DNA of 63,989 nucleotides, the filler included, from Dirinaria sp. TL-2023a (taxonomy: Eukaryota): assembly GCA_051941275.1 (NCBI GenBank). It is 3 parts of 3 records of this genome, joined end to end, with 100 filler letters (N's around TTAATTAATTAA, not from the genome) between each part and the next. Parts side by side here need not be neighbours in the genome. Positions count along the whole stretch, not along the records: positions 46,102 to 63,989 come from JAVEBF010000408.1; 2 more parts are not named here. One strand, 5' to 3'. The notes under the pieces were generated by a model that was not told the DNA's origin, searched no databases, and saw only the letters and a program-made list of their open reading frames with translations. Positions 1 through 63,989 of this stretch are shown piece after piece. Within the stretch, counting starts at the first letter, position 1; every line of letters begins with the position of its first letter. The translations under genes and the position numbers were made by a program.

Positions 1-371
1 CTGTAAGGTCAATAAAGGCGGTTCTTGCTTGTCAACCTCCACTTTCGGATACCTCAAGTGTCATCCTGTGTGGTGTGCTTGTCGGCCCAATCCCGCTCAG
101 CGCTTCCATCCCATATTGCGACTGCCGCGGAAAGGCCCTCCCCTTCACACACGGCGCCTCACTTTACCAAGGCGATTCCTTCCTTCCATTACCACGGAAG
201 TGATCTGCTGGACCGCACAAGGCTGCTTCCCTATCTTCAATCGCCTCCAAGCGTCACGCCACTCCTCAAGCGAGACTCCACGTTACTTGCGCTCCGTCTG
301 TGGGCACGAGAGACCGTCACACCTTCTGCACTCGACATACAGCATACTCAAACACCTTATATCCAGACACT

Positions 372-1851
372 ATGAGTACAGCAGTCGCATCCGCCGCTGC
401 TCCTCCGCTAGCTCCGCCACCTGCCGAGTCTGAAGTGAGTCCTCGGTCGTCGTATCCAACAATTGCTCCATCGAACAGCGCACCGGCCCAAGCAGATCGC
501 ATCTCAGCCACGCCCAACACTGCGTCTGGTAGTGTCCCCGTTGTACTGGGCGAGGGACCAGCCCAGCAGAAAGTGACACCTGATGGGAAACGTTCTCCTA
601 ATTCGTATGTCTTTCTACGCTATCACCGCCGCTATGTTAATTCTACCGTATCTTCACCAAGCTAATCAACCAATGAATAGATCAAGGCATGGACCTCCAA
701 AAATAATCGTCAAGAAAGAGCCACCGTCTTCGCCAGAGGTGCCTGTCACTTCTCGGCATCGACCCCGCAAATTGGATTTGTCGTCGAGTACTTCCCAGAG
801 TCAGCCAACGCAGTCGTCCCGACCCTCGGCACCTTTAACTGCGAGAGAAAGTAGCGGCCTGGCAATGCATGACGTCGGTATAGCATGCTTATCACCTGGT
901 TTCCAAACCCAAGACCCAACAATGCGGGAACAGCTACAGCGCAGCATCTCCGTTCGAGACCAGCAGAGACACATTATCGAGTCAAGATTGCAGAAGACTG
1001 CCAAACCTTCTGATCATGACAGCATGCGAACATCCTCTGAGCTCAATCCTTTCGGAGGAGGCATAAAGACGCCCTCGACTTCAAAGAAGAGACCTCCAGC
1101 GGGTTTGTCCATTGTTCCTCCGTCCCACGAACAGTTCGCCAATGAGCGAGTAATCCAATCAGCCCCTCTTCATCAAAGCTTCACTGGCCGACACCAACCT
1201 CACCCTATGACACGGCACGTCGCCAATCAACCTTCCAACCTTTCCAATACTTCTCACATCCATCATGTTCCGGCAAACCAAACGAACAATACCCTTCCTT
1301 CAATATCCGACGTCTTCGCTGGCGAAGGCCTCGGTATTCACCGAGAGCAAAGCCATCGTAACGGCTACCACCATTCTAACTCGAATTCCAACTCGTCGCA
1401 TTCGAACCATCGTCCTGCTTTCCCGTCTCCTGGTCTGCCACCTCCGTCTTCTCATCCTCCACCGTCGTCCGGGCGAGCTCGCGACTATCGCTCTGCTGAA
1501 GAAGCTGTTGCCGACATGGCACAAGGCCGAGAAGATCTCATACCAAAGATAATCCATTACAGTGGGCATCAACCGCCAACGCCGCCATCCCCTGTCTCTG
1601 GACCTGGGCCGACACCAAATAAGCAGATGGTCATGTCGAATCACGTCAACGGAGAGCATCACAGTGGCAATGGGCGACGGAGGGCGAGGATGGAGTACGA
1701 GAGGGACATGGGCAGCCCGCCCTTGGGTAGTGGGAGAGGACCCCGGAGCGGTCCGTTCGGTGAAGGGCGCGATAGCCCCGAGAGTCAAAGGAAGAAGAAG
1801 GACGAATTTTTGGGGCTTTGCGCTAGGGCTTGGGATCTGTTCCATTCATGA
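372..1851 (+). CDS. Uncharacterised Ser/Pro/His-rich, largely disordered fungal protein (2 exons: 372-604, 681-1851)
   Basis: ATG at 372; intron 605-680 (GTATGT...GCTAAT...TAG) joins the 300..665 frame to the 583..1851 frame in phase; C-terminus KKDEFLGLCARAWDLFHS. Confidence 0.75.
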
Positions 1852-2555
1852 GTGAGCAATGGTGTCGGTTGAAGAAAGATCATACTTGTTGTCAGGATTT
1901 AACAAGGTCATCCATCCCACTTTGGAACGCATGCTGTCTGTGTAGGGTTACTGTTCAAGGGATTTCTAGGAAGGGGAAAGACGGTGATGTAACGATATGG
2001 AGGGATTCCGGAGCTGAAGGGAAAATAACTGGACGAAGGATCACGAGTGCCTAATAATACAGTATGATACGGAAGTTTCTCAGAGATGGCAATGCAGATG
2101 TTTTTGGGATGTCGATCCACCAAGGCGTTTGGCTGGCTTGTTCAGAGCTGCATTTATATAATGATTTGCGGGGCGCGTGTAGGAGGCTCTCTGTTGGGCT
2201 GGAGGAAATCGAACCTCCGTTTTCCTCATAACTTGCGGAGGCCTATATCGGCCATAGCAAAGACCGAGGATCCCCCAAAGGCCAAGGCCGTTTAATTAAT
2301 GTGTGGATAGAGTACATGTTCTTCTATCACTCCTCATACCTACATTACCGATGATCCAGTGCAGCGAAGCGTCATGTCTCTTACGTTCGATACAAGTGCC
2401 CTACCTACCTATTTCTACAGACGAAGTTTCGTGCCAACAACGCCATTGCCATGCTACCTACACTATCCAATGTTTGGTAGTATTCGTACAATATCAGAAG
2501 CTGGTTCTCTAAGCTTGAAAAATCAGCCTTAGCAACGCATTAAATCCACATTACC

Positions 2556-4356
2556 TTATTCATCGATCCCCGGCGCCCTCATATCTCGATTCTTCCCCAC
2601 CACCCGTCCCCAAATCCCCTCAAAACCCGCCCAGGTCTTACTAACCATCCCTTCAATAGGCCTTGCTTCAGCTCCGCCCACAGTTTCCTTCCCTTGCGCG
2701 ACAGTCTCTGTTGGAAGGTCCCATGCTTTACTTCTATCAGGTGGGTCACCACTGTCAGGCCAAGGCGCGTCAAGCTCGAAACCCTCTGTGAAGATCAGAG
2801 CCGCAAAGGCCTCCATCTCCGGCACACCCTCCATAGCTTGGGCGTACTCATTCGGCAGCCCGTGCCCTATTGCATGGGCTTGACGCGTCAGAACTGCTAA
2901 TATTGTCGCCAGCTTTGTCGTCGCCCTGGCCGGATCATTTTCCGGTGTGATCTCTGTCATGCGAGATTCGGACAGAGAACTTATTGGTTTAACAGGGGAA
3001 ATTTTAAAGGCTTCGCTGCGGAGATGGTGGTCTGTGAGACGAGAGAAAGCGGTGTCGAGGAGGAGCGTGAGGATCTGGGTGAATGGTGGAGATTCGATGA
3101 GGTCGGATGTTTCATCAAGAAGACGGCGGAGCGGTGGAGCACTTGCACTTGTGGCTGCGGCTGGGGTTTCGAGTTGAGAGGGCGAGGCCGTAGGATAGAT
3201 TGGAGAGGTGGAGTTTGTGGGGTGGGGTGGAGGTGAAGAGGATGGGGAAGAAGTCATCGCAGATTCTCGAAGAACCATATCTTCTTGATCAGGCGGAGGG
3301 AGGAGGTAGCAAAGCCAGCGCTGATTCCTAGCTTCTATATCAGCCGCTGATTATTTTCAAGAGTAGTAAGGACGAAGGAGTGGGCTCGTATACTTCCTGT
3401 CCTCAGGGGCATCTCCTTCTACTTTGCGGCGTACATCTAAAACTAAGGCTGACAATTGATCAAGCTGGATATCCTGCCGTGGACTCAGCGGCCCAAAAAC
3501 GTCCTGAACAGCTGCCTCAACCTTTGCCATAATTTCCCGCCATCCGCGATGCAACAACCACCAGCTAAACGTCAAGAATTTGCGATTCGTCTCGAAGTCG
3601 TTGCCATACGACTGCTCAGCATTATCGTCGTCACGATTCTCCAGAGTTATGGTAGGAACATGAGGATGGTATGAGACAAGAGAGACAACGCTCGAAAGGT
3701 AGTTTCGGCGGCCAAGGAGATTGAGTTGGATACGTGTTAGCAGTGTGAGAAGGGAGAGGACGTAGACGAGGGTAAAAGCACGTGTTGCCGAGCCTATCTT
3801 AAGCTCATTCCACAGCTGCGCTTTGCTCTTTGATGGTCCTTCGCTGGTGGCAGAGCTCGTCGTTCCAATTTGGCTCGCGCGGACATAGCTGCCACTTTGG
3901 AAACTCGATAGGCTTCTGCCATCATCGTCCGTCACACTCGGAGGTCCGGAGGCAGCAGACGAAGGATCCGAGGTTCTGCCCTCGCTTCTACCAAGCCTCT
4001 CTGCTTTCTTTTGCTGTAAGTCGCGAGTGATGTCCTCGACTGATAGAGCTTCAAGGATGTCATCGGTCGCGGTGGGTAATAGGGCAAGTACGGTGAAAGT
4101 GCAATCTTCTTGGTTTTGCTGGAAGCGGCGTCGCAGACTACGGAAAAGCAATCAATTAGGCTGGATTGTAGGGAATTTGGCAATGCAACGAGAAATACTT
4201 TTCTTTAGCTATGCGATCTGCTGTCAGCCGCTCTCGCGCGTCGGAGATCTTCGACACGACATATTGACCCGCAACATATGCAAGAGCGAGAGCACCGGCA
4301 CCAATTGCGAAACTGGTTCTGTTTCGGCGAAGCCAGCGCCTGGTTGCTGAGATCAT
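2556..4356 (-). CDS. PEX3: Peroxin-3, peroxisomal membrane biogenesis factor (3 exons)
   Basis: N-terminal basic plus hydrophobic anchor (RRWLRRNRTSFAIGAGAL); LRRRFQQNQEDCTFTVLALLP, TRIQLNLLGRRNY and FLTFSWWLLHRGW motifs; ORFs 4156-4356, 3357-4151 and 2556-3278 joined by GT-AG introns. Confidence 0.93.
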
Positions 4357-5229
4357 GATTGACGGCGAGCTTGCCTAAGCAGTCGGGACGAGGGTGGTTG
4401 GGGAGAGGACGCCAAGGGCATCAATTACGAGCAGCCATTATGTTGCCCAAGTTCTGCGCGGATGCCGTGTACGAGTAGCATGAATATTATGGCGAAGCAA
4501 GAGGGAGAACTGCAGCGTGAGGCCGGGTGGCAGGATGAACAAGTACCTCAGGCTTGTAGACTCACCTCATGTCTCGTATGTTGCCCGTACCCTCGCTCGC
4601 CTCGGTACGGAGTACATAGATTCCTTGCCCTACCTAAGCAGCTAAGGTACCTAAGTACTTGCATCCCTCCTTGCAACATTTCAGGGTTAGGGTTAAAACA
4701 ATAAATCTTCGAGGTCGGATTTGGAGCTCTTCCAAAGTAACCGATCGGCCTACCAATGATAACGAGCGCTCCAAATGGCGCTTCAATGATGGATCAGACT
4801 TTCCTCATCTCGTTGATACGTTCTGCCTTGAAGTTAGCACCCTGCTAGGGTAGAAAATTCAATAAATTTATCTATCAAGCATCAAGGTCCGGAAAGGTAC
4901 CGAGTAGTCCTGCATGTACAACGATATGATAAAGGTCTTGGCGCTTCGAGGCGCTAGTCGTGGGTATGCTGAATGCTCGCATGGTGGGGGCCGAGGCGGG
5001 CGTAATCTGTACATGCGTAACAAATATATGTACTGTATGTACATTCCATTACTCAGGTAACCGTGGAGACAGAATTATGGACTTGTGAGGTATTCGTGCA
5101 ACGGCAAGCTGGACAGTTGCTTTGCGACTGTTGGTCCAAACTTTGCGCCTGCATGACCAGCCTGGAGAACGCTTCTAGAGGCCCCTCCTGTCCACCCCTT
5201 CCTCGGAGTTGCTCCCTTGCACAGTTACC

Positions 5230-5937
5230 ATGGACCAACGCGAACCACGGCGCCCACCTGAATACATCCTGGAAGTCTTTGCCGATCCCACCTGTATCAA
5301 AGACGTGGTTCGAAGTTCGCATCGATCCGTTTCCCCGCTGATGCTACAGGGTTGATGTTCGTAGGTGTCCTGCATACTATATTCTTCCATCGCTACTTCC
5401 CCTGCCACCGACCCGGCGCGCTCGACGTCCTTGATCTGACCCTCCCCGTTGTGACCAACTCCGAGCTCGAGACCCTCATAGACACCCGCGTCGGGCAGCT
5501 GGCCCGGCAACTTTCGTCCGATACCTCTCCCCAAGGAAGCATTAGAGGACAACTCGCCGTTCAATTTTACGAGAAGAGGAGGAAAAAGGGCGGCGGTTTA
5601 GGGTGGTTTGGAGGAGGTAGGGCGGAAGAGGAGGTTTGTTGGGAAATATGGCGGTTAGAGGTTACTTTGGCTATACCCAAGACGGAGACTGGTGAGCATA
5701 CCTGACAGCAAGGTTTTCGGAGGGTTGGCAGACGCTAACACGCGTGCAGAGCGAACCAAGGTCTTGCGAGCCGTCGCCTCGACGCTTCGCAAAACTGCCT
5801 TGAAGATTGTCAATACCGTAAATCGAGACAAAGATCATATCCCGCCTATCACGACGAACGACACGAACCCTTTCCCCTATCAGATAACGTTGAATCCAAG
5901 GTTAGAAGGGTGGGGAAAGGGTATAGGGATCTTCTGA
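5230..5937 (+). CDS. ATG101: Autophagy-related protein 101 (DUF1649, HORMA-like), 3 exons
   Basis: PPEYILEVFADP...VLHTIFFHRYF; VQFYEKRRKK...WF; EEVCWEIW; HIPPITTNDTNPFPY. Confidence 0.88.
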
Positions 5938-6473
5938 AATCGTTTGCAAAGTCGTAAAACTTACTAGCCATGGTCAAGAATTTATAGCGAGTTTGTTTGG
6001 ATAAAAATACCAGGCTATTGATCTGGATACTATAGACAGTCAATAGTAAAGAAGGACCCGGCGCGAACACATTACATAGATGAATTGATCAATATCTCAC
6101 ATTAGCTTTCATGGCTCGATCGTGGAGCCGTGCAGAGGTTAAAGGCAGAGTGTGTCCCAAACCTCACAAGATATGATCGTAAACATAGAAGGGAGACTGG
6201 CAATCCAAGTTGTATTCAATATCCTGTATTCGAATAGACTTTCATTGAGTGATACACTAGCTGCAATGTAAAGCATAATTCTTCACTGCCTGTGACTAAT
6301 CCATAGCGAAATGAGTTGAAGGTGTCACACACGCTACTGAGACTACTCGACACTTGGAGATTTGGGCATGCCCTAACGCGAAAGCCACCTAAATCATGCC
6401 TCACTGTGTGACTTAGAATTTCCAGAGTGTAGAGAGCGGGTAGATGTCTCGTGCTCCCCGTGCACAACTCCTC

Positions 6474-7321
6474 TTACTGCGACTTGGTCGCTTGATCAGC
6501 CCTGGAGCGAAGATCCGCAGCGGTAGAGCCACTTTGGGAGAAGTAGCGAGAAAAGACTGGCTGGATGAATGAGCGGAAAACTATCTGCGCGCCTCTGGAA
6601 ATACTGTCAGTGATGGTACCAGGTGGCTGTGGTGCTCGAAAATAACTTACCCAAATTGGGGAAGAGCCATCCACAAGATCAGCACAAATTTGAAGGTGTA
6701 GTAGAATGCTGCGACATGTCAGACGATCTTCGGCGTATGATGCTTATCGGGAACCTACGAAACCAGTAAACTGCGTTGACTAGGCTTTCGAGCACGGTCA
6801 AAAAAGCGTACACAACCCAATACTATCAATCCTTTAGCGGCATGTCCAGAAATACGTGTTTCAGGTCATAGAAATGTAGACTTACGGTCAGCCACTATTT
6901 AGACATTAGCAGAGAATCATTGCAAGTTATCAGTGCAAATGACATACCTGTGTATCATCCACCTTACTGGCGCTGAACAAAGCGTCAAGGGAGTAATAGC
7001 CAGGGATGACGAATCCCGCAAAATTCACAAGAAACTCCCCGGCGATATTGAAAAAGACGAGGAAGAAGTAGATTCCGACAAGTCCAAGGAAGGCATAGAC
7101 CTTTGGCACAGACGTTTGCTTCTCAAAGTTGTTCAGGGCGGGATACTTGGATAACTGAAGGTATTGAGTCAGCATTATGGTTACTCGATAAGCCTGAAAG
7201 GGAGTCTAGGGAGGCAACAAGGGCTCAAAAAACCAGGCATCAAGTTTCGAAGCACATTAAGACAACGAACCTCTTTATCGATCTGGTTGATCTGGTGCTG
7301 TGTTCGGTCTTGGAAAGACAT
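6474..7321 (-). CDS. YOP1: Yop1/REEP (TB2/DP1/HVA22) ER-shaping membrane protein, multi-exon
   Basis: MSFQDRTQHQISQIDKE / LSKYPALNNFEKQTSVPKVY / IPGYYSLDALFSASKVDDTQ / YWVVYAFLTVLES / FYYTFKFVLILWMALPQ / GAQIVFRSFIQPVF in successive exons. Confidence 0.92.
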
Positions 7322-8070
7322 GGTGCTTGTGTTGATTCAGACAGTCAAGGCAAGAAGCTGAAGAATAATAGCTTCTGGACAGACTTGTGACCTCTTTTCC
7401 AAGTTGTGGTTAAAATTGAAGAGGTTCAAGATACTCTGGTAGGAGTGGTGGTATGATGGAAGAGTCGGAGTGACGTTGGAGTCGTTGGTGTTGGTGTTTA
7501 GGGAGTAAATTAGTAAAAGCAGGAGTGCTTTTACATGGACTTTACCTGTTCAAGGCAGGAACCAGACGATCCCCACACTAGCCACATTCGGCGCTAGTCG
7601 ACTTCCATGGCTGGCTTGGTTCCTTGGCACGGTCTCCCAGCCGCTCCTGCTGCTACTTGATAAACAGAGCAGTCAACAAACATGAAGCACTGCACTGCTG
7701 AGCCCTCCTCGTAAAAGGAACGACAACGAGCATCTCCCATGGACAAGTGGTGCTAGTGGGCTCGAGGAATATTGGTAAGTCTGTGTTATTATCCTTCCAT
7801 GGAACCTTCGGTGCATCGATTGTTGCCGTCATCTGCTGTTTCTATTCTTCTTCTTTCAGCATGAGTAATGGATTCATGGAGAATCATCCGACACCAAAAG
7901 ATCGCTTCGACAAACAATTTCGAATCTTCTGTTCGCGCTTGACCTTGTTGGCAATTCCAAGCCTTATCTGTTCTACCAGTGGCGAAGACTGACAAGTTCC
8001 TTCTCCGCACAGATACGCAACAGCCATTGTTGGCGCAGAGAAATCCGTCGCAACTCCACAATCCACCAAC

Positions 8071-10837
8071 ATGGCTACCATACTTGCTCAGAGGCAGCGA
8101 TCGAACACATCCGTATCTACCTCAAGTAGCCACCCTGCGCAGTCCTGTCCATCGACCGCAAGTGCTCATTCTGCAACGGCGCAACCGTCGCAGCAACATC
8201 AGTATCAGCCACTATCCAGACAGCGGTCTGCACCTACGCAAGAAGTGTATCCTATCCAGTATCGACAGGCTGCTTCGCACACACCAGAGGAGACGAGTAC
8301 CCACGGCCAAAGCCAGTTCCCAGTTCCGTACGGCATCGATCCTTCTTTGCGCCACGAAGAGAATCGCAGGCGTTCAATGAGCGCTGAGCCAAGCCATACC
8401 GATGCTGTTGATACAGCAGGAGCCCCATTCGGTCACCGTGTGTCATACGATGAAGCCGTACATCCGACCTTTCAAAGTGTCAATGATGAGCAAGCGCAGG
8501 AAGATACCGGGACCGAAGCAGGAAGAAAGAAAAAAGGATCCGCTTCTAGTGCTGCAAATGACATGGAACTAAAGCGGCTATTTGCAGAACACAGAGGTCG
8601 GCCTCTGAAGGAAGTCGCGGCAGAGGTCATCGTACACGAAAGAGGGCCTAGATCTGAGAAGACAAAGCAGATATTTGCAATGTTATGGTAAGGCCAAAGC
8701 AATACACCATTACAAGTTCGAGAAGCTAATGCCTGAATCAGGCTAGATGCTGTATGCAAGAAAAGTACAGGCTCGGTGCCCCGTAGTCGAGTGTTCTCTC
8801 ACTACGCAAAAAGGTGCGGCACCGAAAGAGTCCCACCTCTGAATCCGGCCTCCTTTGGAAAATTGGTTCGCATTATTTTCCCTGGGATTTCGACAAGACG
8901 GCTCGGTATGCGAGGAGAATCCAAATATCATTACGTTGATCTGTCTTTAGTCGATGAGCAGCCAGATTACAACGAAGGTACTGATCGAGGGCAAATCATG
9001 AGAGCTGGTAGTTGCGTCCCTGAGAGACCGAATTTGAAGAGGTATGTTAGTGTGGCGCGTCGCCAGCTTAGTCACTGCGGGCTTCAACGCGATCAATAAG
9101 AGTTGAAAGCTAATATACATGTTCATCTCTCCCTTCAGACAAAGATCTCAACCTCCAGCCGACACCGCTGCATTTCCGGCCCCAGACGAGCCATATTTCA
9201 CTAATGCTTACAATACCTCCAAACGCCAAAAGGTAGTCTCTGGCTCTCTCTTAGTACTCGATACAGATATCAACATGGATCAAATCAAAGCCAGCGCCCG
9301 TCCTATCCTCAAGGAGCTCAAATGGCCACTGGCCCAGGAAGAACCCTACCAAGAAGAACAAGCAATCAAGCTACCAGATATCTATGGCTATGTACCTCCT
9401 GGTACCGATCCGGATGCTGCAAATGCGTTAATGGCTCTCTACAGATCGCATTGTATTTCCGTGATTGACTGCTTCCGATTTTGCAAGGAGAAAATGCTGT
9501 GGCATCATTTCACCTGCTTTCATGGAACGCTTACAGTTCCTGTACAAAAGCTACTTGCTCATTCCGATCTTGCAGCCTGGATCAAGGGATGTGATTGGTC
9601 CATGTATCAGAACATGGTCCGCTTTGTGGCACCACTTGCTCTTCAAGTAGTTCCTCATCGGGTTCTCGATACTTTCAAGATCATTTCTAGGAAGCTCACC
9701 AACCACATTGATATTACCTTTCAAAACCTCCCCCAGCACGTTCGAGACGCAAAGCTCGCTCCTGCTACTCTTTTTGCAGGTCTACTTGACCGCCTACTTC
9801 GAGTCAACGCGACCGCGCACGCGGCTGCGAATATGTTGACTAGTGACGCTAATAGGGAGCAGATGTGGCAGGATTGGTGTCTACATGTCAAACCTGGTAA
9901 AGTTGTTGAAGCATCCTTAGCAAACATTGGCGAATACCGCACATTGTGGATCCTTACACGCGATGTCAGAAATTTGCTTGGGCCCTTGCAATGTATCGCC
10001 TGGGAGGGCATGGAGAGCTGCTATCACAAAGCAAATCGCGAAGCTCCACCGGATTGGTCTCAACACGGTCATGCCGAACATGATGAAAGCACCGAGGGCG
10101 TTCTCGATCGGTGGACTGATTTCCTCTATACACTCCCTTCTCGATTCCCACATGCCGATGCTCGTGAATTGATTGACCGTACCAGCCAGGTCTGCAACGC
10201 TGCATTGAGAGATATCACTATGGCCCAAGCTTTGAGCTTCGGATCATGGTGGATTACAAAGTGCTGGATAGATGAAATGCTGTTGTGGATCACTGAAAAG
10301 GGAGGGTTCATGGATCCGTCGTCTCAATCGACGAACTTTGACGGTACGCCTGCCGAGCGCGAAAGGATTGTTACAGCAAATGAAGCTCAAGAGAGCTTTG
10401 CAAGATCAAGGCCGCGCACAGCAGCCAGCGCGAGCGTCGATACAACTAGCAACTTCAGCAACCGAGAGCCTTTAGATGACTTCATCCAAGGTGCAGAGGG
10501 TTTTCAACAACAGCAGAGCAGCCAGGCCCAGCCCCAACAGAGTAACGTGCTAGTATCGCGGCAACCGCAACCTGGACTTCTCCGAGCACATAGCTTTCAC
10601 CCAGAACCGACCCCTGAGGCCAACCCTTTGATTGGGAGGGTCGACCGTCAAGGCCTACATCGCACCAAAAGCGCTAGTCTCGTCACCGATATGCGTGGAA
10701 GTCTACCCGACTTGGACGACCATGATGATAGTGGCATTGGCTTGGGTCTCGAGGACGAGGACCTTAACCTCAGCAAATATCACGGCTTCATTGCTGCCGC
10801 CTTAGGCTCTGATCCTGCAGATGTCAGGGTTTGTTAA
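8071..10837 (+). CDS. RFX-family winged-helix transcription factor (CPCR1/Sak1-like); start codon uncertain
   Basis: RFX DNA-binding motif VPRSRVFSHYAKRCGTERVPPLNPASFGKLVRIIFPGISTRRLGMRGESKYHY; dimerisation-region ALRDITMAQALSFGSWW; introns near 8688-8746 and 9042-9138. Confidence 0.88.
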
Positions 10838-11882
10838 CGATATTGACCAGTCTATCTCGCCAATGTGTATGATTAATGAAAGACAAGTCATCTTTGCGTT
10901 CTTAAGTGCAAATGATCGTGGAAAAGAAAAAAATCAACAGCGAAGAGGAGGACTTTTGACCGACGACGAAGGCGGATGAAGGACTGGACAGGGCCCTGGT
11001 AGGATCTTCTGCAGGCACGGCAAATTCTGGGTCCGAGGAATCGATTTGCTTAACAATTAGGGCAAAATACGGCTTTCGCAATGCTTTCTGTGGATTCTTT
11101 TCCAGATCCGGCTCCGGCTCCGGCTCCAGCCTCAGCATGGGTGACTAGCTTGCTTCCCTGAACATCACCGAGTCAATCTTTCGGCCAGCATAACCTTCTC
11201 GCTTCTCATCGTCAGGGAATGCTACACTTAAAACGCCGTCCTTTATTTTACCAACGATCAGTATCAGTATTTGTGAGCATCGTGTTTTTTTTTTGTCAAG
11301 CAGCGGACGTTTTCTCGCGATTACGTGTTGTAGGCTGGATAAAGTCGTCGGGAGGTAGGATAGGCTCGAGGCTGATTCAGGCTACTTCAGGTGTGCTTTC
11401 GTAGTAATCGTACTGGGATAGATTCTAGTGATTAAATTCAAAGCTTCTTTGAGGTTTCCCATGTCCGAAGCTGATGAGACGGTGTAGAAGTGGTAGACGA
11501 TTGATGGAAGGCACAGCTGCTAAAGCAAGCTAAATCGACTTCCTCGGAGCTCTGAGGTTACGACAAACCAGACATCTTCCACGAGATACGCTTCTACGCA
11601 TCGATCAATGATTCCTAAATCAAGGTCAAACATAAAGAGTTAATGCAGACCGACACTATTTCTTGTCGTCCATCGCTAGCATGCCCAAGAGTTGACTTCA
11701 GCCACACAATCAGAATTGCGTGAGAGACTCAACGTAGTGTTCAAAATTTCCAATAACTCCCTTCCGATGCAGAATGGTCTGGCGCAAAGTCATTCATGAG
11801 GTGCAGTGACTTTCGTGGTGGAATATGTCCAGGCATACATATATAACCTACTTCCAAACCACACTCCCCTTCCATGTCTAAT

Positions 11883-13541
11883 TCAGAGCGGCTTCGCAGC
11901 TGGGAAAAACCGCGGTCCGGCAAAACCGTGTACAATGATGGTCTGTATGTCGATGTTATGAACTTTCGGCGGACTCCATAATTTTAGCAGGATAAAGCGC
12001 CCAGTTCTAGATCTCCGTAAGTTTTCATCCAACCCTCCTCAGATTGGCTGGATGTTCATTTCCTCATGAGACAATGAATGTAAGAAAAGGTGGACTCACA
12101 CAGGTGGATCAAAATTAACAGTAACACAGCTCCTCTCCTTCTCAATGAAAAACCTCGCATGCGGCGCCAACACCCCTTTCTCCCTCCATATCTTCTCTCT
12201 TTTCCCCCGCTCCGTTGCACCTGACGTCGTGAAGGAACCCCTCGCATCGCCATCTTCAATATCGCTACCCTCGCTCCCTTCGGCTATTTCTATCCTGCTA
12301 GGTAGCTCCCTTCTACTTTCGTTTCGCAAAGGCCGAGAGATGCGTACACCCAGTGCTCTCGCGCGCGCATTGATGACACGCGCAATTTCGGGATCAGAGC
12401 CAGATTCTGGATCGCTATCTTCAGCATGCAGAGAGGCACGGTTCCGTCGATGTAGGTCTGCGAGCGTTGCGGCACTGGAAGGCTCTTCTTCATCAGAAGA
12501 TGGGTCGAAGCAATCTGTGGTTACATTGAAGGTTCCAGGACTCGGTACAGCCCGTGGCTCTTCACGCTCCCCGAAGACGCTCGCTTCAGGGGTACCGCCC
12601 GCCGCAGGGCTTTCTGACTCTGGGAGGACAGTAACGCCACGGTGGTTGTTGCGGAAACGATTTTGGGCTCGGCGAAAGGGGGATGGAGGTAAATTCGCAG
12701 GAGGAACATTGCGGACGTCGGACACAGGTGGAGGGATATTGCGGCCAGAAGTGTTGTCATCACGGCGACGGGAACTGGGACGTGTGTCTTCAGACAGTAA
12801 TTCACCGCTATCGAGATCAAGAACTGGAAGTTCCTCGATGATACTGGGGTCGCGGTGGTAGGCTGGCGGTGGGGCAGGGGGGGAATCCTCCCGGAGACGG
12901 TAGACAGATGTGCGAGCCAGGAGATCTTTCTGTTCCATAGAGACGAATACCATGCCTTCTTGGATTCTAATTGACGAGTTAGTCGCTCCAAGAGCGAATT
13001 TAGTGGTATTCAGATCTCACGGTGCAGTGAATAAGCGACTATCTGGAGCTTTAATAATTAACTTCTTCAAACAGAAGGCGGTCTCGCCCTGGTGGCGGAG
13101 AATGATATTACATTTGGTTCCTTGCGTGCAATAGACACTCTTATCATTGCGCAGAATGTTCTCTGGAGAGTGCTCTGAACCATGGGCATGCACACCACCG
13201 TCGCAGCTCACGATCTCCATCTTGAGCGGGCCTGGCACGACTTGACCTCGATGGCCGTAGCTAAAACCTTTATAGCTGGGAGAAAGCTGCCCACTAGTAT
13301 CTAATTTGCGGCGTTTAGCCTGCCTTTTGTTGATTTCAGCCTCGCCAGAGTATTCTCTGGCCCAGAGGCCAGGATCCATGATACGAGGAACAGGTAGGTC
13401 AAGGAGTGAGCTAAGATTCGAGCTAGCCTCGTTCAGACGCTCGACAGCTTGTTGAACTGTGCTAGTGCCGCGGTGAAGAAAGCCGGGAGTGGAGGTATTG
13501 TTATCTCGAGATCTATGTCGATGATCTCTGGGTCCTTGCAT
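11883..13541 (-). CDS. Conserved-looking uncharacterised fungal protein with probable beta-sandwich segments (3 exons)
   Basis: YGHRGQVVPGPLKMEIVSCDGG...ENILRNDKSVYCT...CNIILRHQG; C-terminal PHARFFIEKERSCVTVNFDPPV / GRFILLKLWSP...NIDIQTIIVHGFAGPRFFP; GT-AG introns link ORFs 13017-13697 and 12096-12953 to a last exon ending at TGA 11883. Confidence 0.7.
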
Positions 13542-14328
13542 ACTGAGATGTTCAATACTGCAACGAGGTGGACAAGGTGAAGAACTCAAGTTTTGAAATT
13601 CATAAAACACGGGATGATGAGTGAAGGTCACATCATCATTATATGACTTTCTTACTTGAACAAGCAGAAGATCATCGCTCAAGGATACATGCGCCAAGAT
13701 ACGAGTATCGTACCTTACAGCTTACTTCAGCAGAGATAGACGCTGAAGGCGCGTTTCGCGTTTCATTGCGCGTCTATTGAGTATTGACTCTGCTAAGGTA
13801 AGGTAGTGCCTATTTTGTTGAATACCTTACCTTACTTACCTTAGCCGGTTCAACCAGTGGAAGTCCCCTCGTCTGTCACCTCTAGGGTACCTTACATAAG
13901 GTATGTAAAGTACCTTTGGAGTACTGTACCTACCTTACTTTACGGTTGTATCTTACGGAGGTTTCTCATCTTAGGTATGAGGTACTTCACCTTTCCTTCA
14001 CCTACTATTGCGCGCTCTTACAGCCAGCTAGAACACCAATCTACCTTGGTCATCTGGTAGAAGCCGCTGCTAGGCTCTTTGTCAGTTTCTCATCCCGCTT
14101 TAAATTGCTATCCATGATTGAGAATAATGAAGTAAATGAGGAGCGAAGAATGAGAGCCTTCACCTTCAAGAACGTTCACAGTATCTTGACTCGGACTACT
14201 TAGACAACCTACTTTAACATGTCTGCAAGATAGGCTGTCATTGTCCGGTTAATTTTAAAGCAAAGCGTTTCATCTCAATCTTCACTCTAACCCTCATTCA
14301 ATAGATCCAAAAATCTCTCGTCTTCATC

Positions 14329-15646
14329 ATGACCGATGCAACGCCATCTGTGGACTCAAGCAATCCAGGGAATGGTACAGAGTACTCGGCAACTGAAGCT
14401 TCTGCCTTGCCTTCCAACGGACCTGCCGGTAACGAAACCTCGGATGGCATTACGTTGTCCAATGCACAGACGATCAGTGCCGGTAATCTCTCCATGAACA
14501 GTGGTACACTGTAACCCAATGGTGACCTGGTTCGCAGACGAGATCGCCCTGTATGATCGCCAAATCCGCTTATGGGGAATCAAGGCTCAGGAGAGGTACA
14601 ACTGAAAACCATTGCTCAGACTAGTTCAATGCTGATCCCAAGCAAGGCTCCGTACTGCCAATATCCTGCTTATTGGCATGAAAGCTCTTGCAAATGAAAT
14701 CGCCAAGAACCTTGTTCTGGCTGGCATTGGGTCGATGACAATGCAGGACGATCAAACTGTGGTTGACCATGATCTTGGGGCGCAATTCTTCATCGAAGAG
14801 CAGCACATTGGTCTCAATCGGGCCCAGGCGGCAGCGGCCCAGATTCGGAAACTCAACCCCCGTGTCGCACTTTTCGTTGACATTGAGCCCATTAAATTTC
14901 GCCTGCCAGAGTACTACGCCCCTTTCGACATGGTTATTGCCACAGATCTTGATTTCAGCACGCTTAGTACCATCAACGCTGCATGTCGACTATGCAGCCG
15001 ACCGTTCTATGCGGCCGGCTCCCACGGCTTCTATGGCTTCATCTTCGCTGATCTAATCAGTCACGACTACGTGCTGGAGCGGGAAAAGTCCAACGTTCCT
15101 ACTGTTCTCAAGGCCGAAACATCAACACGCGCTATCATTGCTACTAATACAAAGAAAGAACACGGCAAGCTCGTTGAAATGGTCACCAAGCGTGAGACAT
15201 ACACACCGATCATTCTTGCTAACAGCTCTCCTATCCCTGCGGAGCAACTAAGTTCGCGAAGAAGAAAGCTACAGATTCCGCCGTTGCTAACCTGCTTACG
15301 TGCGCTATGGGAATTTCAGTCCATCTCGGGTAGTGTCCCCTCCCACTCTCACGCTGATCTCGAACTCTTCACCACCCTCGCCACTGAAAAACACAAGGAG
15401 CTACAACTTCCCGCCGAAACTTTGCGGAGCGAATTTTTGAGAAGCTTCCTACAGAACATTGGGAGCGAAATTGCGCCTGTGACGGCATTCTTAGGGGGTC
15501 AGCTGGCGCAGGACGTAATTAATGTTTTAGGGCAGAGAGAGCAGCCAATCCAGAACTTCCTGCTGTTTGACGGAGAGGAGAGTAAGGGCCCAGTGCTAGC
15601 GTTGCATCCAATCATTGCCAGTCTGGATGACGTGGGGATTGTGTAA
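14329..15646 (+). CDS. AOS1: SUMO-activating enzyme E1 subunit Aos1/Rad31 (ThiF family), 3 exons
   Basis: EIALYDRQIRLWGIKAQE; ILLIGMKALANEIAKNLVLAGIGS; APVTAFLGGQLAQDVINVLGQREQPIQNF. Confidence 0.92.
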
Positions 15647-16179
15647 AAGGTCAGTCAAGGATTTAGTTAAATTTCTACTACACATTGCTGGGCTGGACCA
15701 CGCTTAGGAAGTTGCGACCTTGATGACTGTCTACATTATGTTCGACAAGCATTTAGACGCCTTAGATGTGCTCCGAGGTAGGCTGGTTTGACTCACCTTC
15801 CGACGAACTAAAGAATGTATGGCTGCTGGGCCCTTGAATCTACCATCAGTGCACGCTACGATCTTTAATCACGATCAGTATGAATGTTACCCAGGATCCA
15901 GGATAACGCTGAGACGTATTTCCTTGCTCGGGATGATCATGTTTCCGGCCTCAGTGGGATAGGCATAACGGCATAGAATCCCCCAAAGCGCTACATACTC
16001 TAGAGCCTTTTGATCAAGAAAAGCAACTCTTTTTCGGGAACTTGATATTAGTTGTGATGCCGTTACATATGCGGCTCACCTTCCTTCCCATGGTAGTTGT
16101 GAGACTTAGAACGAATGAATCAGCTATCTTTCTTATTAAAAATACCCGTTCCGAGGACGCGCATGATCTAGCAAATTTG

Positions 16180-17928
16180 TTAGCCAGTCTTGTCCTCCCT
16201 CCACCTCTTCCGATCCGTCCATGCAATACCAGCCAGCTTCGCCCCAACCCAAAGCACCCCCAAAAACACAATCACCACCGTGCCCACTTCTACATTGCCC
16301 ACTTTTTCACTATTAAGCACCGGTACTTTCACCCTTTCCACTAAACTTATCCTTTCCCCACCCGTAGGACCTTGTGGCTGAGGCGTTAAATGGTAGAACA
16401 TGGTTCTTGGTCCGAACAAACTCTCGTAGCCCAAGTGGATGCGATCAAACGGGCTATTCCCCATCTTGGTACCTTCATCCGCAGGACATGCCCAAAACAC
16501 CGTCGGCCACGGCACCTCGACTATGCTCATCCCCCTTGTCTCTGGGTGCATATATCGCAAATGCAGCGGTATATCAGCCTTCCAGCTCCGCAGCTGTCCC
16601 TTGCCGACATCATGCTTCCCTGGGGAGTGAGGTGGTGACAGTTGAAGCAACATTGCACTACCCCACTTCCGAGTGAGCCAGTTGGGGACTTCGAGATCTG
16701 TCTCTCCGGATAGGGATCGCATGGCCCGAAGGTTGCTTGACAAGAGGAGATTCTGACGCTCGAGTTCGTATTTATCAACAAAGAGCGAAGAGGGAAGCAG
16801 GGAGTAAGTGTGCAGTGTGCAACCCTCGGTAGGTGGGGTAGATTGCGCTGGGAAGGACAGCCGTAACGTGGGATGCAAGCCAGTAGTGTTGGGAAAGGAG
16901 GCGGTATAGACTGGGTCCGTAGACATGGAGAGAGAGTGGTGCCGGGAGGGAAAGGAGAACATTGTTGGTTCTGCGCAGTTAGCAGTGCAATGATATTTGG
17001 GAAGGAGCGAAATTACTTGGCTTTTCATCCTTACCAACAACTGCGAGCAGGCCAGCTAGCGAGATGAAGCCATGTTCAGTAGCTTTCTCAGGAGCCAGAA
17101 TGCCTACTTCGACGGTCGTTGAGCGGGTAGGTCTTGAGTAATAGCCGGTCCATCCGCCTGGCGGCGAGACATGATGGAACGAGGTTAGGGTTAAAGACTG
17201 TGATATTGTGTCGTAGTCTATATCGAAGTAATCCGCGGAGAGCAGAAGCTCGGCTCTGCCAAAGCAAGCCTGGTTTGATGGCGGGCAAATCTTAAGCTGA
17301 ATGTAATTCACTAAATCTCTTAATGAATGAAGTAGGCTGTAGTACTGCTTTGCTGCCGAAGTAGCGAATCGTTTAGAGAGAAGGGATAAACGAGTAAAAG
17401 TTTTCTACGATCGTCAGTACATGGCCAAAAAGTGTCTCCCCAAGCTGATGGTTATTACCTCGTGTGATATGCAGCTTAGCTGCCGCCCAAAGATTTCCTG
17501 TATGAGCGGACACAGTAGCTCACTTCATTCACTCAGCATCTTCTATGTCGATGGAGACTCAGAGTGACGCTTACATACGTCGAGTGTCTCCTTTGCTGCG
17601 TGAAGAAGATGTGCAGTCCCGGGGAAAATCTTGAGACGAAAGGCACAATAGATCTGTAAGATAGTTCCGACGTCCATCGGATGTGCAATTCGTGCCATTG
17701 CTTCAATACATGCGATAGCTGCGCAAGGGACCAGTCAGTCAATTATAGCTAGCATTGTGGACGTTGACTTGCCTCTACCGGGAGCTCTGAGGAGCTGAAG
17801 ATCCACTGATCTTCTCGGGCAGTTTCCAGGGACTGCACTTGAAGCGAGGAAGTCTTTAGGTTGACTTGAAATTGCTCTGGATCGAATGCTTCGTCAGCGC
17901 CATGAATGAAGGTGGTTCGCTGCCTCAT
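16180..17928 (-). CDS. PBN1: PIG-X/Pbn1, GPI-mannosyltransferase I subunit, multi-exon
   Basis: MRQRTTFIH start; ELHIRW...SRFSPGLHIFF; TGLHPTLRL, LFVDKYEL, GETDLEVP, IPLHLRY, VPWPTVFWAC; single C-terminal TM helix. Confidence 0.88.
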
Positions 17929-18278
17929 GACACCTAAAGCTTGCTGGCAACAGAGAAGCTGCTACTGCAACAGACTCTTCCAGAGCATATTTACTCTCAT
18001 CTACCGGTAAGGTATGTAAGTATACATACCTTGCTTAGGGTTGGAGATGGGAAAGACGGTCCTCGGTCCGAGGGTCTCTCAGGGGACCTCTACACCACCA
18101 ATAAAAGTAAACAGAACAACGCGCCCACAACAATCACTTCGTCAGCCCAGTGTCGCATCATCGTTAATGACCCAACCTATTTACAAAAGGGAACCAGAAA
18201 CGTATCACCTATGGCTCGACTAGTCAATTGTCATCGTCAAATTGCGAAGCCCTGAATGTACACTTTCGAAGCTACAAT

Positions 18279-20588
18279 ATGCTGGGCTGGTTCACCGGAT
18301 CCAGTGCGGCACCCACGGTCCATCACTCGGAGAAAGGTGAGTCTACGACCACGATGGATCTTGTAATGTAGCTAATCCTACCAGGCGATACGATCTCCGA
18401 CCCTGAAGACGTGCCTGAGACCCCAGCTCCTCAATTCGCATTGCGAGCCCTGAGATCGGCTTTCCTTGGAACGCCGCGTCCTAAAGAGACCGATCGAAGT
18501 AGTCAACATCATGCTACTCTCCAAGAGCCTGTAAAGGGCTTCCGGAGGCCTTCGCCGAATGCGCGTAACATAAAACCAAACAATCTGGTCGCGAGCAACG
18601 ATCCGATCATCGACGTCCCCGTGTCCCCCGCGAAGGGGATTCTCCTTACCCCAGGAACAGCGGCGAATAAACGTAAGACTGTATCCTTTGAACCCTTGGC
18701 TCCAGATGGAAATGAGAAGGCCAATATTTTCATGGGCCAAATCGATGCTTTGGCGGGCGATGCTGGGCGAACGCACCTTGCAACAAATCTGCAAAGAGGC
18801 CAAGAATCTCAAACTACTATGTCAAAGTCTGTTTTTGAGTCTCAGCTCGAAGCTTCTAAACGACGGATTCATAGACAAATCAGTGCACGAGAAGTTCCGC
18901 CCGATGCCGTTGAGAGCCAAAGCAGATTGAGACCAAGCCTGGATCGAGAGGAAGGTGGTGTTGGCACGAAGCCAGAATTCACCATTGACCTCGATCAGCC
19001 CTGCTCGCGGTCTGGAAAACACTGGAAAGGGGAATATGATCTATACCACAAGAAAACCAACCGCGAGATGAGGCGCGTAATTCAGCATAGGCAGACGATC
19101 AAATCGTATGCGCAGAAGAAGGACATAGAGGCTACTGATCTTCGTCAAAAGTTGGAGAACGAGTTGGCAAAAGTCGCACTGATGGAGGCAAAAGTCTCTG
19201 ATTTGGCGACTGAGCTAGCCAAGGTACGAGTACAGAGCGATTATAGCGATGTCGATCCAGCGCGTTTGGTTCATGATCTTGCCAAGCAGACAGCTACTGC
19301 AATCAGACACAAGCAGATCGCGGAAAAGTATGAAGAAGCGCTGGAGAAGATTCGTGGAAAGAAGGCGCAGCAGATAGACAAAGACGATTGTGTATGCATC
19401 ACGATGGAGGATAGCCCGGATAGTTCAAGGGCAGAACCCGACCGCGACGTTGGGCCCAAAGAGCTAAGTGATTCATATGCTGAGCTAAAGCGTTTCCAAT
19501 CAGCAACAATCGCGGCTGAGGATAAAGTGTCCAAGTTAGAAAAAGAGAATGTGGCCCTTAAGCAAAAGATGGCCCGAATCAAAACAGAGATGCAGAATTA
19601 TGAGTCCAGGCGGCTTGCAAGAGAGGAAAGATTAAGGAAAAAGGAAGCGAAACTTATCCTTGCCAGAGAGAACAGCGATGCGAGACTGGCACAGCTCGAA
19701 TTGAAGCACACGAAATTGTTGCGAGGTCAGTCGTCTGAGGCTGACACTTCCAGAACAGGGCCAAGCTCTTTAGCAGGCCTGGGCACAGGCGCTCGAGAAA
19801 CAAATCTGGAGCCAGTCGTGACGTTGGCTGGAGCACCGGAGGGTAACGGCGAATGCCAGAGTGACCAGTTCCAGGCTTTCAGAAAAGGAATCCTCATCGG
19901 AAGTTTAGGACAGAGGTCGAGTCCACCAGGTCAACGCCAGAGTGTTTCAGGTAGTAGAAGGTCACGAAGCCCTCTAATGCAGCTGAACAATCCGACCGGA
20001 CGAAGGGCACATGCCGAAGTAGACCAGGCGAAAGACTTGTCTCCACCTATTTCACCAGCGATACAGGAGGCCGGCAAAAACGAAAGGGCGCACAACACGC
20101 AAGTTGAGCTGATAGATGATGCATTGTCCTACACTGAAGTACCAAAGGATTCAGACTTCAGTCTTCTGCGCCGCTCGACGCATGCCGCCATGAAAGAGCT
20201 TTCGCAAACCAGCATCGATGATAATCCACAGCTTGCAAAGATTGATGGAGATGTTTCGGTACCAGATCCTTCGCCCTGCAAACCACTTTCTACGTACGCT
20301 CGGAGAAGGATACAATCCCGTCAAGGCGCGATACCTTCACCGAGACCCTCACTACTGACTTTCGCTACAAGTCCCCATGATGGAGTACGGCAACCATTAC
20401 AGCGTGCTATCCATAGCAACACCCAGAGCAGAAGGTCCAGTTTGCTTTCCATAGGCCCGCGGAACTCAACCCTAGGTTCGCGGGGTGCTCTACCACCAGA
20501 TCGTGCGGAGGCAGCCAAAAAAAGACTTGAAGCTAGAAAAGAAGAGAAGAGGATGAAAGTGGGCTCGGTGCCAAAAGCCGGATGCTGA
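18279..20588 (+). CDS. Spindle-pole-body-associated Cut12-domain coiled-coil protein
   Basis: MLGWF start exon, intron at about 18337-18383; PETPAPQFALRALRSAFLGTP; SPAKGILLTPGT...KTVSF; SGKHWKGEY; long coiled coil; LPPDRAEAAKKRLE C-terminus. Confidence 0.8.
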
Positions 20589-20941
20589 GACCAGCTTGCG
20601 GAAACATAAGAGCTGGTAGAACACCAATTAGTGGATAGGCAAAGCAAAGTAGTTCTAGAGCATTTTTGTGTGCATGGCAGCTTCAGCGAACCCAAGCGGC
20701 TATTAGATTATTCGGCGATCGAAATAGAAAGCATTCGCCTTAAGCTTCGTATCCGTAGCCGCTATCTCATGCATGCAAGCAGACTCACATTTGATGCGTC
20801 AAAGATACTAATCCGCCAACACCATGCTAATCCTCTTGATATCTGTCCGTCCGCTAGTAGTATTAGATGATACAGTAATACGGGTGGTAAGATAGACGAA
20901 ATGATTTCAGACCCACGTACCCGCCTTTCAGGACGGTTCTT

Positions 20942-21826
20942 TCAGTGCAGGAAACGGCCATCGTCCTTGTCGTCACCGTCTTGATCCTTCGTATCTGGCA
21001 CGTCATAGTCTTCATCGCCCTCATCCACGCTTTCATTTCCTTGCAAATCGTCATCGTCTTCTTCTGCTCCTGAATCGATGTCTATTGCGTCTGTATCACT
21101 TCCGCCCAAGTCGTCCTCTTGATCGCTGTCCATCCAGAAGTCTGCATCATCGTCCTTGGCAGGCAAAGGTGTCTGGATCGTGCTTTCGTGGGTGGGCATG
21201 ACGAAGTCAGCAGGAATGTCCTTCCTGCTAGCTTCCACGTCCGCTTCCACTTTCGCCTTGAACGCAGTCGCGTCTCTGCGCAGCATAACTCCGGCATCAA
21301 CGTTGGCAGGGGAAGAGCATTCTGCGTCATCGAGCAGAGAGATTATGGAGAGCAACACAGACTCAACCCGCTGTACAGGAGACCAACGCTCTCCAGCAGT
21401 CTCGCCAGACATTTCGTCATCCCCAGGAGTGTGAAGTATCGAAATACAGAGTCTACCATCCGGGTAGATGTTCGGATGGAAAAGCGGTCGAATGAATCGA
21501 AATGCTGATTAATGGTGAGCTTCAAACTAGTATTCTGTGGGATGGATTCTGGAGGAGCAGCCTACTGGGAGGTAGATACGGGTAGTTTTTCGGGAAAGCC
21601 ATCTTAGCCATGAAGTAGCCACCATAGTAAAGGGAGTCCGGGTTGATAACAATCAGAGCAATGTTCCAAGCGAAGATATCGTCGTTGTATAACTAGTGAT
21701 GGGTTAGCCAAAACTAGAGTAAGGTAGCTATGCTACGCTTTCGATATCGATAATGCCTACCTCCACATTCACCCACTTTTCTTGGTTCAACGATTTGAAC
21801 TCGTTCATAAGAATTCGTTCAGCCAT
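20942..21826 (-). CDS. CDC34: Ubiquitin-conjugating enzyme E2, Cdc34/Ubc3-type with acidic tail (3 exons)
   Basis: MAERILMNEFK; YGGYFMAKMAFPKNYP; FHPNIYPDGRLCISILH (catalytic Cys); acidic insertion PGDDEMSGETAGERWSP; SPANVDA; D/E-rich tail. Confidence 0.85.
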
Positions 21827-22494
21827 TTCGAAGCGCAAAGTGAGAAGTGGACAGCAGCCAACAGAGTGATATGTTCAGATTCTCAGGCTGTCCGGTTATG
21901 CTGAATTGTTTATGAGATTGAGCAGTGTAATATCTCTGATTCGCCCTGTCTTGGCTCAACACTCTTTCAACTCACCACGAGCCAATGCGCTAAATCTTCA
22001 CAGCTTCAAGAGTTTAGAAGAGTAACGAAAAGTCGGAGTAATGTAAGATGGCTTGCGAGATGCCGTAAAAGAACGGTCATAGCATTGAAATAAGATATGT
22101 CAGAGTGACATGTTATTACTGTCAATTTTAGATCACAGCTGTCTCAGGATCAGAATTGAGTGATTACTGTATTAACTAATATGACACAATCTCACGATTC
22201 AATGCTATCTTGTGCACACAGATAGACAAACTCAATACTCCTAAGACTGAGAAAACTCACCACCACTAACACAATGCCAAGTATGGTTTGACGAAAGCGG
22301 TTAGACTATGGCTCAGTCGGCAGACCCTGGGTATTTACTGCCCACAACAGTTCTTCCTTTAGTTTTAGGCAACTGAGCACCAATACACATAAATGGTCCC
22401 AATTCCCCTCCAAAATCTAATAATAACTCAAGTAGGAAATGATCTTATCCCTTGACATGAATTTAGCATGAGTACAAGTGTCATGGTAACTTGG

Positions 22495-22894
22495 TGTTAC
22501 GACCCTGGTCTAACATCTAGGGTTAGTGAAAGGTTAGTCTTGATCAGTGGACCCTGAGTGTGATCAGTACTGAGCAAGAGAGCTTAACACTGAGCAGTGC
22601 TCAGTTGATCAATAGTGATCAGTGCACTAAGCAACTGAGTAGAACTGAGCAGTCAGAGCTTGACTCTCTGAGCATTGTGTATATAAAACTTCAACACGAC
22701 GTTTTTCTGACATCGTGTTTAACATCTTTGCAATAATTATTTACTACTCAGAGTAATTTGTATCTTGTTGTGATATCGTCATATCATCTCAGAGACACTC
22801 GTTGTTTCTTGAGAAATCTTTTTAAACAGATCAAATTTTAGCATTGTTTCTGTTTAAAACCTCATCTTGAGTATTAGACTGATAGAACGCAACA
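22495..22894 (+). mobile_element. Probable retrotransposon LTR (about 400 bp), truncated by the contig end
   Basis: Begins TGTTACG and ends CGCAACA (TG...CA, 6/7 inverted terminal match); internal ACTGAGCA-type repeats; TATATAAAA near 22679; AT-rich context; assembly breaks 60 bp later. Confidence 0.55.
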
Positions 22895-22954
22895 ACACTG
22901 AACACTTTTAGAATGTCTATCTCAAAACAACGTAACTCTGTTTCAAACATCACT

Positions 22955-23054
22955 NNNNNNNNNNNNNNNNNNNNNNNNNNNNNNNNNNNNNNNNNNNNTT
23001 AATTAATTAANNNNNNNNNNNNNNNNNNNNNNNNNNNNNNNNNNNNNNNNNNNN
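22955..23054. other. Artificial contig spacer N44-TTAATTAATTAA-N44
   Basis: Exactly 100 nt, with a 12-mer giving stops in all six frames; identical structure at 46002-46101. Confidence 0.97.
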
Positions 23055-23398
23055 CCACTGTATCGCAAGGGAAACAAAGTCCTCCTCGGCCTCGCAGCAT
23101 ACAACGCCGCCCTCTTCGTGGTCGCCAAGTTCTATTACGTCTGGAAGAACAGGTAAGGTTTTCGATGTCACGTCCGAGGTTAGTAGCTCTAGACAGCTGA
23201 TGACTTGGCTCTTCAGCCGACGCGATGCGATATGGCAGCGTATGTCCCCGGATGAGAGGCTCGCATACCTCGCTACCACCAAAGATCAGGGAAATAAACG
23301 GTATGAGCGACCCCTACTTCCAAAATTTCTAGCTCTGGACGAAGGCCATGCACTAACATGCATGATTCGTTAGCCTTGACTTCCGATTTGCACATTAA
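23055..23398 (+). CDS. 3' end of an MFS allantoate-permease-family (Dal5/Tna1-like) transporter; 5' part lost in the gap
   Basis: PLYRKGNKVLLGLAAYNAALFVVAKFYYVWKN / RDAIWQRMSPDERLAYLATTKDQGNK / LDFRFAH* across two GT-AG introns. Confidence 0.85.
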
Positions 23399-24347
23399 TG
23401 GCAGATCGCAGCGGCGTCAGACGATCTGTGGGGGCCCGGCTTTGTACAAGATTGTTGATGGTAGATTGTATAACTTGAGGAAATTGATTAAGTTGTGCGA
23501 TTAAGTTAATGCCAAGCAAAGTCGTTCATTATCAAGTCATATGAGATAAAGAATGCTTAGGCGGACGACGCGTGTATTTGAAGGATAGCAGTCTATAGTC
23601 GACCTTGCATGAAACCAATGCAGATACATATCCAAGATAACCCAGCTGCTTGGCGACTCGGAAAATTACCTGAATCAACGACGATGCATCAAACTTTGAA
23701 AATATTTCTGACAGCTCTCTCGTCCTGTTTCGCAATGCTAACTTACATAAGCGCGCAGTGTACACATTAAGGTACTCTTGTCAAGTCTCGGACTCAAGAC
23801 TCATGCAATTATCCGAGAGCCAAGTCCCAAGGTTGCAGGAAGCGCACGAAAATTCCCGATCCCGTATGTTTTTGACCAAGACTGGCAGGTAGCAAGTACG
23901 AGTACCAAGAAAGATAACATTACACCAGTCACGCAAGATGCGGGATGGATTGCGTGTCTTCTGCACCCCGCGTACTATGCGTGTTTGGTGTGGAGAAGGC
24001 CTGCAGAACGACATGGCTCCACGTTTAAGTTTGAAACCTTGGTAGAACTAACGACGTCGACTGGTAGGGGTGTAGAGAGAGAGCTGGGGACTCGTATACT
24101 TCATTAAGGATCGAAAAGCCCAATGACCACGAATTGGACTTCTGCGATAAGGCTAAGAATATCCTTTGGCTGTTCGATTTGAGCTAGACACATGTGACTG
24201 AGCTGTTTCCCACTTTGCAAGCCGCTGAGACAGGCCATGTTTTTAGTGAGCACGCAATCTGAGAAAAACATGTTATTAACATCGTGGGGTCGGAGGATTA
24301 TGGTGATGCTTTTTTTCACTGAAGTTGATAAGGCTCATGTAATTAGA

Positions 24348-24357
24348 ATTGCGCCAT
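24348..24357. promoter_or_regulatory. Possible CYS-3/MetR sulfur-regulon bZIP site
   Basis: ATTGCGCCAT, 9/10 match to ATGRYRYCAT, about 170 bp upstream of a sulfonate-dioxygenase-like ATG. Confidence 0.3.
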
Positions 24358-24528
24358 AAAGGTGGTAATGTCGACCGGGCTTGCATTTGAAAATAGAATA
24401 ACAGGAATATCAGACCTGCTTGATTGACTTCTGGCATCCACAAAGATCGTCGAAGATAATCTGTGTGGTTGCTTGCTCAGCCGACTGGGTTATTACCCTT
24501 TTCGAGCGAGATATCTAGGCATTCAAGC

Positions 24529-25909
24529 ATGGCATCACAAGTTGAAGAAATTCAGGTCCCCGAGACATTCACGAGCGGCAGCAAGGCGGCTGTGAATGGT
24601 CATGCCGAGAAGCTTTCAATTGCTGACGATACGGCAACCAACGGGTACGCGCAGAAGCAGACCTCCCCCGACCAGCATGAGAAGGTTCATCTTGGTCATT
24701 CGAAGCCCTTGCAGCCTAAGGGCGTCCTTAACCAGTTCAAATCTTTCGACGTGACCCCAACAATTGGGAAGGAGTACCCAGATGCTGACCTGGCCAAATG
24801 GCTTCGAGCGTCCAATTCCGACGAGCTTATAAGAGATCTGGCTATTATAGGTCAGTAATCACGCCCAGGCCGCATGAAACTCACACTTATCCACACAATG
24901 TAGTCTCTCAACGAGGAGTTGTTTTCTTCCGCGCTCAAAATGGCTTGGACGACGAGTTGCAGAAAGAACTGGCTCAACGTCTCGGAGAACTGAGTGGCAA
25001 GCCGAGCTCGTCCAAATTGCATATACATCCCGTCATAAACGCTGGCCGTGATCATGGTGGTAAAGATGACGAAATTAGTATAATTAGCTCTGTGCAGAAT
25101 AAAAGACTGTACAAAGGCTCAACCCTGGATCCGAGCATCAAGAGGCAGAGTGGGAAGGAAAGCTGGCATTCCGATATCACATTCGAGCCAGTGCCGAGTG
25201 ATTATGCCATCTTGCGGCTGACACAACTGCCTGGTACCGGCGGCGGTAAGAACAATTTTGCATACCTCTCTTGTTAGCACTATGGCCCAAAATTACTCGA
25301 GTAATTCAGGCTTTTCCTAACCTCTTTGCTGACGTGGCGGATGTGATAGATACCCTTTGGGCTTCCGGCTATGAGCTCTTTGACCGCATCTCTGCGCCCT
25401 ACCAGAGATTTCTGGAAAGCCTCAGTGCGACTTACGCGCAGCCTAAGTTCAACGAAGCGGCCCGGGACAACAATTTCAAGCTCTATTCCGCTCCTCGGGG
25501 CTCACCAGACAACATTGGTGATGACCTTACAGCGGTCCACCCAGTAGTACGTACTAACCCAGTTACGGGTTGGAAATCCATCTTCGCAGTCGGGCAGCAT
25601 GTGCAGAAGGTCAACGGCCTAGCGCCAGCAGAGTCCAGGGCGCTACTTGACTGGTTCGTAAGACTCATTGTTGAAAACCACGATTTGCAGGTGAGGCATA
25701 GGTGGCAAGGTCCAAATGATGTTGCCATTTGGGATAACAGGAGCGTCTATCATGTTGCCACGCCCGATTACGAGGGTCATGGCGAGAGATTGGGTCATCG
25801 AGCTGTCAGCCTTGGTGAAAAGCCTTACTTTGACCCGGACAGCAAATCTAGACGGCAGGCTCTAAGCGACTCTTTGGATTCGAAACCAGAAGCTGAGGTG
25901 CATTCATAA
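24529..25909 (+). CDS. TauD/TfdA-family Fe(II)/2-oxoglutarate dioxygenase (Jlp1-like sulfonate dioxygenase), 3 exons
   Basis: QRGVVFFRAQ; WHSDITFEPVPSDY (HxD); GGDTLWASGY; HPVVRTNPVTGWKS; AIWDNRSVYH. Confidence 0.92.
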
Positions 25910-27589
25910 CGCTCCAACATCCATGCGTTGGTGCCTGATCCTGTCTCAGCCATTGTAAGAATGATAAGACAGTGGAGCAGACTTGAATCAATGCTAGATA
26001 TTTCCATAGAGTGCTTAGCTTGCATAGTGATAGTAAGCGACAGGCTAACTGCCGTGCCGTTCGGTCGAGCCCACCACTCCAGTCTCAAATGGTATTTGTA
26101 AATCATCGATGATGAGGAAACCCTCCTACTCTGTCAGCTTACTCTTATAAGACATATCGAGCTTCGAACCTGCTTATAATTAAACACTCACGGAGTCGGC
26201 GAATAAGAGTCGTGCTGCAAGATAGGGAATACAATCTATACAGGAGATATCACCAAGCGCCAAGCACTGCCGTTGCTGCCTGAACATCCCTTTGCCGTCA
26301 TCATTAGCTGACTTCGTAGGGCTTGCGATTGTACGACCTGATATATGGTGAGTCTTTCAGCTGAAGTGAGATTGGTATATGAAGAAAGAGACGATAAAAA
26401 CAATGACCAACCACACAAGAGACAAGGCTATAACGGGGGAGTGTCAAGCTCATGGGTGAGCCAACAGTCCTTGAGCTATTGAGAATATGGAGCAGATTTC
26501 ATATCTTCGTAAATGACATTTAGCATCCTGATGGTTGATGCGTACGTACATGGATTGTAGGTCTTCTCGGAAAATTCGTATATCGAAGCTGTGCCGGCGA
26601 GAACAGGCTTTGCTCTGTCTTGTTCGTAGAGAGAACGACTTCCCAGAGGATTGCTTCAGGGATGCTCTCGATAGAGCCTCGAAACTATGCGGATAGTCAA
26701 GGAGTAAAGTCTTTTAAACATCGTACTCTTCTATCCCGTTCGTTGACGAAACTCTCATGAAAATCCTATTAGCCTTCGATTACCCTTCAAGAAGCCACCG
26801 TAACTTAATCGCTTGTGTTCTGATTACCGCATCAAGCAGTAAAGATAGTAGGCAGCCATGGACCGACTATGTATTGTGTAGTTGAGGAGAAAGACTCTTG
26901 TCGGTGTAGAAATGATTCTGGCCGACCATGGTCACCTCTAATGGCCGAGTCTTGCTTGAAACTTGGAGCGTCGCTGATCTCCACACTGAGGGAGTCCAAC
27001 CGTCACGAATTTCACGAGTCGAGTAAAGTGATGGTCGGCTTTGACCAGGTCCGACTGAGCACTCATGCAGCAGAATTGTTCTTCAAGGTTCAAAGGACGA
27101 TTGATCAAGAATGCGGTAGTTGGCAGAGCTTCGAACCATGGACTGCCAATGTCCAAGCATATCTCGAAACTTTCACCGTCTTAGATTATATGCAGACCGT
27201 CAAAGATTATTCGGAGTGTTATTAGACTTACGGTCAGCTGTGTAGAATTATATGTCGTATCCGGAATGAATTATCTGAAAAGATCTGATCGGGCTTGGCA
27301 TGGGCTCGGATAAACGTCGGCACAGATGCAAGGGTACCTTATAAGAAGGACGTCTTGCAGTGATGGTAAGGTATGTATCTTCTCGATCACCTTACAGTTG
27401 TTCGAGGAATCTACTACCATTCTTCGCCTGTCATCACGATTAATCAGGAGAAACCAGACGATATGCCAGCATAGCAGAGCAAGCCAAAGAGGCGAATTGC
27501 ATGCACAGCTCCCAAGAGCGCAGCTAACAAGGCCGCTTAGGTTTTTCTATTTGTCAGTGGATTCGAAGAAGGCTAATATTATTTGCAGC

Positions 27590-27720
27590 ATCGCGAGTAG
27601 GGCGACCACTCCACCTCTACTAAGGCTGTCTCCTGAACTCCATACCAAAATGTGAACTGAAGTGCTGGGCGGGCGCCTCATGCGCATTGCGTATCATGAC
27701 GACGATGGCTGGATTTCGAG
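27590..27720 (+). pseudogene. Relic of an F-box-like/DUF7730-type gene
   Basis: Reads ATTPPLLRLSPELHTKM*TEVLGGRLMRIAY, resembling the common fungal SPLLRLPxEIRxxIWxxVLGG motif, with TGA (27653-27655) at the Trp position. Confidence 0.45.
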
Positions 27721-29664
27721 GCGAACGAGGAAGTACATCTTTCGACGGAGTCGACCTAGTACCCTTAAAGAAAGTTCACATCCCATAGTGGAACAAGCCT
27801 TTTGCCTTGGACTAGGTTAGATCCTTATCTGGCTTAGGCGCCTTGTGATTTCACATGCCATCACTATGGACACCGATTTTTATCATGACTGTTCAGACTC
27901 TTCTCCAGTTCTGAGTTTCCAGACAAGCTTACTTTTTACGAGAGTCGGCGGAGATCTCGAACATTGCCTTTGGCCAGCGCCGAGATCGTGTTCGAACCTC
28001 CCAATCATAATTTCGAAGATGGACCTCGGACAAAGATCGGAAGAGAAGAGCCTGTCAATGATTCATAGAAGATTTTGCTTAATCCACGGGGTGCAGGGGT
28101 TGCAGAAGGCTGTGGAGGCACAACAAAACTTCTAAGGAGGAAAACAAGAAGGGTCGGCAGCAGGGCAAGCCGGAAGCCCGGAAACCAAGAACGTGGCTGC
28201 CGGAACCCTGTTGTGAAGCCGTGGCTCTGCTTGTTTATCCAGTAATAGATACGGCCTTCAACCGCTAGGGACATGGGTCAGACAGATCTGGTTCCTACTT
28301 CATGATCAACGCAGCTATTAATAGACCAGCTTCCCTAAACCTAAATGCTAATGCCCCAGATCATTAAGGCAGCCTACACAAGGTAGGCCGGACTCATTAC
28401 GATGGTTACTCTACTGGCTGCCTCAACCACGTTCGCTAAGTCTGCGACAGCGTTATTTAACGGTGTCGTTTATGACCGCAGCAGTCGAGTTTGAGTCTGC
28501 ACAAAGGTGATCTAACTATGCTATCCCTTAACGTTAGCAAGCACACCTTTTAGTGGCGTTGGAATCAATGGTCAAGAAATACCCATGAACGGTTATTTCC
28601 GCATATGAGACAGAGCGGCTGAGATCGAACAGACATTGTAGATACTGCTTCTCTCATCCAAAAACTCTGTAAAGTCCGCAGCTGCTTGTAAATTGCAGAG
28701 ACCGGGTTTATGCTCGACCTTGAAGTAGCGCTGCCAAGAAAAGGAAAGGCAATGACTTGGTGGGAGCTGGAAGTCTGTTTCCTAGCATTATTGTGTTCCC
28801 CAGCGATAGTGCAATCCTAGGCCGGCATTTCTCAATTCCTATAAATCTTCTTCGATAGCTGGGCACTCGAAAGCTAAAGATCGTACGGTTTCATCATTAC
28901 GTTCGTATAACATCTCTACTCTCTATCCAGAATTTTCCGCCTTCATGAATATCCACATTCGATATGACAGAATTTATGTCTCCTAAGCTACACATACGTA
29001 CAGCAGGCGTGATTTGACTATAGGCCGCAAGGATCTCGCATACCTTTCTCTTGCAAACCCGCTTGTGATTCGGTCCCATTTCTTGATCTGCAAAACTCAA
29101 TTTCAATACCCTCAGGACCGTCGTTATTTCCGTCGTTTGCCTTCTTCTTTTCATTCTCGATACTCAGTTACGATTGTTGCATTTTTATTGTAGCTTGTGG
29201 GTAATGTATCTTCGACGTGGCTGTGAATATAACGCTATGTTTCAATTCTCGTGAAGTCCCGCTACCTGCCTCGTAACGCAGCATTCTTTAGTGGCCGAAA
29301 TGCCATTATCTGCCTACTAACACAGTTTTCCTAAGTGGTGCCTTTCAACCCACTTCTATGGCCTGAATTGCCTTCGTTGGTAGCATGTCTCACTACCGAC
29401 TGCGGGATGCCCCCAGACTGTCCCAAGACCTCTAATTTCACGCATTCACCGCATACACTGGCCTTCGCGCTTTTCTTCGCTTTCTTTGTAGTAATCTTTG
29501 GATATTCAAGACATGTGTTTTATTTGTTGAATGGCGTATGCTAATGTCCTTTCAGAACTCTCATATAGCCCTACACATCACCCTTCGGCGGCAAATATTC
29601 ATGAAAGGTTCTCCGAGCGTGTGAGTAACGGAAGAGCTCGGCTGCCCTAGAAAACATTGAAAAC

Positions 29665-30708
29665 TCAAAGAGCTCTATTCGCGTTTGGTCTTCGGCTGGC
29701 ACGTTTCGATATCATGTCTCTTTTCGCTTTCGCATCTTCATTGTCAAAAGGGCTTATATCAAGGTTGGTGAGTTCTGCAGTCGCAGCAAATTGCTGCCCG
29801 ATCCACGCCTGTACTAGCACAGGTTTGCACGTCTGTTGGACGAGATAAAATTGCGCCGTTGCCAGTAGAATGGAGCAGACGAATTCATACGAGAACCCGT
29901 GCAGAGACGCCGACAGCGGCTCTAGTTGCAAGTCGAATCTGGTTCTGTAGGGAGGAAATACGGCCACAAACCTGTCTCCGGTAACTCGTTGGGTGATGTC
30001 GACGACAGCTAAATCAGTAAAACCGCCGATGATGACCATCATAACTTCTTCGAAACTCAAATCGCTGCCGGAAAGCCAGTGAAAACTCACGCGCGCATTA
30101 TTTCGGCCCTTCAATCGTAGAAAGCCGGTCGACAGACCTGATCCGGTAACATTTTGGAATCCAGCGGTATAATTTCCTTCAATTTTCTCACGGCGACCGC
30201 CGTAAACGAACCATATCGTTCCGACCAGGTTTCGCTGCCATTTCAAATCGAAACGCCAGTTTTGGAACTCGTGGTAGTCGACCATGTATTTCATCGCAGT
30301 AGTCAGGCCCCAGATCATATACTTAACGGTGAATCCTCTGCCACGTGGTCCGGCCAGGTTCAGAATAATGTCTGGGTATTGAAGAAGTTGGTAAGACTTT
30401 GCAGCAGGGGATACCGAGTCTAATTGGGAGTAAGCAAGGTCTGAAAAAGCGGAGATAGCGACTCCAAAGCACCCTCTTTCGTTCAGGGGCCGAGTGCCGC
30501 CAGAAACTTCAAATGCGAAGCCTTGAGGTGGCAACCGGGCTGACACATTGGATGGTACGCTCGTCGATGCTTCTCGCCCAACTTTGAGAGGAGTTTTAGG
30601 CCCGTCAATGGAGATGCTATTTGCAGATGTAGCTCCTGTGAATGCTATGATAGCTGCGCCGCACACCCAAATCAAGACAGAACAGCCAAGACTCGCATTT
30701 CGGCACAT
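29665..30708 (-). CDS. Orphan predicted secreted protein (about 347 aa, intronless)
   Basis: Long ORF; hydrophobic signal-like N-terminus (SVLIWVCGAAIIAFTGATSA); two loosely similar halves. Confidence 0.7.
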   Translation of the reverse strand: MCRNASLGCSVLIWVCGAAIIAFTGATSANSISIDGPKTPLKVGREASTSVPSNVSARLPPQGFAFEVSGGTRPLNERGCFGVAISAFSDLAYSQLDSVSPAAKSYQLLQYPDIILNLAGPRGRGFTVKYMIWGLTTAMKYMVDYHEFQNWRFDLKWQRNLVGTIWFVYGGRREKIEGNYTAGFQNVTGSGLSTGFLRLKGRNNARVSFHWLSGSDLSFEEVMMVIIGGFTDLAVVDITQRVTGDRFVAVFPPYRTRFDLQLEPLSASLHGFSYEFVCSILLATAQFYLVQQTCKPVLVQAWIGQQFAATAELTNLDISPFDNEDAKAKRDMISKRASRRPNANRAL

Positions 30709-32761
30709 GGCTGTTTTAGTGTCTACCACGCTACCGTTCAGTTGGTCTCGGGAGGTTCAAACGGGATTCATAATATTTCGAAAACACAACGCTGTTCGGA
30801 AGAGGAGGCAAGCGCATATCGGGAGCAGCCTGGAGGCTCAAGCCGTTTTCCAAGCGCAAGGGTTTCCGCGTATCTCAATTGCCGACAGCTTTTAACCACT
30901 GACCCTATTTCATCTTTTCAAGCCTACGGGCTGTGACTTTTGAAAGTTTCGCGATGTCACTGAACGCAAAAATTCATTGGTATAATCCAGCTTTTATTGT
31001 CATTAACGGTACCACCAGTGACGAGAGCAATGTCCCCAAGGATATTGCTTCTAAGGTACTCACGTGGCACGCTGCATAGCCCGGCTCAAGCCAAGGGCGC
31101 ACTGAACAGCTATAAGCGCCATCGCAGCTAGGACTCTGACAGTAGTGGAAGCTTGCTTCGTTCAACGGGCCCAGGCCTAGCAACTGAGTTCTGGGTGAGT
31201 ATCCTCGGACCTTTATTCTGCTATTCAGTATTTATTTACCTCTCGATTTCCCTGCAAAGGTCCCAAAGCGGTGCCCGGAAACATGATTCTCACGGTCTAG
31301 ACAAACAACAGCAATTCTCTGCGTAGGGTTTTTGTGATTTTCCGAGAAAGCGATGCAAGCCACTGCTCGATTAATCATAATCACATCGTGCCGGAACTCT
31401 TTTTCGAAGATCGGCCACTAGGACCTTCTTGTCCCAAGTTGGCTTGCGCTACAATCACTACTCAGATCTTTAGTACAGGAGATAGCTGGGTACAAGATTA
31501 AGACGACGCTGGGGAGAGCATCTTTGAGATCTCATTCCAACTTAGCCAAGGACTCGCATGGAATTACGCCCGTGGCATGGAAGTCGATCTCGAGATACCA
31601 GACTCTGTCATCGGGTTGAAGACGCCAGCAGTAATCAGCCTTCCCCGCCGCAAGAGGGTCGCCTCTTTGTCGTTACGCTAACATCCTAATATGAAGAAGT
31701 CTCGCTACCACCTTATAGGGCGAGAAATTGGATAGGCGATCTTGCCCGTCTGGCGAGGTAAAGAGCACGCAGCGAGTTTTTTGGGCACTTCGTGAGCAAC
31801 ACGCTGAGGATATGCATTGGGCGGACATGATGCAAACGGAGGTGGAGAGCGGTACAGTCTTTGACGAAGGAGCAGAAGGCAAAGTGTTCGGAGTATAAAT
31901 ATGGCAGGAGCCTGAGGTGGAGTGAATTTTTTTCGCTGAATGCAGGAAGGTAGTTGTAATACCATTCTGTAGAGAAAACGACGAGGACTGGCAAGGAATC
32001 AAGGATGCTGAAGGATCAGCATCATTTTAGAGACTGTCAAGGTATAAAGCCAGGTCATAAGCGATGACTAAAGAGAATAAATGATTTGCGCTTAATGATG
32101 ACCAGCAAGATGGAAATCGAGGAATACTATAAGACACATATGATCTAACACAGATGGCAAATCGATCTAAGCAGTTACACCAACTCCAACAGCAACGCTC
32201 TTTAATTATAATAACGGCCTGGTTATTGTGTAATAGCAAAATCGGAAAACCGAACTTACCGATTCTTTCTCCCACAGTCTTAAATTTCCAGACTTTTGAA
32301 CTATGTAGAGAGATTCCCTGGAGGGAAGATCTGTACCACAGTTCTATTTTGAAGATGACATTTTGCGGATTTGCTATGAATGGGTTGTCTCATCGATTGA
32401 AATCTTACGTGTACGATAACCATTTTTTCTGCGATTTTACATACTGAGATTATATACTGAGATCATATCCTGGGACGAGAACTTGTCTGGATAACACTTT
32501 TTTCTAAAAAACTCGAGCTCGATCACTTCTGGAAGACCTAAAACCCATCGACCGCACTAGTAAGCTAGCTTGTCTAGAACGCCATTGCCACCAAAACCGG
32601 AATCGAGGCACCGACGCATTCGACACTTGTTCCGAGCACGATGGTGGTGCATAAAAGTAAGCAGTCAGTGCTTTCGCTTGAGAGCAAGGGCCAGACCAAC
32701 TTCAGCTAGGTCTCTGGGTTGTAAAGGAATATTGTTGAGCTGGAAAGGGGGTCGTAAATAT

Positions 32762-34147
32762 TTATTGCGCCGCATCGCCTGCTCGTACAGTTGCTAATTT
32801 GCCTCGAACTGGTACAACCGCCGAAGAAGAAGACGTCGGAAAGCCCACGACGTTGACTCCGTTTCTGAAGAGCAGACAATGGGTAGAACCCCCGTAACGA
32901 AACATTCCCAACTGCTCGCCTTTCTTCACGTGCTGACCGTCCTTGATTGTTGTTTCGCATGTCGAGACCTCGGCCATGCCAACGAACAGTGCACACATTA
33001 ATCCAACGTTCGGGTTGTCAGATTGAATGAAGATGATCGCACGAGATGCCGTAGCTGTAAGATAACCTTGGCTAGCGAGCATCGTGTCGAGATCCGGCGT
33101 CTCAGAGTTGCAGAACAACTGATAAGGCGGTACTGAAAAGTAAGTACCCTGCTTCACGTAGGCCTTGACGATCTTGCCATCAACGGGACTGTGCCAACGA
33201 TGGTAACTCAAGCTATCCAGAAAAGCCTGATAGATCGCACCACCTATGAATGCGCCACTAAGATCATCTTGGGCAAGCATATCCTCGACCGAGTATAGCT
33301 GACTTTTGAGCCAGAATTCTTCGCGAGATTTGAAGTTGTACGCAATGTTCAACGGTCGAGATTCGCATGCATTCACTATGATTTCAGACTGATCGGGCGC
33401 AACAACAGGTCGAATACCTTCGAAGAAGCGGAATCGGCGAGTAAAGAAATCATCCCATGAAACAAAGCCATAAAACTCTTGGCTAGCGTCATAGATGTAT
33501 AATTCTTCGAAGGAGTAATTCGATCCCGTTGGGTCATTCGCTATAGCCGTCAAGGCCTCGAGCGCGGGTGGACTGAACCAGCCGCCAGGCTTATTTGAAA
33601 GGGTTTGCTTTGATGCTGGGCTTGCCAGAAACTCGTTCCAGTGACTGAGTATTTTGTTCATCACAGCATTGACGGCGGGATCCAAGAAAACAGATGCGCC
33701 ACTTCACGTAGACATGGGCCATGCCAACAGCACGTTGAGCGGAACTCCTGCAATACTAGCTCTATAGGCGCGATCATTTCGTTCTGGTGCTGTAGTGATT
33801 ATGTGATTCAATACAAGCAGCAGGTGGTTAACGTCTCGTATGGTACGATAATCAGCAAAGTCGTGATTATACGGCCCCGTCGTAGGAATCTGCTCCAACA
33901 TAGAGGTGAACAGCATGTAATACCTACTGTTGTTATGAATCAAGGACTGAAGCTCACGAACAGCGGGTACAAGCTCTTGAACGTCATCCTTGACGTTTTC
34001 AGCAGTGAGGTGTTCGAGCCATCTTTTCTGTGCCTGAAGAAAATAACGCTCTCTCGGTATTTCTACCATATCTTGAGAGCCAGCATACAGTTTCCCCAAT
34101 ATAGAAAATTCCAAAGCTATATCAGAGCTTCTGTCGATCACAGACAT
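32762..34147 (-). pseudogene. Phosphatidylserine-decarboxylase-like / PsiD-family pyruvoyl decarboxylase interrupted by one in-frame TGA
   Basis: GVPLNVLLAWPMST*SGASVFLDPAVN (ORFs 33704-34147 and 32762-33685 share a frame); YGFVSWDDFFTRRF, NACES, YHRWHSPVDG, GMAEVST, GMFRYGGSTH (GGS self-cleavage motif). Confidence 0.8.
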
Positions 34148-37100
34148 CTCTTATAGATTCGGGTCTCTACTTCGTAAGTAGACACATAATATTGGGATAG
34201 CGGCCGCTGTTTCTAAATCAGTCTTCTGCGAATTCACCGAAGTTCGAACAAATTGATTTGAAAAACAGAATTTAGATAGTGATTGCCGCAAAAGTGAGTC
34301 AAATTTTTGCTCTGTTGCTGCTAACGATAAGAGGAAAAGATCACAGCATGGGCTGCTATTAAGTTCGATTCTGATACTCAAAAGAAGCCTGCGTATAATT
34401 GCCATTCGGAACCCCGGATGCCACGACGTTGACCGAGCATCCAGCACTTTACGCTACATCATGTTTAGGTTTGCCTAATATTCTTAGTGAGTGAATTGAC
34501 GTTTACCACCGCTCAGCTGCGAGCCAGCGATACGTATATGAGGACTGTATCTCGAAATAATGCCTCCCATAGAGCTTAACAGCTGCAAGGTTTTCACGAT
34601 CATCATAGAAGTGAGAATCTATTGCCTACCTATGGCAAGTGACACTTAAATCCACTCATTGACCATGGTGATTGAGAGTATGGTCTAGCGCAAGCATCGT
34701 AACGCTGTTGCAGGATATTGAGATTCGGTTTGTACGAGGTACAACTTGGAGCCGAGCACACAGAAGCTCCGTTATATCGTACTTAAAAAAGTTTCAAAGG
34801 CCATTCTATTTGACTGAGAGCAGTTTTGCAGCGGCTTCAGGAGGCAGTACCAGAAAGCTATGTCTTACTAGTGGGCTCACTGTTGAACAATCCGAACTCT
34901 AGATAGTTCCTCGTCATCTTTTTATTTAATGAACTTTTTACTGAGGTCAATCAGAGGGTGTGCTTGTCTCTTGGACAATGGCGAAAGAGCCTTGGCTTGA
35001 AACAGGCGGAACGTTTGCAGACGAACGCAGCCCTACTACACGAGTGACTTCGGCTCGTGGATCTTGCTAAACTTGCTTCAAGACCCGGTAATGGTAGCAA
35101 CATTCCATCATGCTTGGTTCCGTCCGTATCAGAGGCAATCATAAAGGTCTTCTTAATGCAAGCTAAAGACAGCAAGTGGTCGGTGAATGCGGAGACACCT
35201 CCACAAACGTGTAATTAAAGCGTTCAAGAAGTTCAGGAAGTCAATGACTGGGCTTGGTAAACCCATCCAACCGCCGCCGCATTGACCACAAAGATTGCAT
35301 ATGATCTCAAACCTGAATGCACAGGAATTGACTAGTATCTCCATGGCGGATCTGGAATCTCATAGGAAAATTCCGTGGCGCATATAGTTTTCGCGTCATC
35401 TATTCCTCGGCATCTAAGTCGCTTATATCGGCACGCACATTAAGCATTTTTCCTTGGTGAGTCAGGCCGTGCACTGCCAGCTTTTCGGGGACTCCGTCAG
35501 TATGTTCTTCAAGTCCTATTATTCTTGAACTCTTTAATACTTGCATGTAATGAGTCCATATCGAGTGGTAAGTGATTCTCCCGCATTCCGCTTCCCGCTA
35601 GATCTTGCAATATGCAACCCTTGCCCGAACTAGAAGTATTCTCTTTACTTGTGATATGGAAACGTCATGGTGAATCCTAGCGGTTGCAGCAAACAATACC
35701 CCAGGCCAAAAGATTTGTTATCTTTTGTGATAGAAGTTGCTTTTTGAAAGTGTAGACAGAACAGCGACTTGAGGTTAGGGAATGTCGATGGCCTGAGGAA
35801 CGTGCCTGCTCTAAAGGTAGTCAATACATCATCTAAGCTTCATGTGGGTAAATGACTGGATCTGCTATGATTGGTCTTGCTTGGGAAGGGTCCAGCATTG
35901 CTTCTCAATGTCTGTCGAGGATTTACTAAACTCTTTGAGCTCCTTACCTATCCCGACTGCCACCGGAACAAAGGGCCTTTGACTTGAGTGGAATATGCAT
36001 TCCAACTTTAGAATAACCAGAATATGTCCTGTGCCATCTATATTTTATGCATTCACCCAGACATTCCGTCCATTATCGTTCATGCGATTGGCGATAGATG
36101 ATGGGTAAGTGGGGATTTGGAGGAAGAATTATACACTGCAGTCATTATTATGGAAAATGGACTCCTTCTGGGGAATATGTACGCATGGACCTAATATAGC
36201 ACAAATGCTGCAAAGTCTTTCAGCCTTGCATTCCGCGGCTTTCGAGGATGAAAACGGTTCACAGCCGCTGTTGCATGAGATGGCGAAGGGAAGCGCGCCC
36301 CGTCCGGCCGCCACTGCTGCTCTCGCGGTTTGCAGAAAAAATGGGACACTTTGAGCGAGTCTTGGGGCCTTTAGTGTCACATTTTTTCTGCAAACCGCGA
36401 GCTGCTGCAATCAAAAGCCGAAATTAGAAGCCAATCATCGGTATCTTGGGGTTAACAATCTTATAACTACGATTCGAGATCCGACACCCTCGCCAGAATC
36501 TTCGTAGATCTTACAGAGTAGTCAAAGAGCCACGGCGGAAATGCGAGGCTCATTAGTGGCTGTGACCGAAACCGAGTTGGCGGAACGATAGGCGCATGCG
36601 GTAACGGGGCTTCCTCAGGGCTCTCCACCCGCTTTAGCGAGTCCGTGTCCCTGAGCCAATCTGTCAGGTTGCAGGTCGCATGGAGCCAGGTCCCCTTCAA
36701 AGTCTATCATTTCCTGGTTCGATCTTCCTAGTGTGATGCTGGTACGATCATAACCCTGGTGCAGAATCCAGAAAGCTGGAATCGACACCCTACTGCGCCC
36801 CAATCTTACAGCGACGTTGACGGTCGGACCATGGGTAAACTTTCCTGCTGAACGCCTAGTGGCGCTCGGGTTTCGACGAATCTCATCCTTTTTCCAGCAT
36901 GGGCTTAAAGCTTTCTGAGACCTAGTAGCACATGTAAACAACCGATCAAGTCAACAACGCAGTGGAGCTAGCGAATTCACATGCAAGCTCTTGATGGACG
37001 GTCGGACATCACTCGGTCGTTAGCATGCAGAGCTGGCTCAGTTTCATACAGTTTCTGAGTCTGCGGTCAGACAATGACGCTCTGTAGAAAACAAATATCC

Positions 37101-37420
37101 TGGTAAAGCAGCGTTCCATGAAAACGGGATCAATGTCCGCCAGTAGCTTCTTGACATGGCTGACAGATGAGTCTCTCAGCGGGACACCTGCGCGTACTGT
37201 AGCAGCGGATCAAAAATTACTTGTACAGCCTTTTCGCCATGGCCAGAATAGATCTTAAAGCGCTAGATGAAGGCAGCCTCGAGTGCTTAATAAGTTCTCC
37301 AGGTTTGGTATTATTGCTCACAGGTGAAACCTATCTGCTTTCAGTGTTAATCCCAGGTTCGAATAAGTCAGTCTCTATTAAGGTATCCAACAGGCCCAAA
37401 AGTAATCGGCGATCAGGAAA

Positions 37421-38056
37421 ATGCATCCTTGTTTTCTGTTTTCTTCCTTTCTGACTTCTCTCTTGATATCGTCTATCACAGCAGCGCTCCCAGTCTCTAA
37501 TGTATTCGACCAACTTTCCCCCTATTCAAGTGTACAATTACTACGCGGTCCGCACCAAGGTCGTCATGTTCTCAATCCGTCTGTGGCCCCATCCGGCACA
37601 TTTCATAGCTTCCCCCACAAGCGAATGTACCGATTTCCTTTGGAACGCAACAGGGTGAACTTGGTATACTGGCAAACCATTTGTGCAATCGTGCCCGTTG
37701 CACCAGCTGCGAAATGGCTCGAAGAGTTCTACGCTAGCATTGCTACACTGGCCTCCACAGAATGGGCCGCCACCCCAGAAACGGATAATTTTGCCATTGT
37801 GCAAGGGCACTTCCGATTGTCCTTCAATTGCCTTGGTGATAAAATCCCATGGCAATTTGTGAAACAGATAGCGGACAGGCTATACGAAACCGCTGCACAT
37901 GGGTTTGCAGATCTCTTTGAGATGGTATATCAAGATGAAGCGAAGGGGATTGCGGTCAGGATTATCATGGATTTGGTGGACGACAATGGTTCATCTTCCT
38001 CCGGGGACGGCGAATTCTGGAGAGAAGGAAGTGTGCCAAGTGTTGTTTCGCCATAG
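37421..38056 (+). CDS. Orphan small secreted protein (211 aa, intronless)
   Basis: Signal-peptide-like MHPCFLFSSFLTSLLISSITAALP; uninterrupted ORF. Confidence 0.7.
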   Translation: MHPCFLFSSFLTSLLISSITAALPVSNVFDQLSPYSSVQLLRGPHQGRHVLNPSVAPSGTFHSFPHKRMYRFPLERNRVNLVYWQTICAIVPVAPAAKWLEEFYASIATLASTEWAATPETDNFAIVQGHFRLSFNCLGDKIPWQFVKQIADRLYETAAHGFADLFEMVYQDEAKGIAVRIIMDLVDDNGSSSSGDGEFWREGSVPSVVSP

Positions 38057-40424
38057 GAAGATCATTGCAAGGGCAGTCGAGTCAAGAGACGGGTCGACGA
38101 CTCTGCCATTGATTCATAGATGCGATATATGCGAGTGGCCCCTGGTTCTTCTGTCTTTTACAAAAAAAGTGGGTTTACGGAAAGAGCGGTATTTGGACTG
38201 ACCGGAGGCTATTGGTGCATATCGTCTATTCTATCAACCAAGGTAGAGTCTTATGAGACAAAATCACGCTAAGATGACTTGCGTCAGCCGCGTTATTAGA
38301 TTATTTACAAAGGATACCCAGGTACGGAGTATAAGTAGGCTGATGTTCCAGCTCGCTCAACTGAATACGCCACGTAAATCCGGGCAAGCAATTGTTGGTC
38401 AGGATTTGTCTCGCTTACGGTTTGTAAGCGAGCCATATCTGCACCTGGGGAAGCAAAATGCCCTGACTTGGTGATAGAGGAATGCGATACGCCAAGATCT
38501 CGCGATAGTGGTTTCATATACACTTTAAGAGGCGATTTGGGTCCCCAAAAAGTCCCTTTGATATTCCGAGCATTTGTTCGTATGCCATACAAAGATATGA
38601 AACATACCACATGAACCTGCGAGGTCAAGCATAAACCGAATCGTAATATCGATTCTCCCCAGTCCCCACGGAACAAAAAACGTTCGAGGGAAAGCCCTAA
38701 AAGATCCACAACTCACCTCAGCATGCCATCAAAGTACAATGTTGTAAGTACTGAGGGGTCTAGGGCTTTGACTCCTTATGATGAGGGGTTATGTACCTGG
38801 TGTGCCTGAGATAGCTGGACTCCTGGTCTGAGACCGCCGTATGCCGTAGGCGGCGTAGGAAACATACTGTACATTTCGAAAAGCGTGACTTAATCGGTAT
38901 TTAGATCAGTAATAAGCTTCACGCAAGACGAATAAAGTTATGCGCGTAGCGCAGCTAAAGCAAGGTACGGCATACTACTGATTCAACGGGTTCCAGATAC
39001 GGAAACAACAAACTCTTATCTTCGGCGTTTGGCTTTGAAGTTGTTTATTCTATGCGCTATGCCTAATTTGTCGCTAGATACCAAACCAGACGGAAGTGCC
39101 CACCATGGAACCGACAACAGGGACTCGAACCCATTATTAACCGCTCCGCCGTCAAGTTAGTTTCGGATGACATAAGTTAGCCGGCGGTTTCATGGGACAC
39201 CGTCTACGCCTATCCATCATGCGTCATTAATTATTGAGACCATTAAGAACACCGCTTTAATCCAAACGAAACTTCGTGAAGCCAAACAGAACTTCGTGAG
39301 GCTTATCTTCGGCGCTAGCGGGCACGGGCTGTGAGATGGCGAAGGTACTGAGGTACCTCAAATTTTGTACAGGATTTTTGTACTCCTGCAGGATTTTACT
39401 GACACAGCAATGATAATGCTTACCTCAGTGCCTCTATCCACCCAGGACCTTGACGCTCAAAGTCTTGGCTAGAGCGATCGGCCCCGCTTGAAGGTCGGCC
39501 GAATATGACCACTCGGGTTACGAAGTAAACGTCTTCTCCCATGTCAGCTTACTCGGTCCTTTAGGTAAGTATTGGCGCAAGCTAAGACTGGCGGCATTTT
39601 TCGGAGCTGGAAATGCTCGCCAAGACTGTTAAAGCCTTGGCAAGTCAGCGTCGTCAATCATGCACACAGTAAAGTACCTTAGTACAGACATATGTAGCAA
39701 ATCAAAGAACTCGGACTTTGTTGAAGAAATCAACCCTGGCACGATGTCTGGATGTCATGAGGTTATTTGAGGTCTGATGCGTTAATTCGGCATGCAGCGC
39801 CGTTTACCTTATTGCTTGGTAATGCAGATCCTGGTGGCGGTAGGAGTAAGCCATAAACCTGGGCTATGCAGGATTATGTGAGCAGCGAATCCGCTGTCGC
39901 GTGACTTCACATCGGAAATACTGCAGACGCCGACTCCGAAATTGAACCTCTGGAAGGTCTGTTCATTGCATGGGCAGATGCACACGGGGCACAGTGACAA
40001 GGGATTATGGAAGCCCATCCGGCCCGATGTGGTAAACACTGGCAGGCCTGAGGAGCGCCTTCCGAGCTGACACGACAGCAAGAACCGGGCACTTTACTTA
40101 CTTATGTGATGACTCTTCCAAAACACGTGAGTCAGGTAGCAAATAACATTCTTCTACCCTGACGCCTTACCTTCCTTCATGGTCAAGGATCCTCTTCGGA
40201 TTTGATCGTGTACTTCCTCCTGACTTTACCTTTTCGCTTTCTCTGCGCGATGAGTGACTGCAAGTGACATGATTTCCATCAGTACCACCTTCTCACAGTC
40301 CCTTTGATTCCTCTAGCCCGGGCCTAACACGCTCCATCATCTCACGTTGTTTCGATCTTACATTGCAATCCCTATTCTCTCTATCCTTTAATCTACGTTG
40401 AACAAATCCAAACACGAGTCCGCC

Positions 40425-41767
40425 ATGCCTGTCAACGTACTTCTAGAACCTCTGGTAGTCATAACACTTCTGGTGGGAGGGGCGCTAGTCAATCGCAACC
40501 GAAGTGTGTCGGACCTAAAAGGCCATGAAAGGCGTCCTAGGTCAAAGGATCAGCACGTGACTTTTGCAGAAGAATTGGAGGCTGGGACTCGACTTGTTGA
40601 TCCGAGGAACACTGGATCACCAAACCATCGTCATCGCTCCCAGTCGCCTTCCTCGCCTTCACGAGGTGACGGCCAGTGGCGTACAAGGCCGGTTGGGTTA
40701 CTAAGATGGAGACGCCGCATAGCCACACCAGACACTAGCAGGTACAGCGACACGGTTTTGAGCAGACTTCTGTACGGCTTCCCTTTCCTAGTGGAAGTTT
40801 GGTACTGGGCTCTGATATACTGGGTATGCCCCACCAAGTACTTGACTTGTGTCGGCCCATGCTGACGCTTTTCTAGGTGTATCAACTAGGCCGGGCTTTT
40901 ACAGCCGTTCGCCTTGATGAAGGCACAGTAGATCTCGCGCGTGAGCATGCATTTATCATCATAAACCTTGAAAAGCGTCTGGGCATCTTCTTTGAGCCCT
41001 CGCTACAAGCCAAGATTCTTAGATACCCACACCTCTTGGCTTGCACAAATTGGGTCTACTCATACATTCATATACCAGCAACGATCTTGTTCCTTGTCTG
41101 GCTCTACTATCACACCATCACCGCTTCTGGTTCAAGCACTCACCATGACAACTCTGCTCAAGGGACCAGCACACTTCATGGCCCTGCTCTATACGAAGCC
41201 CGGCGGCGCACCATGGCAATGTGCAACCTTATTGCGTTTGCGATCTTTACCAGTTGGCCATGTATGCCTCCACGGCTCCTGAGCGATCCTGGCGTCAAGG
41301 GTGCTGTCGGAAACTTAGCAAGGAGCTACGGCTTTGTCGATACCGTGCACAGCGAAACTGGGTCTGGCAGTGTTTGGACATCGAACAAGTTCTGCAATCA
41401 ATGGGCCGCCATGCCTAGTCTACATTTCGGCTACTCGCTGCTTATTGGCATGACCATTGCCACACTTCCTTTAGCCTCGCCGCAGGAGCCTTGGACAGCA
41501 GCGCAAACCGCTGGACAGACATTGAGCTCGAAGTTGCCAAGCTGGAGACGGACTCTCTGTATCTGTTGTGGGATATTGTACCCCTGCTTAATCTGCTTCG
41601 CGGTCATTGCGACAGCGAATCATTTCGTTCTCGATGTTGTGGCCGGCGCCATAGTATGCGCATTGGGCTGGCTGGGGAACCGAGCGCTACTAAACTTGTT
41701 GCCTCTGGAAGACTACTTTCTCTCGCTGGTCCGAATCCACAAGCCTGAATTGCGGCAGCCGTGGTAA
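40425..41767 (+). CDS. PAP2-superfamily (Aur1/IPC-synthase-like, PAP2_3) integral membrane protein, 2 exons
   Basis: FPFLVEVWYWALIYW/VYQLGRA across intron 40824-40876; WPCMPPRLL, AAMPSLHFGYS, ATANHFVLD catalytic-type motifs. Confidence 0.85.
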
Positions 41768-42254
41768 GTCGATTGAGGTAACTGCATAAGAGGGCGACTG
41801 TCAGAGCGTGTAGGCTTGATATGGAAACGGGCCAGGGAGTTCTGATGAATTAGCGTCACCTTCTCAGCCAAGTAGCAGTACTTGGTGATGTTGTTAAAGC
41901 TACTATTAGTAAGCATAAGTAGTACTCTGCTCAAATGGTCAATCTTTCTACGTCCCACTTCCTTATCTTCTCCCCGAGCGGCATTTGGACGCTCGTCCGC
42001 TGTTCTGTTTCCGTCTCGAGATGGTGTGGCGGGGTAGTATCATGAGGCCAATGAGCTCGTACTTTACCGTTTCACAGCATCATGCGTGCTTAGTAATGCC
42101 TATCTAGATACCTGTTGCCTTGATTCAGCTGCTGATGGCAGTGGGTTGTCTGGCTTTGTTACTTGTGGTTGTGTCTGATTCAAGAGGCTCCGTTCTAATA
42201 CCATATTGCTTTGGCTTACCTATATGCTCTCATGCAACCCGAGCTCAATCTGAT

Positions 42255-45200
42255 ATGACACTTTCCAGCACGAGGCTGACAGAAAGCTCACGCGATGGCT
42301 TCGCCCGTGGGACTAAGGCCGAGAATGTAATCCGTCTCCTTAGGCTACGTGCATGAGGCGATCTTACTGATCTTCGTTACCTCAACCACAGCACCGATCT
42401 TTGGGCTGATGCGGTCAGCAAGCTGAGCGATGACGACAAGCGCGACATCAACTTTAGTATCCCAGATAAGCGGGGGATCGTAGAAGATCTACTCGGACTT
42501 GCTAAATCATCCGAACAGAAAGCGCTTAGCAAGCGCTGGAAATTCACTCGGAAGAATGGGCAAACGGTGGTTTTAAGGGATGTCTTTGCCAAGATCGTTC
42601 ATTGGGTGGATCTCTTCAAGCAGGTTGGAGACGCTGCTGTCCAGTATGACCCAGGGCATGCAGCACTCCCGTGGGCTGGGATTCGGTTTATTCTGCAGGT
42701 TAGTGCCAATATTTGATGTGATAAGGTGCAGCGTCTGAGACGTGCGGGCAGATTGCGATCAATGACGTCGACAAATATGCTTCCATAGTCGAAGGCCTCG
42801 CTCTGATAGCTGAGCTTATCTGCCGTTATGCAGTTGTCGAGAACCTTTACCCTCTTTCTGCAACTGAGACGAGTCATGAGATGGAGAGAGCTTTGGTCCA
42901 ACTGTATGCGGCTATCTTAATTTACCTTTCGAAAGCCAAATCATATTTCGATCAAGGCTCTGCAAGTCAGTACGCCTATGTAAAATGGTTGAACTCAAAC
43001 TAAAAGGAACAAATAGAGCGAGCCATGAAGAGCGTACTCGTGGATAAGTCAGCCTTCGAGTCATATCTCAACAACATTCATGACGCAAAAGAGGATGTCC
43101 ACAGTTGTATGAACCTCATTGGCAGACACGGTCAGTCCCATTACCGTCAAGTTCCCTATAGTATCCACAACGCTAAACCAAATCGGCAATGAAATCTACA
43201 AACTAACCTGGGTTAACTAGATCAAATCGAAAATCAAGAGAGGTTAGAGCTTTTGTTGAAGCGGATGAACGACCCTATAAGCCGTATGGATAGCGCTCTC
43301 AAAGATATTTAAGATAGTCTAGATGGTAAAGTATTGAAAAGACTGTTTGAAAGTCTAAACTAACGACATGCAGCATCGAGACGTACCGAGATTTTAGGCT
43401 GGTTGTCTCCAGAACCGTACATTCAACATCACAACCAGGTAAAAAAGGATGTATTACAGGGGACCGGAACATGGCTTCTTTCGGATCCGGTTTACATTAG
43501 CTGGAAAAAGGAAAGCGCCTCCTCTATCCTATGGCTCAGAGGGATCCAAGGTTCTGGGAATAGTAAGCTTGTGTAAGTGGACAAGACATAAATGTTTGAT
43601 AAATACAATTGTGCTGATGATTCCAGATCCATTGTAATTGAAGATGCTATCAGAGAATTCAACGCCGGACAGAGCCCTAGTCCGGCTTTCTTCTATTCGT
43701 CACGGAATTCGGCCGAACCAATGCGATCAGACCCCAACGCTATTCTTGCCAGTATTGCTAGACAATTGTCAAATCACCAACCAGGATCCCCACTTCTCAA
43801 GCCGACGCTTGAGCTTTACCTAAAAGAGGAAGCGCAAGAATTCGCCGCCGGGAAATTACAGATCGAGGAATGCTGTGAACTTATCATCCAGCTTACTGGG
43901 GAATACCCTCTGACTACCATAGTCATAGACGTTCTCGACGAATGCGATCCGGCAAAGCGAGATAAGCTATTAGATTCCTTGGAAAAGATTCTCGAGGAGG
44001 CTCCCAGCTTGGTAAAGATTTTTGTATCAAGTCGGAACGATCAAGACATCGTGTCTCAATTGAGACATTACCCAAACCTTGCTATTGATTCAGATAGAAA
44101 CGGTGTTGACATCGCAAAATTTGTCCGAACGGAGACAAACCGACTTATTAAGAAACAGAAACTTCTACAGTATAGCCAGAAGAAAGATGAATTAGCAGAA
44201 GTCGTAATCAAAGAGATAAGCAAGGGAGCTGCTGGCATGTAAGTTGTTGTTCTTCTTTTCGCGAACTCATTGAAATCTTATCCAAAGGCTGAATGTCTTT
44301 TTCTTAAAGAGTCGAAAATTAAAGGTCTTGATTCTCATTATTTTGGCACATAGTAAAGTGAGCTTGCGATTTGACACCATGACGGTGGGGTTAGAATATG
44401 CCAATCAATCGTTACTTACAATTATCATATTTAACTTGTTCGTCGTAATAGTTGTCACTGCCTGAATCAAGGCGTTAAGGTCTTCAGATCTAGAGTCCTA
44501 ATAACTATGTTCTCAGGTTCCGGTGGGCAAGTTTGCAACTGCAATATCTCTGCCCATGCAAGCTGGATGCCGACATTAAGGAGCGTCTTGGACGGAATCC
44601 ACCCGATTTAGAATCTCTTTACTCCGACATCTACGAGATGCTTTCGCGCGGCCCGGCCCAGTTTGGAACTGGCGTTTTCAGGAACACACTCAGCTGGTTG
44701 CTATGCGCTCAAGAGACCTTGGAGATACAGGAATTCTTTGCAGCGGTATCAATAGTTCCCGGTCACGGCTTCGAGCAGGTTTCAAAAGATCAAGTCCTCG
44801 ATCTTTGCAACAACTTCGTCATCTATGACACAGAGCTAGACACATTTCGCTTCACGTATCTATCCGTCAGAGAGTTTTTAGAGAAGCGAGATGAATATAG
44901 CCACGAACGTACAAATGCCTTGGCTGCCGAACTATGTCTATTGCAACTCCTATGCTCAGCCTCAAGCTCTATATCCAAGGAGTTCCTATCTAAGCACGAT
45001 CCGAACTTATGTGAGAAGCCGCCAGATACTAAGATGCTCACTATTTACCCCCATTTGTATTGGCCTGAACACTCTCGACTAGCCGCTCACAAAAGGAGAT
45101 GCGGTAGAACAAAAGCTCTTTTGCTATTTTTTCTCTCCAACGATACAGACTTTGCTTCTCCGTTCTCAGTGTGGAGACGTGAGATCGTGCACCAGAAGAG

Positions 45201-46001
45201 ATGGCATTTAGATGTTAGGGATTTTCGCCCGATGGATCGATTAGGCGACGCAAGGTCAGCGCTGCTCAGTGCGTGCGCTTTCGATTTCGCCGAATTTATA
45301 GAGAATCAGGGGAAAGGCTTCAGTCCCCAAATGGATCTTGTCACTAGCGCGGGTGATAGCATGTTATGTGTCGCCGTACGGCATTACAACTTCGATACAG
45401 TAAGAGCATTGCTAAAGCAAGAAGGCAACGAGAAAAACATCACAGAAAAAGTGCTTGCAGAGGCAGCAAAGAAACATGAAAGAAGTGATATTCTAGCTTT
45501 CCTTTTAAATAAAGGAGGCGGAGAGATTAAAATTACAGAAAAGGTTGTCAATGCTGCAGCAGAAAATTTATCCCGTGAGTGCTTGGCACTTCTCTTAACT
45601 TATAGAAAATGTGAGATCAAGGTTTCAGGAAAATTACTCGAGGTTGCGGCAAGGAATAGAAGCAATTTTGCCATCACACTGTTACTAGATGAACGAGGCG
45701 ATGAGAGCAAAATCACGGAAGCGGTTGTGGAAGCTGCAGCTGGAAATCGTTATACAGAGAGCGTCATGGCCCTGCTTTTAGCTCGTCGAGGCGAAGAAGT
45801 TCAGATCACAGAGAAGATACTTGTTGCAGCGGCATATTCAGCATATGGTTTCCGAATGATGAAACTGCTATTTGACCGAAGAGGCAGTGAGATTCAAATC
45901 ACAGAGGAGGTGCTCATAGCCGCAGCACAAGCCTGGGGAGGTCAAGACATCATCGGAATGCTGTTTGATCGACGAGGCAGTGAGATTCAAATCACAGAGA
46001 A
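42255..46001 (+). pseudogene. NLR-like gene: NWD/NACHT N-terminal helical domain, NACHT NTPase and C-terminal 31-aa ankyrin-like repeats; premature stop; truncated by the gap
   Basis: FKQVGDAAVQYDPGHAALPWAGIRFILQ; GTGTWLL; P-loop GIQGSGNSKL; Walker B IVIDVLDEC; KIFVSSR; GM/FRWASLQL; in-frame TAA at 43310-43312; start codon uncertain. Confidence 0.8.
45430..46001 (+). repeat. Tandem coding repeats of about 90-93 bp (xIxITExVxxAAA...LLxxRG)
   Basis: About six units; the last two share GAGGCAGTGAGATTCAAATCACAGAG exactly, 93 bp apart (45881 and 45974). Confidence 0.85.
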
Positions 46002-46101
46002 NNNNNNNNNNNNNNNNNNNNNNNNNNNNNNNNNNNNNNNNNNNNTTAATTAATTAANNNNNNNNNNNNNNNNNNNNNNNNNNNNNNNNNNNNNNNNNNN
46101 N
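46002..46101. other. Artificial contig spacer N44-TTAATTAATTAA-N44
   Basis: Same 100-nt structure as 22955-23054. Confidence 0.97.
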
Positions 46102-46556
46102 GACGTAGACTTATGCGGAGGTGCATGTATGTATCCTAGACGCCCCCGGGGCATAAGGTATTGTTCCTGCGCGAACATGTAGAGAGGCCGGAGATCCCAG
46201 CTCAGACCCCCTCATATTGCTAATTTATGTAACTTATGATAGTAGAGGTGTATCTGATCTTTCGCGTGAGCAGCAGGCTGAGTTGGTGATTCTCAATTGC
46301 TGTACTCTTGTGTACCTTTTTATAAAAGCGGGTGCGGATATCGAAATGGGTTACGAGGAATGAGAGAGTCTTATGGTTACATTCATGTCGGATTTGGCTA
46401 GGGATCTAACATGGAAGGCACGGATTGCGGTAGGTAGCTGTAAATACATTTGATAAATATTTCACGCGTGAGTCCTTTTCTTTTGGTTTTTCACATGACG
46501 AACATAGGATCAATATAATTCTACCGGTACCCAGGGCCACCTTACTTGCCTCATAT

Positions 46557-49500
46557 TTAGCAGCGATCCAGAAGCGTCGCATACTTAGTAAACTCCTCAT
46601 CGCCTTGCAACATCTCCAGCTCCTCGTCATTGGTTCCCATCCCAAGCTCCACCCCACCATCGTCTCTCATGGGATAAATAACCAGGAACCGAAAGCGCCT
46701 GTGCCCGCGTTCAACCTGTGGGCGCATGGCGGCGGGAGAGCCTCCGTCGGCGAAGAACGCATCCCCGAACGAAATCTCGCTCGTGGAGAACAGCATCAGA
46801 TTGGAAATCATGGCGTTCACCCCCGTGAGACCTGCGCAGGCGATGCTGAACCGGTTATGGTGATGGTCGGGCAAGGACTGCAGGAGGGTAAATGTGTCGT
46901 GGACAAGCGAGGGCGTGATGCGCGCGGCGGCCTCGCGGAGGAGATACGCGATGCTTCCGACGCTCGTTTTCGGCGAGCAGAGGGTCTCGACGGGCATATT
47001 GGGCCGATTCAGTATCAGCATGCTGCCCATGTACGATGATGGCAACAGAGAAGAGAAGTAGGGACGGCCGTCGACGGGTAATTCCAGGATCGACGTCTCG
47101 TGGGGTCCAAATGTTTCTCCGCGGAATTCCTTAGCCGCACGATATCGTGCCTTGATCGCGGAGCGCCAGAAGAAGGCTTGCACAATATCACTGATAGAGG
47201 TGATAGCCCCCTTGGCCTCTGGGTCGGCGAGGACTTCTTCTTTGAGCTCCTGCACCTTCTCGGGCGGAATCAAAAACAGGGTACTGCTCAGGCCATCCTG
47301 AGCAGGGGTGGGCGGCCATGCAAACTTCCGAGGGAAACTAGGTGCTGGAGGGAGAATTCTTTGCTTTGGAAGGCGGGATTTTCCGATCTCAGATGTGCCT
47401 TTTATATGATTTTCAAGGGGTTCCTCTGGGCGTTCAAATGGCAGAAAGCCCCATACAGCAGGATCTACCTCAGAAGCTGGTCGAGCATAGCCTTCTTGCT
47501 CGTACAGGATTTCTGGTAAGCTGTGATTGAAGCTCTCCGGGTCTAACCAGCTGCATGTCGCTGACACATCACCTTGAACATAACGGCAGCTTTCAGCCCA
47601 GACTTTAAGAGCGACCATAACACCAATGCCATCAAGGCAGGAGTGGTGGAAGTTTGTGGCGAGGATACAACCGCCTTTGACGAAGTTAGCTTGTGCGATC
47701 AAGATATCGGCGGGCAGCGGCGGAAATGGGTTCCCTCCAAGGACAAGTTCATCCATGAATACCGAGGGTACGAAGCCCGCATCTCGCAATTCCTCGAACG
47801 GCGGTAGAATATCAGACAGATCCTTATAGGCCAGCTGCCTTGGTACCGTCGGAAAGCCCGTACTATGGTCATTCGAGGAGGCCGAAGGTGGAAGAGGGGG
47901 AATGGTGAGGCGGAGGTCGCCGTTCCTATAGTCAATCTCTTGTTCCGAGCAATCCATCATTTTGCCGTCGAGGGCTGGAATTAGTTGCATTGTGCGACGG
48001 AGACCCTCTTGTAGATTCCCAAATGCTTGTTCGAAACTGATCCCTTTACGTAGAGCAAAGAAGAAGTTCAATCCCATGTAATGGTTGAAGTTCACGTAGT
48101 CAAATGGGTTCAATTTAAACGATAGGCGCGTCTTGTGTTTGTCTATCATCCTTCTCATCTTGGCCAAATCGTCGTTAGCAAGGTCGTCTGAAGCCGTTCC
48201 GTTTGTCTTTTTCGCCTCATCTGCCAACCGTGCAAGAGCTCCAGCGAACTTGGCGAGGGTCGGATTTGCGTAGAGGTGTCGAGGAGCAAGTTGATCCTGT
48301 AGCCCCATACCGGTTCGAATAATCTTGACAGCCCGCAAGACAAGAAGAGAGTCCAGCCCGAGAGTAAAAACGTCGATATCTGGCGGGGCTTCGCGAATCG
48401 AAGGCAATAAGGAGCCGAGTACGTGGCGGATCGATTCCAAAATTGATCCAACCGAACTCATATCAATTGTGACAGCATCCGAGTCCTCAACTCGTGAATT
48501 ATAGAAACGCTCAATATAGTCGGCATAAAGTTCTAGGGTGGCACGTCGCTTCACAGTTCCTTTATCTGTGCGGACAAAGGGCTTGTCTGGTTCCGCAAAC
48601 GTAATGTAGTCTCTTTGTAGCTGGTTTTTATGTAGAGATAGCGTATTCGCCGTTTCTACTGTTGACCATATGCTGTCAAAAAGCTCGTTGTCTCTCGATG
48701 ACGGATCTTTCAACTCGATGAGCAGGCCTGCCTGTGGCTTCGCAGTCCCGATCTGTGAGGCAATGCTGCTTCAGCTATAGGGCGCTACTTTCCTAGGGGG
48801 ACTTAGGCAGAGCTTGAATGGGCTTACTTACTACAAGGCAGCCTTCGACTGCGGGATGCGTTGTGACGAAAGCCTCAGTGTCTAAAGGTGATATTTTATA
48901 ACCGTTGGATAAGACAACTGTATCGTCGCTTCTTCCCTTGAAGGCCCAAAGATTTGGCTTAGTCGGATGCTTGAGATATAAGTCTTTAAGGTTGATGGAT
49001 TGCTTGGCTGGGAATGTGTGGAAAATGCCCTGAAACAAGGGCCAGTGCTTGGTGCGATGTACCCAATGCTCATATAGATCAGGCTCTACCTCTCTAAACT
49101 CGAAGCCGGAGAAAGGGTGAAAGGCGAACCAGAGCCAATCCTCTCTTTCCACCACCAGATTACCGATAAAAAGACCCTCTGTTGTACCTGTCAAGTTCAG
49201 AACTCTGATCACTTCATTTGCTTTGCCAGCAGCAATTGGACTGACGGGACCTTAAGAGCAAAAACGTTAGCGCCAGGATGGCGAGGGGAACAACTGTAGA
49301 AAGAACATGCGTACCGCCAGATGCACAGATAAATTTCGATGACCTGAACTTGGCCAAGACGTCCGGAGTCTCGCCCAGCTCATCGACAAGTGATGGAACC
49401 ATACTCCAGATATCGATTCTTCCATGGTTTGCGAGAGACTCCAAGAGGTTCATATTAGGTAGCACCCCGGCAGGTCCTAAGGTGCAGTGCAGGCCGAAGA

Positions 49501-50478
49501 GCGAGGGCAAAAGGATGTCCATAATAACACCGGCACCCTTGGAATTCCAAAGGTCATGCAATTAGCTCACAGCTCTCTGTTACAGTTCCCCCGCGGGGGG
49601 GGGGAATACGTACGTGACTCATGGGAAATGATGAGTATATTCTATCGCCTTCCTTCCAAAGTGATGTCCACGGAGCCAACCCATTGTCGCCCTCAGTAGG
49701 TGGAAGCAGCCGTACCGCATCCATGGTACCGATCAGACCATGAGTCCACGAAACAGGCTTCGGCACTCCCGTGGTGCCCGAGGTATGCAGGACGCAGAAT
49801 GGGTCTTGGATAGCTTCATCAAACGTCTTTTCATACGGGAAAGGCTCGGTAGATTCAGCATCGAGTAGTTCGTCGATTTCAGGGATATCTAGAAGTTTCA
49901 TAGGGCGTCGCTGCAGGAACTCTTCCACCAGAGGAAGACAGGGCTGCTCTCGGGGTTTGACCCAAATGTTGCATTTCGCCGCATCAAGGACTGCCAACGC
50001 CCCTTCACTGTTATTCTTGGGAGAAAGAAACAAGGCCTACCCGAAATTAAAATCAAGCGACATCGGCTTGCTGAGCCTCCGCTATTTGTTAACGTGGTAT
50101 TGAACAATTGTTACTTACAGCGTAACCAGCCTTGACACACGCGTAGGTCAACAGAATATGTCGAACATCATCTGAGTATAGTCAGTGAATGAGCTAGAAC
50201 GACAATATCGAGCTTGAAAGTTTTCTTTCCAACTCACGTGGACCAATATAGCCCACAGTCTGGATCAAGGTGGGTTTCCCAACTTGGTCACAGAGCCACC
50301 AGGCGGTTGTGTCAACCGCCTTCGCAAATTTGCGAGCAGATATATGGCGAAATCCATGGGAACGGTCGGAAAACGCCGCCACTGAGTATATAATGCGATC
50401 TGGCTCGGCAGAAGCCAAGCTGTCCAGGATCTGAGGAATCAGCCTCTTGCCATACTCCGTCGAACTTTTCACTGCCAT
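46557..50478 (-). CDS. NRPS-like enzyme: adenylation, thiolation and CoA-dependent transferase (condensation-like) domains; resembles the C-terminal part of CrmA-type ICS-NRPS hybrids
   Basis: Starts MAVKSSTEYGKRLIPQILD; A-domain VLHTSGTTGVPKP, SSFPMSH, GTTEG, DLY...FKGRSDD, RTDKGTVKR; T-domain DVFTLGLDSL; transferase FHHSCLDG (HxxxDG), LPVDGRPYF; the introns checked splice in frame. Confidence 0.9.
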
Positions 50479-51573
50479 TGTACCAATTCAGAGGAGGATG
50501 CTGGAACAACGACTGGTAAGTCAGTATGCTGCGGAGGGCAAATTCTAGAAGCAGGGAATTGTCAACAGTGGCTCGGATGATGCACCCATCTATATCACCA
50601 CGCTCAAGACACAAGGACACACGAGGGTGCAGGGGTATGACATCGTTCCGCCCATTACCAATCCATAATTTCGGTAACATAATGCAACTGTCAATCAGAG
50701 ACGCTGGGTTCGACGGGACGAGGTCGCCTGAGTTCCTCTGCGAGTTTTCGGCCGCGTTGGAAACTTCCAGTGCGGTATCCAGCAAGTCCAATGTAAGCGG
50801 CCCGGTTTGATCCTGCCATGCAAATAGCGGAATAATCGTCCGCCATGATGAAGATCCTCTACGAACGTGCGTTACGTGTAACATCGTGAGTACGTGAATC
50901 GGAATGTAGTAGCCGCCTCTTCAAGCCTAGTGTTGAGACTAAATGATTGAAAACTTGCGCATCTGAAGAGATCCCGCGCTTCAACATTAGCGTGCGGAGA
51001 TTCTAACGGGGATATCACAGGTATTTCGGTCACAAAGTAGAGTAATGGGATTGACCACTGCCTAATCATCCCTCTGTCCGACCTTCGACTGTAAGCGCTG
51101 AGGTTAGATGACGGCGGCGGCGGACAATGGAAGAAGCTGATCAGGCGAATTGCGAGTGGTCCTGTGGATCCGTGGGCACCCGCACTTCCAAAGCCGCAGG
51201 CCACTTCCATACGGCTGTCAGTAGTATCAGCATTACGAGAAACACATAGCAATGGCTTCAGAATCTGGTCAAAGATGTTCGTCAGACCCACTCCATTATC
51301 AAGTGGATGAAGTCATACCCCTGATCCCAGGTAATTGTATTACTCTTACGTTGTTCTGAGGCCCTTTGCAAACCCATGAATGGCTCATCCCGGAATGTTT
51401 AGCCGTATTGCCTTGTTGAGGAAGATGGCGGTGGAACGGATTCTTAGCCACCTCATGTTAAGTAGCTGGCTTTCACTCCGCTCGTCCTTTGCAAAGTTTT
51501 TACTTTTCGACTCACAGTATTTGATACTTGATCGTCTTCCGACTTCAAATTTATCCAATCCAACATCTCCATC
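50479..51573. promoter_or_regulatory. Divergent (bidirectional) promoter region between the NRPS-like gene and the ICS-ABC gene
   Basis: Head-to-head ATGs at 50478 (-) and 51574 (+), 1.1 kb apart; no credible ORF between them. Confidence 0.6.
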
Positions 51574-54500
51574 ATGCAGTCTGTTCCTCAACCCACAAAC
51601 ACGACCAATGGGCTTGCTTTGGATGACGGGAAGTCCTCCCATGCCTCGCGTGCTACGACAGAGATGACAGAGACTTCGAACAAGGTCTTGGATATAATCT
51701 TCGAATACGCCCTCAATAAGTTCAATGACTATATCGAAAAATTCGCGGCGGGCAGGCCAAGGTTCTTGTCAGTCATCGACCGGTTTGTCACAGCGCAGAC
51801 ACGGGTGGAAATGTGCCTCCCAGCATTCCCGTTTAAGTCGGCAAACAAGGTTGAGAAGGTCTTTGGCATTCTACCCGATAAAGCCGAGGAATTGGCCCTC
51901 GAACGGTTGAATACCATGTGCATACGCATTGAAGATGTCTACCCACCTGGCGCCAAACTCACGATCATATCGGACGGCCTTGTTTACAATGGTTCGTCCA
52001 GCACCAATCAAGCCATCTCTCTGAGTATGAGCCGCTTGCTAATGTAGACTTTTGATGTTGACAGATCTATTGGGCATTCCAGATTGCGATACGTGGGCCT
52101 ACGGAGAGGCTCTACGCAAAATGGCTGTCCAGAAGGAGTTCACCCATATTGATTTTTCCAGGCTTAGAGACCTAGTCAGTTTCCCTCTGCCAGAGAGGCT
52201 AGAAGAGATAACATACGTCGCCAATGCCACTAATTTTCGCCGATTCCTCTTCAACAAATACGGCGATGATAATCTCGACATCGATCACGAAATCGCCACG
52301 AATCTCGATACACAGTTGACTTATCTAGGATATCGAAGATTCCTGGAGTCAGACTTGCGATATATTTTCCCACTCGGCGGAGATAGATCGAACAAACGCT
52401 ATAAGAATGACGTGAAGTACCTCGCCAAGCAGATGCTAATCAGAGGATATGTAAGTGTACTTCAATCGCTCCGTGATTACTCTAATGAACCTTCCCAAAC
52501 AGGCTTTCGCGGGGGCGGTCAAATTTTCCTTTCCGAAGCATCTACGTCTTTCCATCCATCAGTCTATGGGCGAGCACAAGGTATCCATGAGTCTGCTTAA
52601 CACCAAAACCGGATTTACGACCCCGTGGCATTGTAGCGTCGCTTTGATGGCAGATGGCGAGTGGATAAGCGGCACAATGGCTGGTTTTAAGAAAGACGCT
52701 ATGCTGGAAATCGTGTACGAGAATGGCCGGCCCAGCTATTTTCAGGAGAAGACGCGCGAGCTCCGTGAGTCTATTGACGGCAAGAAATCAGCAAGCAATC
52801 AAAAGCCTTCAAAAGCTATTAATGGGCTCTCTACCGGCTTCGCCTCCGGCGAGGATCCCTCTATCGAAAAGTCCGTGGAAAGGGCGGAAGAGAAGCTCCA
52901 AGACGAAAAGTCTACGCCAGCGAGTTCAATTTTAAATGATAAAAAAGAGATAAATATCACTGAGCTTGCAAGGACACTGTCATACCATGGAGTTAGGAAT
53001 GAGAAGGGAGAGCTCATCAACCCTTTCTTTGGAACTGAGCATTCTTTGCTGGACCCAAAGTCTAGCAAGTTCAGCTCAAAGGCATGGCTCGAAACACTTG
53101 TGAGCATTACGTCAAGGGATCCTGAACGATATCCCAAGAGAGTCGCTGGTGTAGCTTACAAAAACCTATCAGCTCATGGATTTGGGGAGCCGACGGACTA
53201 TCAGAAGACTTTTGGAAATTACCCCTTCAAAACACTCAACTTAGCCAAAAGGCTATTTGGGAAGGGAAGGAAGACCAGAATTCAGATATTGAAGGACTTC
53301 GATGGCTTAGTTAAAAGTGGAGAGATGCTTATGGTACTGGGAAGGCCAGGAAGGCAAGTGATGCTTTGGAGAAACAGCGAAAACATTGCTAACAAGCGCA
53401 GTGGCTGTTCGACACTCTTGAAGATCATCTCTGGAGAGACTGATGGTTTCCATGTCGCAGACCACTCTTATCTAAATTATCAAGGTATTCCGAAGGAGAC
53501 TATGCATAAGGATTTCAGAGGAGAGTGCATTTATCAGGCTGAGACCGATGTGCACTTTCCTCAGTTGACCGTGGGTCAGACTCTTGACTTCGCCGCTCGC
53601 GCTAGGGTATGTTGGATGAAGAATACTGGAGTGGATACTTAACGGACTGACTCTTGAAAGGCTCCCCGCAACCGCATGCCCGATGTCAGTCGAGATGTAG
53701 GTGCTCATAAACCATCTTCTCCATGGGAAACACTATGGAAATTGCCATTGTACTAAATCCTTCCCCAGATGTATGCGGAACATCTACGAGATGTCGTCAT
53801 GACAACTTTCGGTCTTAGCCATACGGGCAATACAATGGTCTGAGGCCTCCATGTATATTTTATTAGCTCCGACTGATATGCATATAAGGTTGGCAATGAC
53901 TTCGTCCGAGGAGTTTCCGGTGGCGAAAGAAAACGTGTCAGTATTGCAGAAGCGTATGTGAGCCCCCAGATTGGCATGTTCGTGGTCTTATTACTGATAT
54001 GTATTCTGCTTAGTGCTATTGCGGGCAGTCCCCTGCAGTGTTGGGATAATAGTACACGTGGACTTGACAGTGCCACTGCTCTTGAATTCGTGCGAACACT
54101 CAGGATCTCCACAGCACTGACTAAATCGACTGTGATCGTAACTCTCTATCAGGCTTCACAGTCTATCTATGATGTCAGTCTGACAAGTCGAACAATATTA
54201 CTGTACTAACGATCGAAGGTCTTTGATAAAGTTGCTGTACTGTACGAAGGTCAACAAATCTACTTTGGAGATATCCATGCAGCAAAACAATTCTTCATCG
54301 ACCTAGGCTTCGAATGCCCACCACGACAAACAACGGCCGACTTCCTCACATCCTTGACTAATCCAACAGAACGGAAAGTTCGCAAAGGCTTCGAAGGCAA
54401 GACTCCCTCTACACCAGGTGATTTTGCTTCTGTGTGGCGAAAAAGCGAGGATCGAGCACGTCTAGTCCAGGAGATTGAGGAGTTCGATGGCCAGTACCCC

Positions 54501-57500
54501 ATCGGCGGACCATCACTCGATCAGTTCAAGCACTCGCGAAAAGCTTTGCAAGCAAGATCACAGTGGGTTTCTGTTGATACCGTCGACCTGCGCCTATACT
54601 GACTCAAAGCAGGCGTATACAATCGCCGTACAATCTTTCGGTCCCAATGCAGGTTAGACTATGCGTCCGACGAGGATACCAGAGGCTGCGAGGAGATATG
54701 GCTTTGCTCATCATAAGCGTCATGTTCAACTCAGTAATGGCACTTGTTATTGGCAGCGTCTTCTACGATTTGCCGGACAACACTATTTCTCTTTACAGTC
54801 GTGGCGCTCTACTCTTCTTCGCGATCTTATTGGCAGCTTTCGCTAGTGCATTGGAGGTTCGTTCAAGATTAGAGCCCATAAAGCATCACTAACACAGTTA
54901 GATCTTAACTTTATACGCACAACGTCCGATCGTAGAGAAGCAGTCGAAGTATGCCTTTTACCATCCTTTTGCTGAAGCAATTGGCAAGTCGAGATTTCAC
55001 GATTTACTTGCTGTAGCTGACGTATCGAAGCATCGATGATCTGCGACTTGCCCAACAAGATCCTTACTGCTATTGGATTCAATCTTACTCTTTATTTCAT
55101 GACTAACCTACGGCGCACACCTGGTCATTTCTTTGTGTTCCTGCTCTTCTCATTCACATGTACACTCACGATGTCAATGTACTTCCGTTGTATTGCTGCA
55201 TTATCTCGGACGTTCCCACAGGTAAAGCCATCTTTCTACCTATTGTGCTTCCATGCTGACGACTCAGGCTATGGCACCAGCCTCTATCTTCAGTCTAGCT
55301 CTGGTTATTTACACAGGCTTTACAATCCCTACTAAGGACATGCACCCGTGGTTTCGATGGATTAATTACCTAAACCCTGTCGGCTATGCTTTCGAAGCAC
55401 TTATGATCAATGAAGTGCGAAAATCACATACGGATGTATTTGCCAAGTCTAACATAAGTCCAGTTTCACGACCGTACAATACCTTGTACCAAATATGTTC
55501 CACAAGGTAGGGGCTATGGCGACGTTTCTCAAAATGAGAAGATCTGTGCAGTCACCGGAGCTGCTGCTGGCGCAGACTTCGTTAATGGAGATACTTACCT
55601 GGCCGTCAATTTCGGTTATGTTGCTGATCATCTGTGGAGGTATATGTCCCCTTTTAAATGAATTAAAAAAACAATGGAAATTGGACTCTAAGAACGGACA
55701 GCTGTACTAATAGTTATCCTAGAAACCTTGGTATCATGATTGGTTTGATGACCTTCGGCTGCTTTGTCTATCTTATAGCAACAGAGTACATCTCAGCAAA
55801 GAAGTCCAAGGGCGAAGTCCTGCTATTCCGACGAGGTAGAGTACCACGTCTACAGCCAAAGCTTGACGAGGAAGCCAACGCCGATGACAGAGTCAACACA
55901 GAAACGCTAGCTCAAGAGAAGACGGCGCATGATGCCCCTGCCAGTATCCAGAAGCAGACTAAAGTTTTCCATTGGGATAGCGTCAATTACGATATCAAAA
56001 TCAAGGGCAAACCGCGAAGACTCTTGGATGATGTTGACGGCTGGATTATACCTGGAACACTGACAGCTTTGATAGTATGTTCTCCACAGGACAGTGGAAT
56101 ACAAGATTGCTAACAAGCATTTTTAGGGTATTACAGGAGCCGGCAAGACCACTTTACTTGATGTACTAGCCAATCGTCTAACGATGGGTGTCGTTAGCGG
56201 TGAAATTCTTGTCGATGGCCGAAGTCGAGATTCAGGTTTCCAACGCAAAACTGGATACGTTCAGCAGCAAGATTTGCATCTAGCTACATCTACCGTTCGA
56301 GAGGCCTTAAGCTTCAGCGCCATTCTACGACAGCCGGAAACTACTTCTCATGCTGAGAAGGTTGCATATGTTGATGAAGTCATTAAGGTTCTGGAGATGG
56401 AGGCATATGCTGATGCTGTGGTTGGGGTACCAGGAGAAGGTGCGCATCTAGACCAAGCTTACCCGCAGGGTATGGAATATTATATGCTAATGATTGCCAA
56501 GGTCTGAATGTTGAACAACGAAAGCGCCTGACTATTGGGGTTGAACTCGCTGCCAAACCTGCTTTATTACTCTTCCTTGACGAACCTACTTCGGGTTAGT
56601 AAGCATTCTATGTCCAAGCAGCTGATTTTTCTAGCATCAGATCATAGAGCAGGGGGACGCCTCACTAAGCCATGATACAGGTCTTGACAGTCAGACTGCT
56701 TGGTCCATCTGCGCCCTTCTCCGAAAGCTCGCCGACAACGGCCAAGCTATTCTCTGCACCATCCACCAGCCCTCAGCCATTCTGTTTCAACAATTCGATC
56801 GTTTGCTCTTCCTTGCTATGGGAGGCAAGACTCTCTACTTTGGTGAGATCGGTGATGATTCCAAGACTCTCACCAGCTACTTTGAACGTAATGGAGCTAG
56901 GCCGTGTGGTAAAGACGAAAACCCCGCCGAGTGGGTGCTTGAAATTACTGGCGCAGGTCCTGGCTCGGAGAGCACCCAGGACTGGCCAGCCGTCTGGAAG
57001 GATTCAAAAGAACATGAAGCTGTCAAAGCCGAACTTGCTCGTATGAAAGAAACGTTGTTTCAGCAGCCAGTATCCGTCAATGATTCAGACGCACTTCGGC
57101 CATTTGCGGTCCATTTTGGTTCGCAGCTCTGGGTTGTACTTATGCGAGTCTTCCAGCAATACTGGCGTACTCCCTCATACCTCTACTCCAAAGTCGCTCT
57201 CTGTCTCTTTAGTGTAAGTGCAAACCTATCTAAAAGTATTGCAGAACGTGTTTGACTCTAGCTCAGGCCATGTTCATCGGATTCTCCTTCTGGAAAACAC
57301 CCAACTCGCTTCAAGGACTACAAAACCAACTCTTCGCTGTCTTCATGCTTCTCACAATATTCTCCAACTTTTGCCAACAAATTATGCCTAACTTCGTGAC
57401 TCAACGCGCCCTCTACGAAGTCCGAGAACGTCCATCCAAAACCTATTCCTGGCAAGTGTTCATTCTGTCAAACATCATTATCGAGATCCTGTGGAACTCT

Positions 57501-58257
57501 GTCATGGCTGTGCTCGTTTTTGTAGGCTGGTACTATCCCATCGGCCTGCGCCAGAATGCCGTGGAGGCAGATCAGCTAGCCGAAAGAGGAGCGCTAATAT
57601 TCTTGTTTATTTTGACGTTCTTGATCTTCGCTGGGACGTTTACGAATATGGTGATTGCGGGGATTGAGACTGCTGAGGCGGCAGGAAATATTACGAACCT
57701 CTTATTCTCGCTTTCATTGATCTTCTGCGGGTATGCCACGTCATCCCCCATAACTCCTTTCAGCACCCTTTAATGTTTTCTGCTCCCCCCCGAGCACCAT
57801 TCTCCGAGGCGTCTATACTAACTCAGAAACCCCTAGCGTCCTAGCAACTCCCACCGCTCTCCCCGGCTTCTGGATATTCATGTACCGCATCTCCCCCTTC
57901 ACTTACCTAGTATCCGGCATGTTATCCGTGGGCCTCGCCAACGCGCACATCTCTTGCTCCAGTGAAGAGTTCTTGCATTTCTCACCCCCCTCGCCCTCAA
58001 ACTGCTCCACTTACCTCGCGCCCTACGTGGAAGTGCTTGGCGGCTACCTCTTACCTGAAAGCATGAACTCGACCACGGAGTGTGTATTCTGTAGCGGCAG
58101 CGAGACGAATATTTTTTTGAAGGGTGTTAGTGCGGATTATAGGGATCGATGGAGGAATTTTGGGATCTTTTTGGTTTATGTGATTTTCAATATCACGGCG
58201 GCTGTCGGGCTTTATTGGCTTGCGAGAGTGCCGAAGGGGAAGAGAGGGGGCCAGTGA
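51574..58257 (+). CDS. Apparent fusion protein: N-terminal isocyanide synthase (Dit1/PvcA family) plus full-length PDR/ABCG ABC exporter (NBD-TMD-NBD-TMD)
   Basis: ICS motifs [42 protein letters not shown] (exons 51574-51991, 52065-52450, 52503-). The same open frame continues into PDR N-terminus [13 protein letters not shown], Walker [37 protein letters not shown]2 [43 protein letters not shown] and MYRISPFTY, ending at stop 58257. Confidence 0.85.
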
Positions 58258-60251
58258 TGATACCTTCAGACGCAAAAATTCGGCCGGGCTGCAGTGGTCC
58301 TGCTACTGCGGGATATTATTACCACCATGGGCCAGGCGAACCTTGTCGAGTACAGCAGGAAGAGGCGAAGGAAGGCGACCCGGACATCTGATTTCTCACT
58401 CAACGCCAAGTCTTCATCGCGCAAGCACGTGACTTCTACACCCAATCAATCTACATACTATCCACAGACTGCCACACAAGTTTGGTTCGAGACATGTTTT
58501 TTTGCTTGACGGTGTATCATGTCATGTTTGTCGTCCATGATCTACTTACCGGTACGTATGCGGCGCAGGTAGTATAACGGAATTGCTGCACCAAAACAAC
58601 AGGTCACAGGAGACCACGAGGGTAAAGACAGGACTCCCACGTCTCCAAGGTTAAGCTCTTGATGATTCGAACGAATTAATATTACCTTCTAGAAGCACGC
58701 CATCCCATTTCGACGACTTTTGGCCACCGAATCCTGCTGCTGCTTTTTGTCATGGCAACTTATGCGCGACCAACCACATTCCTGCATAAAGTAGGAGCTA
58801 GCCGCAGTTTCTTTTTCGTCCACGAATTTGTCTTCCTACAAACGGGCATGGGCCACGGGAAGTCAAGCACCTTACGGTCGCCTTGCCATGTTTCGCGTGA
58901 TCTGAATCAATTTCCACTGGTTATTATTTAGTCTATCATCGATCATCGACATCCGCAAGATACTATTGGTCTAGGAGACCACCGCTCTGGACCAAAGAGA
59001 CCGTCGAGAGAAAGAATTCGTGCAGCAGAGCTGCAGCTACCTTTGACCCGATTCCTTGCACGAGCCAGTCAACCTCCGACCAATGCATTCCGAGTTCAGG
59101 GTATTCGGTATTGCGGACTTTCAAGCAGAGCACCTTCGAAGGAGAAATGTTGATCAGATACTGTCAGCTCTACTTCCAAGAGCTGCTCAGCCTCTCTCCT
59201 GGAAGTAGGACTACCATGCAGGGGAAACCCGACACGTGTATCCAATGAGCACCCTGCAGTCTTAATTTCCGGCGTAAATGCACAGAAATCTCGTGAAGCA
59301 GCTATCCAGTATCCACCCGATGTATGTGGTACCACGGTTGCACGCACCAAATACCGTCCTACGCAGTACAGCAAGAACGATCAAGACATTCTCAGCGTTT
59401 CAATCCAATATCAACGATCGTCTGCTTGCTCTATTATATGTTGCAATATCTTTTAATTCCTAAATCTAGTAAAACTCATCCAGACATTTGCGCGAAGCGA
59501 GAGGGATTGGGTGGTCCGGTTATGGGTTAAGTCGGGCGCCCAAAAGGTAACGCTACTATTCTGAAAAGAGCTAATCGAGACCCAGCAATTGCATCCTTGC
59601 TGCACGTCAAGTGCCATGGCGAGAATGAGGTTTTGTACGTGCTGCCGAAGAAATCCCTCGACCACTGACCAGCGTAGTAAGACACACTACACACCTTACA
59701 CGGGCCGTACCGATATCCCATACATAATCCTCAAGTACAGCCTTTCAGAGGCCGATTTCCTATTCTGTATCACAATGTGGCGTCACTCGGGATTTGCGCT
59801 GCCCTGTCCGTTGATGTAGACCGTTTCGATTAACCTTGCTATGTTCTGCAGTCATCGAACACCTTGCCTCTCCTCAGGCATGGCAAACTGCAGGGCCTTG
59901 TCTGCGCTTTTGGCAGGAGTGCAAGAGCTACCAGGACGCTGGTTTGACATTAGTAGATAGGCTTGCCCATTTTTAAACATTTTATCATTGCCTGGCGTTA
60001 TCCCTGTCATTGCATTATCTCCTTGTCAGACTGTGGGGATTTGCCCGCGGACTGTCTTCGATACTAGATAACCGAAGTGGAACCTGCCGGACTGTGTTAA
60101 TCAATAATGCTTGGATTAAAAACAATCCGCTAGTCCTCACAACATTTTACTGTGTTTCCTTGTTACCACGACTTCGACTTCAACTTCACCGAAAGAGAGA
60201 CATCAAAGTCCTCACTGCCCTGAAGGTTATCGTTCTGTCGAAGTCAGGATA

Positions 60252-61690
60252 ATGGAGAACGAGCTATCTGCCCTCCCCGCATGTAAGGAAAATCGAGGCA
60301 CAGTTCTTTTGTGGCTCGCTTGGACTCTGCAGATTCTTGCAATTATTGTGGTTTTTCTTCGAATCTGGTTGAGAAGGAAAATTAGGGATGGCATCAGCTG
60401 GGACGACTACTTCATTGTAGCCTCATTGGTAAGCCCATTCTGCGGTAGAGGAAGGCATGACACTCGTCCACTGGATAATTAACGATGAGTAGATAGATGC
60501 CATCATTGGAGTCGGGTTCATGACCAAAATGGTCAGAGCAGGTGCTGGCAAACACATCTACTGTCTGGCCCTGGGCCGGATCCCGGTAGCCATCCAGTGG
60601 AGCATCTATGCCCAGATTGTCAACAATATTGGGATTGGCTTGGTCAAAATCTCCGTCTGCCTATGCGTGCTAAGGGTCATTGACCGGGTCGGCAAATGGC
60701 TCTCTCGATTTCTCTGGGTTTTGATTGCTTTTGTCACAGCAAGCCATTTCGTGCAGGTCAAGCTCGCACCGGCTTCCGCTGCGGCTTTTGAATTAACGCT
60801 TCGCAGGTCATGCTGTTCCTGCTCCAGTGCAGACCTATGGCCGCAATATGGAACACCAGCATACACGGCCGATGCTTTTCCTCGCACGTAACCTACTTGG
60901 TAGGTTACATAGGGTTTGGTTCGTGATCCTGACGACACTGATCACCCTAGCTGCTGACGCCAAATCAAGGTCTTGACGCATTTACGGACCTTGTTTGCGC
61001 CGGCATACCGATTTTTGTCATCTATCGGCTCCAAATGAACACGCGTACAAAAGTTGCGCTTTGCTGCCTCATGGGGCTTGGTGTCTTGTATGATGGCCAT
61101 CGTTGCGGTTTTGATAATGGCGCATGTCAGGCTAACTTGGGTCCAGCATCGCGGGCTGTGCAATCGCTAAAGCGGCCACTTTAAAAGGAGTTTTCTCCAA
61201 GGATTACACGTGTAAGTCGCTTTGCTAAGGCTATTGCCTCCTTCATTAATATATGCTATCAGGGGGCATTACCAAGCCTGCAGTATGGACAATGTAAGCC
61301 CCTAGAACTGAACCATACCCATGTCCCTCATGACTGATAATCGACGCAAGCACCGAACACCTTCTCGGCATCACCATCGCATCATTACCAGCACTAAGGC
61401 CACTCTTCAAGTGGATCTTTGAGGTCGCAACGACTCAGCGCTCGGCGTCCAGCGGATTATCCTTTCGCAAAATGCACCGTTCCGAGCGGGGCGTCCACGT
61501 CCAGATCTCGTCCTTGGTTAACCGAGCGAGCAGCAGCGGCGGAAGAACGATTGCTGCGAACGACAAGGACATCACCAAAACCACCGAGCTACGGATCAGC
61601 ACAGAGACCGACCTGAATTATGTCCAAGAGCCGTCGTCCGCTTGGGCCACTCCTGATCGCGACCGACCGTTTGGGTATGAGCATGTCTAG
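60252..61690 (+). CDS. PTH11-like (fungal rhodopsin-domain) integral membrane protein without CFEM, multi-exon
   Basis: VVFLRIWLRR...ISWDDYFI; GAGKHIYCL; IGLVKISVCLCVLRV; LLQCRPMAAIWN; DAFTDLVCAGIP; EHLLGITIASLPALRPLF. Confidence 0.85.
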
Positions 61691-62655
61691 AAGATTGTGC
61701 TCGTTCTCCATTTGTCCGATTCCGTTCTTGTACAATCTAGGGCGTGCACTGCTCCGCGAAGCAGGCTTTGTGGAAATGATAACCAAATGCATGTATGATG
61801 AAAAAAAAGTTATGATCCACTTCACTGTGTATAATAAGGACACTTTGCGCAAAAAAATTCAATTTGGTGTCCATGGCCACTGCGCGAGCGTGTCCATGAG
61901 ATATCATTATCAGCACGCCTTATGCGCAGCAATGCCACATCCCAAGATCAATCTTGAGACCAGCACGATTGCATTTTCATGCAGGTACAATCGATCTACC
62001 TTACATATATGCAGAGATCATCTCGCACGGCTCTGCATCCGCACCTAAAAGTGGGTCCGCTGTATGTGCTCTGTACATCAAGTGGCCAACCGATGCATGC
62101 TGTATGCACCACGCTGAGACAGTTATGTACTCTGGCTCTCCAGCCCAAAACTGGGAACCTCACTCCCTTAAGGGGGAAAACGATCCTCGGAAAATGTCAT
62201 GTTAGCAAAAAACCCGGCTTCATTGATCTCGTCACAATTATCTAACTAAAATTGAAAATCGAAAGCTCGTATATTGAAGAAGCAAGGCTTAAAGGCCTTC
62301 TACAGGCTGCGCTCGTAAATCGTAGCTTCGCTCTTCTATTTCCCACGTATTCCACCCCATTCCTTTCCCTACCTACCTACATACAGAAGGGATCCCGCGT
62401 AATCAGTAAATTTGTAGACTGCATGCAATATCATATGCCCAATCCGCAGCGCCGATGTAAATCTCGCCGATAAAATAATAAAATGGCTGCCCAGCAGCAG
62501 CCTTTATATTTTTTCAATCAAACACAGAATCCCTCCGGTTCGTTAACTTTGTAGAGAAGTGAAATGCGCTCGCTTATGATTCTCGTAAAATGTTTGAATC
62601 TTTATAGAGCTGTGGACATCACTGAAGAAAAAGAGAGAAAAAAATTTGCGGGTGT

Positions 62656-62751
62656 TGGTCACTACGAGGGTCGAACTCGCGACTTTGGCGTATCATAGTT
62701 GTTTGGGGAGAACTATTAGCACCACACTCTAACCAACTGAGTTAAGCGACC
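62656..62751 (-). tRNA. tRNA-Ile (anticodon AAT) with a 22-nt intron
   Basis: Minus strand GGTCGCT TA ACTCAGTTGGTTAGAGT G TGGTG CT AAT A [GTTCTCCCCAAACAACTATGAT] A CGCCA AAGTC GCGAG TTCGACC CTCGT AGTGACC A; all stems pair; followed by a T7 Pol III terminator. Confidence 0.95.
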
Positions 62752-63489
62752 ATAGCTTTTTATTGGCCCCTGTTAAATATATATTCTATTTTATTTCAAG
62801 CTGATAAGGAGTCGAACCTTCAAACTCAGGTCTGGTCTGTAGCCCCGTTTTTTTTTCCTTTTTGTTTTTCTTTCTTGAGAAATTAAATCAACTACTCTAC
62901 AGTACCTACCCACCTACGTACCAATTACCCTAACTGTATCTTACATAAACAAACCCTACATTCTCAACACCGGTAGGTATCCCACCGTCTCCTCTTCAGA
63001 AGCGCAATTTTCTCTCTCTCCTTCAGTTCGTCCCTGGCTTAAGGTACCGCATGAAAAAACCGAGAATAAGGTAAAGCATGAACAACCGAGCAGTACGAAA
63101 AAAATAATGATTTTTCTTTTCTATCGAAAGATTTTGTGAGTGGGAGGTGGGTACCTACATGGGTTGGGTAGTTTGGGTAGGAAGAGCAGCAGTGGCAGGT
63201 TGTATTATCTGCGAGAGCTAAGGTATCAACTACGTAAAAAAAAAAAAAAAAAATCTTTCATCGATCGTCGAGGAGAAGTATCATACTGATTAGATTCCTC
63301 TCTCTTCCCCCCCCCTTTTTTCTTAATCACAATCAGAAAGGGAATCTTAATATATGAACTTCTACCTAGCAAGAAAAAAACTCCCAATTCAAATCCAAAT
63401 ACAGCCACTTTTGCGCCATCTCATTACCAGCTGGCTCCCATCCACTACCATCGAGCCACAATATCCTCATCCCTCTCCCCCATCACCAC

Positions 63490-63989
63490 CACCATCACCG
63501 CCTAATCCAACAAAAACTTCATCATCATCATCCTCCCCACCAAGTCTCCGCAAAACTTCGCAGACGGATTCAAGATTTTCGCCATTCCCAAATTCCGCTC
63601 CGAGCGCAAATTGTCTCGCCACCAACGCCTTCAGGGTTCCTTTATCCAATGCTTGAGTTCTTCCGGCAGGTCAATCGTCGCAACCCCCCCCTCCTCCTTC
63701 TCTGAGAAAAAGTGATACACGAACCACCCGCGCTACGTGTACGCTGCCGCGAGCACTTTCCTCCCTTCGTCCTCTTTTTTCTCTTTCTTCAGCTGCTACT
63801 AAGCTACCGCCCAGAAGCATAACCGCCCATCCTCAAATCCTTCCCGATCCCCGCCCGACAGCACGGCTTCAGAACCCCCAGGTCCTTCCGAGCCGAACTA
63901 GTAGTAGCTGGGAAGCCTGCGCCCGGTTGTTATATGCCGAGGCGTAGGGCGGGTGAGCCGTGATCAGGGATGTTAGTTTGCGCGATGGC
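63490..63989 (-). pseudogene. TTC36-like tetratricopeptide-repeat gene, apparently disrupted; 5' part outside the window
   Basis: LITAHPPYASAYNNRAQA; RKVLAAAYT*RG (TAG at 63733-63735); ARQFALGAEFGN; LNPSAKFCGDLV in a shifted frame (compare TTC36-type NPYAKLC). Confidence 0.6.

Follow-up and report, generated by a model that had tools for sequence, protein, structure and literature searches.

MgAtr7 of Zymoseptoria tritici was described in 2007 (Zwiers 2007, cited here at second hand), and a role in iron homeostasis has been reported for it. A mutant in its Fusarium graminearum orthologue, FGSG_03735, reportedly had no iron phenotype and was uninvolved in iron regulation. In CrmA of Aspergillus fumigatus, by comparison, the isocyanide synthase (ICS), A, T and transferase modules occupy one polypeptide. 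The 2023 preprint of Nickles et al. recognizes only three ICS architectures and does not use the term "ABC" in its main text; for split crm loci its authors favour a pre-fusion state. One such split locus in Fusarium oxysporum, containing FOXG_09770, is described as Mac1-bound and copper-induced, and Supplementary Data 1 of Won et al. 2022 lists several proteins joining an ICS to an ABC transporter (ICS-ABC) as CrmA homologues. Our search for literature joining "Atr7" with "isocyanide" found none. Nickles and colleagues have reportedly described split ICS clusters in lichen fungi, around 2025, and may already cover part of what follows.

Results

Two head-to-head genes on one contig

The DNA analysed (the window; 63,989 nucleotides) consists of contigs of the lichen fungus Dirinaria sp. 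TL-2023a strung together with N linkers. One of these, the 17.9-kb contig JAVEBF010000408.1 (C408), carries an A-T-transferase gene on the minus strand and an ICS-PDR ABC fusion gene on the plus strand, arranged head-to-head. The start codons lie at 50478 (minus strand) and 51574 (plus strand), and there are therefore 1,095 bp between them. The features, in window coordinates, are as follows.

46557..50478, minus strand: A-T-transferase (NRPS-like) gene, 1,184 aa (gene model, identical to public record P0127; Pfam)
50478-50238, 50171-50119, 50036-49614, 49537-49315, 49250-48832 and 48752-46557, minus strand: A-T-transferase exons (gene model)
48234..48431, minus strand: thiolation (T) domain, aa 561-626, with Ser588 in GLDSL (motif and Pfam)
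46590..48080, minus strand: TRI101-like/Transferase domain, aa 678-1174, with HxxxD at His823/Asp827 (motif and Pfam)
50479..51573, no strand: intergenic region, 1,095 bp, a putative shared promoter (sequence scan)
51574..58257, plus strand: ICS-PDR ABC fusion gene of MgAtr7 type, 20 exons, 1,849 aa (gene model, RNA joints of a relative)
51775..52703, plus strand: isocyanide synthase domain (DIT1_PvcA, aa 68-335), exons 1-3 (Pfam, predicted fold)
52755..52940, plus strand: 62-aa linker (aa 353-414), of low model confidence (linker profiles, predicted structure)
52941..58257, plus strand: full-size PDR (ABCG) transporter, NBD1-TMD1-NBD2-TMD2, with Walker and signature motifs present (domain and motif search)
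56556..58533, minus strand (inferred): spliced RNA antisense to the 3' third of the ABC part, ends approximate, longest ORF 40 aa (RNA of a close relative)

The A-T-transferase gene runs to a stop codon at 46557 through five GT-AG introns and contains no internal stop. Pfam identified AMP-binding, PP-binding, TRI-like_N and Transferase domains and found no DIT1_PvcA in the protein, in which the HHSCLDG motif occupies aa 822-828. These results agree with the original prediction of an intact A-T-transferase gene that lacks an ICS and diverges from one about 1.1 kb away. The extent then proposed, 46557..52800, ended within the linker, 5.4 kb short of the end of the ICS-ABC gene. That gene reaches its stop at 58257 and has 19 introns, two of which are GC-AG (53354-53401 and 54984-55030); the acceptor of one ABC intron is 54612, as supported by RNA, and not 54609. 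Catalytic motifs were intact across the pair, including the ICS core, the A-domain motifs, the T serine and HxxxD.

Only 456 bp of the contig lie past the A-T-transferase stop, so genes to the left of 46002 cannot be taken as adjacent, and TauD, ankyrin/NACHT and the other genes there, which sit on different contigs, were rejected as cluster members. Homologues of crmB, crmC and crmD were not recognized on the 17.9-kb contig, which ends at that same short distance past the A-T-transferase gene. The ICS of this locus was the only one found in the genome. A DJ-1/PfpI gene flanks FGSG_03735; none is present on C408, and two weak matches in the genome both lie on other contigs.

The ICS and the transporter share one open exon

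A single open exon, 52503-53353, encodes both the C-terminus of the ICS (DIT1_PvcA) and ABC_trans_N, the domain with which the ABC part begins, in line with the earlier claim that the ICS C-terminus is joined to a transporter. Between aa 335 and 543 of the product there is no Met that could serve as an independent ABC start. We considered whether the fusion could be an artefact of the gene model, or whether one frame could yield two proteins. Two genes are annotated in Blastenia (P0347/P0015) and Exophiala (P0284/P0091), and none of the RNA contigs listed connects the ICS with the ABC domain; around the ICS end and linker, the longest listed piece covers 52513-52920. Either reading is nevertheless highly improbable given the open exon and the missing Met, the equivalent open exon in L022 and L023, the presence of both domains on one protein in 28 of the 120 matches listed, and, in the linker of a close relative, an extra 15 nt that leave the reading frame intact.

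The RNA consisted of assembled contigs of a close relative from one sample (one thallus) in one study, and this thallus contained spliced RNA from both genes. Among the 15 joints listed, four of the five A-T-transferase introns and nine of the 19 ICS-ABC introns were matched in the relative, and a loose contig end fits a tenth ICS-ABC intron. ICS exon 1 had no RNA contig coverage in the relative, which carries no weight. We assigned the antisense RNA to the minus strand because its GT-AG introns, 56586-56665 and 57546-57698, read on that strand.

An AlphaFold model was available for P0001, a record with two retained introns, and was weak overall (pLDDT 56.6). Its ICS fold resembles PIsnA/PvcA (TM 0.82-0.85, depending on the target) and the remainder is Pdr5-like; the linker at aa 354-428 is of low confidence, and the model provides no usable ICS-NBD contact. 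When A-T (aa 1-640) and the ICS (aa 32-352) were modelled together as a complex without alignments, the score was 0.00, which has no bearing either way.

The putative divergent promoter

The intergenic region contains three CGGAAT-N-CCG sites, at 50828, 50900 and 51391, and a 28-bp block at 50739 that it has in common with L023. The Mac1 core TGCTCA does not occur in its 1,095 bp, where about 0.75 would be expected by chance, and scans of the same region for copper and iron motifs gave nothing above chance; nor did it contain a SreA-type site. The proposed copper induction thus found no local support. Elsewhere, TGCTCA occurs three times in 3 kb of L023 and four times in 2.1 kb of L022, the background in the window being 0.69 per kb, and the genome contains copper-fist genes. 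A sigma-70 promoter scan was set aside as not applicable to a fungus.

Both genes belong to the crm lineage

Relative to A. fumigatus CrmA (P0157), identity was 67% for the ICS and 65% for the A-T-transferase, and in trees both fell within the crm lineage and outside other NRPS-like families. In the ICS tree, the ICS domains of all ICS-ABC proteins and of all fused CrmA proteins grouped together (99/99), and lone ICS sequences branched outside this clade. When columns conserved across 69 fused CrmA-type proteins were examined, the ICS domain kept 105 of 108 and the A-T-transferase retained 382 of 407. The ICS-ABC fusion is present in 23 other named species from five classes; an A-T-transferase partner was found in 13 of these (adjacent by tag or accession in 11, near in 2), the two records are on separate contigs in one, and in nine there was no partner among the listed matches. 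The pair is also head-to-head in L023, an independent metagenome contig. Trees, conserved columns and the pairing in relatives all support the original view that CrmA-type modules are encoded here as two genes. Judged from sequence, the locus probably encodes a crm-type isocyanide pathway that is divided between two genes and belongs to the MgAtr7 subtype, with the mechanism and history proposed below.

Proposed mechanism

A flexible tether of 62 aa would keep the ICS domain attached to the PDR transporter at its cytosolic N-terminus. By analogy with CrmA, the ICS would convert an L-amino acid (valine in CrmA) to an isocyano acid, which the separate A-T-transferase would adenylate and load onto Ser588; His823 would then transfer the isocyano-acyl group to an acceptor molecule that is probably a polyol. 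Either this conjugate or the free isocyano acid may be exported by the fused transporter, to act against microbes or to bind metal.

Because the ICS performs the first step of the pathway, however, a tether to the exporter would suit its own product better than a later conjugate. The ICS-ABC protein could accordingly be self-contained, making and exporting free isocyano acid for iron or copper handling, with the A-T-transferase as a competing side branch. The iron role reported for MgAtr7 would fit, as would the reported inhibition of bacteria by valine isocyanide alone. We regard a self-contained ICS-ABC as doubtful, since the A-T-transferase is beside or near it in over half of the species and head-to-head in L023, the FGSG_03735 mutant argues against iron regulation, and the promoter lacks a SreA-type site.

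Direction of the rearrangement

The original prediction allowed either fission with inversion or a pre-fusion state. The locus looks like a pre-CrmA state rather than a product of fission, with moderate support from the comparisons below, because CrmA is one clade, its earliest branch, Lojkania, combines an ICS-ABC-type linker with a leaderless transporter copy, and a single inversion suffices. Fused CrmA proteins formed a single clade (96/98) from which Lojkania P0073 branched first. On a profile built from 11 ICS-ABC linkers, the Lojkania ICS-A linker scored 32 bits, compared to 8 bits for the next-best of 68 fused linkers and 9.6 for the best of 1,000 shuffles. Against a PDR-leader profile the same linker scored 0.0 bits (rank 60 of 107), whereas the top 20 of the 107 rows were all ICS-ABC, a weak resemblance. 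The 62-aa linker is probably the former N-terminal leader of the ABC transporter.

The CrmA-type proteins of Lojkania (KAF2270327/8) and Amniculicola (KAF2001389/8) have accessions consecutive with that of a lone ABC, a proximity known from accession order. These lone ABCs nest among the lichen ICS-ABCs (100/99), and 0 of 200 bootstrap trees held the fused ABCs as one clade. Leaders of five such lone ABCs measured 1-7 aa, versus 16-143 aa (median 56) in 78 outer rows. From the lichen locus, a single inversion of promoter and ICS would yield CrmA and, separately, a free ABC. On these data we lean towards a history in which a lone ICS and a lone A-T-transferase would have come first, the ICS would next have been joined to an AtrD-like ABC gene lying downstream, and an inversion of promoter, ICS and linker would have put the ICS before the A domain, leaving CrmA with a leaderless ABC alongside.

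An identical inversion can run either way, and a fused CrmA beside an ABC might have been ancestral, its inversion splitting CrmA and placing the ICS onto the transporter. Of the groupings that this opposite course requires, AU tests rejected neither a single clade for the lone A-T-transferases (A-T-transferase tree, p=0.454) nor a single clade for the fused ABCs (ABC tree, p=0.067 and 0.08), and the weak likeness of ICS-ABC linkers to PDR leaders is expected for fusion in either direction. We nonetheless consider it unlikely. Lone ICS lie outside the clade of CrmA and ICS-ABC, and a single clade of split ICS was rejected (p=0.039, for a group named with an earlier tree already known; the bootstrap of that ICS tree had yet to settle). 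ABCs adjoining CrmA ought, moreover, to have retained a leader, yet theirs are 2 and 7 aa, and Lojkania CrmA carries the ICS-ABC type of linker. In the joined tree the CrmA and ICS-ABC groups form an unresolved fork. None of five loci from a metagenome scan had fused CrmA beside an ABC, and neither an ICS nor an A-T-transferase was found within 10 kb upstream of the leaderless ABC in L025.

Discussion

A broader synthesis would take MgAtr7-type transporters as the exporter-tethered first half of the crm pathway, a fourth ICS architecture found over five ascomycete classes, with the CrmA of Aspergillus and other moulds having arisen once by a single inversion that moved the ICS from the transporter to the A-T-transferase, and Lojkania preserving the intermediate; we judge this synthesis about as likely as not. 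If true, MgAtr7, an orphan since 2007, and its Fusarium orthologue would gain a concrete candidate pathway and cargo, an architecture would be added beyond the three classes of the 2023 ICS survey, and a rare base-level route would come into view, in which one inversion around a divergent promoter assembled a megasynthase by domain swap between neighbours. Neither the split crm locus, which is in print for Fusarium, nor the ICS-ABC fusion is new, and the locus itself is a further member of two described kinds. The link between split crm and ICS-ABC, together with its direction, may be new.

The ABC fusion had been singled out as the distinctive part of the locus, which was not borne out, as MgAtr7 and FGSG_03735 are likewise reported to have an N-terminal DIT1_PvcA (dityrosine/pyoverdine) domain on a full PDR ABC. 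The lichen ICS-ABC is 66% identical over its full length to FGSG_03735 (P0374) and 61% to Z. tritici XP_003849789 (P0357), presumably MgAtr7 itself, judging by species and architecture, and its ABC part falls in one clade with both (100/100). It differs in its lichen fungus host and in the A-T-transferase partner seen head-to-head. With A. fumigatus CrmA the locus shares the four catalytic modules, at the identities given above and with conserved motifs kept, but they are divided between two polypeptides, the ICS being on an ABC transporter and the promoter lacking the Mac1 core. In the split crm loci represented by GCF 8 (Nickles et al. 2023) and by F. oxysporum FOXG_09769-09773, an ICS gene similarly lies with a separate crm-type NRPS-like gene, and FOXG_09770 (P0223) is 63% identical to the lichen protein, but the ICS of those loci is monodomain. 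In Dothideomycetes, the CrmA-MFS fusions described by Won et al. 2022 also combine a crm enzyme with a transporter; in Bipolaris P0232, however, the MFS follows the transferase of an intact CrmA, whereas in the lichen fungus the ABC follows a lone ICS.

An intact A-T-transferase gene diverges from an ICS-ABC fusion gene

The locus lies on a contig of the Dirinaria sp. genome (G000:C408) that begins at window position 46102. At 22955-23054 and 46002-46101, three contigs are joined by artificial N linkers that include a short spacer, and genes adjacent across them are not real neighbours. The other two contigs carry housekeeping-type genes at 1-41800 (Peroxin-3, RFX, ThiF, PIG-X, Cut12, TauD, phosphatidylserine decarboxylase and PAP2) and, at 43592-46001, a NACHT-associated (NPHP3_N) gene with ankyrin/DUF7104 repeats that is cut by the contig end.

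We built the exon models of both genes of this lichen-forming fungus by hand and found internal stops in neither. One equals a public record labelled Dirinaria sp.:

50478-46557, minus strand: A-T-transferase gene, 1,184 aa (P0127)

Its product contains A, T and transferase domains and lacks an ICS, and the gene diverges from the ICS gene at a distance of about 1.1 kb (1,095 bp), as the original prediction held. In the plus-strand gene, the ICS leads into a 62-aa linker and then a complete PDR transporter, with the junction inside one exon. The public model cuts this fusion short because the partial Dirinaria record P0001 retains introns and ends at 893 aa. Downstream of the ABC part, at 60120-61690, is a gene for a PTH11-like (Fung_rhodopsin) membrane protein, for which we saw no cluster link.

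Identity to Aspergillus fumigatus CrmA reaches 67% for the ICS and 65% for the A-T-transferase, a lineage in keeping with the proposal that crm-type chemistry is split over two genes here. The second-best A domain in the genome is 37% identical, and the locus ICS is the only one we detected there. Catalytic motifs of both genes are intact, and of the positions with at least 95% conservation across 69 fused proteins the ICS keeps 105 of 108 and the A-T-transferase 382 of 407. Structure comparison likened the ICS fold to PIsnA/PvcA and the transporter part to Pdr5. Several departures from the conserved columns bunch near transferase residues 1090-1098, so the acceptor may differ.

The pair and the fusion recur in other fungi

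A junction-exon search among longer proteins gave 404 matches; 28 of the 120 listed, including the window's own record, contained both ICS and ABC domains, and these spanned 23 other named species from the Lecanoromycetes, Dothideomycetes, Eurotiomycetes, Leotiomycetes and Sordariomycetes. The open junction exon was also present in two metagenome loci, L022 and L023. The ABC fusion is thus real and widespread; it had been put forward as the distinctive part of the locus, yet it occurs in at least 23 other species and is already in print as the MgAtr7/FGSG_03735 type.

An A-T-transferase record was adjacent to the ICS-ABC record by tag or accession in 11 of the 23 species, 2-4 tags away on an equally long contig in two, and on a different contig in one; no partner was found in the other nine among the 120 listed of 276 matches. 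The predicted synteny in relatives was thus seen in 13 of the 23, and L023 carries a matching head-to-head pair 3.1 kb apart (L022 offers only 2.1 kb of upstream DNA). By lineage and pairing, sequence comparison identifies this as a split crm locus.

Related arrangements were also observed. At L024:150-900, a close ABC relative keeps most of the linker with no ICS upstream, and no Met occurs in the open frame that precedes its ABC part; the ICS was apparently lost. Lone ICS records P0237, P0245, P0247, P0251, P0259 and P0270 fall within ICS-ABC clades, some with linker-like tails, which suggests repeated ABC loss. An MFS gene follows the A-T-transferase gene at L023:3-827, a position recalling crmC, and a DJ-1/PfpI gene (P0367/FGSG_03734), by inference isocyanide hydratase-like, flanks Fusarium ICS-ABC genes. 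The Xylographa pair P0239/P0148 groups in trees with Sordariomycete lone pairs, apart from other lichen fungi, which may reflect old paralogy or horizontal transfer.

Origin of the fused and split forms

Trees were computed under LG+G4, with no mixture model, from hand-picked subsets of fetched proteins (ICS, 111 and 47 rows; A-T-transferase, 72 and 37; ABC, 46 and 27; joined loci, 30). Lone ICS branched first in the ICS trees, and all ICS-ABC and fused CrmA proteins formed one clade (97 in the first tree and 99/99 later, with unsettled bootstrap). Holding split ICS together against fused and outer rows was rejected (p=0.039) for a group named after the first ICS tree had been seen. CrmA was nested among ICS-ABC partners in the A-T-transferase trees, but the root was weak (AU p=0.454). 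The tree of joined loci, for which four lone pairs were chosen as the root, placed fused CrmA in a single clade (96/98). Lojkania P0073 was its earliest branch, and the clade shared an open fork with two groups of ICS-ABC and one of lone ICS.

In the ABC tree, a single clade (100/100) held the fused ABCs together with five lone ones, and the latter grouped with lichen fusions (100/99); one clade made up of the fused ABCs was not rejected (p=0.067, 0.08). For two of the five, the accession is next in number to that of a fused CrmA. The N-terminal leader is missing in all five (1-7 aa); among 78 outer rows, which include the fusion fragment P0366, the median is 56 aa. ICS-ABC linkers matched the profile of outer-row ABC leaders weakly (top 20 of 107 rows), and the Lojkania linker did not match it. 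The Lojkania ICS-A linker scored 32 bits against a profile of 11 ICS-ABC linkers, whereas the next of 68 fused linkers reached 8 and the best of 1,000 shuffles 9.6.

A single inversion carrying the promoter, ICS and linker would account at once for the head-to-head arrangement, the relocated linker and the ABC without a leader. Against it counts L025, a metagenome locus with a leaderless ABC and no crm gene in the 10 kb upstream. The chances seem to us about evenly balanced that CrmA arose by such a swap, with a presumed gene orientation in Lojkania.

Proposed pathway and promoter

By analogy with CrmA, the ICS would convert an amino acid to an isocyano acid, which would be adenylated, loaded on Ser588 and transferred to an acceptor via His823; the fused pump would carry out export. 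As PDR transporters have a cytosolic N-terminus, the ICS would be held at the membrane. Since the ICS would catalyse the first step, the pump could just as plausibly carry the free isocyano acid, in which case ICS-ABC would be a self-contained maker and exporter.

TGCTCA is absent from the 1,095-bp intergenic region, where chance alone would give about 0.75 copies; this offers no support for carrying over copper-starvation control from CrmA. Three of the five CGGAAT-N-CCG sites in the window lie in this region (50828, 50900, 51391); this pattern, picked after the sites had been seen, may reflect Zn2Cys6 sites for a zinc-cluster regulator. A 28-bp block around CGGCCG, on the A-T-transferase side, is common to two divergent promoters (window 50739-50766 and L023:7682-7708; E-value 2e-4, against 0.12 for the runner-up among 26 pieces) and is a candidate regulatory site.

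RNA evidence

Three runs on a single lichen sample from a relative supplied the RNA contigs, which were mostly 95-99% alike. RNA joints (15 listed, 10 more unlisted) covered at least four of five A-T-transferase introns and at least nine of 19 ICS-ABC introns, indicating that both genes are expressed as spliced RNA in a single thallus of the relative; this is co-occurrence, not co-regulation. None of the contigs listed bridged from the ICS into the ABC domain. Across the 3' third of the ABC part (56556-58533), contigs showed two minus-strand GT-AG introns and read through a plus-strand intron, with higher word depth there and a longest ORF of 40 aa; in this one sample, it is probably a spliced non-coding antisense RNA.

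Relation to known systems

Split arrangements, which the original prediction suspected might already be reported in lichen fungi, are described in two papers: GCF 8, in which a monodomain ICS adjoins an NRPS of crm type, with fusion suggested in some lineages (Nickles et al., PMC10153163), and an F. oxysporum cluster that contains FOXG_09770 and is targeted by Mac1 (PMC11563359). Won et al. (PMC9381783) note that some CrmA variants have 'a transporter domain', and several ICS-ABC proteins stand among CrmA homologues in their Supplementary Data 1; the word 'ABC' is absent from the main texts of PMC10153163 and PMC9381783. An ICS-NRPS cluster, product unnamed, is tied to Fusarium virulence (PMC13071329), and the accessible portions of PMC13439684, PMC12711211, PMC12542154 and two bioRxiv lichen preprints yielded nothing further.

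The locus is real and intact and belongs both to split crm clusters and to MgAtr7-type fusions, each already known. We found no statement of the link between the two in the literature searched; subscription papers, supplements or a lichen ICS paper may contain one. The ICS-ABC protein is 66% identical to FGSG_03735 (P0374) across its full length.

What the first reader, a model, noticed from the sequence alone, without database searches (positions are those of the whole stretch)
51574..58257. Isocyanide synthase fused in frame to a full-length PDR/ABCG exporter
Seen: after the last ICS motif (TTPWHC...GRPSYFQEK, about 52750) the frame stays open through a linker of roughly 80 aa. It runs into the conserved PDR N-terminal segment (NPFFG...[13 protein letters not shown]) and NBD1, within ORF 52455-53642. 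There is no stop, no obvious intron and no in-frame Met between the ICS end and [11 protein letters not shown] of NBD1, so the transporter has no start codon of its own. Both halves look intact. Known: Dit1/PvcA enzymes make isocyanides from an amino acid and ribulose-5-phosphate; described fungal ICS fusions are to TauD-like dioxygenase or NRPS-like modules (e.g. A. fumigatus CrmA). I know of no described ICS-ABC fusion. Inference: a protein of roughly 1,800-1,900 aa that tethers synthesis of a reactive, metal-chelating isocyanide to the cytosolic face of its own exporter, for channelling or self-protection.
Basis: partly seen in the sequence, partly recalled or inferred. Interest (0 to 1): 0.92.

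Follow-up and report, generated by a model that had tools for sequence, protein, structure and literature searches.

The report
Isocyanide synthase–ABC exporter fusion, already known
A lichen fungus really does encode one long protein that joins an isocyanide-making enzyme to a drug-pump-type exporter, but this kind of fusion is widespread in filamentous fungi and was first described in 2007, so it is a new member of a known kind.

Summary
A single gene (51574-58257, + strand, 20 exons, 1849 aa) joins a complete DIT1_PvcA isocyanide synthase (ICS) through a variable linker of about 70-85 aa to a complete full-size PDR/ABCG transporter. There is no stop, intron or Met between the two parts. RNA contigs from a lichen metatranscriptome show 13 of my 19 predicted introns. 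They read from the ICS into the linker without splicing.

The novelty claim fails. Of the 120 listed database relatives, 28 carry the same ICS+PDR combination, across five ascomycete classes. A citing paper describes MgAtr7 of Mycosphaerella graminicola (Zwiers et al. 2007) as an ABC transporter with a dityrosine/pyoverdine biosynthetic domain. Won et al. 2022 mention CrmA homologues with an added transporter domain.

New here is the context. The divergent neighbour gene (46557-50478, - strand) is the adenylation-thiolation-transferase remainder of a CrmA-type ICS-NRPS-like enzyme, so the locus is CrmA plus a PDR pump with the ICS attached to the pump instead. Likely role: synthesis and export of a crm-type (valine-isocyanide-derived) metabolite. 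Channelling is untested. Interest is low.

The parts
51574..58257 (+). ICS-PDR fusion gene with 20 exons: 51574-51991, 52065-52450, 52503-53353, 53402-53606, 53661-53696, 53769-53837, 53889-53953, 54014-54173, 54219-54562, 54613-54856, 54902-54983, 55031-55221, 55268-55414, 55464-55639, 55723-56074, 56127-56439, 56502-56594, 56681-57213, 57267-57730, 57837-58257. It encodes 1849 aa.
   Evidence: The gene is collinear by tblastn with the fused protein P0012 over aa 64-1861. Splice sites were chosen by homology. RNA contigs show 13 of the 19 introns as joints.
51661..52758 (+). Isocyanide synthase (DIT1_PvcA) domain, spread over exons 1-3 and ending at ...GRPSYFQEK.
   Evidence: Pfam PF05141 matches in three exon pieces that cover profile positions 1-71, 71-201 and 200-270 of 273 (116, 112 and 71 bits against a cut-off of 26.4). 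PvcA 3e59 gives E 4.8e-30 over residues 68-356. 93 of 94 conserved columns are kept.
52759..52961 (+). Variable Ser/Lys/Glu-rich linker with no stop, Met or intron.
   Evidence: length and sequence vary among 14 fused proteins but the frame is always kept; an RNA contig reads through 52503-52790 and carries a 15-base in-frame insertion behind 52775 (DGKKS repeated); the first ~75 aa resemble the post-ICS linker of a CrmA-type protein.
52962..53219 (+). ABC_trans_N, the conserved N-terminal segment of PDR transporters.
   Evidence: PF14510, E 4.9e-23, profile 1-88 of 89, at ORF residues 170-255. Homology to the unfused PDR P0027 begins at 52953.
53220..58257 (+). PDR transporter body: NBD1 (Walker A GRPGSGCS at aa 548), TMD1, PDR_CDR loop, NBD2 (Walker [11 protein letters not shown] at aa 1243) and TMD2.
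   Evidence: Pfam ABC_tran, ABC2_membrane and PDR_CDR match on the exon ORFs. Motifs and 11 hydrophobic segments are. The part is 84.7% identical over about 1415 aa to P0027. CDR1 9iuk gives E 6e-118.
53354..53401 (+). An in-frame, stop-free GC-AG intron inside the Walker A region of NBD1. The public 893-aa model retains it.
   Evidence: Removing it restores GRPGSGCSTLL, as in all relatives. P0002 retains it. No RNA joint is listed for it.
46557..50478 (-). Divergently transcribed NRPS-like gene: adenylation, thiolation and TRI-like/transferase domains. It is the non-ICS part of a CrmA-type enzyme.
   Evidence: Pfam AMP-binding, AMP-binding_C_3, PP-binding, TRI-like_N and Transferase. The CrmA-type protein P0074 aa 382-1560 maps to 50466-46560 on the - strand at 63-87% identity, while its aa 2-390 map to 51661-52979 on the + strand.
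50479..51573 (.). Intergenic region of 1095 bp shared by the two divergent genes. It is a presumed bidirectional promoter.
   Evidence: It lies between the two start codons. Its promoter function is inferred, not tested.

Best explanation
This is one expressed gene for an 1849-aa protein. A cytosolic crm-type isocyanide synthase is tethered by a flexible, fast-evolving linker to the N-terminus of a full-size PDR (ABCG) exporter. It is the lichen-fungus member of the MgAtr7-type 'biosynthetic moiety plus ABC transporter' family. It forms a two-gene core with the divergently transcribed adenylation-thiolation-transferase gene. Together the two genes carry exactly the modules of a CrmA-type ICS-NRPS-like enzyme plus its neighbouring PDR pump, with the ICS attached to the pump instead of the NRPS-like enzyme.

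Likely mechanism (inferred): the ICS domain converts an amino acid, probably valine as for CrmA, into an alpha-isocyano acid at the inner face of the membrane. The A-T-transferase enzyme activates it and esterifies it to an alcohol such as a polyol. The PDR part exports the isocyanide and/or its ester.

Shown here: the reading frame, the gene model, expression and splicing, the domain content, conservation of the fusion and of the gene pair. Inferred: the substrate, the product, the direction of transport, any channelling, and a role in metal homeostasis.
For: The frame is continuous and both domains lie in one ORF. The full model is collinear with a fused orthologue. RNA contigs of three runs from one sample show 13 of 19 predicted introns. 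One 524-base contig joins ICS exon 2 to exon 3 and runs 40 bases past the ICS end, and further contigs tile 52776-53334. No joint is listed inside 52503-53605. Of 31 coding differences between those contigs and the window, 18 are synonymous and 13 are not; in the linker the split is 1 and 3. Of 120 listed relatives, 28 have ICS plus PDR families and 13 of these are full-length. Pfam architecture was confirmed on 3 fused proteins. The window keeps 93 of 94 conserved ICS columns and 139 of 139 conserved PDR columns, and has all NBD motifs. The neighbour gene is A-T-transferase. The CrmA-type protein P0074 maps in two pieces to the two divergent genes. The same gene pair is seen in all 5 fused loci where neighbours could be seen: the window; metagenome locus L002, where the pair is also divergent; and Aulographum, F. 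langsethiae and Zasmidium, by adjacent accession numbers in Table S4 of Nickles et al.. For F. langsethiae the listing was cut before any DIT1_PvcA row of the ABC protein, so its fusion rests on P0017. Prior descriptions appear in passages seen.
Against: No single RNA contig spans from the ICS to NBD1, and contigs cannot prove a single transcript. The 5' 450 bases of the gene had no RNA cover. RNA contig depth is higher over the 3' third, which the tool says cannot be used to rank parts of a gene, so an additional internal transcript is not excluded. The valine substrate and the polyol ester product are extrapolated from A. fumigatus CrmA. I did not compare the window directly with that protein. 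The other crm genes (crmB-type acetyltransferase, crmC/D metal transporters) were not found in the window. A citing paper reports an iron-related phenotype for MgAtr7 but none for the F. graminearum orthologue, so the physiological role is unsettled.
Confidence: 0.85

Rival explanations
1. The fusion is an assembly or annotation artefact. On this view two neighbouring genes (an ICS and a PDR pump) were joined by a misassembly, an indel or a missed intron or stop.
For: The window appears to come from a metagenome-assembled genome: the 100%-identical database protein is labelled 'MAG'. Its public gene model is poor, with 893 aa, two retained introns and a premature end. No single RNA contig spans the whole junction.
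Against: RNA contigs from a related strain (95-99% alike) read ICS exon 2, exon 3 and the linker, and tile on to NBD1 without a joint. Their only indel in the linker is 15 bases and in frame. The same architecture occurs in 27 other listed proteins and in metagenome loci L001 and L002. The PDR part has no Met of its own before Walker A.
Confidence: 0.03
2. The fusion is real, and the tether serves direct channelling or self-protection. The ICS would hand a reactive, metal-binding isocyanide straight to its own pump, and the free isocyano acid would be the exported product.
For: The ICS sits at the cytosolic N-terminus of the pump in every member. Small amounts of free valine isocyanide are reported from the crm pathway (passage in PMC9381783). 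In relatives the ICS is always attached either to the next enzyme or to the pump, which fits selection for keeping it close to a partner.
Against: The linker is long, variable and poorly conserved, which gives no sign of a fixed docking geometry. A dedicated A-T-transferase enzyme is conserved next to the fusion. That suggests at least part of the ICS product leaves for a soluble enzyme before export. No experiment bears on channelling.
Confidence: 0.3
3. The protein mainly serves iron homeostasis or siderophore-related transport, as reported for MgAtr7, rather than secretion of a copper-linked crm-type isocyanide.
For: PMC6788720 (passage) summarises Zwiers et al. [quoted passage not shown]
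Against: The same paper reports that the F. graminearum orthologue mutant (FGSG_03735) was not iron-sensitive. The ICS is 80.7% identical to a CrmA-type ICS, and the neighbour gene is the CrmA A-T-transferase part. CrmA pathways are reported as copper-starvation responsive (abstract and passages). No siderophore NRPS or siderophore transporter family was found in the window.
Confidence: 0.15

Closest known systems
MgAtr7 of Mycosphaerella graminicola (Zymoseptoria tritici), Zwiers, Roohparvar & de Waard 2007, Fungal Genet Biol 44:853 (paper not held; seen only as cited in PMC6788720 and PMC6071951)
   Same: It is a full-size PDR/ABCG transporter that carries an N-terminal dityrosine/pyoverdine (DIT1_PvcA) biosynthetic domain in one polypeptide. 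The Z. tritici fused protein P0031 (1785 aa) has the same Pfam architecture and aligns over 100% of the junction piece.
   Different: The window protein comes from a lichen-forming fungus. It has a linker about 27 aa longer, and it sits on other branches of both the ICS and PDR trees than the Mycosphaerellales proteins. I could not check that P0031 is MgAtr7 itself. The 2007 description predates the recognition of this domain family as fungal isocyanide synthases (Lim et al. 2018).
CrmA-type ICS-NRPS-like enzymes and the crm cluster (Lim et al. 2018, PMC5974471; Won et al. 2022, PMC9381783)
   Same: The ICS domain is of the same type, 80.7% identical to the CrmA-type protein P0074. The same A, T and transferase domains are present. 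About 75 aa of the post-ICS linker are recognisably alike.
   Different: The ICS is not on the same polypeptide as A-T-transferase. It is on the opposite strand, fused to the pump. No crmB-, crmC- or crmD-like genes are in the window.
Pdr5 / Cdr1 / BcatrD-type fungal PDR (ABCG) multidrug exporters
   Same: It has the (NBD-TMD)2 order, ABC_trans_N, the PDR_CDR loop, a degenerate Walker A1 with Cys, and a degenerate signature 2. CDR1 and Pdr5 structures match at E 1e-109 to 6e-118.
   Different: It carries a 420-aa enzyme-plus-linker extension. It belongs to a PDR clade linked to ICS genes, separate (100* support) from the BcatrD-like clade.
Unfused PDR beside a CrmA-type gene: Cenococcum cluster 561 in Table S4 of Nickles et al. 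Also the PDR proteins P0027 (Cenococcum), P0028 (Lojkania) and P0034 (Amniculicola). For the last two species the CrmA-type protein and the PDR show the same longest-contig length. I did not show that P0027 is the PDR of cluster 561.
   Same: These are the closest relatives of the window's PDR part (84.7% identity to P0027; sister clade at 97*). In cluster 561 the same three modules sit in one locus.
   Different: There the ICS is joined to the NRPS-like enzyme, and the pump starts about 4 residues before the point where the window's pump homology begins.

Membership tests
Isocyanide synthase, DIT1_PvcA (PF05141) | Full-length match to the family profile above the curated cut-off | tested here: met
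   three exon pieces cover profile positions 1-71, 71-201 and 200-270 of 273, with 116.2, 111.8 and 71 bits against a cut-off of 26.4.
Isocyanide synthase, DIT1_PvcA (PF05141) | Sequence similarity to solved isonitrile synthases across the whole fold | tested here: met
   PvcA 3e59 gives E 4.8e-30 (residues 68-356 against 50-325 of 330). 9dhm and 9dh4 give E about 6e-28 (residues 66-347 against 44-312 of 315).
Isocyanide synthase, DIT1_PvcA (PF05141) | Family-conserved residues retained | tested here: met
   93 of 94 columns that are at least 95% conserved in 44 relatives are kept. The one difference is Ile to Val. The catalytic residues themselves were not identified.
Isocyanide synthase, DIT1_PvcA (PF05141) | Forms an isocyanide from an amino acid | not testable with these tools
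   This needs an enzyme assay or heterologous expression.
Fungal PDR (ABCG full-size) transporter | Reverse (NBD-TMD)2 architecture with ABC_trans_N, two ABC_tran, two ABC2_membrane and PDR_CDR | tested here: met
   One search shows these families on the exon ORFs in that order. One search shows collinearity with P0012 along its full length. One search shows the architecture of three orthologues.
Fungal PDR (ABCG full-size) transporter | Asymmetric nucleotide-binding sites: degenerate Walker A1 and signature 2, canonical Walker A2, Walker B2 and signature 1 (feature list recalled) | tested here: met
   GRPGSGCS (aa 548), VSGGERKR (664), WDNSTRGLD (687), [10 protein letters not shown] (1243), LNVEQRKR (1348), [13 protein letters not shown] (1368), CTIHQPS (1403).
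Fungal PDR (ABCG full-size) transporter | Twelve transmembrane helices | tested here: inconclusive
   a crude hydropathy scan found 11 segments (5 + 6). No dedicated predictor was available.
MgAtr7-type ICS-PDR fusion | DIT1_PvcA domain and PDR transporter in one open reading frame and one transcript | tested here: met
   The frame is shown. RNA contigs run from the ICS into the linker and tile to NBD1. A single-molecule transcript is not proven.
MgAtr7-type ICS-PDR fusion | Homology of both halves to the Z. tritici fused protein | tested here: met
   P0031 covers 100% of the junction piece. Its ICS is 67% and its PDR 62% identical to the window's.
MgAtr7-type ICS-PDR fusion | Role in iron homeostasis | not testable with these tools
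   Only a citing sentence was seen. The same paper found the F. graminearum orthologue mutant not iron-sensitive.
crm (CrmA) isocyanide cluster | ICS, adenylation, thiolation and transferase domains on one polypeptide | tested here: not met
   P0074 aa 2-390 map to the + strand gene and aa 382-1560 to the - strand gene. The modules are all present but split over two divergent genes.
crm (CrmA) isocyanide cluster | crmB (alcohol acetyltransferase) and crmC/crmD (metal transporter) neighbours | tested here: not met
   no AATase, Ctr or siderophore-transporter families among the window ORFs that were scanned. Won et al. also report little conservation of these genes outside Aspergillus.
crm (CrmA) isocyanide cluster | Induction by copper starvation | not testable with these tools
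   A recalled Mac1/MacA-like motif gave 12 matches in the window against 19.15 expected, and none in 50479-51573. This says nothing either way.

The most novel reading that the evidence does not exclude
The ICS module, with about 75 aa of linker, may be a cassette that has moved between its two neighbours more than once. In some lineages it heads the NRPS-like enzyme (CrmA type, with a separate PDR pump next door). In others it heads the pump (MgAtr7 type, with a separate A-T-transferase next door). In the window the seam is sharp: CrmA-type homology ends at 52979 and pump homology starts at 52953. A single inversion of 'promoter + ICS + linker' between head-to-head genes would convert one state into the other while keeping the bidirectional promoter. 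Both trees need several changes of state: at least 3 forced by well-supported branches on the ICS tree and at least 4 on the PDR tree. If this is real, selection keeps the isocyanide synthase covalently tied to some partner, either the next enzyme or the exporter. That would be indirect evidence that the free enzyme or its product must be confined. The two large ICS surveys that describe only three ICS architectures would also have missed a fourth, common one.
Probability: 0.3. Interest if true: 0.5.

Novelty: new member of a known kind. Interest (0 to 1): 0.22.

Why it matters
The fusion itself is not news. It has been in print since 2007, and it is present in many annotated genomes and in supplementary tables of the main ICS surveys. 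This window adds four modest things.

1. A corrected full-length gene model (1849 aa, against the public 893-aa model) for a lichen-forming fungus, with RNA support.
2. Evidence that the family is common in lichenised Teloschistales and Caliciales. Ten of the 28 fused hits carry names that I recall as lichen genera of these orders.
3. The explicit link between the 2007 'dityrosine/pyoverdine-ABC' transporter class and the later crm isocyanide pathway. The locus equals CrmA plus its pump, with the ICS moved onto the pump.
4. A correction to the statement that all fungal ICS proteins fall into three architectures (passage).

For natural-product mining, ICS-PDR proteins should be treated as a fourth backbone class whose partner enzyme is the adjacent A-T-transferase.

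Tried and rejected
- **Possible donor in the linker.** GTGAGT at 52765 looked like a splice donor, but an RNA contig reads through it unspliced.
- **Separate transporter start.** An ATG at 52822 lies in another frame and no homology supports it.
- **Copper-responsive promoter motif (recalled consensus).** It gave 12 matches in the window against 19.15 expected by chance, and none in the intergenic region. No conclusion.
- **Census with 50%-identity representatives.** The fused family collapses into a few, mostly fragmentary, representatives, so this gave no useful count. It did show that the nearest ICS relatives outside the fusion are 1616-1659-aa proteins. By length these are presumably ICS-NRPS-like, but I did not check their domains.
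- **Careful ICS tree.** It did not finish in 288 s, so the quick tree was used. The backbone is poorly resolved and I ran no AU test.
- **Gene orientation where the ICS is on the NRPS-like enzyme.** Metagenome locus L004 carries a PDR that is 93-100% identical to P0027 in its best segments. Its flanks hold only 2 ORFs of 90 aa or more (none in the 10 kb upstream) and no CrmA-type hit, so the inversion model could not be tested.
- No whole genome is held for this window. Earlier findings of this scan gave nothing.
- **RNA and DNA cover.** RNA contigs did not cover 51514-52027, so exon 1, intron 1 and the start codon are unverified. Six introns were not seen as joints. DNA run X4 laid no contigs. 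None of this counts as evidence of absence.
- **Papers not held.** The 2007 MgAtr7 paper and the journal version of Nickles et al. are not held. Lojkania is absent from the supplement of Nickles et al..
- **Not attempted.** Structure prediction, complex prediction and fold search. No claim of physical binding is made.
Full report
**Observation**

The stop-to-stop ORF 52455-53642 on the + strand contains the C-terminal end of the DIT1_PvcA isocyanide synthase profile (positions 200-270 of 273). It also contains the whole ABC_trans_N profile (1-88 of 89) in the same frame. The translation of 52503-53351 has no stop, and it has no Met between GRPSYFQEK and [11 protein letters not shown] (scripted check).

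**Gene model**

A full-length fused relative (P0012, 1880 aa) aligns collinearly by tblastn from its residue 64 to 1861 along 51667-58245. Choosing splice sites by homology gives 20 exons and 19 introns, with the ATG at 51574, the stop at 58255-58257 and 1849 aa. One intron was corrected by hand, to 53697-53768.

Two introns are GC-AG (53354-53401 and 54984-55030). The 100%-identical public protein (P0002, labelled 'MAG: hypothetical protein ... [Dirinaria sp. TL-2023a]') also fuses the two parts. It is only 893 aa, however, because it retains two in-frame introns and misses the donor at 54563.

**Integrity**

- ICS: three exon pieces cover the whole Pfam profile. PvcA and two other solved isonitrile synthases match residues 66-356. 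The window keeps 93 of 94 columns that are at least 95% conserved among 44 relatives.
- PDR: the window keeps 139 of 139 such columns among 110 relatives. The typical asymmetric PDR motifs are all present. CDR1 and Pdr5 structures match at E 1e-109 to 6e-118. A crude hydropathy scan found 11 hydrophobic segments, not 12.

**RNA**

One search found RNA-seq runs of a lichen metatranscriptome that hold about a third of the gene's sampled words. Three of these runs (X1-X3), all from one sample and one study, were laid; their assembled contigs are 95-99% alike to the window.

- Fifteen joints are listed. Thirteen coincide with my predicted introns, including intron 2 inside the ICS and one GC-AG intron.
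- Two listed joints (56583>56664 and 57544>57698) have CT..AC ends and do not fit the model.
- A 524-base contig runs 52230-52450 | 52503-52790, that is from ICS exon 2 through the end of the ICS and 40 bases into the linker.
- Further contigs (one beginning at 52776, then 52969-53211 and 53087-53334) tile on to NBD1. No joint is listed within 52503-53605.
- That strain carries a 15-base insertion behind 52775. It is in frame and repeats DGKKS.
- Of 31 listed coding differences, 18 are synonymous. Within the linker the split is 1 synonymous and 3 not.

The limits are these. Contigs cannot prove one molecule. No contig spans the whole junction. The first ~450 bases of the gene had no cover. The DNA run laid nothing.

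**Relatives**

I searched with the junction piece (283 aa) among longer proteins. The search gave 404 hits at E <= 1e-5, of which 120 are listed. They break down as follows:

| Domain content | Listed hits |
|---|---|
| PF05141 (ICS) with ABC/PDR families | 28, of which 13 are full-length (1771-1880 aa) |
| ICS with NRPS-like domains | 4 |
| ICS only | 4 |
| PDR without ICS | 84 |

The fused proteins carry these names:

- Lichen fungi: Gyalolechia, Ikaeria, cf. Caloplaca, Variospora, Calogaya, Polycauliona, Squamulea
- Dothideomycetes: Clohesyomyces, Aulographum, Zasmidium, Pseudocercospora, Zymoseptoria, Stagonosporopsis
- Eurotiomycetes: Phialophora, Cladophialophora
- Leotiomycetes: Hyaloscypha
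- Sordariomycetes: Fusarium, Purpureocillium

The class assignments are my own knowledge. Pfam confirmed the full architecture on three of the fused proteins. In an alignment of 14 fused proteins the linker varies in length and sequence, but the frame is always kept. Two metagenome loci (L001, L002) are fused as well.

**Neighbourhood**

The gene on the opposite strand (46557-50478) has AMP-binding, AMP-binding_C_3, PP-binding, TRI-like_N and Transferase domains. The CrmA-type ICS-NRPS-like protein P0074 (architecture) maps onto the window in two pieces. Residues 2-390 (ICS plus linker) map to 51661-52979 on the + strand. Residues 382-1560 (A-T-transferase) map to 50466-46560 on the - strand.

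The unfused pump P0027 begins to align at 52953. The window protein is therefore 'CrmA residues 1-~385' joined almost seamlessly to 'pump residue ~5 onward'. The linker itself resembles the post-ICS linker of P0074.

The pair 'A-T(-transferase) gene next to ICS-PDR gene' recurs in every fused locus where I could see neighbours:

- L002, where the pair is also divergent
- Aulographum, by adjacent accession numbers in Table S4 of Nickles et al.
- F. langsethiae, likewise. The listing was cut before any DIT1_PvcA row of the ABC protein, so its fusion rests on P0017.
- Zasmidium, likewise, with no Transferase hit listed

In Cenococcum the same table shows the alternative state, a pump without ICS next to an AMP-binding + DIT1_PvcA protein. 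No other crm-type genes were found in the window. The flanks hold an NLR-like gene and a Fung_rhodopsin-domain gene.

**Trees**

The window's ICS is 80.7% identical to the CrmA-type P0074, as close as to the fused lichen proteins (78-84%) and closer than to the other fused proteins (60-77%). Its pump part is 84.7% identical to the unfused P0027, against 79% to the nearest full-length fused protein.

- Quick maximum-likelihood ICS tree, 45 rows: fused proteins are not one clade, and well-supported branches force at least 3 changes of state.
- Quick LG+G4 PDR tree, 36 rows: well-supported branches force at least 4 changes. The lichen fused clade is sister (97*) to the unfused Lojkania/Cenococcum/Corynespora/Amniculicola/Clonostachys clade.

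Several caveats apply. These are quick trees without rooting, and the careful ICS search did not finish. Some 'unfused' or short rows may be truncated gene models, and I chose the rows by hand from those retrieved.

**Literature**

- A search for 'isocyanide synthase' + 'ABC transporter' + 'fusion' found 3 papers, judged from the listing alone to be off topic.
- Lim et al. 2018 describe three eukaryotic ICS architectures (passage).
- Nickles et al. 2023 state that all ICS enzymes matched one of those three (passage). Their own Table S4 nevertheless lists fused proteins.
- Won et al. [quoted passage not shown] Their Supplementary Data 1 lists proteins named as ABC transporters from Z. tritici and F. 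venenatum, and the Aulographum and Zasmidium proteins.
- A search for 'MgAtr7' found 8 papers. PMC6788720 says MgAtr7 harbours 'a dityrosine/pyoverdine biosynthetic domain' and affects siderophore production and iron homeostasis. It also says the F. graminearum orthologue mutant was not iron-sensitive (passage).
[quoted passage not shown]'. The 2007 paper itself is not held.
- From memory only: its abstract reports cDNA support for the fusion and a Fusarium homologue with micro-synteny.

**Verdict**

The most likely function is synthesis and export of a crm-type isocyanide metabolite made together with the neighbouring A-T-transferase enzyme. The substrate, the product, any channelling and the metal link are inferences.

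The modestly new points are the corrected model, the lichen occurrence, and the reading of the locus as CrmA-plus-pump with the ICS cassette moved onto the pump. That move could have happened by a local inversion, which I could not test.

Noticed in passing
window 51574-54602 (public model P0002): The public 893-aa model of this gene retains two in-frame introns (53354-53401 and 53954-54013). It ends early because the donor at 54563 was missed. The remaining ~950 aa of the transporter are not part of it.
   Followed up: yes
window 56583-56664 and 57544-57698: RNA contigs of X1-X3 show two joints with CT..AC ends, skipping 80 and 153 bases inside exons of the pump. CT..AC ends are what a GT..AG intron looks like on the opposite strand. 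They could be antisense spliced transcripts, another organism's sequence or assembly artefacts. The shorter side is only 26-85 bases.
   Followed up: no
window 52775/52776: The RNA-sample strain has a 15-base in-frame tandem duplication (DGKKS) in the linker. Three of the four linker substitutions are non-synonymous, so the linker evolves fast but stays in frame.
   Followed up: partly
window 53354-53401 and 54984-55030: This one gene has two GC-AG introns with GCAAGT donors. The second is supported by an RNA joint (54982>55030, which reads GC..AG when shifted by one base).
   Followed up: partly
window 24789-25906 (+): A TauD/TfdA-family dioxygenase gene lies about 26 kb upstream of the ICS. 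TauD is the usual ICS fusion partner, but here it is separated by unrelated genes (phosphatidylserine decarboxylase, PAP2, an NLR-like gene) and is probably not part of the cluster.
   Followed up: no
window 42357-46050 (+): An NLR-like gene (NACHT_N, NPHP3_N NTPase, ankyrin repeats, four DUF7104 repeats) lies directly beside the NRPS-like gene.
   Followed up: no
Table S4 of Nickles et al. (PMC10153163 supplement), cluster 465_Fusarium_langsethiae: One protein (KPA37845.1) is listed with DIT1_PvcA, HpcH_HpaI, methyltransferase and TauD domains. This is another ICS architecture outside the 'three variations' of the main text.
   Followed up: no
L004 1-9985 and 15388-20396: A metagenome locus carries a pump that is 93-100% identical to the Cenococcum PDR P0027 in its best segments. 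It has almost no ORFs of 90 aa or more in 15 kb of flanks, which suggests a gene-poor or repeat-rich setting.
   Followed up: partly
protein P0030: A 914-aa fused ICS-PDR protein is labelled as from Quercus suber (cork oak). It groups with Mycosphaerellales fungi in the ICS tree, so it is probably fungal contamination in a plant assembly.
   Followed up: partly
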